Below, in pieces: positions 1 through 35,338 of a stretch of 35,338 nucleotides of DNA. How positions within the stretch are numbered: the stretch's first letter is position 1; each line of letters opens with the position of its first letter. The notes below the pieces were generated by a model that did not search any database, was not told where the DNA came from, and was given only the letters and a program-made list of their open reading frames with translations. The stretch is taken from the IMG/VR virus record IMGVR_UViG_3300045988_173503, positions 1 through 35,338 of that record. One strand, 5' to 3'. The translations under genes and the position numbers were made by a program. This DNA comes from a virus.

Positions 1-55
1 GAACCCATGTTACAGCCGTGAAAGGGCCGTGTCTTAACCGCTTGACCAACGGGCC
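1..55. repeat. Terminal direct repeat, copy 1 (equals nt 1-55 of tRNA-Glu on the minus strand)
   Basis: Read base by base, 1..55 is identical to 35284..35338. The copy is cut off by the window edge, so its true extent is unknown. Confidence 0.95.
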
Positions 56-82
56 GGAATTCCCGACCTGTTGGCCGGAAAA

Positions 83-159
83 TGGTAGCGGAGATTGGAC
101 TTGAACCCATGACCTACCGGGTATGAACCGGTTGCTCTAGCCAGCTGAGCTACTCCGCC
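83..159 (-). tRNA. tRNA-Met (anticodon CAU), 77 nt with encoded CCA
   Basis: The reverse complement folds as a cloverleaf: GGCGGAG/TA/GCTC-AGCTGGCTA-GAGC/A/ACCGG-TTCATAC-CCGGT/AGGTC/ATGGG-TTCAAGT-CCAAT/CTCCGCT/A/CCA. The anticodon loop is TTCATAC. By my folding it has a G1-U72 wobble and a G51-A63 mismatch. I cannot tell elongator Met from lysidine-modified Ile2 by eye. Confidence 0.85.
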
Positions 160-203
160 ATATTCACTCGGACCTTTTGAGTCTCACTCACGAGTGCTTA
201 AAT

Positions 204-232
204 ATTATACCACAAACGAAAGCGTTTGTCAA
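204..232 (-). promoter_or_regulatory. Consensus sigma-A promoter of the tRNA-Met/tRNA-Glu operon
   Basis: The minus strand reads TTGACA (227..232), a 17-nt spacer, then TGgTATAAT (-10 at 204..209, with an extended -10 TG). It sits about 40 nt upstream of the tRNA-Met 5' end. Confidence 0.75.
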
Positions 233-325
233 GGGGTTAGAGCAAAGTTTTTTGTTTTTTTTCGGAATTGTCAGGGATGTACTGAAAACCGGCGGCTGGC
301 GGGCGAAGTTCGTCTGTTTTTGCGC

Positions 326-354
326 TTGAAAAGAGCGCCGGGAAGTGGTATCAT
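326..354 (+). promoter_or_regulatory. Sigma-A-type promoter facing the accessory/early region
   Basis: TTGAAA (326..331), a 17-nt spacer, then TGgTATCAT (-10 at 349..354) with an extended -10 TG. A non-coding leader of about 200 nt follows. Confidence 0.6.
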
Positions 355-562
355 ATATATGTCGATAAATTCAGAATACGCGCCGGACGGAAAACCGCTC
401 GGACGACGTATTATATCGCACAGAGTAGACCATGACGCGTGAAGTGTCCGGCGGACGGGGAGTTGTCGCCGGAACGAAAGAATCCTAAGGATTACTGCGG
501 TGTCAGGGTCGCATCCCGCTGTCGCATACCCGGAGAATTTCCTTAACGGATAACTTCCTTAT

Positions 563-733
563 ATGCTGCCTGTCGGAATGCTGCATATCAAGGTCAAGCG
601 ACTCGAAGAGCGCATGAGCAAGATCGAAGATCCCGCTTTTACCTATTATAACGGTAATATAGGTTCTTGGCAGGAGCTTGCGCGCATTACCGACAAAAGC
701 CCGGCGGTCGATAACCGCCGGACACAGATTTAG
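563..733 (+). CDS. Small hypothetical protein (56 aa; alternative ATG at 578), paralog of 1982..2161
   Basis: This ORF is below the 60-aa cutoff of the ORF track and I translated it by hand: MLPVGMLHIKVKRLEERMSKIEDPAFTYYNGNIGSWQELARITDKSPAVDNRRTQI. The C-terminal two thirds align without gaps to the 1982..2161 product. No clear RBS is visible. Confidence 0.5.
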   Translation: MLPVGMLHIKVKRLEERMSKIEDPAFTYYNGNIGSWQELARITDKSPAVDNRRTQI

Positions 734-780
734 TCTTTCAAGAAGTCTATAATGCACTTTCTCATGTCAAGGAGGTAAGA

Positions 781-969
781 TTGATTAGCTTTGGTGAAGC
801 GCGAATCGTGTTATTGACAATAGCGGTGTCAGCAATTACATCTTCGGTGTGCGCATGGCTCGTCACAAAAAATCAATGCACATATTTTCTTCGCACGGTT
901 GACAAATATGTAGATTGGACTATGGAACGAATTATAGAAATTGTAAGAGGAGGTAGAAAAAATGGATAA
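781..969 (+). CDS. Small membrane protein (62 aa, one predicted TM helix)
   Basis: TTG start, 5 nt after AAGGAGG. Hydrophobic stretch ARIVLLTIAVSAITSSVCAWLV. No recognisable family. Confidence 0.55.
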   Translation: MISFGEARIVLLTIAVSAITSSVCAWLVTKNQCTYFLRTVDKYVDWTMERIIEIVRGGRKNG

Positions 970-1117
970 TCATGAAAAAGAAGTCCTTCGCAAGCAGCTT
1001 GACCTGCTTGCCGAAAAGTCGGTTGTGATCGCCCATCTTGCCGGGCATGAAAGCGATCTTCTAGCATACACGAACATAATGTGCGAGATCGTAAAGCTTC
1101 TCCAGTGGGAATCATAA
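962..1117 (+). CDS. Small hypothetical protein (51 aa)
   Basis: Hand-translated ORF below the track cutoff: MDNHEKEVLRKQLDLLAEKSVVIAHLAGHESDLLAYTNIMCEIVKLLQWES. A GAGGAGG RBS precedes it. Its stop overlaps the next start (TAATG). Confidence 0.5.
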   Translation: MDNHEKEVLRKQLDLLAEKSVVIAHLAGHESDLLAYTNIMCEIVKLLQWES

Positions 1118-1326
1118 TGAACCAGATAGACCAGCACATCGAAGCACAGCTCAAAGCCGCATGGCAAGCAATCTTCGAAGGCAAGAACCAATCGCAGATT
1201 CCCGAAGACAAGCCGTTTGGTCATGACAATCGCTTTCCGGACGAGCCGCACAATCCATGGCACATCCTGATCGGATTCGTCGCCGGGATTGTTGTCGCGG
1301 TAGCCGCGCGGCTGATATTCCAATAA
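1117..1326 (+). CDS. Small membrane protein (69 aa, C-terminal TM helix)
   Basis: Internal ATG of track ORF 1081..1326, coupled to the upstream stop. C-terminal hydrophobic segment ILIGFVAGIVVAVAARLIF. Confidence 0.5.
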   Translation: MNQIDQHIEAQLKAAWQAIFEGKNQSQIPEDKPFGHDNRFPDEPHNPWHILIGFVAGIVVAVAARLIFQ

Positions 1327-1341
1327 AAAGGAGGTGAACCC

Positions 1342-1548
1342 ATGTACGCTATCTTATTACTGTTGATCGCGGCAGGAACGGCGGGATTACCTGCGCCATA
1401 TCTCGTGGCACTGTGCGTAATCTCCGCCGTCTGGCTGATCGGGCGTGAAGTAGATCGAAAACGAGCCCTCAAGTCCCTTCCGTCAGCATTTTCGAAGGCA
1501 CTGCTGGAAGTGATAGAGAAACTTGAAGAGAACGCCTCGAATAAGTGA
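1342..1548 (+). CDS. Small membrane protein (68 aa, two N-terminal TM helices)
   Basis: AGGAGGTG RBS 6 nt upstream of the ATG. Hydrophobic N-terminal half, charged C-terminal tail. Confidence 0.6.
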   Translation: MYAILLLLIAAGTAGLPAPYLVALCVISAVWLIGREVDRKRALKSLPSAFSKALLEVIEKLEENASNK

Positions 1549-1550
1549 CT

Positions 1551-1895
1551 TTACTGCGGAATCCTAGGTAATGCGTCTTGAATCGTTGATGCAAGGTTTA
1601 TTACCGCCGGAGTCACTTCAGCTATAGTCTTCAAGCGGTTGCAGATGTAAGTAATCTTACCGACCGACAAAAAGCCTTCGCCGATGATCTTAGTGATCTC
1701 GGGCGGCAATTTGTTCTCGCCGTCGCAGTAGCATTTCAGCCTTTCATATACCTGCGGCGGCAGCGGCTCGTTCTCGGAATAGACTTTCTTAAGGAGTTCG
1801 AGCTTTTCGAGAGCGAGATCGCACCACTTGAAGTACTGTAGCTCTTCCCAAGTGAAATTTGATGTGTCAGCCCACGTCATAAGAGAATCTTTCAC
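1551..1895 (-). CDS. Hypothetical protein (114 aa), cassette gene 1
   Basis: GTG start preceded by the conserved leader GGAGGTGATTAT and the cassette promoter. No recognisable family. Confidence 0.65.
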   Translation of the reverse strand: MKDSLMTWADTSNFTWEELQYFKWCDLALEKLELLKKVYSENEPLPPQVYERLKCYCDGENKLPPEITKIIGEGFLSVGKITYICNRLKTIAEVTPAVINLASTIQDALPRIPQ

Positions 1896-1981
1896 ATAAT
1901 CACCTCCTCTCCGAGATGATTATACCACAAAAACAAACAAAAATCAAGACGGATTTCCAAAACATTGAAGGAGGTGAGAGA
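1896..1981 (-). promoter_or_regulatory. Promoter-leader cassette, copy 1
   Basis: The minus strand reads TTGATT (1942..1947), a 17-nt spacer, TGgTATAAT (-10 at 1919..1924), then GGAGGTGATTAT-GTG. The plus-strand end carries GAAGGAGGTGAGAGA-ATG for the divergent gene. About 95% identical to copy 2 by hand alignment. Confidence 0.75.
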
Positions 1982-2161
1982 ATGAAGAAAAGCGAGCGAA
2001 TCAAATTGCTTGAAGAAAAGGTCAAGCGGCTCGAACGTCGCGTGAGCGAGATAGAAGACCCTACTTGTACCTACTATAACGGAATTATACGTTCATGGCA
2101 GGAACTTGCGCGCATTACTGATAAAAGCCCGGCGGTCGATAACCGCCGGACACGGAATTAG
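1982..2161 (+). CDS. Small hypothetical coiled-coil protein (59 aa)
   Basis: ATG 6 nt after GGAGGTG: MKKSERIKLLEEKVKRLERRVSEIEDPTCTYYNGIIRSWQELARITDKSPAVDNRRTRN. Paralog of 563..733. The 3' end contains a GC hairpin at 2129..2149. Confidence 0.6.
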   Translation: MKKSERIKLLEEKVKRLERRVSEIEDPTCTYYNGIIRSWQELARITDKSPAVDNRRTRN

Positions 2162-2349
2162 TCTCTCAAGTAATCGATAATGCACTTTCTCATATCATTG
2201 AGTGCATAGACCATCAATCTTGAAAGCTGTGCCATGTCTGCTTCGCAGACTGGGGTTGTACTGCCCTCAGGAAATGTTTCCTGAGCGTGCAGTGCAAACT
2301 CGTTGATAGCCGCATTGAGCTTATTGTTAAGCAAATTAATGTTTTTCAC
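2158..2349 (-). CDS. Hypothetical protein (63 aa), cassette gene 2
   Basis: GTG start behind GGAGGTGATTAT and the copy-2 promoter. Its stop codon overlaps the stop of 1982..2161. Confidence 0.6.
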   Translation of the reverse strand: MKNINLLNNKLNAAINEFALHAQETFPEGSTTPVCEADMAQLSRLMVYALNDMRKCIIDYLRD

Positions 2350-2436
2350 ATAATCACCTCCTCTCCGAGATGATTATATCACAAAAACGAACAAAAATCA
2401 AGACGGATTTCAAAAACTATTGAAGGAGGTGAGAGA
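2350..2436 (-). promoter_or_regulatory. Promoter-leader cassette, copy 2
   Basis: The minus strand reads TTGATT (2396..2401), a 17-nt spacer, TGaTATAAT (-10 at 2373..2378), then GGAGGTGATTAT-GTG. Confidence 0.75.
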
Positions 2437-2652
2437 ATGAAGAAAAAGCCAATAAAGCGTGATTTCTATAAGGAAGGCGCACTGAATGGCGCACGTGCCA
2501 AGAAACAGCAGGAAGTCCGAAAGCTCGCAAAAGAGATCGTTGTTCTTATCGGCGAAAAACATAGCCTCACTCACGAGGAAGCAATGGAAGTGCTTGATCG
2601 GAGCAAGGCTATGCTTAACTACTTCTGCGAGCTTCGACTCGACAGAAGTTAG
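2437..2652 (+). CDS. Hypothetical basic protein (71 aa)
   Basis: ATG after GAAGGAGGTGAGAGA. No recognisable family. Confidence 0.6.
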   Translation: MKKKPIKRDFYKEGALNGARAKKQQEVRKLAKEIVVLIGEKHSLTHEEAMEVLDRSKAMLNYFCELRLDRS

Positions 2653-2841
2653 TTAATTCTGCGAGCCGAAGTCAATGGGGTGGGCGTCGTCGTAAGCATC
2701 AAGAGCAGATTTAGCTCTATCGCGCAACTGGCAGTATCGCGTAGCAAATCCATCAATACTGCCCGCCCCCTTTTCCGTCGCACTAATGCGCAGATACTCA
2801 ATTGCGAGTTCATGCGCTATAGTCTCGTTGTTCGGTTTCAT
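2653..2841 (-). CDS. Hypothetical protein (62 aa), cassette gene 3
   Basis: ATG behind GGAGGTGATTAT and the copy-3 promoter. Its stop abuts the stop of 2437..2652 with no gap. Confidence 0.6.
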   Translation of the reverse strand: MKPNNETIAHELAIEYLRISATEKGAGSIDGFATRYCQLRDRAKSALDAYDDAHPIDFGSQN

Positions 2842-2927
2842 ATAATCACCTCCTCTCTGAGATGATTATACCATAAAATGGACGAAATGTCAAGAATCGT
2901 TCCATGAAAGGAAAGGAGGTGAGAGGG
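2842..2927 (-). promoter_or_regulatory. Promoter-leader cassette, copy 3
   Basis: The minus strand reads TTGACA (2888..2893), a 17-nt spacer, TGgTATAAT (-10 at 2865..2870), then GGAGGTGATTAT-ATG. Confidence 0.75.
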
Positions 2928-3161
2928 ATGAACGAGGTTGCGACAGTAAATCACATTCCAGAAAATCCGAGAGAGCGGTTTCTCCGAAATGTGATGGAAA
3001 TGAATAGTCAAAGCACGGCTTCTTTGATAAAACTCAAAAAGTCCCGGAAACTCGGTATCCGGCTTATACTGTCTGATCAGTTTTCGGCGGATGCGACCGA
3101 TTCCGAAAGATGCTGTAAAAGGTTCGTCAAGCGATTAAAGTCGTTGACCAGTTCGATGTAA
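2928..3161 (+). CDS. Hypothetical protein (77 aa)
   Basis: ATG after GGAAAGGAGGTGAGAGGG. The last 85 nt overlap the convergent gene 3077..3442, so the true 3' extent and the coding status of the tail are uncertain. Confidence 0.45.
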   Translation: MNEVATVNHIPENPRERFLRNVMEMNSQSTASLIKLKKSRKLGIRLILSDQFSADATDSERCCKRFVKRLKSLTSSM

Positions 3162-3442
3162 TCGCTGTTGTCTTGATCGACGTCATGCAGTTCACACATA
3201 TTTATGTTGTGCGAATAAAAGCGGCGCGAATAATTCAGAGCAAACAGTATAGCCGTCCAATCCGATTTGTCTATGATATCGGCATTTTTAGAGTGCATTC
3301 GGTCACGGAACTGTTTCAGATGAGCAAGTTTTTTTGCAACTTTAGGTTGGCTCGTTCCTGATTTGTTGTCAACTATGGTCAGGGTTATGGCTTTATAGAG
3401 TGCTTGGGTATCTTCGGCACTCAAATTCAGATTCACGTTCAT
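3077..3442 (-). CDS. Hypothetical protein (121 aa), cassette gene 4
   Basis: Internal ATG of track ORF 3077..3523, directly behind GGAGGTGATTAT and the copy-4 promoter (MNVNLNLSAEDTQALYK...). No recognisable family. Confidence 0.65.
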   Translation of the reverse strand: MNVNLNLSAEDTQALYKAITLTIVDNKSGTSQPKVAKKLAHLKQFRDRMHSKNADIIDKSDWTAILFALNYSRRFYSHNINMCELHDVDQDNSDYIELVNDFNRLTNLLQHLSESVASAEN

Positions 3443-3503
3443 ATAATCACCTCCCTTCGAGTTGATTATACCACAAAAATAAACGAATGTCAAGGAGACC
3501 ACC
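3443..3503 (-). promoter_or_regulatory. Promoter-leader cassette, copy 4 (shorter)
   Basis: The minus strand reads TTGACA (3488..3493), a 17-nt spacer, TGgTATAAT (-10 at 3465..3470), then GGGAGGTGATTAT-ATG. It borders the first gene of the long plus-strand operon. Confidence 0.75.
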
Positions 3504-3782
3504 ATGAAAGCAGAAGAAATCAAAACCGACCTCGGAAATTTCGTCCGGGTAAAATGCGGGGTCGTCTGCTACAGGGACCCGGACGGGACGCCGAACGGAA
3601 AGGTTGTGGATCTTTACCGGGAGATACCGGAGAAGGCATACGACCCTGAGCGAGGGCTCACGACCGACGAGAAGAACGCCGCGAACTACGCCGCCGACTA
3701 TATCTTCGCGAAACTGCTCGAGGAAAACGGCGGCATGGCGGATTACATACGCCGCTTCGGCGGCAAACGCAGTAGAAAATAA
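3504..3782 (+). CDS. Hypothetical protein (92 aa), first gene of the early operon
   Basis: GGAG RBS and a clean ORF. No recognisable family. Confidence 0.6.
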   Translation: MKAEEIKTDLGNFVRVKCGVVCYRDPDGTPNGKVVDLYREIPEKAYDPERGLTTDEKNAANYAADYIFAKLLEENGGMADYIRRFGGKRSRK

Positions 3783-3795
3783 GGAGGAAAACACA

Positions 3796-3954
3796 ATGGA
3801 CAACAGACAGAAAGTAAACGCGATTCTTCGTGACGAGGCTTTTTCTAAGCTCTCCAAGATAGAGCGCAGGCTCGTCGCAAGCTATATCGAGGGCGTAATC
3901 GCCTGTGCGGAGCTTCGCGAACAGAAGCCCGAGAAGGAGGACAAGCCGGCATGA
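3796..3954 (+). CDS. Small hypothetical protein (52 aa)
   Basis: Internal ATG of track ORF 3604..3954, preceded by AAGGAGG. Its stop overlaps the next start (ATGA). Confidence 0.5.
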   Translation: MDNRQKVNAILRDEAFSKLSKIERRLVASYIEGVIACAELREQKPEKEDKPA

Positions 3955-4160
3955 AGCAGACAAAGTTCAAAGCCCTGCTCGCGGAGCGGAACATCAGTAT
4001 AAGCCGCCTCGCGAAGGACGCCGGAATCAGCCGGGCGATGCTTTATCGGAAGATCGAGGGCGTCTGCGACTTCACCTACACCGAAATCTACAAGATCTGC
4101 ATGACGCTCGGACTTTCCGATCCGCTCGCGGTATTCATCCCAAAGGAGAAAAGAAAATGA
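3951..4160 (+). CDS. XRE/Cro-like helix-turn-helix DNA-binding protein (69 aa)
   Basis: HTH-like segment NISISRLAKDAGISRAMLYRKIEG. Small size and early-operon position fit a Cro-type regulator. Confidence 0.6.
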   Translation: MKQTKFKALLAERNISISRLAKDAGISRAMLYRKIEGVCDFTYTEIYKICMTLGLSDPLAVFIPKEKRK

Positions 4161-4483
4161 ACAAGAGAATCAAAAAAAAACACTTCGTCCGCTTCGCGGA
4201 AGCCGTCATGTTTTATCGCGAAGAGGGGCTCGAATGGTGCTCATACCAGAAAGCGAAGCCGGTCGGCGGTAAAGCCGCGAAAAAATGCTGGCAGTACGCT
4301 CTCGAGTGCGGACACGAAAACGCGCTCGACGAAAAGCCGATCTTTCGACCGGAGCGGAAATACGTCTTCGCCGTCACGCAGACAGACGACTTCCGGCGTC
4401 TCGTCGAGCCGATCCGGGTAACCCCGATCGACGCCGACAAGCCCGCGCACAGAGACACGCCGCGTCCGACACGGAACAGATAA
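4157..4483 (+). CDS. Hypothetical protein (108 aa)
   Basis: ATG within track ORF 3905..4483, after AAGGAGAA. The ATGA overlaps the upstream stop. Confidence 0.55.
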   Translation: MNKRIKKKHFVRFAEAVMFYREEGLEWCSYQKAKPVGGKAAKKCWQYALECGHENALDEKPIFRPERKYVFAVTQTDDFRRLVEPIRVTPIDADKPAHRDTPRPTRNR

Positions 4484-4496
4484 GGAGATCAGAACG

Positions 4497-4733
4497 ATGA
4501 CAGAACTCGAAATGCAAAGCAAACTCATCCGCCAGCAGCAGTCCCAGATCAACGACCTGCGGCAGTGCAACAAAATGCTCGAGAGGGCAAATCAGCTTCT
4601 CGCCGACGCCCTCGCCGCCGTGCTCGAGCGTGAGGGACGCGACAGAGTCTTCGTCCCGCGAGAGGGTGAGAAGGCTGAGTTCCGCGCCGAAGAAACCCTC
4701 GACGGCGGCGGGATTCTGCTGTGCAGGGCATGA
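4497..4733 (+). CDS. Hypothetical coiled-coil protein (78 aa)
   Basis: AAGGAGA RBS. N-terminal heptad-like sequence. Confidence 0.55.
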   Translation: MTELEMQSKLIRQQQSQINDLRQCNKMLERANQLLADALAAVLEREGRDRVFVPREGEKAEFRAEETLDGGGILLCRA

Positions 4734-4754
4734 GAAATGTCCGGCATAAAAATA

Positions 4755-4829
4755 GCGTCCGGGCAGTACACCACTACCACCCGGACGCAAAGGAGATCTC
4801 CTCTGACAAGGACACCATATACAGTATAT
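4755..4829 (+). promoter_or_regulatory. Intergenic regulatory region with three palindromes and a weak promoter-like element
   Basis: 8-bp GC stem CGTCCGGG/CCCGGACG (4755..4786). 12-bp palindrome AGGAGATCTCCT (4790..4801). CTGACA (4802..4807), 16 nt, then TATATC (4824..4829), overlapping the 13-nt palindrome ATATACAGTATAT (4816..4828). Confidence 0.35.
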
Positions 4830-4879
4830 CACAAATCAATGGCAAAGTCAACAGCCTGAAAATAAAAAGTGAGGACAAC

Positions 4880-5146
4880 ATGAAACCACACGAAACTCTC
4901 CCCGAGGACATCGAAAGAAGAGTCGGGCGGTCGCTCTGGAACATCCGCGCGAGCGGCGAAGGGCTCGACGACGCGACGGTCGTCCGCACCTACAAGCGAG
5001 CATACGCGAAGTACCGCTCCGCCGTGATGGGCGACGACACCTACCGACCGGAAATCGGAATGCCGACCGGCTACATAACCGAGACTTTTATTAAAAAAGA
5101 GGCGTGGAGACGCTACGCCGAAGAAAGGAAGATTGAGCTTGACTGA
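4880..5146 (+). CDS. Hypothetical protein (88 aa)
   Basis: Internal ATG of track ORF 4721..5146, after GTGAGGA. The sequence upstream of it looks non-coding. Confidence 0.55.
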   Translation: MKPHETLPEDIERRVGRSLWNIRASGEGLDDATVVRTYKRAYAKYRSAVMGDDTYRPEIGMPTGYITETFIKKEAWRRYAEERKIELD

Positions 5147-5366
5147 GACGACCGCAACCGGAAACAGATGGAGGAACTACGGCTGTATCGGCGGGAGTGT
5201 CTATCGTATCGCTCTGACCGACCGCTACGGATGGCCGCTCGTATACTTCAAGGGCTACTACAACCCCAAACGGCAAGCCTACCGTCTGTATCCGGAAAAG
5301 GTCGTCGTACCCGGCGCGTGGGACATAACCCCGCGCTGGCTCTACTGGCACGAGTTTGCAAGGTAA
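5133..5366 (+). CDS. Hypothetical protein (77 aa)
   Basis: TTG start overlapping the upstream gene end. Trp/Tyr-rich sequence. The start is uncertain. Confidence 0.4.
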   Translation: MSLTETTATGNRWRNYGCIGGSVYRIALTDRYGWPLVYFKGYYNPKRQAYRLYPEKVVVPGAWDITPRWLYWHEFAR

Positions 5367-5373
5367 CACAGAC

Positions 5374-5709
5374 ATGATTCAGAAGCACTTCGTCCCGATC
5401 ACCACACGGCGACCGTGGACATATGAAGAAAAACAGCTCGCAAGAACACTCCGGGAAAAAGGCATGTCCTGCGCGAAGATCGCGGAAACGCTCGACCGCA
5501 CCGAGAACGCCGTGCGGATATTCTTCGGCGAGCGATCAATCAGATACAAGCTCCCGGACAGAAAAGCCGCCGGTCCGTGGATGGATAAAGACCAGATCAT
5601 CCGCGAATGGAGACAGGCGAAAGACCCGGACGCCCAGATGCTGATTCTCGCGGAGCTGAATGACGTCCCGCTCCCGTACATCAAGAAGATCATAAGGGAA
5701 GGTACATAA
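5374..5709 (+). CDS. Myb/SANT-like HTH DNA-binding protein (111 aa)
   Basis: Segment RRPWTYEEKQLARTLREKGMSCAKIAETLDRTENAVR resembles SANT/Myb-type or sigma region-4-type HTH domains common in phage early regions. Confidence 0.5.
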   Translation: MIQKHFVPITTRRPWTYEEKQLARTLREKGMSCAKIAETLDRTENAVRIFFGERSIRYKLPDRKAAGPWMDKDQIIREWRQAKDPDAQMLILAELNDVPLPYIKKIIREGT

Positions 5710-6227
5710 TGGCAAACTTCAACCTCAACAAAGTCATAATCGGCGGACGGCTCGTCGCGGAGCCGGAAGTCAAAAAGACTCCGAACGACACAAGCATACT
5801 GCGCTTCACCCTCGCCGTCAACCGCCGTTATCAGCCGAAGGACAACGACAACGGAGCGCCTACAGCCGACTTCATCAGCTGCACGGCATGGCGGCAGACG
5901 GCGGAATTCATCGCGGGATATTTCCATAAAGGCAGCAGCCTCGCGGTCGTCGGACACATCGAGACGCGCACCTTCGAGGACAAAGACCGGGTAAAGCACT
6001 ACATGACCGACGTCATCGTCGAAGAAGCCTACTTTGTCGACTCGAAAGCCGAAAAGGAAAAGGCGGCAGCCGCACAGCCGACCGGATATATGCCGAGCGC
6101 ATACACAGCGCCGGCGCCACCGACCGGAGCGCCGGTTCAGGCTCCGGCACCGACACTCACGCAGACGCAGAGCTTCGGACCCGCGAATTTCGAGATTCTC
6201 GCGTCCGACGAAGAGCTTCCCTTCTGA
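5709..6227 (+). CDS. ssb: Single-stranded DNA-binding protein
   Basis: OB-fold N-terminus (NKVIIGGRLVAEPEVKKTPNDTSILRFTLAVNR...), a Pro/Ala/Gln-rich linker, and the acidic C-terminal tip SDEELPF typical of bacterial and phage SSBs. Confidence 0.9.
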   Translation: MANFNLNKVIIGGRLVAEPEVKKTPNDTSILRFTLAVNRRYQPKDNDNGAPTADFISCTAWRQTAEFIAGYFHKGSSLAVVGHIETRTFEDKDRVKHYMTDVIVEEAYFVDSKAEKEKAAAAQPTGYMPSAYTAPAPPTGAPVQAPAPTLTQTQSFGPANFEILASDEELPF

Positions 6228-6237
6228 CATTCATTAA

Positions 6238-6708
6238 ATGAAAGGATACCACATGAACGAGAACTACACCACAGCTATCCGCATGATCAATGCGGGTGAG
6301 AAAGAAAAACCGAAAAACAGATACGCACAGGTATTGCAAAGACCTGTAGCCCGCGCACTTGCCTCTTTTATCGAGGACCCTGAGTTCGCGGACGCCGTCG
6401 TCGCGAAGGGCGACACGGGCTTCTCCGAGTGCCTTGAAGCCGTCACGAAAGGTATCGGCACAAGCATTTCGGACATAGAGGTTTACCGCCGCGCCGCGAA
6501 CTTCTACTTCCCCGGATGCGGAGTCCGCTTTAAGATGGAGATCGATCTCACCGCCGGAGCGAACGGGCGGAACGATCTGCTCCCCGGCGGCGAAACAGTC
6601 GCGTGGGTAGACTCCGGACAGCCCGATTTACAGTCGACCGGAAACACCGCCTCCGCGGATGAGAAAGCGAAGAAAATCTCGATCGACCTCGACGATCTCT
6701 TCGACTGA
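6238..6708 (+). CDS. PcfK-like protein (the family that includes AcrIIA9-type proteins), tentative
   Basis: Size, position directly upstream of a PcfJ-like gene, and the pattern ...FIEDPEFADAVVAKGDTGFSECLEAVTKGIGTSISDIEVYRRAANFYFPG recalled from PcfK-like proteins. Alternative start at 6250. Not verified by any search. Confidence 0.4.
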   Translation: MKGYHMNENYTTAIRMINAGEKEKPKNRYAQVLQRPVARALASFIEDPEFADAVVAKGDTGFSECLEAVTKGIGTSISDIEVYRRAANFYFPGCGVRFKMEIDLTAGANGRNDLLPGGETVAWVDSGQPDLQSTGNTASADEKAKKISIDLDDLFD

Positions 6709-6718
6709 GGCGAAAAAA

Positions 6719-8461
6719 ATGGAACTTGAAATACAATCGAACTCGCCGGAGAGCGAGGCGGTCGCGAAGAAATTTCCGGGTCTGTCGGATGGATGCGACT
6801 ATGCTATCAACCGGCTCTTCACGAACTTCGTCTTCGCCGACCGGAAGCGGGACAGCGACGGCAAGCCGATCGGGAAGAAGAGAGAATTTTTCTGCACGAA
6901 CTGTTATTGCGAGTCTGACAGTGTAGAGCGGATCGGGAAGAACTACGACGGGAAAATCGTCGTAAACCCGCACCTGACACACGGTGAGCTCGTCGTGTGC
7001 CCTCACTGCCGGACGGGCGCGGAACTCAAACTCGTCGGGAAATGTGGGAAGATGATCAACCTCGACCAGACACGGCGGGCTCTTATCATCATCCCGACCG
7101 GCGACCCCGATCTCGTCTTCGGCGTCGCTCTGACCGCCCGCAAGTGCTACAGGTTCGACGGATACCGCGAGATGCACATACACAAGCACGTCGAGCACAT
7201 CTACGCGTGGACGCCCGGAAAGGCGTACTGCTGGCGCGAAAGATGGTACATGGAAGGCGGAAACCTCGGTTACTCGTACCGCGAGGCGAGAACCCCGTCC
7301 GGCGTCAAGGGCTCGGAGTACATAGCGCAGGTCATCGGGCTCGAACTGCTGAGACACACATTTCTCAGATACAGCGGGCTGAAGGAGCTTATGAAATCCC
7401 GAAGGGAAAAACTCGCTGACGGTGACTACGCCGTCAGGTGGCTCGCCGAGTACTGCGTCCATCCCGGGATCGAGATGATCGCGAAGCTCGGGTTCCACGA
7501 AATCATCGAAGAGACCCTGTTTATACGCAAGCGCGGCGACGGGCTTATCAACTGGAGCGCGGACAAGCCGTGGAAATTCTTCCGGATGGACAAGCAGGAG
7601 TACAACGAGTTTGTCAAAGGAAAGCCGACGCTCGACCGGCTGAAAACGCGCCGGATGCTCCGGAGCTACTGGTCCGGGTCGACTATCGCTGACGCCGACG
7701 ACGAGCTCCACCGGTTCGGGAGATTCAGCGACGTCAGTTACAAAGACTACGAATTCGCCGCGGCAAAGCTCTCGCCGGTACTCAGCCGGAAGCAGCTGGC
7801 GAACTACATCGACCGGAACGCTCGCGGAGAGGGATCAGACTTCGAATGTGCCACGGCTGCTTACATGGAATGGCGAGCGCTGGATTACCGCCGGAACAAA
7901 ACGCTTATCACGTTCCATGACTACTACGACATGGCGGAGGAACTCGGGCTCGATCTCACCGAACCCCGTGTTCTCATGCCGAAGAATCTGACCGCCGCTC
8001 ACGACTCCGCCGTCGAGCTGAGAAACACCATAAGACGCGAAGAGAAGGAACGGAAAGAACGCGAAGCCGACGAGAAATACCGGGACGAAAGATACGACGA
8101 GCTGAACCGGCGCTACAGCTTCGCGGATGAGCACTACTTCGTCCGACCTCCGGAGAACGCCGCCGAAATTATTAATGAAGGCAAAGCCCTGCACCACTGC
8201 GTCGGAGGCTACGCCGCGAGACACCTCGAGGGGAAAACGACCATACTGTTTATCAGACGGACAGACGCGCCGGACGAGCCGTTCTTCACGGTCGAAATGA
8301 ACATTGACAGCAACTGGGCAAAAATCCGGCAGATTCACGGACTGCACAACCGCGCGCCGGACAAAGAGCTGGACGGTTTCGTCGACATCTGGCTCGACGA
8401 GATCGTCGAACGGCAGACAAAGCGAAAGGAGAAACGCACACATGAGAGCAAGGCTTCCTGA
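6719..8461 (+). CDS. PcfJ-like protein (580 aa)
   Basis: Internal ATG of track ORF 6659..8461. N-terminal Cys clusters (CTNCYC...CPHC). C-terminal motif EGKALHHCVGGYAARHLEGKTTILFIRR characteristic of PcfJ-like domains. Confidence 0.6.
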   Translation: MELEIQSNSPESEAVAKKFPGLSDGCDYAINRLFTNFVFADRKRDSDGKPIGKKREFFCTNCYCESDSVERIGKNYDGKIVVNPHLTHGELVVCPHCRTGAELKLVGKCGKMINLDQTRRALIIIPTGDPDLVFGVALTARKCYRFDGYREMHIHKHVEHIYAWTPGKAYCWRERWYMEGGNLGYSYREARTPSGVKGSEYIAQVIGLELLRHTFLRYSGLKELMKSRREKLADGDYAVRWLAEYCVHPGIEMIAKLGFHEIIEETLFIRKRGDGLINWSADKPWKFFRMDKQEYNEFVKGKPTLDRLKTRRMLRSYWSGSTIADADDELHRFGRFSDVSYKDYEFAAAKLSPVLSRKQLANYIDRNARGEGSDFECATAAYMEWRALDYRRNKTLITFHDYYDMAEELGLDLTEPRVLMPKNLTAAHDSAVELRNTIRREEKERKEREADEKYRDERYDELNRRYSFADEHYFVRPPENAAEIINEGKALHHCVGGYAARHLEGKTTILFIRRTDAPDEPFFTVEMNIDSNWAKIRQIHGLHNRAPDKELDGFVDIWLDEIVERQTKRKEKRTHESKAS

Positions 8462-8804
8462 AGAGCGGGCGACTATCGAGCGCTCGAAAGTCATGACCGC
8501 CGCTATCCGCGAAGAGCTCAAAAAGAAGCTCGCGGACGACACCAGAGAACAGATCAACCAGAACGCCGGGCGGTACGACACGATCCTCGCCTACGCCCTG
8601 AGCGAACGCTTCGGCTTCGGGCGGAAAAGAATCACGGATTTCCTCAAAGAGATCATCGATTGTCACATCTACACGAAAGACCGGTACGGCGAAAAATATC
8701 AGGACACAGCCTACGCCCTGAAGCTCCGGGAAAAAGGAATCGACATGGAAGAAATCGAGAAAGAACTCGACGAGTACGCGAAAGAAAGAGGAATTGAATT
8801 TTGA
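8442..8804 (+). CDS. Hypothetical protein (120 aa)
   Basis: Internal ATG of track ORF 8304..8804, after AAAGGAGAA. It overlaps the PcfJ-like gene end by 20 nt. Confidence 0.5.
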   Translation: MRARLPEERATIERSKVMTAAIREELKKKLADDTREQINQNAGRYDTILAYALSERFGFGRKRITDFLKEIIDCHIYTKDRYGEKYQDTAYALKLREKGIDMEEIEKELDEYAKERGIEF

Positions 8805-9841
8805 TTGATTTAATGGGAAACGAAATCATAGAAACCGAGGCGAAAGAAATCCTCCCGGACGCCGGAAGGGCTCACCTCGTACACGGTGAAATCCTCGCCG
8901 GGAAAAAGCAGGTGGCAATCGGACTCTACGAGTTCGCTGCCGGGCTCAAAACGATGAGAGACGAACGGCTCTATCAGGCGCTCGGGTGCGCCGGATTTGA
9001 CGAGTACTGCGAAAAGCTCGCGAAAGTAAATGTCTCGCAAGCCTACAAGTACATCAAAGTCTACGAAGAACTCGGAGCGGGCGCTTTACAGTCAGCTGGG
9101 GGAATGGGTATCGAGAAACTTTTCCTCGTCACGCAGCTCCCGCCCGCCGAGAGGAGCGACGCCATCGCCGAGCCGGAAACCATCGAGGGCATGAGCGTGA
9201 AGGAACTCAAAGACTTTGTCGCGAAGGCAAGACAGCAGGGCGAACAGCTCTCGCTTATACAGGGTGAACTCGACGAATTGAAACTCGAAAAGCAGGACGC
9301 CGAAGCCGAACGGGACGACGAAAAAGCAAAGCTCGAGAGGGAGCTCGAACATCTCCGCGAAAAGCTCAGAGTGACCGAGGACACGCAGAAAGAGACCATA
9401 AAAGCCGCCATCAACGCCGAAAAGAACAAATACGCCGAAGAAGCCGAGACTCTGGCGCGGCTCAAAATGCAGCTCGAAATCGAAGAAGCCCGGAAAGCCG
9501 GCGAAGCGGACGGCAAAAAGGCGGCGGAAAAGACCATCGACAAAGCGAAACAGGCTCTCGAAAAGGAAAAGAAAGCTCTCGAGGACGAAAAGAAAAAAGC
9601 CGAAGCCGAACTTGACGCGCTGAAAAAGGAAATCGGCGGCAGAGACGAACAGATCGCCGGGCTTGAAAAGAAGCTCCGGACCGCGGACAGCGCGACGGCA
9701 GGATTCAAGGTCTGTCTCGAAGGTCTCGTCGGAGCCTACGACCGATGCCGGACGTATCTTGAAAAAATCGAAGACACGAACGAAAGAACAAAATGTGAAA
9801 CTGCCCTCGGACGGGCTATAGAAAGGCTTGGAACAAGATGA
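8801..9841 (+). CDS. Putative DNA-binding protein with a long Glu/Lys/Ala-rich coiled coil (346 aa)
   Basis: The N-terminal ~100 aa resemble phage HTH-type domains (...YQALGCAGFDEYCEKLAKVNVSQAYKYIKVYEELG). Residues ~150-300 are heptad-rich. TTG start (alternative ATG at 8813). Confidence 0.4.
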   Translation: MIDLMGNEIIETEAKEILPDAGRAHLVHGEILAGKKQVAIGLYEFAAGLKTMRDERLYQALGCAGFDEYCEKLAKVNVSQAYKYIKVYEELGAGALQSAGGMGIEKLFLVTQLPPAERSDAIAEPETIEGMSVKELKDFVAKARQQGEQLSLIQGELDELKLEKQDAEAERDDEKAKLERELEHLREKLRVTEDTQKETIKAAINAEKNKYAEEAETLARLKMQLEIEEARKAGEADGKKAAEKTIDKAKQALEKEKKALEDEKKKAEAELDALKKEIGGRDEQIAGLEKKLRTADSATAGFKVCLEGLVGAYDRCRTYLEKIEDTNERTKCETALGRAIERLGTR

Positions 9842-10377
9842 ATAACAAAGAACAGAAACTCATGCAGGAAGCAATGGATCTGCACTACAACTGCGACGAA
9901 CAGCATGATTGTACACACTGCCTCTTCGGAAAAGGCGGTATACCCTGTAAGGTCAGCGGGATTCCCTCCGAGTGGTTCAAGGATGAACTCATGCCCGAAG
10001 GTGTCGATCATCTTCGTGACGCCGCGGAAACGATATGCACGGCTACGGTTACGCGAACATACAAACCGGTCACTCGCGGGGAAATCCTCGACATGGCGAA
10101 AAAGATCGTCACCGGCGAGCGCGAACAGCAGTATGGAAAGCCCGAAGACAACTTCCGAATTATTGGCGAGCTCTGGAAGATCTATCTCGACAACAAGTAC
10201 GGAACGGTCATCGACATCGCCGCCGAGGACGTGGCGCTTATGATGGCGCTCATGAAGAACGCGAGAATCATGACAGGTATATATAAGGAAGACAGCTACA
10301 TCGACCTCTGCGGGTACGCCGCCTGCGCCGGGGAGATCGCAGCGAAGAATGCGAAGGAGAAGGAAAAAAATGACTGA
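9838..10377 (+). CDS. Phage protein with a Cys-rich N-terminus and a conserved C-terminal domain (DUF6378-like)
   Basis: Motif GEREQQYGKPEDNFRIIGELWKIYL...DVALMMALMKNARI...DSYIDLCGYAACAGEI matches my memory of a widespread phage domain. Unverified. Confidence 0.45.
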   Translation: MNNKEQKLMQEAMDLHYNCDEQHDCTHCLFGKGGIPCKVSGIPSEWFKDELMPEGVDHLRDAAETICTATVTRTYKPVTRGEILDMAKKIVTGEREQQYGKPEDNFRIIGELWKIYLDNKYGTVIDIAAEDVALMMALMKNARIMTGIYKEDSYIDLCGYAACAGEIAAKNAKEKEKND

Positions 10378-10613
10378 TATCAGATATATCGCCTCGGTAC
10401 TGAGCACGGAAGATATTCTTTGCCAGCTCGCCGAGGAGGCAAGCGAACTCGCGCAAGCCGCGCTGAAACTCCGGCGGGCGCGGCGCGATACGCACCGGGT
10501 ATTATCACCATCGGTTCGGGTGGAAGATTCCCGGGGCGTTTGTCGCGGACGACAACGAAATCAGATGGTGGAGACCATATCCGGAACTGCCGGACGGAGA
10601 ATCTATAAATTGA
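10370..10613 (+). pseudogene. Frame-disrupted gene (frame changes by +1 near 10467..10490)
   Basis: The frame starting at ATG 10370 gives a plausible helix (ILCQLAEEASELAQAALKLRRA), then an Arg-rich out-of-frame-looking tail. The +1 frame, open from 10467 to the stop at 10611..10613, gives protein-like sequence (YYHHRFGWKIPGAFVADDNEIRWWRPYPELPDGESIN) but has no ATG, GTG or TTG. Confidence 0.4.
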
Positions 10614-10625
10614 GGAGGAAACACA

Positions 10626-10826
10626 ATGATTAAAGCAGATTTCGCGACCGATGAATCCGGGCGTATCGAGACCGAGCTCGTCGGACACACGGAGGAATTC
10701 GCGCCGGAACTAACCGAGCTGCTCGCGCATATCTACCGGTTCTACGACGAGGAAGAGGCAGAGTTCGAAAAAAACGATGCTCACGATCAGGCTCATGCTC
10801 TTTTTGATGATCGAACAGGAAAATGA
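10626..10826 (+). CDS. Small acidic hypothetical protein (66 aa)
   Basis: GAGGAGGAA RBS. Strongly acidic composition. Confidence 0.55.
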   Translation: MIKADFATDESGRIETELVGHTEEFAPELTELLAHIYRFYDEEEAEFEKNDAHDQAHALFDDRTGK

Positions 10827-10913
10827 CAAGCGGCCGAGAGACAACTCAAAAAAAGAAGAGAGCGAACTCACAAAAAAGGCGCTCGAGGAGCTGCTGAAGC
10901 AGATGGAGACAAC

Positions 10914-11402
10914 ATGATGAAATGGGACGAAGAAAAGCTCCGCACCTACTCGGAAATGCGGAAATCCGGCGCGACGGCGGAAGAGATCAGCGCTGTTCTC
11001 GGATGCGACAGAAGTGCCGTCTACAGAAAGACGAAAGAACTCAACCGCAAAAACAAGGGCGGCGTCACTGCCGGAACAGCCGCAGCCGCGGACACCGCGA
11101 AGCTCGCGGTGGCAAGCACGGATGACACGATCACAGCGACCGAGTCTCCGAAGCCCGAGCCGCTCGTCACCCTGAAACCCGAATACAAAAAGGTGCCCGC
11201 GAACAGCGAACGTATCGGATGCTATGTCAAAGAAGCGCTCGCCGAAGCGGATCACCTCGGAATTCAACCCGACGAGATCAACGTCCGGCTCTGTGAAACG
11301 GACGGCGGAGAAATCAGCCTCTACGGGACGGACAAAAACGGACGACGCGTCATTATAACCTACAACGTCCTCGGAGAGAAGACGCCGGTAATGCTCCGCT
11401 GA
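10914..11402 (+). CDS. HTH-domain protein (162 aa), possible regulator
   Basis: The N-terminus WDEEKLRTYSEMRKSGATAEEISAVLGCDRSAVYRKTKEL looks like a sigma region-4/terminase-small-type HTH. The C-terminal domain is unknown. Confidence 0.45.
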   Translation: MMKWDEEKLRTYSEMRKSGATAEEISAVLGCDRSAVYRKTKELNRKNKGGVTAGTAAAADTAKLAVASTDDTITATESPKPEPLVTLKPEYKKVPANSERIGCYVKEALAEADHLGIQPDEINVRLCETDGGEISLYGTDKNGRRVIITYNVLGEKTPVMLR

Positions 11403-11683
11403 ACAGAATCAGAAAAGAGGAAGATCAAATATGTGGTCTTCCTCTGTGTCACAACTTTTTACCTATTATATAATACAGAACCTTACACCATATAGAGACA
11501 TCGGGGCGCGAGCCCCGAATCAACCTTGTAATGGGTATTAATAACTCCGCACAAGCTGCCCAAAACAGAGAAAACATTTCCCGACACGACATCGCGCACA
11601 CGCGTGTGCGAACCATTTCCAAAACCGACACAGCTCGGCTGATCGAATTAAATCCGTGACCACGAAAGAGAGGTAGATTCAAA
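11403..11683 (+). other. 281-bp non-coding region upstream of rep with structured elements
   Basis: 9-bp hairpin 11416..11445 (terminator-like, T-run at 11456..11460). TATAAT at 11469..11474. GC hairpin TCGGGGC-GCGA-GCCCCGA (11501..11518, GNRA loop). Perfect 16-bp palindrome CGCACACGCGTGTGCG (11595..11610). Confidence 0.6.
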
Positions 11684-12670
11684 ATGATCTTCGTCCGCGA
11701 ACAGCAAATATATACTCGCCGGGTCAGAGGCGAAGAGCAGAAGGAAGTCCACCTCTCCGTCATCACCGAGGGGCAGAAGAAATACTACGGTTCCCACCGG
11801 TCGAGAAAGAAAGTCAAGGTGTCCTCACCAAAACAGAAGGCTCTCAACGACAAGCGGTCGAGAATCTACTTTGAGATGCTCGCGAGCACCAACTTCGGGC
11901 GCGGGGACTATCTCGTGACGAATACATATGGCGACGAACACCTTCCAGGCTCCGCTGACGACGGGGACGACAATGTCAAGCGGTTTCTCCGCCGTCTTTC
12001 CGTGATCTACAAAAAAGCGGGTGTACCCTTCCGGTACATTTTCACAACCTCGTACTCCTCCGGGCGTAACGGCGGGGCTCCCGTCCGTATGCACCATCAC
12101 ATTCTTCTCTCCGGCGGCGTCGACCGCGACACTATCGAGGACGCCTGGAGAGCAAAGTCAGACAAGCCCGGCAGACTCGGAGACAAGCTCGGGTTTGCCA
12201 ACGTAAAAAAATTACAGCCGGACGAGAGCGGGATTTCCGCCGCCCTCGTGTACTTTGTCAAACAAGCAAGAGAGGGTATTCGCCGCCGCTGGCATGCGAG
12301 TATCGGACTCAAAAAGCCCCTCGCCGCTTACCCGAACGACGACTCCTATGATTTCCGTGATCTCAAAACCATCCGCGACCGCGGATCCGACGCTCCCGAC
12401 AGATCATGGTGGGAAAAGCGCTATCCCGGATGGACACTCGCCGGACTCGGAGCCGTGACCATCAGCGAAAGCGAAATCTCCGGAACCTCCGTCCGCGTCA
12501 AGCTAAGACGTCTCGACAACTCGCCGCCGCGAAAAAAAGAGTTATACACAAGAAAGCCAGAGTTATCCACAAGCAAAGCGAGGTTATCAACAAAGCTGTC
12601 AACAGAGTTATCAACAGGTCGCAAGCCTGTCGCAACAAAATCAACATCAAGTCGCAAAAAGAAGGAGTGA
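11684..12670 (+). CDS. HUH-superfamily rolling-circle replication initiator (Rep), 328 aa
   Basis: Three ordered motifs: YLVTNTY (motif I-like), VRMHHHILLSGG (HUH) and ALVYFVKQA (catalytic Tyr, YxxK). AGAGAGG RBS. The C-terminal 45 aa are low-complexity and encoded by the repeat array. Confidence 0.65.
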   Translation: MIFVREQQIYTRRVRGEEQKEVHLSVITEGQKKYYGSHRSRKKVKVSSPKQKALNDKRSRIYFEMLASTNFGRGDYLVTNTYGDEHLPGSADDGDDNVKRFLRRLSVIYKKAGVPFRYIFTTSYSSGRNGGAPVRMHHHILLSGGVDRDTIEDAWRAKSDKPGRLGDKLGFANVKKLQPDESGISAALVYFVKQAREGIRRRWHASIGLKKPLAAYPNDDSYDFRDLKTIRDRGSDAPDRSWWEKRYPGWTLAGLGAVTISESEISGTSVRVKLRRLDNSPPRKKELYTRKPELSTSKARLSTKLSTELSTGRKPVATKSTSSRKKKE

Positions 12671-12688
12671 TCACATGAGTTATCCACA
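12542..12688 (+). repeat. Array of same-orientation DnaA-box-like 9-mers / 21-bp iterons (candidate origin)
   Basis: TTATACACA 12542..12550, TTATCCACA 12563..12571, TTATCAACA 12584..12592, TTATCAACA 12608..12616, TTATCCACA 12680..12688. Two weaker copies (CTGTCAACA 12596..12604, AAATCAACA 12638..12646). The first three are spaced exactly 21 bp apart within the repeated unit RAGTTATNCACAAG. Confidence 0.7.
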
Positions 12689-13103
12689 AGCAGGAGGATT
12701 TCTGCCGACCGAAGACAGCGAACAAGAGGCGCTTTTTGAGTGGGCGGCAATGATGAGCCGGGTGCAGCCGTGTCTCCGACTCCTGCACCACATACCAAAC
12801 GGCGGAAAGAGAGATATCGGCACCGCGCGGGCGCTCCGGAGACGGGGCGTCAAGCCCGGTGTGCCTGATCTCTGTCTGCCGCACCCCGCCGGACGGTTTC
12901 ACGGACTGTACATAGAGCTCAAAAAAGCGCATGGCGGCAGGACAAGCGACTATCAGGATGAATGGATCAAAGCCCTCGAAGGCGAGGGCTACTTTGTCGC
13001 GGTCTGCCACGGGTGGAGAAACGCCGCCGCGAAGATCGAAGAGTACCTGAAGCTCGAGAGCTCGGGCGTAGCCGAGAAAGGAGAAAACGATGAAAACGCG
13101 TGA
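12675..13103 (+). CDS. VRR-NUC domain nuclease
   Basis: Pattern ...HHIPNGGKRD...GVKPGVPDLCLP...GLYIELKKAHGGRTSDYQDEWIKALEGEGYFVAVCHGW matches the PD-(D/E)xK VRR-NUC signature (GxPD ... ELK ... Q). Confidence 0.8.
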   Translation: MSYPQAGGFLPTEDSEQEALFEWAAMMSRVQPCLRLLHHIPNGGKRDIGTARALRRRGVKPGVPDLCLPHPAGRFHGLYIELKKAHGGRTSDYQDEWIKALEGEGYFVAVCHGWRNAAAKIEEYLKLESSGVAEKGENDENA

Positions 13104-13386
13104 TTTCAACTACCTTCCCGCAGTCCGACTCGGGAGGCGCAAGCAGGGGCTGATTTACTACCTCAGCCACAATTACCACAATCTCCCGCCGAAAAAGCGG
13201 AAGATCATCGACGCGTATATAACCTCCATCGCCGGAGAACACGCGAAAGCACTGAAGCGTTACATGACGACCGAGGACTCGGCGGCTATTATCTGCATGG
13301 AGGAATTCATCGGCTCGCCAAACACACTCTACTCGCTCCAGAGGACATACTACGAGCTCTTCCCCATCGGGCGGATTCTCGGCTGA
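13090..13386 (+). CDS. Hypothetical protein (98 aa); possible late-gene regulator by position only
   Basis: AAAGGAGAA RBS. Last gene before a strong terminator and the packaging genes, where late activators often sit. No motif recognised. Confidence 0.3.
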   Translation: MKTRDFNYLPAVRLGRRKQGLIYYLSHNYHNLPPKKRKIIDAYITSIAGEHAKALKRYMTTEDSAAIICMEEFIGSPNTLYSLQRTYYELFPIGRILG

Positions 13387-13393
13387 CACTCAA

Positions 13394-13418
13394 AGCACGC
13401 AAAACGCGTGCTTTTTTT
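13394..13418 (+). terminator. Rho-independent terminator closing the early/replication operon
   Basis: Stem AGCACGC/GCGTGCT (13394..13400 with 13406..13412), loop AAAAC, followed by seven T residues. Confidence 0.8.
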
Positions 13419-13456
13419 GTTGCCCGCGAAAGTTAGTAGTAATGGAGGTATGAACT

Positions 13457-13466
13457 GTGGTATCAT
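13457..13466 (+). promoter_or_regulatory. Extended -10 element (TGgTATCAT) without a recognisable -35; candidate late promoter
   Basis: TATCAT at 13461..13466 with TG two nt upstream. The position 17 nt upstream reads AGTAAT (no -35). It lies between the terminator and the HNH gene. Confidence 0.4.
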
Positions 13467-13485
13467 ATATGCAAGAGGTGCGGAA

Positions 13486-13878
13486 ATGTATAAATCATGT
13501 GTATGGTGCGGCAGGGTTCATCCGGTCGGATATGACTGTCCGCACAAACCGGTGCGAATACGTTGTAACGATGAAACAAGACAAGTGAAATTCCGTGCGT
13601 CAACTGCATGGAGAAAGACCGCGAAACGAATTCTCAGACGCGACAGCTATCTGTGTCAGGCTTGTTTATACGAACTGCCGGGAACGGTGCGGAAATACAA
13701 CTCTATGAATCTGTCGGTACATCATATCACGCCGCTCGAGGAAGATTTCACGCGTCGGCTCGACGACGGAAATCTTATCACGCTCTGCTCTGCCCATCAT
13801 TCGCAGGCGGATCATGATATGATCGACAGAGCAACGCTTTACAGGCTCGTCAGACGCGACGAAGACAGCAGCGGGTGA
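13486..13878 (+). CDS. HNH endonuclease (packaging-associated)
   Basis: Internal ATG of track ORF 13408..13878, after GAGGTG. Cys pairs CVWCG and CQAC. Motif VHHITPLEED...GNLITLCSAHHSQADHD. Sits immediately upstream of the terminase genes. Confidence 0.85.
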   Translation: MYKSCVWCGRVHPVGYDCPHKPVRIRCNDETRQVKFRASTAWRKTAKRILRRDSYLCQACLYELPGTVRKYNSMNLSVHHITPLEEDFTRRLDDGNLITLCSAHHSQADHDMIDRATLYRLVRRDEDSSG

Positions 13879-14034
13879 TTTTTCAGGTATACCCCCCCGG
13901 AGTCATGGCGGCTCTGGCGGGATCTCGCGTTCACGGCACATCGGGCATCGGAACACACAAAAATCCTAAAATGACCATATGTGTATGCGCGCATATACGC
14001 GCGCGGTAAATTGTAGAGAAGGGAGGCGGTCAGC

Positions 14035-14493
14035 ATGGGAAGACCGGCGAAAAGCGCGGAAATGCGCACCGGACACATGACAAAAACAGAGCGAGAAGGA
14101 CGCGAGATCGCGCAGAACGCCGTCCGCGGAAACGCGGATAAGATCAAGCCGCCGTCTCATCTTACAAAGGAACAGCGAGCGATATTCAAGAAGATCGTCG
14201 GCGAGCTGAAGGAGTCGGGGATTCTTTCGAACCTCGATGTCTACGTACTCGGCAACTGCGCTATCGCTATCGACCGGGTACGTGAGTATGACCGGATGAT
14301 CATAGAGAAACCGGAGCTGCTGCTCGACAAGGACGCGATACGGAATCGGAACACCTGCGTCAGCGAGTTCTACCGCTGCTGCAACGAGCTTTGTCTGTCT
14401 CCGCAGGCTCGCGCGAAGATCGGCGCAGCGAATCTCGTCAAGCGTCAGGCGGCGGCTGATCCGATCGCTCAGGCACTCGGAGGCGGAACTTGA
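14035..14493 (+). CDS. terS: Terminase small subunit (P27-family-like)
   Basis: N-terminus MGRPAKSAEMRTGHMTKTEREGRE and the size and position upstream of TerL match P27-type small terminases. Confidence 0.8.
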   Translation: MGRPAKSAEMRTGHMTKTEREGREIAQNAVRGNADKIKPPSHLTKEQRAIFKKIVGELKESGILSNLDVYVLGNCAIAIDRVREYDRMIIEKPELLLDKDAIRNRNTCVSEFYRCCNELCLSPQARAKIGAANLVKRQAAADPIAQALGGGT

Positions 14494-16187
14494 TACAGAA
14501 TCATCCATCATACATTTACGCGAAGCGCGTCGCCACTCGCGAGCTGAATTCGCCGAAGTACGTTATAAAGCAGGCGGCTGAATTCCTGCGTATCGCTGAC
14601 GGCGAGGACACGAAGTACACGATAGACGAGCATCGCGTGAGTCAGATCGACAATCTTCTGAAGCTCTTCATCATGCCTGTCGGAGTGAAAGCCGGCACAC
14701 CGATCTATGATTGCTCGACCGGGTATCAGTGGCTCGTCTATGTGGCGTCGCTCGCGGTCGTCCGGCGTGACGACATTACACAGAGACGTTATCAGACTGT
14801 CGTACTGGAAATCTGCCGGAAGAACTTCAAGACCTTCACGGTCGCGACGATGTTCTTGCTACTGTTCTTCACCGAGCCGAAATTCTCGGAGTTCTACTCA
14901 GTCGCTCCGGACGGAACGCTTTCACGCGAAGTCCGCGAGGCGTTCAGCAAGATAATCGCCTCGTCCCCGGCTCTCTGCGGGAATCCCGACGAGGGAATCG
15001 CGGCAAAATTCCGCGTTCTGCGCGACTATGTGACCTGCATTCCGATGCAGAGCAGATTCACGCCGCTCGCATACTCTACAAGCCGCATGGACGGTCGTCA
15101 GCCAAATGTATTCCTCGCTGATGAGGTCGGCGCGCTCCCGACGTCATATCCGATCGAGGCTATGCGCTCGGGACAGATACTCCTCAAAAACAAGCTTGGC
15201 TTCATCATCTCGACCAAGTATCCGACCTTCGATAATCCTTTTGAGGAGGAAATCGGATACGCGAAAAAGGTGCTTGACGGCATTATCGACGACGAAACCG
15301 TCTTCGCCCTGCTCTACGAGCCGGACAAGACCACCGGATGGGAGACCGACGACGGAATCCTCGAACAGGCGAACCCGGTCGTCTTCGACAATCCGGCGGT
15401 CATGGATGACCTCAAAAAGAAGCGCGCGAAGGCTCTCGAACAGCCGTCAGTGCGCGAGAACTTCGTGACAAAGCACTGCAATATCATCTACCAGGGGATC
15501 GGAACAGAATCCTATATTGACGTCTCGCTCGTCCGGAAATGCGCGGTCGAGAGCATTGACTTCTCCGGCAAGACAGTCTATGTCGGTGAGGACCTCTCCA
15601 TGTCGAACGACAACACGTCGACGATGTTCGTCGCGTATGACGCCGAGAGGGACGTCATACAGATCGGCGGAATGGCGTTCATTCCGGCGGACAAAGAGGA
15701 GATCAAGACAAAGACCGAAAGATTCGATTATCACGAGGCGATAAAAGCCGGAGAGTGTACCGCGTGCGGAGGTATGACGATTGCTTATGATGTGGTCGAG
15801 GACTGGACGCTCGCGATTCCGGAACGCTTCGGCGCGAAGATCGGCGCGATAGGCTACGACAGATACAACGCCATCTCATCGGCTCAGAAATGGGAAGCCG
15901 CCGGAGAGCTGACAGTCGAGATAAAACAGCACTCATCAGTGCTTCATCCGGCGACGAAGCTGCTCTCGGAATACATTGAGAACGGTAAGGTCGAGTATGT
16001 CCACAACAAGCTGCTCGAAGTCAACTTCCAGAACGCGAGATGCGTCTATGACGCAAATCTCAACCGATACGTCAACAAGAAACGCTCAAACGGCAAGGTA
16101 GATATGGTCGTCGCGCTGATAAACGCGGTCTACCTGCTGATGGAAAACGAACTTCTCGCGCCGGACAGCTTCGGCGCGCAATGGTAG
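14490..16187 (+). CDS. terL: Terminase large subunit
   Basis: 565 aa. TTG start overlapping the terS stop, with GGAGG upstream. ATPase-like segment VVLEICRKNFKT and nuclease-half acidic motifs. Canonical position between TerS and portal. Confidence 0.85.
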   Translation: MIQNHPSYIYAKRVATRELNSPKYVIKQAAEFLRIADGEDTKYTIDEHRVSQIDNLLKLFIMPVGVKAGTPIYDCSTGYQWLVYVASLAVVRRDDITQRRYQTVVLEICRKNFKTFTVATMFLLLFFTEPKFSEFYSVAPDGTLSREVREAFSKIIASSPALCGNPDEGIAAKFRVLRDYVTCIPMQSRFTPLAYSTSRMDGRQPNVFLADEVGALPTSYPIEAMRSGQILLKNKLGFIISTKYPTFDNPFEEEIGYAKKVLDGIIDDETVFALLYEPDKTTGWETDDGILEQANPVVFDNPAVMDDLKKKRAKALEQPSVRENFVTKHCNIIYQGIGTESYIDVSLVRKCAVESIDFSGKTVYVGEDLSMSNDNTSTMFVAYDAERDVIQIGGMAFIPADKEEIKTKTERFDYHEAIKAGECTACGGMTIAYDVVEDWTLAIPERFGAKIGAIGYDRYNAISSAQKWEAAGELTVEIKQHSSVLHPATKLLSEYIENGKVEYVHNKLLEVNFQNARCVYDANLNRYVNKKRSNGKVDMVVALINAVYLLMENELLAPDSFGAQW

Positions 16188-16198
16188 GAGGTGATAAC

Positions 16199-17431
16199 AT
16201 GGGAATATTCAAGAGAGCGAAACGAGCCGAGGAAGGCATCATCGACGCCGATGTTCTGCTGACCAAACTCGGCGACGACAATGTGACCGAGCAGATCGCT
16301 TTGCAGATTCCGGCTATCGCTTCTTCAGTCGACTGGATCGCGTCGCGGATAAAATCACTCCCGATAAAGCTCTACGAGGAGAGGGACGGCAAAACCGAGG
16401 AGATCACCGACGATTATCGGCTGAAGCTCCTCAACGACGAAAACGACTACGACACGATGACCGCCACCGAGATGAAGGAGGCTATGGTGCGCGACTATCT
16501 GCTCTGCGGACGCGCGTACGCTTTCATCGACTGGGATCTGAACAGCGTCAGGGCTCTACACTATGTCCGCGCCGGAGACGTGAGCTACAATCTGCCGCTC
16601 GATCCTATCTACCGCTCAGCAAGCTACTACATAGGCGGCAAGGAATACCGTCCGTATCAGCTCCTGCGCCTTCTCAGGCATACCCGCGACGGCGTGTCGG
16701 GAAAGTCGATACTTGCCGAGAGTCCGACGCTCATATCTGTCGCTTACAAAACGCTCCTCTTCGAGCGGAAACTTGTTGCGTCGGGCGGATGCCGGAAGGC
16801 GTATATCAAATCTGATAAACCACTCGCGAAGCCTGCGCTCGAAGATCTGAAAGAGGGCTGGCGCAGGCTCTGGACACTCGATGGAGACGCGGCGATTGCA
16901 CTCAACGCCGGCGTGGACGTCAAAGAGGCGGCGTCATCGCCGACCGAGTTGCAGCTCAACGAGAACAAGATAACGAACTCCGGGCAGATATACGAGGCTC
17001 TGGGGCTGTCGTCCGAGATCATCCGCGGCACAGCGACCGACGAGCAGATCGCGCACGCGGTCGAGAGCGTCATCATTCCGATAGTCTCGGACTTTCAGGC
17101 GATACTCAACCGGAATCTGCTCCTCGAAAATGAGAAAAACAGGCTGTACTTCGCGTTCGACCTGAAAGAACTGCTCCGCGGAGATATTGTGAAGCGTTAT
17201 CAGGCGTACAAGGTCGCGCTCGAATCGAACTTCATGCAGCTCGACGAGGTGCGGTACGCCGAGGATCTTCCGCCGCTCGGGTTCAATTATCTGCGGCTCG
17301 GGCTTAACGACGTTCTGTTCGACGCTAAGACGAAAACGATCTACACACCGAACATGAACGCTTTCGCTAGGCTCGGCGGAAAGGCCAAGATTGAAGGAGG
17401 TGAAGAAAATGAGAGTGGAGATAAGAGCTGA
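16199..17431 (+). CDS. Portal protein (HK97-family-like)
   Basis: ATG after GGAGGTG (track ORF 16181..17431). 410 aa. Sits between terminase and prohead protease. Confidence 0.85.
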   Translation: MGIFKRAKRAEEGIIDADVLLTKLGDDNVTEQIALQIPAIASSVDWIASRIKSLPIKLYEERDGKTEEITDDYRLKLLNDENDYDTMTATEMKEAMVRDYLLCGRAYAFIDWDLNSVRALHYVRAGDVSYNLPLDPIYRSASYYIGGKEYRPYQLLRLLRHTRDGVSGKSILAESPTLISVAYKTLLFERKLVASGGCRKAYIKSDKPLAKPALEDLKEGWRRLWTLDGDAAIALNAGVDVKEAASSPTELQLNENKITNSGQIYEALGLSSEIIRGTATDEQIAHAVESVIIPIVSDFQAILNRNLLLENEKNRLYFAFDLKELLRGDIVKRYQAYKVALESNFMQLDEVRYAEDLPPLGFNYLRLGLNDVLFDAKTKTIYTPNMNAFARLGGKAKIEGGEENESGDKS

Positions 17432-17993
17432 CAACAAAGTCCACATTGAAGGATATGTCAACGCCGTCGGCAGGGATTCGCGCCCGCTTCCGTCGCCGAA
17501 GGGCAAATTCGTCGAGCAGGTCGCGCCGGGCGTGTTCAACCGCGCCTGCGCCGCGAAAAAGCCGGAAGTGATGCTTGATCATCACCGTGTGCTTGACGCT
17601 GACGCGACATTCCGCGAGGACAATATCGGATTGCACATCTCAGCCGACATTACCGACAAGGAAGTCGCTGAGAAAGCACGCCGGAAGGAGCTTCGCGGAT
17701 GGTCGTTCGGTTTCGCGCTGAATCCCGGCGGAGAAAGCTGGGACGACAGCGCGAAACCATTCCCACGCCGGACTCTGACCGACATAAACCTCGCTGAGGT
17801 GTCACTCATCGACAGCAGCATGACGCCCTGCTATGTCGGGACGTCGGTCGAGACTCGTGCGGAAGGCGAGATCACGACCGAGCTCAGGTCGGCGGTCGAG
17901 GAAGAAACCGAGACTATCGACACGGACATCAGAATCAAAAACGAGTTGCTCGCAAAGCAGTTTGAATTATTTGCAGAAAGGAATATGATATGA
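17409..17993 (+). CDS. Prohead maturation protease (HK97 family, S78-like)
   Basis: ATG after GGAGGTG. Pattern IEGYVNAVGRDS...EQVAPGVFNR...LDHH...EDNIGLHISADI...LRGWSFGF. Confidence 0.85.
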   Translation: MRVEIRADNKVHIEGYVNAVGRDSRPLPSPKGKFVEQVAPGVFNRACAAKKPEVMLDHHRVLDADATFREDNIGLHISADITDKEVAEKARRKELRGWSFGFALNPGGESWDDSAKPFPRRTLTDINLAEVSLIDSSMTPCYVGTSVETRAEGEITTELRSAVEEETETIDTDIRIKNELLAKQFELFAERNMI

Positions 17994-19168
17994 AAATCAA
18001 GGAACTTATCGAAAAGAGAAACAATCTCCTCACCAGAATGAAGGAAATCCTCAACAAGGCGTCGACCGAAACCCGCGCGATGACCGACGAGGAAAACACC
18101 GAGTATCAGAACGCGAAAAATGAGGTCGAGCGTCTTCGTCTGACCATCGTCGAGATGCAGGACGCCGAGCGTCGCGGCGCTTCGAGTGAAGAGACAAACG
18201 ACAACGGTCAGGCTGGCGGTCAGTCCGACGAACAGAGAGCCGAGGCAGAGACGCACGAATTCGCAAATTACATCCGCGGCGTCGCGAACCGCCTTGAGAC
18301 GAGAGCGGGCGAACAGAATGTGTCCATGTCGAACAACACCGCGGTCATTCCGGTGTCCATCGCAAACCGCATTATAACAAAGATACAGGATATCTGCCCG
18401 ATATTCAAAGGCACGACGCAGTATCACGTCAAGGGCAAGCTCAGAGTTCCGAAGTGGACCGACGCGAACTCCACCCACAACATCACCTGCGGTTACGCGA
18501 CCGAGTTCACCGACCTTGCCGCCGACGCCGGAAAGTTCGATTCGGTCGACCTTGAGGGTTACCTCATGGGAGCGCTGACTCTGATCGGCAGATCCGTCGT
18601 TAACAACGCGGACATAGACGTCGTCAATTTCGTCATCGGACAGATGGCGGAGGTCGCGGCGAGAAAGATCGAAAAGGAGTGTCTTGTCGGCACTGGTTCG
18701 TCGGCTATGACCGGAGCGACTACTACCAGCACCGGACTCACCGCGGCTGCCGCGGCGGCTGTCACCGCCGACGAGCTTATCACGCTTCAGGCGAAGATCA
18801 AGCAGAGCTACCAGAAGAACGCCTGCTGGACGATGCACCCGAACACCTTTACCGAGATAAAGAAGCTCAAGGACACCACGAACCGCTATCTGCTTCAGGA
18901 AGATTTCAGCTCCGACCTCCCGTTCAGACTTCTCGGCAAGCCGGTAAATCTGTCGGATAATATGCCCGCTATGGCGGCAGGCGCGAAGCCGATCCTTTAC
19001 GGCGATTATTCCGGACTGTCGGTCAACATCCGCGAAGAGCCGTCTGTTGAGGTGCTTCGCGAGAAGTACGCGACACAGCACGCGCTCGGCGTCGTCATGT
19101 GGTTCGAGATGGACTCCAAGGTTACAGACGAACAGAAGCTCGCGGTTCTCACCATGAAGGCGTCCTGA
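17990..19168 (+). CDS. Major capsid protein (HK97 fold) with N-terminal coiled-coil delta/scaffold region
   Basis: 392 aa, directly after the protease (ATGA overlap). Charged helical N-terminus of about 100 aa, then a typical HK97-family body. Confidence 0.85.
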   Translation: MKIKELIEKRNNLLTRMKEILNKASTETRAMTDEENTEYQNAKNEVERLRLTIVEMQDAERRGASSEETNDNGQAGGQSDEQRAEAETHEFANYIRGVANRLETRAGEQNVSMSNNTAVIPVSIANRIITKIQDICPIFKGTTQYHVKGKLRVPKWTDANSTHNITCGYATEFTDLAADAGKFDSVDLEGYLMGALTLIGRSVVNNADIDVVNFVIGQMAEVAARKIEKECLVGTGSSAMTGATTTSTGLTAAAAAAVTADELITLQAKIKQSYQKNACWTMHPNTFTEIKKLKDTTNRYLLQEDFSSDLPFRLLGKPVNLSDNMPAMAAGAKPILYGDYSGLSVNIREEPSVEVLREKYATQHALGVVMWFEMDSKVTDEQKLAVLTMKAS

Positions 19169-19171
19169 CAA

Positions 19172-19459
19172 ATGGTCAGCATGATCACCGCGGCTGAACT
19201 GCTCGATTATGTCCGTGAGGATAACCCCGACGAGGTGGCGGTCGGGCAGATCGAGCAGATGAAAAAAGCCGCTGTCGGCTACATAATGGCGTACACCGGG
19301 CAGAGCGCGGAATATCTCGACGAACACGACGAGTTTGACGCTGTTCTGATGGTACTCGTCGCCGATATGTACGACAACCGTTCGCTGATAGTCGACAGCG
19401 ACAAGCAGAATCCGTTCGTCGTGTCGGTGCTTGATATGCACAGGGTGAATCTGATATGA
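19172..19459 (+). CDS. Head-tail connector protein (gp6-like)
   Basis: 95 aa, immediately after the capsid gene. The N-terminus ITAAELLDYVRED... is typical of gp6-like connectors. Confidence 0.65.
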   Translation: MVSMITAAELLDYVREDNPDEVAVGQIEQMKKAAVGYIMAYTGQSAEYLDEHDEFDAVLMVLVADMYDNRSLIVDSDKQNPFVVSVLDMHRVNLI

Positions 19460-19803
19460 TTAAATCCATGTCAACAAGGCTCAGAAACCGTGTCGAGGTC
19501 TGGGGGCGGAAAACCGCCCTCAACACTCTCGGTGAGACGGACGGAGAGGAGCAGAAACTCGCGGCGCTGTGGTGTGATATTGTCCCGAAGTCCGGACGCG
19601 CCGAGCAGATCGGAGACGTCCCGGCGGCAATATACGAAAGCATAACGCATGAGGTGACATTCAGAAGATCTGCCGCCAAGCAGTTAAACGAGAAATATCA
19701 TCTCAGGATCGGTGACGAACGGCTCGAGATACAGTATATCATGCCGCATTACAACGAGCCGGATAAGATCGTCGCTTATTGCCGGGAGGTCAACAATTTG
19801 TGA
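19456..19803 (+). CDS. Head closure / head-tail adaptor protein
   Basis: 115 aa. ATGA overlap with the upstream gene. Sequence LRNRVEVWGRK... resembles head-closure proteins. Confidence 0.6.
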   Translation: MIKSMSTRLRNRVEVWGRKTALNTLGETDGEEQKLAALWCDIVPKSGRAEQIGDVPAAIYESITHEVTFRRSAAKQLNEKYHLRIGDERLEIQYIMPHYNEPDKIVAYCREVNNL

Positions 19804-20330
19804 AAGAGTACACGATAGACCAGTACCGCGACAAAATGATGGAGATTGCGCAAAAGACACTGCCGAAGGAATCAAAGCGCATTCTCGCGACAGAATCACA
19901 AAAGCTGAAACGACATCTTTTGAAATATGCCAAGCAAAATGTTCCGGTATCGGAGATAGATGTTCCGGAGCACAAGAAATATCACACTCATTTCAAGGTC
20001 GGCAAGACATACAGCTATAACGATGCTCTGTCAAAACGAGTTTTTAATAATTCCGGTCACGGTAAATACGTTGAAAGTGGGCGTCCTGTAGTCTATGGCT
20101 ACAGATCCGGAGAGAAATGGGGACCAAAAGCTTACTGTGAAAGATGGGGGCAAGGTCATGCGAGGTATTACAAACCGCGCTATGATCCCAATAAACAGCG
20201 TGTGTACTCTGTCCAGCGTAAATCCAGGCATTATGATGTATACTGGCACGTAAAATCGGACTTTGATCCGGTTTACAAGCAAGACCTGATGACATGGATC
20301 GACAAAATGGTCAATGAGGGCAAATTATGA
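19800..20330 (+). CDS. HK97 gp10-like tail-completion/neck protein
   Basis: GTG at 19800 overlaps the upstream TGA (GTGA). The track ORF begins at 19779. Position and size fit a gp10-family protein. Confidence 0.5.
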   Translation: MKEYTIDQYRDKMMEIAQKTLPKESKRILATESQKLKRHLLKYAKQNVPVSEIDVPEHKKYHTHFKVGKTYSYNDALSKRVFNNSGHGKYVESGRPVVYGYRSGEKWGPKAYCERWGQGHARYYKPRYDPNKQRVYSVQRKSRHYDVYWHVKSDFDPVYKQDLMTWIDKMVNEGKL

Positions 20331-20767
20331 TAACAATCGATAAAATCAACGCTATGATCATCGAGAGGGTCCGAACCTTATATCCGAACATTCCGTTCAC
20401 GGCGCAGGAAAAGCTCGAGGAAATCGAGCGTCCGGCGTTCAAGCTGATCATCGACGAATCGCAGAGCGAGAAGTTCGCGGGTAATATGGTCCGCCGCGTG
20501 TTTCCGGTGGAACTTGTCTACTTCGCGAAGGACAAGCTCAGACCGAAGCTCGAGTGTTTCGATGTATATGAGAAGGTCGAACCCGCGCTTTACGCGCTGA
20601 CAGACAAGCTCAAAGCCGGACTTATATCGGCGGACGGCGTTCTCACGGTCGATTTTGATGTCACTCAGATCGATGAGATTACTATAATCGACGAGGATCC
20701 GGACAGTATCGGGTCGGGTGAAGATATGGAAATCCTTAATACGGAGGTAAATGATCAATGGCAGTAA
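20327..20767 (+). CDS. Tail terminator/completion protein (146 aa)
   Basis: ATGA overlap. Position immediately upstream of the sheath gene. Confidence 0.45.
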   Translation: MITIDKINAMIIERVRTLYPNIPFTAQEKLEEIERPAFKLIIDESQSEKFAGNMVRRVFPVELVYFAKDKLRPKLECFDVYEKVEPALYALTDKLKAGLISADGVLTVDFDVTQIDEITIIDEDPDSIGSGEDMEILNTEVNDQWQ

Positions 20768-21855
20768 CAATGCCGAAAGTTGAGATAACGTTCTCACAGA
20801 GAGCGGCGTCTCTCGTAGAGCGCTCCGAGCGCGGTATCGCGGTGCTTATCGTGCGCGACGCGACCGAGGGCGCGAACACAACATTCTACGCGTTTTCAAG
20901 CCGCGCGGACGCCGACAAGAAGAGCGACGAATTCACGGCAACCAATATGCAGTACATAGACGATGTCTTCGCGCTGAAACAGCCGTACAAGGTGTGTGTC
21001 GTGCGTATAGGAACGTCCGGAACCGTTGCCGACGCCACGGCTATCATCGAAAAAAATGTCCGTACCGGCTGGGTGACGGTCGCGGACGGAACCTCGACCG
21101 ATTTCTCTGCGCTCGTATCGTGGATAGGCACGTGCGAGGGGAACGCGAAGACATACAAAGCTATCGTTCACGGGCTCTCGACAGCGCCGGACAAGCGTCA
21201 CGTCGTGAACTTTATAAACACCAAAGTCACGTTCGCGGATGCGCGCGGAGAACAGACCGGACCAGCTTATCTGCCGTCGCTCCTCGGGCTTCTCGCCGGA
21301 GCGAATGTTGAGACCGGAGTGACAAACGCCGTGTGCGGAAATCTCTCCGGATGTGTCGCTGTCGACAACGCCGACACAGCGGTCGGCGCGGGCAAATTCA
21401 TCCTTGTTCCGGACGTCGACGCGGTCTACGTCGGAACCGGCGTCAACTCGCTGACAACCACCAACGGCAAGACGCTGACGGAGGACATGAAATATATCGA
21501 GACAGTTGAGGCAATGGATCTCATTGCCGACGATATCCGTGACGAGTTCAGAACGAACTATCTCGGCAAGTACAAGAACTGCCTTGACAATCAGATGCTT
21601 TTCGTCGCCGCTGTCAGAGGCTATTTCAGTGACCTCGCCGGGTCGCTCATACTCGATAATGAGTACGAAAACACTGTCGATATAGATGTGACCGCACAGC
21701 GCGCAGCGTGGGTCGCGTCCGGCAAAACCGAAGCGTCCGAATGGGAGGACGCGAAGGTCCGCCAGATGTCCTTCAAGCACACCGTATACCTGACAGCGGA
21801 TATAAAGATTCTCGGATCGATGGAAAACCTGAAGTTCGAGATAGCTATGGCATAA
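20758..21855 (+). CDS. Contractile tail sheath protein (XkdK-like)
   Basis: 365 aa, directly upstream of an XkdM-like tube gene. The N-terminal pattern ITFSQRAASLVERSERGIAVLIVRD resembles sheath N-termini. Confidence 0.7.
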   Translation: MAVTMPKVEITFSQRAASLVERSERGIAVLIVRDATEGANTTFYAFSSRADADKKSDEFTATNMQYIDDVFALKQPYKVCVVRIGTSGTVADATAIIEKNVRTGWVTVADGTSTDFSALVSWIGTCEGNAKTYKAIVHGLSTAPDKRHVVNFINTKVTFADARGEQTGPAYLPSLLGLLAGANVETGVTNAVCGNLSGCVAVDNADTAVGAGKFILVPDVDAVYVGTGVNSLTTTNGKTLTEDMKYIETVEAMDLIADDIRDEFRTNYLGKYKNCLDNQMLFVAAVRGYFSDLAGSLILDNEYENTVDIDVTAQRAAWVASGKTEASEWEDAKVRQMSFKHTVYLTADIKILGSMENLKFEIAMA

Positions 21856-21866
21856 GGAGAAAAGGC

Positions 21867-22289
21867 ATGGACAAGCTTATACGAACCTTCACCGGCAGCG
21901 ACGCCGTAGTCTGGCTCGGCGGAGATCAGCTCGCCACTCTCAGCAAGATAGATATTTCCGTCAACGGCAAATTCGAGAATGTCACAGTCTGCGGAGATTA
22001 CCGCACATATCCCGTGTACGGCGGATATTCGGTCGAGGGCAGCGTCACCGTCTACAAGATCGATTCGACCATCCAGAAGAAATGGGGACGCGCGTATCGT
22101 ACCGGTATCATGCCGGACATCAAGATCATCACGAAGCTCAGGGACAAGGCTACGGGGAAATCCGAGCGTTACGTGATTCATAACGTCGTATTCAAGAATT
22201 TCGATATTCTGAACTGCGAGTCGCAGAAACCGATCGAACAGAACGTTTCGATTCAGGCTGTTGATTTTGAACCGCTGGAGGAGATATAA
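21867..22289 (+). CDS. Tail tube protein (XkdM-like)
   Basis: Internal ATG of track ORF 21708..22289, after AAGGAGAAAAGGC. Sequence ...GSDAVVWLGGDQLATLSKIDISVNGKFENVTVCGD...GSVTVYKIDS parallels PBSX XkdM. Confidence 0.8.
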   Translation: MDKLIRTFTGSDAVVWLGGDQLATLSKIDISVNGKFENVTVCGDYRTYPVYGGYSVEGSVTVYKIDSTIQKKWGRAYRTGIMPDIKIITKLRDKATGKSERYVIHNVVFKNFDILNCESQKPIEQNVSIQAVDFEPLEEI

Positions 22290-22290
22290 A

Positions 22291-22662
22291 ATGGAAAAAG
22301 CCACAATGGACGACATTCTCCGTCTGAAACTCAGACGCGAGCGGTCAGAGTCCGAAACAGAAGAGATCGAAATAAAGTCACTCGGAAAGACGCTGACATT
22401 CCACGCGCCGACGAGCGATCAGCAGCTCGATTTCATCGGAAAGGTAAGAGCGGGCGGCGGAGACATCTCCGCGATTTATCGGGCTTACCGGCAAATGGTA
22501 TATGACTGCTGTGACATTCTGCACGGAACGGCGCTACAACAGGAAAACAGCGGCGATCCGCGGGATATAGTTGATCAGCTCTTTACACCGGCTGAGGTGA
22601 TAGAACTCGGCGACACGCTCGCGGACAGGTTCCTGACAGTCGGGGACGCAATAAAAAACTGA
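22291..22662 (+). CDS. Tail assembly chaperone (XkdN/gpG-like), zero-frame product
   Basis: ATG at 22291 within track ORF 22261..22662. Sits between tube and tape measure. Ends in the slippery heptamer A-AAA-AAC (22653..22659). Confidence 0.7.
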   Translation: MEKATMDDILRLKLRRERSESETEEIEIKSLGKTLTFHAPTSDQQLDFIGKVRAGGGDISAIYRAYRQMVYDCCDILHGTALQQENSGDPRDIVDQLFTPAEVIELGDTLADRFLTVGDAIKN

Positions 22663-22817
22663 TAGATCACGACGAGGAAATGAGTTTATACGCTTTCTGG
22701 TTGCTCAGGGGCTATTCGCTCCGTGAGCTCGCGGCACTGAGCGTGGGAGAGCGTCTGTACCTTTCCGCCGTTCGTGATATATACGTTGAAGGACTCAGGG
22801 GAGAGGGGGACAGTTAA
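22291..22817 (+). CDS. Predicted -1 frameshift extension product of the tail chaperone (gpGT-like)
   Basis: After a -1 slip at 22653..22659 the reading frame continues CTG ATA GAT CAC GAC GAG GAA ATG AGT... to the TAA at 22815..22817. This adds about 52 aa (…LIDHDEEMSLYAFWLLRGYSLRELAALSVGERLYLSAVRDIYVEGLRGEGDS). Confidence 0.6.
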
Positions 22818-22820
22818 ACA

Positions 22821-24413
22821 GTGGCAAGCAACGTAATAGCCGCGATACTGAATCTGCAAGACAAAATGTCGCCGAAACTCATACAGTGCGGCAAGAACTG
22901 GCAGAACCTCTCCAAAGAGGAACAGAGAGCCGCGCAGGCTTCACTATCCACTGTAAACAAGTGGTGCAAAGGCGTTGATAAAGCAATAGACCGCGCCGCG
23001 AAATGGGGTGCGGCTGTGCTCGCCGCCGGAGTCGTCGCGGGAACGAAAACCGGTCTGTCGCTCAGCTTTGACCTTGAGACATATCATTCCCAGCTAGAAA
23101 CCGCGACAAAAGACACAAAGCGAGCCGGTGAGGTGATGGCATACGCGATAAACCTCGCCAACAAAACGCCTTTCGAGGGCGGAGAAATGGCGAAGGCTTC
23201 GGCGGCGCTCGAGATGGCGAAGCTGAAGACCGAAGACTATCTCACAACGCTCGGTGATACCGCCGCGGGCTCGAACCGGAAGATAAACGAGGTTCAAACA
23301 CAGTTTATCAAAGCGTTTTCGACAGGTCAGTACGGAGAGTTCCTTGACACGATCAATGTGTCGAGACAGACCTTCAAGGACTTTGTAAGGGAAAACGGGC
23401 TCGCGACAAACTCGATTGAAAACACACAGATCGCTCTTAAGAAATTCCTCGACGAGAAATTCGGCGGAGGAATGGAAAAGCTCGCGTCTACCACAAAAGG
23501 CGCGTGGTCAACGATCACCGGTTCCGTCAAGCTCTCGCTCGCACGTATCGTCGGCATGGGCGTCGACGGGACTGTGCGTGTCGGGTCGCTGCTCGACCGC
23601 ATCAACGGCAAAGCGAACTCAATCGCGAATCAGCTCGTCGAGTGGAGCGAGGACGGAACTGTCGACAAACTCGCCGACAAAGCCGGTAAATTGTTTGAGA
23701 CATTATGGTCGCTCGGAGAAGGCACATATAAGTTCTTCAGTGAAAACAGCTGGGCGAGGTGGTCCGCGGCTGCCGTTGTCGGCATCGTCGTTGTCGGAAA
23801 AGTGCTTCTCGGGCTTCTCTCGACGATAGCGACGACTATAAAGAATGTCCAGACGCTGAAGACCGCACTGTCGGGGCTCGCGAAATCATTCGGGTTCGGC
23901 AAGGCGGCAAGTGCGGCAGCCGCAGCATCAGGTGCCGCGGCGACCGGAGCGGCAAGCGCGGCAGGGGCAGCAGGTGCAGCCGGAGCGGCAGGCGCCGAAG
24001 CGGGTGCTCTGGTAAGGTCAGCCGGTCCGAAAATTGATATGGCACAGCTGTTTGGTCAGAGCAAAGTATCCACAATGGGAATGGCAGGAACTAAAGCCAA
24101 CATAGGCTCTGTCGGATTTGCATGGAAAGCCGGGCAATTGACCGGCAAATGGATTGATGAGGGCACATCGAAAGGAATAACGGATTTTGAGGAACGTCTG
24201 CTTTCACAGCGCAGGCGCGTTCGCCGGAACCCGTTCGACACATCAAAAAACTACGCAGATCAGTTCCGCCAAGGTTCAGCCGCGCTCGGAATACAGAAAG
24301 AACGCGCTCAGAACATCATCAACGTGACGGTGAACGGAGCCGAACAATCTGACGACGAGCTCGCGGAAAAGGTCGCGAGACGGATAGTGGAGGAGATAGA
24401 TAACTCATGGTAA
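22821..24413 (+). CDS. Tail tape measure protein
   Basis: 530 aa, GTG start. Helical N-terminal part, a hydrophobic stretch, an Ala/Gly-rich tract (AASAAAAASGAAATGAASAAGAAGAAGAAGAEAGA), and canonical position. Confidence 0.8.
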   Translation: MASNVIAAILNLQDKMSPKLIQCGKNWQNLSKEEQRAAQASLSTVNKWCKGVDKAIDRAAKWGAAVLAAGVVAGTKTGLSLSFDLETYHSQLETATKDTKRAGEVMAYAINLANKTPFEGGEMAKASAALEMAKLKTEDYLTTLGDTAAGSNRKINEVQTQFIKAFSTGQYGEFLDTINVSRQTFKDFVRENGLATNSIENTQIALKKFLDEKFGGGMEKLASTTKGAWSTITGSVKLSLARIVGMGVDGTVRVGSLLDRINGKANSIANQLVEWSEDGTVDKLADKAGKLFETLWSLGEGTYKFFSENSWARWSAAAVVGIVVVGKVLLGLLSTIATTIKNVQTLKTALSGLAKSFGFGKAASAAAAASGAAATGAASAAGAAGAAGAAGAEAGALVRSAGPKIDMAQLFGQSKVSTMGMAGTKANIGSVGFAWKAGQLTGKWIDEGTSKGITDFEERLLSQRRRVRRNPFDTSKNYADQFRQGSAALGIQKERAQNIINVTVNGAEQSDDELAEKVARRIVEEIDNSW

Positions 24414-24805
24414 AAGTTTATCTTTGCTCTGCCGATATGAGCTATTCCCTGCTGCTGCCGATCACACCCTCCGAAATCACCATTTCGGAGGGGACAGACG
24501 TCCGGAAGTATGAAACCGCGAACGCAGGGTACATATCGGACATCGGCTACAACACACTCACTGAAGTATCGTTTTCCAGCTTCTTCCCATCGTCACACCT
24601 TCCTCTGTCAAACGGCGACACGGCATTCGGCATCGGGTATATACCGCTCCTGAAGAGATTTCGCGACGGGAGAGAACAATGTCGTCTCATCATCACCGGA
24701 ATGGGCTTCGACAAGACAATGATCATGGATACTTTCGAGTACTCCATGCGGCAGGGCGGAAACGTGTATTACAATATGCGGTTCACTCAGAAACGTGAGG
24801 TGTGA
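24407..24805 (+). CDS. Tail/baseplate protein at the XkdP position (no LysM recognised)
   Basis: 132 aa, between the tape measure and the XkdQ-like hub. The call is positional. Confidence 0.45.
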   Translation: MVKVYLCSADMSYSLLLPITPSEITISEGTDVRKYETANAGYISDIGYNTLTEVSFSSFFPSSHLPLSNGDTAFGIGYIPLLKRFRDGREQCRLIITGMGFDKTMIMDTFEYSMRQGGNVYYNMRFTQKREV

Positions 24806-24806
24806 T

Positions 24807-26345
24807 ATGCTCAACTTTGTGATCGGCGGCAAGCAGTACTATCCTCTTGACGTAACATATGACAAATCCATGTCTCAGCTCGGAGCCAAGGTGAAGGCTT
24901 CATTCCCGCTCTCTGATAAGGGCGAGAATATTACGGTTGAACTCGGAGATCTCGTCAAAGTCTATGAGGACTGGCATCAATATTTCTGGGGAAACGTGAC
25001 GAGCGTTGAACGTACTGACAGACTTCTCACGCTCACCGCTTATGACACCTGTTATTATCTGAACCGGTCGCAGAAAATCATGCAGTTCACCGGAATGACA
25101 GTGAGTGAGGCGCTCGCGGCGCTTTTCAAGGAATGCGGACTTTTCAATCATCACTGTCCGGATATGCCGACGCTGATCGATACTGTCTGTTATATCCAGT
25201 CTCCGGCGCAGATAGCGAAGAAGCTGATACAGGCGGAAATCGACGCGAACGGAGGAGAATATTACCTCGACAGTTCATCTTTCAACTCGGTCGATATTTA
25301 CCGTGTAGGAGAATTATCCTGCGATGCGTCTCTCACGGCGATAATCTCTCCGACAAAAGAAGAATCTATCGACGATATGCGCAACCGCGTATCTCTTATC
25401 GTAAGCGACGGAACGGGTTACAGCGTGACCGAGACCGCGTCCGACGAAAGAAGCATAACAAAGTACGGACTGCTTCACGAGTATGTGAAGGTATCATCCG
25501 ACGCGTCCGGCGCTGTCGCCACGGCTCAGAACCGGCTCAAGTCACTCAGCCGGATTCTCGCCGACGGAACGATAACCGTAAAGGGCAACTGGGCACTGAC
25601 CGCAGTCGGAAAACGGATAAAGATCACGGAGCCGATTTCCAGTCTGACTGGAGAATACGTGATAACCTCGGTGTCGCACAAACTCGGCGACGATTTCAAA
25701 ACAACACTGAGTTTACAGGAATACAAAGAAGCCTCGGCGTTCAAACCGACGATAGAGACGGCGGCAACATCAGATATGGACGCCATAAAAGAATCGCGAG
25801 AGGGTCTGCCACTCAGCAACAAGCTCGTTCTGCCATATCAGTCATGCCGTTGCAGGCTGACAAGCCGGTATGGATACAGAACACATCCCGTGACCGGGCA
25901 GAAGAACAGTTTTCACGGCGGTGTCGATCTCGTCGGAATCACGACCGGTTCCGGAAACGGAAATATGATTGTCGCCGTAAAAAGCGGTGTCGTCATCCGC
26001 TCGCAGATCGTCACCGACAAGAACAACGTCACGTGGCAGTGGGGCAACTACATAGCCGTCCTCGGTGATGATGGAGCAACCATATACTACTGTCACCTCG
26101 CGAAACGAATGCTCCGTGAGGGACAGCGGGTACGGATCGGAGACCAGATCGGCATCGAGGGCGCGACCGGACAGGTTACCGGTCAACACCTGCATTTCGA
26201 GGTGCGCCGGGGAAGCGAGCGCGTGAACGCGGCTGATTATCTCGGCATACCGAATGAACCAGGAACATACACCGGAATCAATTCCGAAGAGGTTAAAAAC
26301 ACAGCCGCGAACAGAATCATTGAAAGGATGAGGAATATTGACTGA
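24807..26345 (+). CDS. Baseplate hub protein (XkdQ/gpD-like) fused to a C-terminal M23 (LytM) peptidase
   Basis: ATG after GAGGTG. The N-terminal ~330 aa are XkdQ-like (...LTLTAYDTCYYLNRSQKIMQFTGMTVSEALAALFKECGL). The C-terminus carries M23 motifs HGGVDL and HLHFEV. Confidence 0.75.
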   Translation: MLNFVIGGKQYYPLDVTYDKSMSQLGAKVKASFPLSDKGENITVELGDLVKVYEDWHQYFWGNVTSVERTDRLLTLTAYDTCYYLNRSQKIMQFTGMTVSEALAALFKECGLFNHHCPDMPTLIDTVCYIQSPAQIAKKLIQAEIDANGGEYYLDSSSFNSVDIYRVGELSCDASLTAIISPTKEESIDDMRNRVSLIVSDGTGYSVTETASDERSITKYGLLHEYVKVSSDASGAVATAQNRLKSLSRILADGTITVKGNWALTAVGKRIKITEPISSLTGEYVITSVSHKLGDDFKTTLSLQEYKEASAFKPTIETAATSDMDAIKESREGLPLSNKLVLPYQSCRCRLTSRYGYRTHPVTGQKNSFHGGVDLVGITTGSGNGNMIVAVKSGVVIRSQIVTDKNNVTWQWGNYIAVLGDDGATIYYCHLAKRMLREGQRVRIGDQIGIEGATGQVTGQHLHFEVRRGSERVNAADYLGIPNEPGTYTGINSEEVKNTAANRIIERMRNID

Positions 26346-26580
26346 TATTCAAAGGCTCGCAAAACATTTTTCAAGGGATTCTCCCTCGATTGGTATCACA
26401 ACCGGTACAGTAATTGAGGTCTCACCACTGAAGGTTCGGCTTGCCGCGAACATAATCGCGGCATACCCGAATCTGTATTATATCGCCGGGATGACATTCA
26501 ATGCCGGTGATCACGTAGTAGTAGACGTGTCGGAAGATAATCAGCGTTATTATATTCTTGGCAAGGTGGTAAAGGCATGA
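26338..26580 (+). CDS. Small baseplate/spike protein (XkdR-like, DUF2577-like)
   Basis: 80 aa, TTG start. Pattern GTVIEVSPLKVRL...GDHVVVDVSEDNQRYYILGKV is typical of the small OB-fold protein after the hub. Confidence 0.55.
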   Translation: MTDIQRLAKHFSRDSPSIGITTGTVIEVSPLKVRLAANIIAAYPNLYYIAGMTFNAGDHVVVDVSEDNQRYYILGKVVKA

Positions 26581-26951
26581 GCGAGTTCGAATTTGATTTT
26601 GTCAAAGGCGATTTTACGATTGTTGACGGGAAGGCGCGAAAAATATCCGGCGTTGAGATGCTCAAAAACAAAATTGAGAAGCTCCTGCGGACAGAATTCG
26701 AAAAGTACCCTGTCTATGATCAATACGGTATGCCCTTTTACGGCTGGTTTGCCGGACAGCGTGATCGTGATCTTATAAAGATAGCGATGACACGTGAGAT
26801 AACGGAACGTGTTCCGGAATATATCGAGGGCGTCAGGCAGGTATTTGATTTCAACTTTGAGTTTGAACACAGAGGGTGTCGGGTGAGCTTCAAGGTTAAA
26901 ACGGATTATTCTGATAACGAGGAGATGATCAGTCAGTGGATAGCATTTTAG
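26577..26951 (+). CDS. Baseplate wedge protein (XkdS-like, DUF2634/gp25-like)
   Basis: 124 aa. The N-terminus FEFDFVKGDFTIVDGKARKISGVEMLKNKIEKLLRTE is typical for this family. Confidence 0.6.
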   Translation: MSEFEFDFVKGDFTIVDGKARKISGVEMLKNKIEKLLRTEFEKYPVYDQYGMPFYGWFAGQRDRDLIKIAMTREITERVPEYIEGVRQVFDFNFEFEHRGCRVSFKVKTDYSDNEEMISQWIAF

Positions 26952-27979
26952 CGGCAATGCTCGAGCGCGTGCCGGACACCTACGATAAGAGTGAGGGAAG
27001 TATATTCTGGGACACGCTCGCGCCCGTCGCGCCAGAGATAACGAGGCTCGCGGAGGCGGCTGCCGGAATACTCGACCGCAGGCTTATTGATACGGCGACC
27101 GGAGACGACCTCGACGCGGCGGTCAAGGAAGTCGGCGTCACGCGTAAAGAAGCACAATACGCCGAAGGCAGCGTGACATTCACCGGTACTGCGAACACAG
27201 TCATTTCCGCCGGTGCGCTTGTGGCATCCGAAGCCGCACAGTTCTACACTCGCGAGGATTGCACTATCGGCTCGTCAGGAACAGTAGATGTACAGGTGGT
27301 ATGCACGACGCCAGGAGAGATCGGAAATGTCGCTGTCGGAGCAATCAACCGTCTGCCCGTTACGCTCTCAGGTGTGACAAGCGTTACGAACGCTGGGGCA
27401 ACATCGGGCGGCACCGAGAGAGAGACTGACGACGAGCTGAGAGAACGCACATATCTTAAAATCAGATCTCCCGGAACATCAGGCAATCAGCATGACTATG
27501 TGAACTGGGCTTTATCGGTCGACGGCGTCGGCGGAGCCAAATGTATACCGCTCTGGAACGGCGCGGGAACCGTTAAGGTCGTTATAACAAACGCGTCAGG
27601 AGAGACCGCTCCGACGTCCCTTGTCACAGCCACAAAGACATATATCGAGACGGTGAGACCGGTCGGGGCGTCAGTGACAGTCGTGAGCGCGACCGCGAAG
27701 ACGATCAATGTGAAAGCGAAGATCACACTCAAATCCGGATATACCATAACAAACGTCAAGGCGGCTATAGTCGCGGCGATAACTGATTATCTGAGAAACT
27801 TCCGTCTCTCCGGGACAGCGGTCTCATACGCGCGTATCGGCGCTATCATACTCGGTGTAGATGGTGTGGACGATTACAGCGACCTACGGGCAGGGACAGG
27901 GACGACATGGGGAACGTCAAACATTGCTATTGCAACCGATGAAGTGCCTGTTATGGGGGATTTCACGAATGTCACATAA
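26936..27979 (+). CDS. Baseplate J-like protein (XkdT-like)
   Basis: 347 aa, GTG start. N-terminus ...PDTYDKSEGSIFWDTLAPVAPEI and overall size and position match baseplate J/gp47-family proteins. Confidence 0.75.
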   Translation: MDSILAAMLERVPDTYDKSEGSIFWDTLAPVAPEITRLAEAAAGILDRRLIDTATGDDLDAAVKEVGVTRKEAQYAEGSVTFTGTANTVISAGALVASEAAQFYTREDCTIGSSGTVDVQVVCTTPGEIGNVAVGAINRLPVTLSGVTSVTNAGATSGGTERETDDELRERTYLKIRSPGTSGNQHDYVNWALSVDGVGGAKCIPLWNGAGTVKVVITNASGETAPTSLVTATKTYIETVRPVGASVTVVSATAKTINVKAKITLKSGYTITNVKAAIVAAITDYLRNFRLSGTAVSYARIGAIILGVDGVDDYSDLRAGTGTTWGTSNIAIATDEVPVMGDFTNVT

Positions 27980-28517
27980 TTACGAGCTGATAAATAATCT
28001 GCCGAAATACTATCGCGGAAGCTATGTTATGCGGCTGATACTGCAAGCTGACGAGGCTGCTGTCGGCGCCGCGGAAGATGACATTAATGACGTGGACAAG
28101 CAATGCCTCATAGCTACAGCGACCGACGCTATATCCAGATGGGAAAACATATTCGGCATTCCGAACAGTGAGGATTCGATCGACCGCCGCCGTGAAAGGC
28201 TTCTCGCGAAGAAACGCGGAGGCGGGACCGGAACAATAGAGCATCTCAAAAATGTCCTGTCGTCATTCTCGAACGGAGATGTCGAGATAACCGAAAAGAT
28301 ATCCGAATACGCAATTGAGATCGAGTTCGTAGGTGTGAGAGGAGTGCCGCCGTATATGGATGACGTCCGGGCGGCAATAGAAGAGATCATCCCGGCACAT
28401 ATCGAGTACAGCATTAAGGTGATCTATAACACATGGTCGGATATCGCCGAGAAGAACCTCAAATGGTCAGACATTGCCGGAAAGACATGGAAACAGCTTG
28501 CGGAAGGAGCGCTATAA
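27969..28517 (+). CDS. Baseplate protein (XkdU-like, DUF2313-like)
   Basis: Internal ATG of track ORF 27861..28517. Pattern LPKYYRGS...ISRWENIFGIP...RRERLLAKKRGGGTGT...IIPAHIEY. Confidence 0.65.
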   Translation: MSHNYELINNLPKYYRGSYVMRLILQADEAAVGAAEDDINDVDKQCLIATATDAISRWENIFGIPNSEDSIDRRRERLLAKKRGGGTGTIEHLKNVLSSFSNGDVEITEKISEYAIEIEFVGVRGVPPYMDDVRAAIEEIIPAHIEYSIKVIYNTWSDIAEKNLKWSDIAGKTWKQLAEGAL

Positions 28518-28985
28518 ATGCCACAGACCACAACTAATTACGGTTTCAAAAAACCGCTGTCAAACGAGTACGTAAAGCCGGATGATTTCAATGATAACTG
28601 GGATAAGCTGGATGGGAAGTTAAAGGACATCGATGATCGAGCTCCGGACGCGACAACACTCGCGGGAATAGTACCGATAACATCAGGCGGGACAGGCTCA
28701 ACGACAGCGTCAGGCGCACGGTTGCAGCTCGGCGCGGAGGGCAAGCATACCAAGAAGACAGCGACGCTGTCCGCTTCGGGTTGGTCAAACGGAACTCAGA
28801 CGGTCACCGTTTCCGGCGTTACGTCGTCGAACACAATCCTCGTCGCGCCGACAGCGGCCTCACAGGAAGTCTGGGGCAAGGCAGGAATAGTCTGCACGGC
28901 ACAGTCGGCGGGGAAGCTAACATTTACCTGCAAGAGCGTACCGTCGGCGGCGGTCACGGCTAATATTGTTATTTTGGGAGGATAA
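28518..28985 (+). CDS. Short tail fibre protein (155 aa)
   Basis: The N-terminus TTNYGFKKPLSNEYVKPDDFNDNWDKLDGKLKDID is the conserved fibre N-terminal motif seen in many Firmicutes phages. Confidence 0.6.
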   Translation: MPQTTTNYGFKKPLSNEYVKPDDFNDNWDKLDGKLKDIDDRAPDATTLAGIVPITSGGTGSTTASGARLQLGAEGKHTKKTATLSASGWSNGTQTVTVSGVTSSNTILVAPTAASQEVWGKAGIVCTAQSAGKLTFTCKSVPSAAVTANIVILGG

Positions 28986-28989
28986 AGGT

Positions 28990-29856
28990 ATGATCATCAA
29001 TCAGTTTGGAGGCAGCGCTGCCGAAAAGGTACTAAAGACGGAAATATTCACCACGTCCGGAAACTGGACCTGTCCGGCTGGAGTCGAGAAGATATTCGTG
29101 CGGCTATTTGGGGGAGGTGCTGGGGGAAGCAAAACAGGCGGCGGCGGTGGTGGCTATATGGCTTATGCAGAGTTGAATGTCACTCCAGGATCAACATACC
29201 CAATAACGATTGGTACAGGCGGCAGTGGTGCAGCTCAATCTCAAAGCGCTGGTAACGGCGGAATAACCTCATTTGGAACACTTTTGTCCGCGAATGGTGG
29301 CGAAGCTCCGACTATAGATCACGGTGGCAATGGTGGGGCTGGTGGAGCTGGTGGTTATGATTGTACCGGCGGAACTGGCGGTCAGTTCGGAGGTGGCGGC
29401 GCAGGACCTCACGGAATTGGTGGTGCTGGTGGCGCGGACGGCGGCGCAGGTGCGAACGGTAATTCAACAAGCCAAAGTGGCAACAACAGCTCATCAGGTG
29501 GAAAAGGTGGAAAATCATCATATAACAGCGATGGTGGTGGCTATTATGGAGGCGGAGGGGCAGGTTACCAGGCAGACGGGGGAGACGCCGATTATATGAC
29601 GGGTGCAAGCGCCGAATATTTTAGGGCCGACTATGGTGCAGGAGGCGGTGGCGGTTACGGACCATCGGGTCACGGTGGGAACGGAGGTGGCGGAGGTGGT
29701 GCCTACGGTCCAGGAGGAGATGGAAACAGAGATGGACTTCTGGGCGGTGGGGGCGGTCAGGGCGGCTATAGTGCATACTACTCAGGCCCGGCACGAAGCG
29801 GGAATGGCGGTTCCGGCATAGCTATCATCCAGTACTACATCGAAAAATCTGCATAA
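28990..29856 (+). CDS. Glycine-rich fibre-associated protein (288 aa)
   Basis: ATG after GGAGGATAAAGGT. After about 35 aa the protein is dominated by GGxGG repeats. Alternative-frame ORFs in this region are artefacts of the repeats. Confidence 0.6.
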   Translation: MIINQFGGSAAEKVLKTEIFTTSGNWTCPAGVEKIFVRLFGGGAGGSKTGGGGGGYMAYAELNVTPGSTYPITIGTGGSGAAQSQSAGNGGITSFGTLLSANGGEAPTIDHGGNGGAGGAGGYDCTGGTGGQFGGGGAGPHGIGGAGGADGGAGANGNSTSQSGNNSSSGGKGGKSSYNSDGGGYYGGGGAGYQADGGDADYMTGASAEYFRADYGAGGGGGYGPSGHGGNGGGGGGAYGPGGDGNRDGLLGGGGGQGGYSAYYSGPARSGNGGSGIAIIQYYIEKSA

Positions 29857-29872
29857 TTAAGGAGACAACACA

Positions 29873-30202
29873 ATGAAAATATTCCAGATTGTAAGCAACG
29901 TATGTTACTGGGACGCGACAGCAGTTCATCCGACCATTGACAGCACTATAGGCAAGTACCCGCCGGACATCATCTTTGTCGAGACACCTGACTATGTCTT
30001 CGAGAACTGGGGCTATGACTCGAACAAAACCGGCGACGCACGCTTTATCAAGCCAACCGCTCCGGATGGCTGGTACTACGACGATGAAACCGGAAGTTTC
30101 AAGCCGATCAACCCGCCCGAACCGAAGCCCAAGCCCGACACGGCCGCGAGCGTCCTCGCGGAAGCGACGGCGGCATATGAGGAAGGAGTAAACGAGGCAT
30201 GA
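29873..30202 (+). CDS. Hypothetical protein, possibly a fibre assembly factor (XkdW-position)
   Basis: AAGGAGA RBS. Motif FIKPTAPDGWYYDDETGSFKP is common in fibre-associated small proteins. The call is positional. Confidence 0.35.
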   Translation: MKIFQIVSNVCYWDATAVHPTIDSTIGKYPPDIIFVETPDYVFENWGYDSNKTGDARFIKPTAPDGWYYDDETGSFKPINPPEPKPKPDTAASVLAEATAAYEEGVNEA

Positions 30203-30666
30203 CAAAAGCAGAAATCCTCACCCTAATGAAGGAAAAGGGCAAGTCCGACGCGCTCGATCTGCGGTCCCGCGCGAAGGACCTCGACGGCACGGCGATCATT
30301 GCCGAGGAATCGAAAATTCCGCAGTTCGACCCCGAAAAGGACTATAGCAGCTGGGCGGTCGGCTCTCCGGTATATGAAATTGTAGACGGCGAGCGGCAGG
30401 TCTTCGGACTCATACAGCCACACAACGCCTCGTATTACCCCGGCAGTACACCATCAAACACCCGCGCACTCTGGTCGCTGAAGCATACCAAGGACGCCGC
30501 AAAGGCGAAGCCGTGGGTCGCGCCGCTCGGAACATCCGGAATGTACATGAAAGACGAAGTCTGCAAGCATACAGATAAAGTCTGGCGATCAAAGCAGGAC
30601 AATAACCCCTACGAACCCGGCGTGACCGGAACCGACAACTTTTGGGAGGCGGTGATGATCTCATGA
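30199..30666 (+). CDS. Hypothetical protein with two aromatic repeat units (possible carbohydrate-binding, CBM5/12-like)
   Basis: Two similar segments (WAVGSPVYEIVDGERQVF... and WVAPLGTSGMYMKDEVCKHTDKVWRSKQDNNPYEPG...FWEAV). The assignment is weak. Confidence 0.3.
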   Translation: MTKAEILTLMKEKGKSDALDLRSRAKDLDGTAIIAEESKIPQFDPEKDYSSWAVGSPVYEIVDGERQVFGLIQPHNASYYPGSTPSNTRALWSLKHTKDAAKAKPWVAPLGTSGMYMKDEVCKHTDKVWRSKQDNNPYEPGVTGTDNFWEAVMIS

Positions 30667-30896
30667 CGTGGGAAATAATGTCGGCGCTGATCGTGATCGT
30701 CGGCTGTCTGATAACGCTCGGCGGCGTACTGGTCAAGCTCGTCCGGACGCTGACAAGGCTCGACGACACGATGGCGCAGCTCAGAGTTGACCTCAACCGT
30801 CAGCACGACGAGAATCACGAGAGCCACAAAAGGATCTACGACCGGCTCGATAATCACGAGCAGCGGATATGCGAACTGGAAAGGAAAGACCAATGA
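30663..30896 (+). CDS. Small single-pass membrane protein with a C-terminal coiled coil (77 aa)
   Basis: ATG overlapping the upstream TGA. TM helix IMSALIVIVGCLITLGGVLVKLV followed by a heptad-rich acidic tail. Loosely XhlA-like in composition, but with the TM helix N-terminal. Confidence 0.5.
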   Translation: MTWEIMSALIVIVGCLITLGGVLVKLVRTLTRLDDTMAQLRVDLNRQHDENHESHKRIYDRLDNHEQRICELERKDQ

Positions 30897-32971
30897 TTAA
30901 AATAATTCCTGACCGTGAAGGAGTCATCACACAATGGGATTTGAACCGGAAAGTCTTGATTTCCGGAATTGATAACGATGAGGCGGGGATAAAAGTGCAT
31001 TTTGCATCGCCCAATGACGATCACAATGCCTATGTTGTTTCGCCTGTAATAAACAACAATATTGTATCGGCGACAATACCCAATATTCTTCTGACGATAC
31101 CGGGGCGGATATATGTGTACGTTTATACATCATATACGCAGGATAAAGCAATCGTGGCTGTGGCGCCGCGCGAGAAGCCTGATGACTACGTGTACACGGA
31201 AACCGAAAAATTCGCGCTCGAGCAGTGGGAAAAAGAGGCTACCGAAAGACTTGAAGGCAGATATGATAAAGCGGTGCAGGAGATTGACGAGCGCTATGCC
31301 GGGCTAAGAGATGATGCAATAACAGCAGCATCAGCAGCGGCATCTGCGCAGACTAGTGCCGCTGCCGCCGACTTATCCGCAACCAGAGCTGAAGCCGCCG
31401 AAACAAACGCAAAAGAAAACGCCAAAGCCATATCTGAAGTAGGCGATCAAGTCACAGCCAATGCAAAAGCGGTGTCTGACGCGCTGATTACAGTGGAAAC
31501 TGCCAAATCTGACGCGCTTGCTGCGAAATCAGCCGCCGAAGCCGCAAATGAAAAAGCCGCATCATCGGCTAATGCCGCAAAGGAATCGCAAACCGCAGCT
31601 GAAACTGCCGAAAGTAACGCGGCTGAAGCTGCTAAAGCTGCGCAACAGGCAGAAACAAGTGCAACCGAAGCAAAGGATAATGCGATCACAGCAAAGGATG
31701 ATGCGGAGAACGCCAAGGACATCGCTGAAACCGCCAAAGATGATGCCATAGCAGCCAAAAACGCGGCTGAACAAGCTAAAACAGCCGCTGAAACCGCGGC
31801 TGAAAACGTGCCGATAATCGATGACACGCTTGCCGCGGGCAACCGCACGTGGAGTTCGCTAAACATCGTTGAAAAACTGTGCCCGCCACTTACAGGCAGC
31901 GGAAATCCGGTGGTGGTGAGTGACTGTATCAAGGGTTATCCGATGAAGATCACAGCATCGTGGGAACCCACACAAGCAGGTAGTGGCGACCCCAGCCCGG
32001 AGAATATCCGGGCGATAAGCGGACGAGAAAGTATAGCTTTTGATCGGTGCGGTGCAAACCTGCTGGATGTGCCGAAGACACTCCAGATAACTGGCGTGCT
32101 CACGATCTCCAAAAAGCTGCCACCGGGGCCATACAAACTATCTTGGGGAGAGGCAACAAAAGGAGGAAAAAAACCGATTGCTTTTGTCTGTAGTACGCGT
32201 AAAACCGCGCCAACGGCGATTAATTTCACCAGCGCAAATAGTGATGTATCTTTCACCTTGTCAGAATCGATTGAAACAATCTATATATACTCAAATGGCT
32301 ATGACTTTTCGGGTAGCGCGGGCATCACATCGGTGGTATGCGATCTTATGCTGTCCGCTGACAAGTCTGCCACCTACGCTCCCTACTCCGGCACGACACG
32401 CAATCTTACGCTGCCCGAGACCATCTACGGCGGCAGTGTAGACGCGGCGACCGGCGAGGGGATGATGACGTGGAGCCTGATCACGCTGGACGGAACGGAA
32501 GACGGCTGGTACAAATACGGAGGCGCAGATACTGACGCGAAGACGAGCTGTTTCACTATCGGCATATCCGACAAAGCGTACGGCTTTGGATCGTCCATTT
32601 GCAATTTATTTTGTAACACCAATGATGATTCCTCGTATACCAGCGATCGCATGAAGGCATATAATTACACCGATCACCCCAACTTGCCGAACGTATATAT
32701 GAATTTTGGTGTCGACAGAACCGTAACAGTTGACGACTGGAAATCCTACCTCGCCGCCCAGTATGCCGCCGGTAAGCCAGTGCAGGTCGCCTATAAGCTC
32801 GCCGATCCAGTGCCAATCACCGCAGCCGGAGGATCGCCGTTATATCAGCTTGATGGTATAAATACGGTTATTTCAGACGCAGATACATTGACCGTCAACG
32901 GCAGGGCTGATCCGATAAAAGTCATGGAGTCACAGCGCCAAGCAATAATTTCGTTAGGAGGTAATATTTGA
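30893..32971 (+). CDS. Long tail fibre protein (692 aa, XkdV-like position)
   Basis: ATG overlapping the upstream TGA. An N-terminal attachment domain, an Ala-rich coiled coil of about 180 aa (AKxxAExA repeats, roughly 31300..31800), and a C-terminal globular domain. Confidence 0.7.
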   Translation: MIKIIPDREGVITQWDLNRKVLISGIDNDEAGIKVHFASPNDDHNAYVVSPVINNNIVSATIPNILLTIPGRIYVYVYTSYTQDKAIVAVAPREKPDDYVYTETEKFALEQWEKEATERLEGRYDKAVQEIDERYAGLRDDAITAASAAASAQTSAAAADLSATRAEAAETNAKENAKAISEVGDQVTANAKAVSDALITVETAKSDALAAKSAAEAANEKAASSANAAKESQTAAETAESNAAEAAKAAQQAETSATEAKDNAITAKDDAENAKDIAETAKDDAIAAKNAAEQAKTAAETAAENVPIIDDTLAAGNRTWSSLNIVEKLCPPLTGSGNPVVVSDCIKGYPMKITASWEPTQAGSGDPSPENIRAISGRESIAFDRCGANLLDVPKTLQITGVLTISKKLPPGPYKLSWGEATKGGKKPIAFVCSTRKTAPTAINFTSANSDVSFTLSESIETIYIYSNGYDFSGSAGITSVVCDLMLSADKSATYAPYSGTTRNLTLPETIYGGSVDAATGEGMMTWSLITLDGTEDGWYKYGGADTDAKTSCFTIGISDKAYGFGSSICNLFCNTNDDSSYTSDRMKAYNYTDHPNLPNVYMNFGVDRTVTVDDWKSYLAAQYAAGKPVQVAYKLADPVPITAAGGSPLYQLDGINTVISDADTLTVNGRADPIKVMESQRQAIISLGGNI

Positions 32972-33177
32972 TGTTTGATCTCAAAGCATTCATAAAGAGG
33001 GGATTTCTCGACGCAGTCGGAAAGATGTCTGACTACAAGATCATCCTCGATGCAGCCGGATGGCTAGAAAAAGGCGTCCTTGAAGAATCTGATCTCGCTG
33101 AAATACAGGTAGCGATTGACGAATCGCATTCGGCAGAGCTGAAGGAAGATGAACTTGAAGACGAGGAGCACGATTGA
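32968..33177 (+). CDS. Small acidic protein, XkdX-like (tentative)
   Basis: 69 aa after the fibre gene (alternative ATG at 32971). Segment GWLEKGVLEESDLAEIQVAI resembles the XkdX pattern. Confidence 0.4.
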   Translation: MMFDLKAFIKRGFLDAVGKMSDYKIILDAAGWLEKGVLEESDLAEIQVAIDESHSAELKEDELEDEEHD

Positions 33178-33203
33178 CAATATTAAAAAGAGGAGATGAA
33201 AAA

Positions 33204-33971
33204 ATGAGTAACGGAATCGATGTATACACCGGACAGGGAATCATCGACTGGCGATGTGTCGCGCTGACTCGGGGCTTCGCGATGATAAAGGCAAGCCAGG
33301 GACGCGGCGAGACTTCAGCGACCGAACATCTGCGGATTTTCACCGACTCGAAGTTCGTCCGGAACATCACCGAAGCGTCGAAGACGAAAATGAAGCTCGG
33401 CGTCTGGCACTGGATGACCGCGCGGTCAGTTGCCGAGGCGAACTACGAAGCCGATTATTTCATCGAAACGATTTCACCGTACCGGGACAAGATTTCGCTC
33501 TGGGCGGCGGCTGACGTCGAAAGTGACCGCTATCTCGGCGACCTCGGAAAGTCTGACCTGACCGCCATCACGCGCGCGTTCCTCGACCGGATTCAGAGCG
33601 CGGGCTTTCGTCCGATGCTCTACACGAATCCGAACTTTCTGAAGTACCGGTTCACAAAGAACGCGTTCAATGATACCGACATCTGGCTCGCGCATTACGG
33701 CGTGTCGAAGCCGATGCAAGTCCCGAACCTGAAAATCTGGCAGCACTCCGCCGGGCGCGTGTATGGCATCAGCACCGACGTTGACCTCGACACAGGGTAC
33801 TTCGACGGCATGCCGTATTCGGTCGGCGAGAAGTACACGATACGCGCAGGCGATAAGTACAGCAACTGCAAAGCGATTCCGAAGCGGCTCGTCGGCAAGG
33901 TCTGCACGATCTCACAGGTCAAGCCGGACAGAATTCTCTTGCAGGAAATACTCAGCTGGGTAAAGATATGA
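33204..33971 (+). CDS. Endolysin: GH25 muramidase with a C-terminal SH3-like wall-binding domain
   Basis: ATG after AGAGGAGATGAAAAA. GH25 hallmarks GIDVYTGQGIIDW, FAMIKASQG, DSKF..N, LGVWHW, AADVE, LYTNPNF, IWLAHY, IWQHS...DVDLD. Confidence 0.85.
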   Translation: MSNGIDVYTGQGIIDWRCVALTRGFAMIKASQGRGETSATEHLRIFTDSKFVRNITEASKTKMKLGVWHWMTARSVAEANYEADYFIETISPYRDKISLWAAADVESDRYLGDLGKSDLTAITRAFLDRIQSAGFRPMLYTNPNFLKYRFTKNAFNDTDIWLAHYGVSKPMQVPNLKIWQHSAGRVYGISTDVDLDTGYFDGMPYSVGEKYTIRAGDKYSNCKAIPKRLVGKVCTISQVKPDRILLQEILSWVKI

Positions 33972-34312
33972 GATTTCTCAAACGTTTGATAATCGCCGTC
34001 CTAGTGTACATTGCCGTGTACTTACCCTTCGTCGCGATACTTCAAGCGGTCTGCGGCGGGGACTACACGGCGGCGTACAGCGTCGGCGGCATTGTGGGCG
34101 CGATTGAACTCGCGCTCAGCTCAATCATTAAAATAACCGAAAACCGGGAGGTAAAGAAAAATGGATATATCGAAAGTAATTCCGTGGGTGATTCTTGCGC
34201 TGGCTGTGATCGCGGCTGTAGCGATCTTTACGGTGACGCTGATTCAGGCGTCTCCGGCGAGGCGCCGGGAGATTCTGAACTCGGTGCTGATGTCACTCGC
34301 GGTCGAAGCTGA
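33968..34312 (+). CDS. Holin-like protein with two TM helices; 3' end uncertain
   Basis: ATGA overlap with the endolysin gene. The first ~65 aa look holin-like (two TM helices, then ENREVKKN). The frame stays open a further ~50 codons, overlapping the next gene by 152 nt with out-of-frame-looking sequence. Confidence 0.5.
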   Translation: MRFLKRLIIAVLVYIAVYLPFVAILQAVCGGDYTAAYSVGGIVGAIELALSSIIKITENREVKKNGYIESNSVGDSCAGCDRGCSDLYGDADSGVSGEAPGDSELGADVTRGRS

Positions 34313-34502
34313 AAGGCTCTACGGAGCGAAGACCGGACAGCTTAAGAAACAGCAGGTCATCGCTTGGCTGTACGCCAGATACAAGTGGCTGACGTGGCTC
34401 GTGTCTGAGGAGTCGTTGTCGCAGCTCATTGATGAGGTTGTGGCGAGAATGAACGAGTGGATGAAGAGCAATCCCGTTGGCGCGGAGAATGCGCTGAGGT
34501 AA
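34161..34502 (+). CDS. LL-H-family-like holin (113 aa)
   Basis: GGGAGG RBS. An N-terminal TM helix (VIPWVILALAVIAAVAIFTVTLI) followed by a helical domain with AVEAERLYGAKTGQLKKQQVIAWL, as I recall for LL-H-type holins. Confidence 0.55.
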   Translation: MDISKVIPWVILALAVIAAVAIFTVTLIQASPARRREILNSVLMSLAVEAERLYGAKTGQLKKQQVIAWLYARYKWLTWLVSEESLSQLIDEVVARMNEWMKSNPVGAENALR

Positions 34503-34509
34503 AAAAAAA

Positions 34510-34553
34510 AACGCGGTGTGGCAAGGAGACATTTTCGTTTGCCGCACCGCGTT
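34510..34553. terminator. 15-bp hairpin at the end of the late operon; the U-tract lies on the minus-strand side
   Basis: AACGCGGTGTGGCAA (34510..34524) pairs with TTGCCGCACCGCGTT (34539..34553), with one G-U. It is preceded by about 11 A (a U-run for a minus-strand transcript) and has no T-run after it on the plus strand. Confidence 0.6.
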
Positions 34554-34597
34554 CATGTATATTTACATTTATTTTCGGACAAATTTGCGGAAACCTC

Positions 34598-34626
34598 TTG
34601 ACAATAGGTTAAACCTATGATATAAT
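34598..34626 (+). promoter_or_regulatory. Perfect consensus sigma-A promoter
   Basis: TTGACA (34598..34603), a 17-nt spacer, then TGaTATAAT (-10 at 34621..34626). Confidence 0.8.
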
Positions 34627-34631
34627 ATATA

Positions 34632-34651
34632 TGTGATCAAGAGAGATCACA
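34632..34651 (+). promoter_or_regulatory. Inverted repeat just downstream of the -10 (candidate operator or 5' stem-loop)
   Basis: TGTGATC-aagaga-GATCACA, 7-bp arms, starting 6 nt after the -10 hexamer. Confidence 0.5.
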
Positions 34652-34682
34652 ATACCGGGGCAAGACGAGAGAGGAGGTCAGA

Positions 34683-34808
34683 ATGGAAGAAGGCATGACA
34701 GATTTTCAATTCAAAAAGCTTCTTGAGATGATACTTATGATTCTCGAAGGCAGCGAGACCAAGGAAGAAGCAATCGAAAAAATAAAAGCTCTGATCGACA
34801 ATAAGTAA
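34683..34808 (+). CDS. 41-aa hypothetical micro-protein
   Basis: Hand-translated (below the track cutoff): MEEGMTDFQFKKLLEMILMILEGSETKEEAIEKIKALIDNK. GAGAGGAGG RBS 6 nt upstream. Predicted helical, no signal peptide. Confidence 0.6.
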   Translation: MEEGMTDFQFKKLLEMILMILEGSETKEEAIEKIKALIDNK

Positions 34809-34889
34809 TCAGAGCTTCCAAACCAAAAACGACTTGGGCGGAACTTGCCGCCGCCCTCATCGTTTATATTATATCACGTTTTGCCCCGA

Positions 34890-35090
34890 ATGTCAAGAGA
34901 GGACGTGATTTTTATCGGCGAGAAAAAAACAACTCCGCAGGAGAAGTACGACAAGGAGAACACACGCTTCATCGGACTCAAACTCAACAAGAAGACCGAC
35001 AAGGATATTCTCGACGCACTTGAGGGACTGCCGATGCAGACTGAGATCAAGCGGCTTATTCGGATCGGCATTGAAAATAGCAAGAAGTAG
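34890..35090 (+). CDS. Small basic protein, possibly ribbon-helix-helix-like (66 aa from the ATG; start uncertain)
   Basis: In-frame start candidates: TTG 34845, ATG 34890, GTG 34905. Segment KYDKENTRFIGLKLNKKTDKDILDALEGLPMQTEIKRLIRIGI resembles small plasmid/phage RHH-type proteins I recall. No good RBS. Confidence 0.45.
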   Translation: MSREDVIFIGEKKTTPQEKYDKENTRFIGLKLNKKTDKDILDALEGLPMQTEIKRLIRIGIENSKK

Positions 35091-35094
35091 CGTA

Positions 35095-35124
35095 AAACGG
35101 CGGGGGGATTTCCTGCCGTTTTTC
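35095..35124 (+). terminator. Rho-independent terminator of the small cassette
   Basis: Stem AACGGCGGG/CCTGCCGTT (with a G-U pair), a 7-nt loop, and a trailing TTTTT. Confidence 0.7.
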
Positions 35125-35153
35125 TGTCACTCTATAACAGAAAAACGCTCGAC

Positions 35154-35186
35154 AAAAAAGCAAGCATCTACTGCTTGCTTTTTTGT
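35154..35186. terminator. Bidirectional terminator; on the minus strand it ends the tRNA operon
   Basis: A6-GCAAGCA-tctac-TGCTTGC-T6. Perfect 7-bp stem flanked by A and T runs, 78 nt downstream of the tRNA-Glu 3' end on the minus strand. Confidence 0.75.
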
Positions 35187-35263
35187 TATTCTCGATCAAT
35201 TGAAACTACCAGGGCGAACAACCTCTCATTGATTATGAAGAGGTGTTCGGCTGGAGTACCAAA

Positions 35264-35338
35264 TGGTGACCCGTACGGGAATCGAACCCATGTTACAGCC
35301 GTGAAAGGGCCGTGTCTTAACCGCTTGACCAACGGGCC
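35264..35338 (-). tRNA. tRNA-Glu (anticodon UUC), 75 nt with encoded CCA
   Basis: Reverse complement: GGCCCGT/TG/GTC-AAGCGGTTAA-GAC/A/CGGCC-CTTTCAC-GGCTG/TAAC/ATGGG-TTCGATT-CCCGT/ACGGGTC/A/CCA. Closely resembles Firmicutes tRNA-Glu as I remember it. Confidence 0.9.
35284..35338. repeat. Terminal direct repeat, copy 2
   Basis: Identical to 1..55. Confidence 0.95.

Follow-up and report, generated by a model that had tools for sequence, protein, structure and literature searches.

In T4-type phages, PeSLs (promoter-early stem-loops) combine a consensus host-type promoter with a stem-loop in one repeated motif (Arbiol et al. 2010, PMC2839356; Comeau et al. 2014, PMC4122927). A precedent for placing a promoter within a hairpin that controls translation also comes from T4: in the I-TevI, segB and mobE genes, RNAs started upstream form a hairpin that buries the ribosome binding site (RBS), and the promoter lies in the 5' arm of that hairpin (PMC2988022, section 12). 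The stretch of gut phage DNA analysed here, referred to as the window (35,338 nt, record IMGVR_UViG_3300045988_173503), contains a region that is probably a hyperplastic accessory-gene array made from a reusable intergenic control cassette.

The two ends of the window overlap by 55 nt and the genome is therefore circular. Neither a lysogeny module nor an integrase was found in the window; a THF riboswitch stands in the place of the lysogeny module. The GC content of the array is 45-49%, versus 52-59% across the remaining genome. In a promoter scan of the genome, all promoters with 12/12 consensus matches were located between 34.6 kb and 3.5 kb, spanning the circular junction, as were those with 10/12 matches and a TG, except for two at 4851..4823 (minus strand) and 19431-19460 (plus strand). 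Start sites, promoter activity and read-through, as discussed below, are all predicted from the sequence.

Organization of the cassettes

The earlier note had placed four cassettes on the minus strand, and sequence reading, a repeat finder, the promoter scan and a pattern search agree on their positions (Table 1). Each is 60-87 bp long. A 17-nt spacer separates the -35 box from an extended -10 box, and a short leader, GGAGGTGATTAT and the start codon follow. The pattern TATAATCAWCTC-N4-6-GGAGGTGATTAT has four minus-strand matches (1896-1924, 2350-2378, 2842-2870 and 3443-3470) versus 0 expected, and none of 100 dinucleotide-preserving shuffles gave a match. The 17-nt spacer and the TG ahead of the -10 box are, as claimed, present in all four copies. 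Copies 3 and 4 match TTGACA/TATAAT at 12/12 positions, copies 1 and 2 at 10/12 (TTGATT). The near identity of copies 1 and 2, previously put at about 95%, amounts to 96% over 74 nt; between copies 3 and 1 identity falls to 74%, and the leader of copy 4 (CAACTCGAAG) is one base shorter.

On their plus side the cassettes offer an RBS without a visible promoter, in keeping with the original reading: the leaders of the plus ORFs at 1982, 2437 and 2928 are of the form GGAGGTGAGAG-ATG, the ORF at 3504 comes after copy 4, and the scan found no plus-strand promoter above 9/12 inside the cassettes. As a small correction, the first plus-strand ORF begins at 1982 and not at 1981. The fifth related promoter, assigned to the tRNAs, is indeed a 12/12 match with TG (232..204); it shares 81% identity with copy 4 across 31 nt and sits 45 nt upstream of tRNA-Met (159..83).

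Table 1. Positions of the cassettes, genes and control elements in the window
Feature	Position	Strand	Remarks
Strong promoter 5' of the array	326-354	+	Promoter scan; nearer of two strong plus-direction promoters 5' of the array
Other strong plus-direction promoter 5' of the array	34598-34626	+	Promoter scan
THF riboswitch	419-523	+	
tRNA-Met/tRNA-Glu operon promoter	204..232	-	Consensus; related to cassettes, without leader and palindrome
Short antisense units	34896..34820 and 4851..4755	-	Promoter followed directly by terminator
D114	1551..1895	-	Acidic helical orphan, 114 aa; AlphaFold2 pLDDT 80
Cassette 1	1896..1981	-	-35 at 1947..1942; -10 at 1924..1919 after TG; palindrome and leader 1924..1896
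Plus-strand RBS GGAGGTGAGAG of cassette 1	~1969-1979	+	
P59	1982..2161	+	Basic, 59 aa; dN/dS 0.20-0.29 versus four homologues
Unit 2 (C63) intrinsic terminator	2127..2151	-	11-bp stem with 8 GC pairs, then TTTTAT; inside P59
C63	2158..2349	-	63 aa; homologues in L076 (78% aa identity), L001 (30%), L222, L223
Cassette 2	2350..2436	-	-35 at 2401..2396; -10 at 2378..2373; 96% identical to cassette 1
P71	2437..2652	+	Basic, 71 aa; paralogues (34-47% aa identity) in L075, L076, L121, L124
Two stable hairpins past the B62 stop codon	2555..2656	-	Fold of -51.1 kcal/mol, z -8.4; both inside P71
B62	2653..2841	-	62 aa; divergent homologues in L075, L076, L219, L221, L001
Cassette 3	2842..2927	-	-35 TTGACA at 2893..2888; -10 at 2870..2865; 12/12 with TG
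P77	2928..3161	+	77 aa; 85-nt overlap with 3' end of A121; dN/dS 0.58
Weak terminator-like hairpin and U-rich stretch past the A121 stop	3026..3062	-	Read from sequence; poorly supported by folding (z -1.1)
A121	3077..3442	-	Helical-bundle orphan, 121 aa; pLDDT 84; 4 protein clusters
Cassette 4, short form	3443..3503	-	-35 at 3493..3488, adjoining the RBS of the plus ORF at 3504; -10 at 3470..3465
First gene of the conserved early lytic block	3504..3782	+	92 aa; RBS adjoins cassette 4; conserved in L002, L020, L078, L122, L124
Cro-like helix-turn-helix gene	3951-4160		Shortly downstream of the array

Palindrome and hairpin

Every cassette is a palindrome in which the -10 box and the adjoining six bases, CAWCTC, pair as inverted complement with the RBS and its spacer. 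The sense RNA folds into hairpins of -12.6 to -16.7 kcal/mol (z -4.3 to -7.7) that no shuffle equalled; for cassettes 1 to 4 the values are -14.4 (z -5.5), -16.7 (z -7.0), -16.0 (z -5.0) and -12.6 kcal/mol (z -4.3), whereas the antisense RNA folds at only -8 to -9 kcal/mol. The hairpin takes in the RBS and the start codon with 12-13 paired positions and is without a U-tract. The -10 hexamer itself belongs to the 5' arm, with the start site placed by geometry.

A motif-neutral scan of IMG/VR used TGNTATAAT-N10-GGAGGTGAT-N3-ATG. The 6-mer past the -10 box paired fully with GAGGTG in 11 of 41 to 29 of 67 distinct contexts listed, with 0.3-0.5 expected, these contexts being the matches listed, related by descent and not independent. 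Non-Watson-Crick positions in the pooled sample are 84 G-U versus 9 A-C. Cassette 4 of the window has one A-G mismatch, and A-C mismatches are added by variants in L216-L223 (GGAGGCGATTAT) and L122 (CAACCC). With both arms already constrained, one by the -10 box and the other by the RBS, no two-sided compensatory change is available.

Cargo genes and their convergent partners

The minus-strand ORFs begin 0 nt past the leader. They were described as four different, unrelated genes, and they do fall into four separate BLAST families; their orphan status likewise stood up, since searches of profile libraries and structures (Pfam, PHROGs, PADLOC, NCBIfam, Foldseek) returned no match. The homologues of D114 form only eight protein clusters, all metagenomic; it had no Foldseek match better than E = 1 and none in Pfam, PHROGs, PADLOC or NCBIfam. 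A121 had no Foldseek match better than E = 0.1, and an exhaustive HMMER search with B62 gave only weak matches, to the TPR repeats of long proteins. PADLOC reported no toxin-antitoxin or defence family. The cargo products are small and mostly acidic. The dN/dS ratio is 0.07-0.09 for A121 and 0.32 for E71, and by such sequence comparisons the cassette ORFs are under purifying selection or conserved at the protein level.

The plus-strand ORFs are members of the early lytic operon. At least two of them, P59 and P71, are real genes, and the terminators of the genes that converge on them lie within their sequences. Wherever C63 occurs (five loci), it converges on a P59-type ORF; one of these loci is L001, where the P59 homologue has 44% aa identity. 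A truncated P59 paralogue lies at 563-733, and the repeat finder aligned 590-774 with 2018-2202 (repeat D1, 185 nt, 85% identical). P77 is doubtful as a gene; it is predicted by gene callers, and its first ~25 codons are conserved along with cassette 3 in L124. Units 2 and 3 have clear terminators; that of unit 4 is weak, and unit 1 has none. The unit 2 terminator has a second copy at 699-723, and the second hairpin beyond B62 (2614..2559), followed by UUUUU, would terminate unit 3.

Turnover among related phages

The window was compared with 23 related loci (L numbers). In this set, BLAST sorts 45 cassette-driven ORFs into 12 families; in addition, L124 has a 13th cargo (111 aa) behind a more divergent cassette copy. 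The arrays contain one to four units, whose order and content vary between loci, and the cassettes are the sole sequence common to otherwise unrelated units. One cassette variant precedes four cargo families (D114, C63, the 63-aa J family and B65), or five, with F124, if a copy differing only in the last leader base is counted; the 121-aa cargo is found behind five cassette variants.

Breakpoints coincide with the cassettes. Identity to the window starts at 3438 in L020 and L078 and at 3442 in L124. In phages 90-96% identical to the right of 3438, similarity ends altogether, and exactly at the cassette edge. L075 has a replacement between 1981 and 2423, and L122 has one additional unit between two cassette copies. 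L124 and L121 match the cassettes only (1893-1980, 94-96%; 2839-2932, 94%), with unrelated flanks. At least one rearrangement, the junction at 769-774 relative to L076, falls outside a cassette. The earlier note had likened the region to T4-type hyperplastic regions with repeated early-promoter elements, and turnover, reassortment and breakpoints at cassette edges bear out this likeness, here to T4 PeSLs; conservation as one fixed block, the outcome it had named beforehand as counting against the idea, was not seen, and both cassettes and cargo turn over in the relatives.

The cassette genes are co-oriented with the lysogeny genes in L216-L223, L075, L124 and L076, where the plus ORFs follow cro; in these temperate relatives the cassette genes are antisense within the early lytic operon. 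The same design occurs in other low-GC phage contigs (26-49% GC), streptococcal prophages included. The motif is on the minus strand in every Streptococcus prophage record listed; in the single record inspected, that strand also encodes the integrase. Its streptococcal copies have a terminator directly upstream (terminator, T-run, TGnTATAAT, leader), and a 70-aa gene in Streptococcus phage Javan511 is without annotation.

A broader and rather doubtful reading is that the cassette is one of a widespread, undescribed class of palindromic promoter/RBS elements in Firmicute phages with two roles: limiting translation of a small accessory gene to transcripts from its own promoter, and serving as portable recombination junctions for lysogeny-oriented genes that lie antisense in the early lytic operon. 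If so, the two members of a convergent plus/minus pair would be expressed at opposite stages of the life cycle. Examples of the class would extend from this gut phage, of Clostridia type, to prophages in at least eight species of Streptococcus.

Proposed mechanism

On the minus side, the cassette carries a promoter close to the consensus of the host's housekeeping sigma factor (TTGAYW, 17-nt spacer, TGnTATAAT) and, ~23 nt beyond it, an RBS fully complementary to 16S rRNA, followed by the start codon. Having its own promoter and RBS, the small protein gene would be expressed independently of the phage lytic cascade. RNA entering from upstream would form the hairpin, burying RBS and start codon; RNA from the cassette's own promoter would begin inside the 5' arm and remain translatable. 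Only own-promoter transcripts would thus leave the RBS free, and a hairpin confined to read-through RNA would insulate the units from their neighbours. Since self-initiated RNA cannot form it, any role of the hairpin depends on read-through, which is presumed here. Units 2 and 3 would end at the intrinsic terminators within the convergent plus genes.

For the plus-strand ORFs the cassette gives the RBS alone, and transcription would come from far upstream, starting in temperate relatives at the cro-side promoter and, in the window, at either of the two strong plus-direction promoters of Table 1, the nearer of which is accompanied by the THF riboswitch. Recombination between cassettes would insert, delete and swap cargo, in the manner of PeSLs in T4-type phages. 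The co-orientation of cargo with integrase and repressor in temperate relatives suggests that the cargo genes are probably moron-like, expressed from the prophage and also immediately on infection; the window phage is without a lysogeny module and prophage expression therefore cannot apply to this genome. Roles in exclusion, defence or host modulation are guesses.

Alternative explanations

The palindrome could instead be a DNA operator, ATAATCAYCTC-N4-5-GGAGGTGATTAT, overlapping the -10 box and start site and bound by a dimeric regulator of phage or host origin; the four units would then be repressed together as one regulon, much as with the repeated repressor sites of mycobacteriophages, and the cassette would be conserved for protein binding and not for RNA folding or recombination. 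Arms of 11-12 bp reaching from the -10 box to about +20 would be ideal for repression, the palindrome is in every cassette of the family and a Cro-like gene lies nearby. This is nevertheless judged unlikely: the excess of G-U over A-C imperfections, seen on the sense strand only, points to RNA pairing and not to a symmetric DNA site, the arm sequence is dictated by the 16S rRNA complement, and the same arms recur in streptococcal prophages and low-GC contigs with unrelated repressors. The cI/cro operators of L216 (GTGAATC-N-GATTCAC) differ in both sequence and geometry. It is also conceivable, if quite improbable, that antisense transcription is the main product, the head-on minus promoters forming a transcriptional-interference barrier in the early lytic operon that damps leaky lytic transcription in lysogens or times early expression, with the ORFs secondary. 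Every unit runs antisense to the lytic operon, with the cro-side promoter on one side and the replication genes on the other; the plus ORFs lack their own promoter, minus-strand terminators are inside plus genes, and there are two more short antisense units in which a terminator directly follows a promoter (Table 1). Against this, the minus ORFs are under purifying selection (A121 dN/dS 0.07-0.09) and have maximal RBSs, and a barrier would need no cargo turnover; both functions could coexist.

Little credence is given to the proposal that each convergent pair is a two-gene module (a prophage effector with an early-lytic antidote, or a toxin-antitoxin-like pair) and the cassette a mere separator. 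The linkage of C63 with a P59-type gene persists in L001 at 30-44% aa identity, B62 accompanies a P71-type gene in 5 of 6 loci, the stop codons of the pairs overlap or abut, and the window has acidic minus proteins with three basic plus partners. Pairing is not obligate, though: P71-type genes are also found with a DUF2513 cargo, the partner of B64 in L001 is a P51-type gene, and P59 can stand alone. The acidic/basic split fails across relatives, the PADLOC result offers no toxin-antitoxin family, and the linkage is more simply explained by the location of the minus gene's terminator inside the plus gene. Least credible, and very improbable, is an ordinary, diverged local tandem duplication whose repeats have no special mobility or function. 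It would fit the near identity of copies 1 and 2 and the duplicated 185-nt segment. It does not fit four unrelated cargo ORFs, units that relatives have replaced, inserted or put in another order with breaks at the cassette edges, or the same cargo behind different cassette variants.

Significance and comparison with known systems

The array extends cassette-mediated shuffling from T4-type phages with Gram-negative hosts, where it was hitherto described, to small gut Firmicute phages akin to temperate ones. The cassette appears to be a portable, recombination-prone expression unit with a compact design rule, the -10 box doubling as the anti-RBS arm, which could explain accessory genes that are insulated and yet exchangeable. 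The motif is a handle for finding fast-evolving accessory genes, among them candidates for exclusion, defence and counter-defence, that annotation pipelines can miss, and the cassette could find use as a strong, minimal part for gene expression in Firmicutes.

An integron gene cassette array, with its adjacent intI integrase, attI site and promoterless cassettes closed by attC sites, was considered and rejected: the window has no integrase, the units each have a promoter of their own and the palindrome is upstream, not downstream, of the gene. The SAS/ESAS of Cluster K mycobacteriophages are motifs over the RBS before a subset of genes, some with an inverted repeat, and the stoperators of Cluster A are repressor-binding sites. 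The former share with the cassettes a short conserved RBS-overlapping motif repeated ahead of some genes; unlike the cassettes, neither are promoters with -35 and -10 boxes, and to our knowledge neither bound gene turnover. The host-takeover module of SPO1 reportedly consists of small genes with many very strong sigma-A promoters and strong RBSs. It too is a region of a Firmicute phage dense in small genes of unassigned role with strong promoters and RBSs, but SPO1 is large and virulent and no single palindromic cassette is repeated through its units; we know of no description of interleaving with opposite-strand genes or of cassette-bounded turnover there.

Morons of lambdoid and other temperate phages are self-contained units, in their classical form single insertions that usually run with the late operon and have no promoter cassette in common. 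The units described here resemble them in having their own promoter (4/4) and, in two of four, their own terminator, in being present or absent among otherwise collinear relatives, in their deviating base composition and in probably being expressible, to judge from gene orientation, from a prophage. They differ in forming an array with one common cassette, antisense in the early operon. The likeness to the I-TevI type of T4 gene lies in a stable hairpin over RBS and start codon and a proximal promoter placed so that its transcripts are without the inhibitory arm. The T4 promoter is late or middle and its effect temporal, whereas here it is an arrayed, housekeeping-type extended -10 promoter with a predicted effect.

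PeSLs share with the cassettes a sigma-70-type consensus promoter (here 12/12 or 10/12, with a 17-nt spacer and TG), the clustering of motifs in a hyperplastic region where they flank small orphan genes, and insertions, deletions and replacements between close relatives that break in the motif. A further mark of PeSLs is the formation of mini-circles when neighbouring motifs recombine. PeSLs belong to T4-like myoviruses, whereas this array is in a 35-kb relative of temperate phages with a Firmicute host, and its units are antisense to and interleaved with lytic-strand genes. In PeSLs a GC-rich terminator stem-loop lies upstream of the promoter; here the palindrome joins the -10 box and the RBS, and the terminators are separate, in the plus ORFs. 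The streptococcal prophage version is nearer to the PeSL layout than are the cassettes of the window.

Cassettes and genome organization

A reading of the sequence at 1551-3503 agreed with an earlier note, which described there four tandem promoter-leader cassettes, each driving a different small minus-strand ORF. The pattern TATAATCAWCTC-N4-6-GGAGGTGATTAT has four matches in the window, all on the minus strand, and had none in any of 100 shuffles. As that note proposed, TTGAYW, a 17-nt spacer and a TG before the -10 box were found upstream of all four copies in a promoter scan, and copies 1 and 2 are nearly identical (96% over 74 nt by a repeat finder). The start codons of the minus ORFs (the cargo: D114, C63, B62 and A121) directly follow each copy, and the ORFs show no mutual BLAST relationship. 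On their other side cassettes 1-3 supply the expected plus-side ribosome-binding site, GGAGGTGAGAG-ATG, and cassette 4 adjoins that of the first gene of the early lytic block. The promoter scan also bore out that the cassettes carry no credible plus-strand promoter; the best candidate, TTCACA-18-GATGAT, matches merely 9/12 and was rejected.

Nucleotides 1-55 are identical to 35284-35338 (55 nt), and thus the contig is circular, ~35.28 kb (about 35,283 bp). PcfJ, SSB, large terminase, baseplate J and GH25 lysin are all encoded on the plus strand. All promoters matching the consensus at 12/12 fall in the span that runs from 34.6 kb across the circular junction to 3.5 kb; so do the 10/12 promoters with TG, except two. 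The tRNA-Met/tRNA-Glu operon is headed by a related consensus promoter. The 'partial tRNA' at 1-55 and the tRNA-Glu at 35264-35338 are one and the same, and tRNA-Met lies with tRNA-Glu in a single minus-strand operon. Two perfect consensus promoters face one another near the right end. Within about 15-55 nt downstream of the minus one come a GC hairpin and T-run; its short transcript would be complementary to the 3' end of a plus ORF of 41 aa. Within the early plus operon there is a further short antisense unit, in which a 10/12 promoter with TG precedes, by ~35 nt, a strong terminator-like hairpin (14 pairs, 9 GC).

Features of the array, its surroundings and related loci
Feature	Position	Strand	Remarks
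Cassette 1	1896..1981	-	pattern 1896-1924; consensus 10/12
Cassette 2	2350..2436	-	pattern 2350-2378; consensus 10/12
Cassette 3	2842..2927	-	pattern 2842-2870; consensus 12/12
Cassette 4	3443..3503	-	pattern 3443-3470; consensus 12/12
D114	1551..1895	-	114 aa
C63	2158..2349	-	63 aa
B62	2653..2841	-	62 aa
A121	3077..3442	-	121 aa
P59	1982-2161	+	
P71	2437-2652	+	
P77	2928-3161	+	
First early lytic gene	3504-3782	+	
Unit 2 terminator	2151..2127	-	intrinsic; inside P59
Unit 3 hairpins	2656..2555	-	inside P71; -51 kcal/mol, z -8.4
Plus-RNA pairing, cassette 1	1885-1995	+	z -2.8
Plus-RNA pairing, cassette 2	2339-2450	+	z -3.7
Plus-RNA pairing, cassette 3	2831-2941	+	z -1.9
Direct repeat	590-774, 2018-2202		185 nt, 85% identical
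tRNA operon promoter	232..204	-	
Promoter upstream of the riboswitch	326-354	+	TTGAAA-17-TATCAT with TG
THF riboswitch aptamer, RF01831	419-523	+	intact; 80.8 bits, gathering score 36
Truncated P59 copy	563-733		
10/12 promoters with TG, outside the span	4851..4823		-	
	19431-19460	+	
Short antisense unit	4755-4851	-	
Facing promoter units	34820-34896	-	
	34598-34806	+	
41-aa ORF	34684-34806	+	
Twister-P5, L216	2914-2971		early lytic strand
Twister-P5, L222	1335-1392		early lytic strand
Twister-P5, L223	325-382		early lytic strand
Twister-P5, L076	7315-7372		early lytic strand
Lysogeny-module stretch, L216	6697-9115		SIR2_2, RNase_T, DUF6414
Lysogeny-module stretch, L221	2981-5778		SIR2_2, RNase_T, DUF6414
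Javan511 (MK448788.1) cassette and ORF	3781-4021	-	70 aa, MNKDFNNFAQ...

Cargo turnover in relatives

Relatives were gathered by pattern scans and one protein look-up: 7 IMG/VR contigs, 7 metagenome contigs, 8 contigs encoding an A121 homologue and one contig binned to a Clostridiales MAG. Together the window and 23 loci hold 45 cassette-driven ORFs, which BLAST sorts into 12 families; in the related locus L124 a more divergent cassette copy precedes a 13th cargo, of 111 aa. Beyond the four families of the window, the cargo takes in DUF6173, DUF2513, two membrane proteins, a YozE/SAM-like protein and further orphans. The arrays hold one to four units in varying order. One cassette variant (TTGATTTTTGTT...CATCTCGGAGAGGAGGTGATTAT) is found upstream of four cargo families, with a fifth behind a copy differing in the last leader base alone, and A121 has five variants upstream. 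Judged from these sequences, cassette and cargo are reassorted.

The breakpoints lie at cassette edges. Rightward of 3438, loci L020 and L078 share 91-96% identity with the window, and leftward they are unrelated to it; L124 is likewise related from 3442 rightward and unrelated leftward. L075 is 97-98% identical save for a replacement between 1981 and 2423. Elsewhere in L124, and in L121, the cassettes alone match (1893-1980 at 94-96%; 2839-2932 at 94%), between unrelated flanks, and L122 carries one additional unit between two cassette copies. The cassette turnover that the earlier note proposed to look for in relatives is thus evident. The junction with L076 at 769-774 is a rearrangement away from any cassette, so the cassettes are not used in every event.

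Units 2 and 3 have their intrinsic terminators within the convergent plus genes, which accounts for C63 travelling with P59, and B62 usually with P71. Unit 4 has a weak terminator candidate, and none was found for unit 1 by terminator scan and folding. A direct repeat takes in most of P59, with the terminator inside it, plus ~40 nt at the end of C63; its first copy is a remnant after a deletion relative to L076.

Coding status of the small ORFs

The eight small proteins gave nothing at E <= 0.01 in Pfam, PHROGs, PADLOC or NCBIfam, and homologues come only from a narrow group of metagenomic phage contigs (protein clusters: A121, 4; D114, 8; P71, 2). B62 stood essentially alone in an exhaustive HMMER search; its weak matches, to TPR repeats, were set aside as uninformative. 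A tRNA was the sole match of window 1-4200 to cultured phages by BLAST. The substitution patterns nevertheless indicate, as far as sequence comparison goes, that the ORFs are coding: dN/dS is 0.07-0.09 for A121, 0.32 for E71 (a cargo in relatives) and 0.20-0.29 for P59 against four homologues. Homologues of B62, C63 and P71 share 30-47% aa identity, with saturation at synonymous sites. Doubt remains over P77 and, in relatives, the P66 ORF: dN/dS is 0.58-0.70, and each shares 85-100 nt with the 3' end of a minus gene. AlphaFold2 gave confident helical models of A121 (pLDDT 84) and D114 (pLDDT 80), for which Foldseek found no PDB match better than E = 0.1.

A predicted hairpin overlapping the promoter

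Each cassette is a palindrome: the -10 box and the six bases after it, ATAATCAYCTC, form the inverted complement of GGAGGTGATTAT. The sense RNA is predicted to fold at -12.6 to -16.7 kcal/mol (z -4.3 to -7.7), burying the start codon along with the ribosome-binding site; for the antisense RNA the fold is weaker (-8 to -9 kcal/mol) because a sense G-U pair turns into an A-C mismatch. Since the -10 hexamer is within the 5' arm, a transcript starting at the cassette's own promoter would be unable to fold this way; read-through RNA alone could. A scan leaving the six bases free (TGNTATAAT-N10-GGAGGTGAT-N3-ATG) found a 6-mer fully pairing with GAGGTG (CATCTC, CACCTT and CATTTC among them) in 11/41 (conservative subset) to 29/67 (pooled) distinct contexts among the matches listed, which are phylogenetically non-independent, against an expected 0.3-0.5. 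Non-Watson-Crick positions in the pooled contexts listed were G-U in 84 cases versus A-C in 9. This pairing excess and G-U bias favour selection on RNA pairing, as read from sequence; two-sided covariation is unobtainable because both arms are functionally fixed.

In plus-strand RNA of cassettes 1-3, folding predicts that UCACCUCCU, complementary to the minus ribosome-binding site, pairs across the cassette with the plus ORF's ribosome-binding site. Plus ORFs may thus be poorly translated from read-through lytic transcripts.

Lysogeny context and a THF riboswitch

In temperate relatives a lysogeny module lies on the cassette-gene strand. It encodes an integrase of the serine or tyrosine type, ImmA and a cI-like XRE repressor, and in some cases has SIR2 or RNase T genes as well. 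Downstream of a Cro-like gene with a consensus promoter come the array's plus ORFs. By this layout the cassette units are inserted antisense into the early lytic operon, with the immunity switch on one side and the replication genes on the other. Their GC content is 45-49% versus 52-59% in the rest of the genome. In two relatives the interval from ImmA to the integrase holds SIR2_2, RNase_T and DUF6414 genes, likely a prophage defence hotspot. Twister-P5 ribozymes (53-61 bits) occur in four relatives, and none reaches the gathering score in the window.

No lysogeny module was found in the window phage. Relative to L075, segment 35272-590 holds instead the tRNA operon, a plus-strand promoter (the nearer of two strong ones upstream of the early lytic genes) and, downstream of it, a THF riboswitch, at the position of the integrase/repressor module in close relatives. 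No obvious terminator or ribosome-binding-site platform follows the aptamer, and the next ORF is the truncated P59 copy. The riboswitch occurs in 0/18 related loci scanned, and exact and degenerate scans of IMG/VR for the aptamer gave no match. A metabolite-sensing leader replacing a phage immunity switch would be unusual.

Interpretation and comparison with known systems

The array is best explained as a series of self-contained expression cassettes resembling both the PeSL (promoter-early stem-loop) cassettes of T4-type phages and morons, the accessory units with their own promoters of temperate phages. Small accessory genes would be shuffled by recombination at the shared cassette, and the built-in hairpin would insulate each unit against read-through. 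The cassette anatomy and shuffling are probably as described; insulation by the hairpin is a more tentative proposal.

Four other readings are less well supported. One makes the palindrome a DNA operator; its cI/Cro form was dropped, since the switch operators of L216, a temperate relative, differ in sequence and geometry. Two-gene modules, each a plus and minus pair, are disfavoured since partners vary, which also rules out obligate toxin-antitoxin-like pairing, and an acidic-minus/basic-plus rule fails in relatives. The remaining two are an antisense barrier and plain duplication. An integron-like reading was rejected for want of an intI or attC layout.

The same design recurs elsewhere. The exact motif is present in at least 119 IMG/VR stretches and, among cultured-phage records, in 31 Streptococcus prophages of at least 8 species; a full-text literature search for the motif strings returned nothing relevant. 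It lies on the minus strand in all listed Streptococcus records; in Javan511, the single record whose annotation was examined, this strand carries the integrase. There the cassette drives a minus ORF, antisense in the early region, that is absent from the GenBank annotation, where an overlapping plus ORF is annotated. Megablast matches among streptococcal prophages stop at the Javan511 cassette. The streptococcal motif usually comes directly after a terminator hairpin, a terminator/promoter composite like that of PeSL.

The antisense insertion and lower GC of the units liken them to morons. A promoter within a hairpin has been shown experimentally for T4 I-TevI, and several further endonuclease genes of T-even phages have it by prediction or experiment (PMC2988022); likewise, the -10 hexamer of the window cassettes sits in the 5' arm of the hairpin burying the ribosome-binding site. 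Because the position and nature of the stem-loop and the phage group differ, the array falls outside the PeSL family proper and is better regarded as a related but distinct form.

Follow-up and report, generated by a model that had tools for sequence, protein, structure and literature searches.

A clade-specific array of predicted DnaA boxes overlaps the genes for a putative rolling-circle initiator and a VRR-NUC nuclease in a phage

Why would a phage that appears to encode its own replication initiator carry a cluster of predicted sites for the host initiator within that very gene? The question arises from a window of 35,338 nucleotides (the whole stretch of viral DNA analyzed here), in which five DnaA-box-like 9-mers occupy the 3′ end of rep and the start of the VRR-NUC gene. 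The original prediction saw in them a candidate origin located, like those of P2 and phiX174, within the gene for the initiator, that might recruit or titrate host DnaA or might consist of iterons for a phage protein. The phage infects a gut bacterium. The operon that surrounds the array contains the following elements:

11446..11474, + strand: promoter-like site GTGTCA-17-TATAAT, within a 75% AT 40-mer (11457-11496) that is the most AT-rich of the region
11684..12670, + strand: rep, encoding a putative HUH-type rolling-circle initiator with the motifs RMHHHILL and VYFVKQ
12515-12667, + strand: variable tail of Rep (residues ~278-328), encoded by the array and predicted to be disordered
12661-12667, + strand: ribosome-binding site GAAGGAG of the VRR-NUC gene
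12675..13103, + strand: VRR-NUC nuclease gene (PF08774, E 1.1e-10)
13392..13414, + strand: intrinsic-terminator-like hairpin followed by a T run, which ends the rep / VRR-NUC / 98-aa ORF operon

Rep matches the profile phrog_3584 (E 6.7e-55) and scores 26.2 bits against PF23343, under the cutoff of 27.8 that related members pass. R135, H137, H138, H139, Y190 and Q194 are invariant in the Rep alignment. A fold search with a model of mean pLDDT 62 returned the Rep nuclease domains of AAV, geminivirus and Vientovirus at weak E values (~0.01-0.1), and a search of PDB sequences with the Rep profile found nothing. Rep is a putative member of the HUH class, not of the iteron-binding initiator class. 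The Rep tail is of low complexity, as first described (…KPELSTSKARLSTKLSTELST…), and residues 280-328 have pLDDT below 50. The phage also encodes an SSB, whereas a helicase, primase or loader is not recognizable; among the ORFs of positions 1-5400 and of the replication module, no integrase, repressor or DnaA-like DNA-binding protein was recognized. Across the 5′ region of rep, no known RNA family reached the gathering threshold. We considered and rejected a VRR-NUC promoter inside the array, where no sigma-70-like site is found, the only good one being that at 11446-11474. The terminator-like hairpin is also the mosaic boundary with the packaging module.

The five 9-mers lie within 147 bp, all on the plus strand, at the coordinates and in the shared orientation that had been reported for them:

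12542..12550, + strand: predicted DnaA box 1, TTATACACA, perfect to the relaxed consensus TTATNCACA; encodes L-Y-T in the Rep tail
12563..12571, + strand: predicted DnaA box 2, TTATCCACA, perfect consensus; encodes L-S-T; 21 bp past box 1
12584..12592, + strand: predicted DnaA box 3, TTATCAACA, one mismatch; 21 bp past box 2
12596..12604, + strand: degenerate copy, CTGTCAACA, belonging to an extra 12-nt unit
12608..12616, + strand: predicted DnaA box 4, TTATCAACA
12618..12657, + strand: three direct GTCGCAA heptamers (at 12618, 12629 and 12651), in blocks that are near-invariant among relatives
12680..12688, + strand: predicted DnaA box 5, TTATCCACA, in codons 2-4 of VRR-NUC (M-S-Y-P-Q)

Three of the five boxes are perfect to the relaxed consensus, and the other two have A in place of C at position 6. 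The 21-bp phasing holds for boxes 1-3 and is lost beyond them (start-to-start distances of 21, 21, 24 and 72). Two tandem units were called by Tandem Repeats Finder, one of 21 bp (2.7 copies, 12538-12593) and one of 12 bp (2.9 copies, 12583-12617); in relatives box 4 lies 12 bp past box 3, with a 3-bp gap between them. The two weaker copies that had been listed, CTGTCAACA at 12596 and AAATCAACA at 12638, are present here and are missing or degraded in relatives.

Set against the whole 35-kb genome, the boxes are enriched in the array, and outside it we found hits at chance level only, as the original prediction would have it. The window holds nine hits with at most one mismatch, compared with 4.25 +/- 1.77 in shuffled sequence, where none of 100 shuffles reached nine; five of the nine fall inside the 147 bp. 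We also calculated the density/affinity index A, for which Ishikawa et al. 2007 (PMC2533591) found that values above 0.3 set apart every one of the eight stable DnaA sites in B. subtilis. The stretch 12542-12616 has A = 0.571, whereas the runner-up in the window has 0.009 and the maximum of 200 shuffles is 0.085, the threshold of A > 0.3 being a B. subtilis calibration that may not match the DnaA-box preference of this host. Among relatives, A is 0.8 in L001, L002 and L207 and 0.32 in L259. The array is likewise a cluster by the DBC/datA-type definition (at least four clustered boxes with at most one mismatch to TTATNCACA).

Are these boxes kept as DNA, or do they follow from the peptide that they encode? 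We compared five related lineages (the window, L001, L002, L207 and L259), which are few and close, so that the substitution counts are small. One synonymous change in box 3 of L259 aside, no box column is variable (0/39), compared with 21 of the 102 columns in the rest of the array (p = 0.001); in the spacers between boxes 1-3, 16 of 28 columns vary (57%) and none of the 18 box columns do (p = 6e-5). Third codon positions follow the same direction at a borderline p = 0.053, the boxes having 1 variable position out of 12 and the Rep core 32 out of 84. Box 1 is identical across all five lineages. TTA accounts for only 3.0% of leucine codons (14/468), yet it encodes all four in-frame box leucines (4/4). 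Box 5, whose reading frame and gene differ from those of boxes 1-4, is unchanged in all relatives. Conservation at the level of DNA rather than of peptide, as originally proposed, is thus borne out by the frozen boxes, the variable spacers, the rare TTA codon and the out-of-frame box 5, a pattern of substitution which indicates that the array is under selection at the DNA level.

A tandem repeat made by slippage, having no function at the DNA level or kept for the L-S-T peptide of the Rep tail, would fit the tandem periods of 21 and 12 nt and the 12-nt unit, which ranges from one to three copies among the cluster members. It would also fit the sole box change that we saw, a synonymous TTA-to-TTG substitution that turns box 3 into TTGTCAACA in L259/L260 and keeps L-S-T; L[SY]T is unchanged in 15 cluster members. 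Because of this change in one lineage, box 3 may be dispensable or partly peptide-constrained. However, a neutral repeat should decay evenly, and here the boxes are frozen beside spacers that have changed at 57% of positions. A constraint on the peptide would leave unexplained the exclusive use of a 3% codon, the suppressed third-position change and the out-of-frame 9-mer in VRR-NUC. The tail itself is predicted to be disordered, is variable in the family, is not present in a relative with a 73%-identical Rep and is truncated in L207, where the boxes are nevertheless retained. We consider either form of this explanation quite improbable.

The array is limited to one tight clade, in which Rep is at least ~86% identical. 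It is missing from the relative with the 73%-identical Rep, which has the same gene order, and from ~120 further Rep-family loci; L003-L006 are among the loci without it. In 634 kb of Rep-family loci, A > 0.3 occurs in the array clade only, and a Rep scan of metagenomes added just one more array-bearing fragment, L207. A similarity search of GenBank phage DNA with 11400-13400 gave a single irrelevant hit of 172 nt. The array-positive genomes have only ~11322-13380 in common: L002 has the array and a different terminase set, L259 has it and different upstream genes, and of the phage genes, rep, VRR-NUC and gp98 alone are found with it in every case. Judged by these gene contents, the array travels with rep/VRR-NUC and not with the packaging genes.

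This linkage bears on a possible role in packaging, as a pac/cos or terminase-recognition element. The array lies ~1.3 kb upstream of terS, and we found 33 dense arrays on other viral contigs whose commonest neighbors are the small and large terminase subunits. Judging by our quick survey, phage contigs seem commonly to carry dense DnaA-box arrays, in many cases next to terminase genes; L195 and L193 are examples of viral contigs whose arrays of perfect boxes repeat the 21/21/12 spacing. But L256 and L257, which share a 97-99% identical terS and the late module from 13456, are array-free, whereas L002 has the array together with GP3_package and Terminase_3 and no HNH. We ruled out a packaging signal on this module-swap comparison and leave it a next to negligible probability.

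Where, then, might Rep act? Upstream of rep we noticed two elements that are shared well beyond the array clade:

11501..11518, + strand: GC-rich hairpin with a stem that covaries in sequence among Rep-family members
11524..11547, + strand: family-invariant motif, CCTTGTAATGGGTATTAATAACTC here and GGGCTTGTAATGGGTATTA in most relatives

Together (11501-11547) they lie ~150 bp upstream of rep and adjoin the most AT-rich stretch. Among 80 viral loci, ~60 have the exact 13-mer GTAATGGGTATTA upstream of rep and on the same strand, as do ~29 of 47 genome loci; a variant, GGGCTTGTATATAATATTAAC, follows a hairpin in L256. An upstream hairpin of 5-10 bp is present in 17 of 19 lineages, with stem sequences that differ. 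Similarity of the motif to the phiX174 origin (CTTG...TATTAATAAC) is limited and only partly meaningful, as its ATAAC part is not kept in relatives. The hairpin and the CTTGTAATGGGTATTA element are likely to be the double-strand origin, with a putative nick or binding site for Rep.

These elements bear directly on the proposal that the array is the primary phage origin, with its 21-bp units as iterons. The array does sit inside rep, and the phiX174 origin likewise sits inside gene A. A cognate origin should, however, be conserved with its initiator family; the array is missing from ~120 loci, and what the family conserves instead is the hairpin and invariant motif upstream of rep. A nick/binding motif conserved with the Rep family is present at 11501-11547 and not in the array, which also has no hairpin or nick-like motif. 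Of each 21-bp unit, only a 9-10-nt core (GTTATMMACA) is conserved and the other 11-12 nt are variable at 57%, and classical iterons are therefore unlikely. The claim of an origin inside the initiator gene, along with its iteron variant, does not survive this comparison, and we regard a primary origin here as very improbable.

The array could instead be an auxiliary origin that depends on DnaA, or a platform for helicase loading, where host DnaA (with DnaD/DnaB in Firmicutes) would bring in the replicative helicase and support early theta-type replication or lagging-strand priming ~1 kb past the Rep nick. The number, orientation and spacing of the boxes are oriC-like, the strand displacement that follows the putative nick would run toward the array, which is close by on its downstream side, and the phage encodes an SSB but no recognizable helicase, primase or loader. 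Against this, no AT-rich unwinding element adjoins the boxes: AT content is 58% in the array and stays below 70% in every adjacent 40-mer, the 75% AT stretch being at 11457-11496. Reading the sequence by eye, we saw no DnaA-trio-like run of triplets beside the boxes on either strand. A single-strand origin or hairpin in the array was considered and rejected, since there is no potential for single-strand structure (z = +1.1). Moreover, relatives that share the Rep family and the synteny manage without the array. A platform of this kind seems to us decidedly unlikely.

Could a phage-encoded protein, rather than DnaA, occupy the boxes? Rep, VRR-NUC, gp98 or another product might use them as an accessory bind locus or as an operator; rolling-circle origins may carry a 'bind' locus apart from the nick site (PMC5714925), and the array is strictly tied to one group of rep alleles. 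The conserved GTCGCAA heptamers beside the boxes hint at a second ligand and are left unexplained by DnaA; the first of them reads GTCGTAA in L259, and in L207 a hairpin insertion of ~90 nt separates the second and third. Yet TTATNCACA is matched with at most one mismatch by only ~100 of the 262,144 possible 9-mers, which makes it improbable that an unrelated operator would have matched it five times with oriC-like spacing. Rep, VRR-NUC and gp98 work array-free in relatives such as L004 and L005, in the ORFs of the replication module we found neither a DnaA-like domain nor another strong candidate for sequence-specific DNA binding, and ~1 kb separates the array from the conserved Rep element. 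We hold a phage-encoded ligand to be unlikely, though worth keeping in mind.

The explanation that we favor, and to which we give about an even chance, is that the array is a lineage-specific accessory cluster of host DnaA-binding sites that serves as a sink or regulator and is not Rep's origin. Of the functions first put forward, recruiting or titrating host DnaA is the best supported, and we infer both DnaA as the ligand and the effect of its binding. The array would have been overprinted on permissive coding DNA, namely the disordered C-terminal tail of Rep and the first VRR-NUC codons. Host DnaA would bind boxes 1, 2 and 5, which have the strict consensus, and would then spread cooperatively to the weaker TTATCAACA boxes; the uniform orientation and the spacing of 21, 21 and 12(24) bp resemble those of oriC and of non-origin DnaA-box clusters. 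Because no unwinding element adjoins the array, the DnaA complex should not open the DNA. The array may thus act like a chromosomal non-origin cluster (the B. subtilis clusters, E. coli datA), as a DnaA sink whose capacity would grow with phage copy number; placed midway along the rep / VRR-NUC / gp98 operon, it could also serve as a DnaA-dependent roadblock or regulator. Rep, meanwhile, would most probably start rolling-circle replication at the upstream hairpin and CTTGTAATGGGTATTA element. We know of no role for DnaA in rolling-circle replication, and the term DnaA was not found in a review of the subject (PMC5714925).

A bolder scenario, which we think rather unlikely, would join the two initiators. 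DnaA (with DnaD/DnaB in Firmicutes), pre-assembled on duplex DNA ~1 kb past the Rep nick, might feed helicase and primase to the rolling-circle fork as it passes, or amplified phage copies might deplete DnaA and so stop initiation in the host, a timer coupled to replication; in both versions, DnaA would acquire a part in a rolling-circle replicon. Phage DnaA-box arrays may be a widespread and essentially unstudied class of cis element that gives phages access to the host initiator.

If DnaA occupies the array, the locus would be a clean natural case of a phage overprinting a landing pad for a host factor on coding DNA, and would tie a rolling-circle replicon to the initiator of its host, a connection outside current models. 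The case is tractable through its clade-specific gain, variable unit number and module linkage, and the boxes could be removed by synonymous recoding with the proteins untouched. The general role of phage DnaA-box arrays, be it as DnaA sink, in entry or tethering, or in regulation, merits systematic study. Independently of the array, the hairpin and GGGCTTGTAATGGGTATTA offer a testable candidate origin for a large uncharacterized Rep family found in prophages of Oscillospiraceae and other Clostridia.

How does the array compare with known systems? It resembles the DnaA-box clusters of B. subtilis and E. coli datA in having at least four close boxes with at most one mismatch to TTATNCACA and A > 0.3, and in lacking an adjacent unwinding element, so that it too is expected to hold DnaA and not to fire replication. 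Those clusters are chromosomal and intergenic, whereas the phage array, a predicted cluster, lies inside two coding sequences; to our knowledge, none of the known non-origin DnaA-box clusters is coding. datA requires an IHF-type site. In the literature on phage DnaA-box titration and prophage clusters, we found no direct precedent except a preprint on T5 (bioRxiv 10.1101/866236), whose first-step-transfer region has the same TTATCAACA variant and box pairs 3 bp apart, and in which the role of the boxes, an injection stop, is itself a hypothesis only. The Smp131 paper, considered as a further precedent, was set aside, its DnaA boxes concerning the host origin. T5-like phages share with the present array phage-borne consensus and TTATCAACA-type boxes, 3-bp pairs and retention among relatives, and there, too, the boxes are not thought to be the phage origin. 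In T5, however, they sit within inverted repeats of a large terminal repeat that is untranslated, whereas here they are direct repeats in the coding rep operon.

In the origins of P1 (oriR), pSC101, F and RK2, DnaA boxes are accompanied by an AT-rich region and by iterons to which a winged-helix Rep binds. As in these replicons, consensus boxes close to the initiator gene would here let a mobile element borrow DnaA from its host, but the initiator is a putative HUH nickase, the array comes without iterons or an unwinding element, and relatives are box-free. In phiX174 gene A, P2 gene A, lambda O and the lactococcal and SaPI rep-internal iterons, repeats likewise lie inside the coding sequence of an initiator. 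There, the element within the gene is the initiator's cognate site and is conserved with it, whereas in this phage the cognate-looking element lies upstream of rep and the array within it is clade-specific.

The five DnaA-box-like 9-mers lie at the coordinates and in the common orientation that the original prediction gave them, and its ORF map of the rep tail and the VRR-NUC start also holds. The features of the window discussed here are:

83-159, - strand, tRNA-Met
11446-11474, promoter-like site, 5' frame of the rep / VRR-NUC / 98-aa-ORF operon
11501-11547, hairpin followed by GGGCTTGTAATGGGTATTA, upstream of rep
11684-12670, rep, encoding a 328-aa Rep with C-terminus ...KPELSTSKARLSTKLSTELSTGRKPVATKSTSSRKKKE
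12538-12593, 21-bp tandem unit (Tandem Repeats Finder)
12542, + strand, box 1, 9-mer match, TTATACACA
12563, + strand, box 2, 9-mer match, TTATCCACA
12583-12617, 12-bp tandem unit (Tandem Repeats Finder)
12584, + strand, box 3, 9-mer match, TTATCAACA
12608, + strand, box 4, 9-mer match, TTATCAACA
12675, start of VRR-NUC
12680, + strand, box 5, 9-mer match, TTATCCACA, in codons 2-4 of VRR-NUC
13392-13414, terminator, 3' frame of the operon
35264-35338, - strand, tRNA-Glu

Nine sites in the window match TTATCCACA with at most one mismatch, against 4.25 +/- 1.77 in shuffled sequences, none of which (0/100) reached nine. Five of them fall within 147 bp; the remaining four are dispersed at a density expected by chance. 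An exact match to TTATNCACA is seen in three of the boxes. Because the boxes start 21, 21, 24 and 72 bp apart, the proposed 21-bp phasing is strict in boxes 1-3 only and does not extend beyond them. Other short tandem repeats with a period of 21-22 nt lie within coding sequence of the replication and tail modules (9554-9595, 10836-10878 and 31694-31746).

The array resides in a tailed phage that encodes SSB, a PcfJ-like protein, DUF6378, Rep, VRR-NUC, HNH, a Terminase_4 small subunit, the large terminase, structural genes, a GH25 lysin and a holin, nearly all on the + strand; no integrase or repressor was recognised anywhere in the window. Its ends overlap exactly over 55 nt (1-55 = 35284-35338) and the assembly is therefore circular; the overlap lies in the 5' part of tRNA-Glu, one of two tandem tRNA genes, and circular assembly (k = 55) fits better than att sites. 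A strong hit to the THF (tetrahydrofolate) riboswitch family (RF01831, 419-523, +; 80.8 bits vs a gathering score of 36) falls within the low-GC stretch 1-3500, with only short unannotated ORFs downstream (563-733, 781-969); a riboswitch would be unusual in a phage genome. Rep matches phrog_3584 'replication initiation protein' (E 6.7e-55) and, weakly, PF23343 REP_ORF2-G2P. The motifs RxHHH and Yxx(K/R)Q are invariant in the Rep family alignment, and the fold matches of the predicted model are weak, yet consistently to HUH Rep nuclease domains. Isolated phages of Faecalibacterium, Clostridium perfringens, Latilactobacillus and Butyrivibrio encode homologues of ~30% identity that carry a replication-initiator annotation; closer homologues come from prophage-like stretches in the genomes of Oscillospiraceae and other Clostridia. 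Relatives keep the rep / VRR-NUC / 98-aa-ORF gene order.

Four further lineages carry the array, namely the contigs L001 (=L007), L002 (=L008), L207 and L259/L260, and their Reps are 86-96% identical to that of the window. When window, L001, L002 and L207 are aligned, no box column varies (0/39), compared with 21/102 other array columns (p = 0.001). Between boxes 1-3, 16/28 spacer positions vary against 0/18 box positions (p = 6e-5), and these spacers change faster than the flanking Rep core (16/98 columns). What is conserved is the core G-TTATMMACA-R, essentially the 9-mer box, rather than the 21-bp unit as a whole. Over 18 genes of this phage, 14/468 Leu codons (3.0%) are TTA, yet TTA encodes every Leu in the four in-frame L(S/Y)T boxes, where third codon positions vary at 1/12 sites vs 32/84 in the Rep core (p = 0.053). 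Box 5 repeats the 9-mer of box 2 in another frame and another gene. The Rep tail is predicted to be disordered (pLDDT <50, residues 280-328), is different or missing in other family members, and in L207 is truncated by a ~90-nt hairpin element that leaves the boxes untouched. Judged by the invariant box columns, the TTA usage and the out-of-frame box 5, the conserved signal is DNA, not peptide, as had been proposed. A neutral or peptide-driven repeat, which we rank fourth among the explanations, stands against these patterns; on its side, box 3 of L259/L260 has become TTGTCAACA by a synonymous change, which runs counter to DNA-level selection. Across 15 cluster members the copy number of the 12-nt unit is 1, 2 or 3, and the two weaker copies originally noted are not conserved among relatives.

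Downstream of box 4 lie three direct GTCGCAA heptamers (12618, 12629 and 12651; window 12618-12657) in blocks that hardly vary between the relatives with the array. The heptamers are not accounted for by DnaA, and a second ligand is possible. The L207 element (~379-470), a near-perfect, MITE-like hairpin (dG -25 kcal/mol, z = -7.7), is inserted between the second and third heptamers, with all five boxes intact. L001 ends within its VRR-NUC gene (5146-5169, ~ window 12840) in the Illumina adapter AGATCGGAAGAGCACACGTCTGAAC, which probably stems from untrimmed reads rather than from a genome terminus.

The comparative data contradict the main reading of the original prediction, which placed an origin within the initiator gene. 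The closest array-less relative, locus L004, has a 73% identical Rep and the identical rep / VRR-NUC / 98-aa / terminase order, but its Rep stops directly after the conserved core, with neither tail nor boxes. No box cluster was found in ~120 other loci of the Rep family, drawn from viral contigs and from genomes, and we reject the array as the origin of this Rep. At the array itself we found no fold (z = +1.1), no adjoining unwinding element and no DnaA-trio-like run. These absences bear also on an auxiliary helicase-loading platform, ranked second.

What the family shares is an element on the strand of rep, 170-330 nt ahead of the gene, in which a GC-rich hairpin is followed 3-6 nt later by invariant GGGCTTGTAATGGGTATTA. 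The stem sequence differs between lineages (a covarying GC hairpin). The exact 13-mer GTAATGGGTATTA occurs in ~60/80 viral and ~29/47 genome loci, and a variant, hairpin plus GGGCTTGTATATAATATTAAC, accompanies a distant Rep of the same Pfam family. In the window, the element directly follows the region's most AT-rich 40-mer (75% AT, 11457-11496). In relatives it is found at:

L003 ~3850-3895
L004 ~2875-2925
L005 ~2935-2985
L006 ~2925-2965
L256 ~628-665

An invariant motif with CTTG placed after a hairpin is the typical appearance of a rolling-circle double-strand origin (PMC5714925), and the phiX174 origin CAACTTGATATTAATAAC, which we confirmed at 4299-4328 inside gene A, partially resembles the upstream element. 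The hairpin and GGGCTTGTAATGGGTATTA are thus a candidate rolling-circle origin or nick site, one that appears uncharacterised so far in this large family of Reps from phages and prophages of Clostridia.

Array-bearing loci have in common only ~11322-13380, which comprises the origin region, rep, array, VRR-NUC and the gene for gp98, the 98-aa ORF product. L002 has the array with P22-type gp3 and Terminase_3 packaging and no HNH, and L259 has it beside unrelated upstream genes. The contigs L256/L257 share the late module of the window from 13456 onward (96.5% nt identity; terS 97-99% identical) and have a different Rep and no array. A packaging signal is therefore ruled out. In L002, L256/L257 and L259, the replication module (left) and the packaging/structural module (right) recombine independently; the mosaic breakpoint (window ~13380-13456) coincides with the terminator. 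Sites for a phage protein, the explanation ranked third, would have as consistently linked candidates only Rep, VRR-NUC and gp98. In relatives, all three work in the absence of an array, and this speaks for a host ligand.

That ligand may be DnaA. The index A divides the summed affinity of four successive boxes by their mean distance, and in B. subtilis exceeds 0.3 in all eight regions stably binding DnaA in vivo, and only in those (Ishikawa et al., PMC2533591). The array scores 0.571 in the window, and 0.8 in each of L001, L002 and L207; elsewhere in the window A stays <=0.009, the maximum over 200 shuffles is 0.085, and in 634 kb of related loci values above 0.3 are confined to the array clade. 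On the best-supported reading, the array is a cluster of putative host-DnaA binding sites, acquired recently and maintained by selection. The cluster is overprinted on coding sequence that is permissive there, and would act as an accessory, non-origin DnaA-binding locus. As to the consequence of binding, we infer, and rank first, a DnaA sink that would grow with phage copy number, and alternatively or additionally a block or regulatory site inside the rep operon that would depend on DnaA.

DnaA-box clusters outside oriC occur in chromosomes, and DnaA boxes assist several plasmid and phage-plasmid origins. Scanning IMG/VR viral contigs for two boxes 21 bp apart returned at least 120 loci (L087-L206), and 33 of the matches listed hold 5-12 boxes within 300 bp, in genuine phage contexts. 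In the dense arrays among the matches listed, the near-perfect boxes are spaced 11/12/21/22 bp apart, mostly in intergenic and often divergent regions; in 107 flanking ORFs the commonest PHROG families are the terminase subunits, small and large, with endolysin and RusA next. Examples are:

L097 3518-3648
L116 284-432
L145 5497-5602
L163 3796-3938
L193 3902-3985

Dense arrays on phage contigs thus seem frequent and understudied. The 21/21/12 spacing and box pairs 3 bp apart recur in perfect-box arrays on unrelated viral contigs. In the literature we found no account of a DnaA-box cluster that lies within coding DNA or is attached to a rolling-circle module of the HUH type. A non-replicative role has been proposed for the DnaA boxes of phage T5, whose arrays resemble the present one in their 21/21/12 spacing and in box pairs separated by 3 bp (bioRxiv 10.1101/866236).
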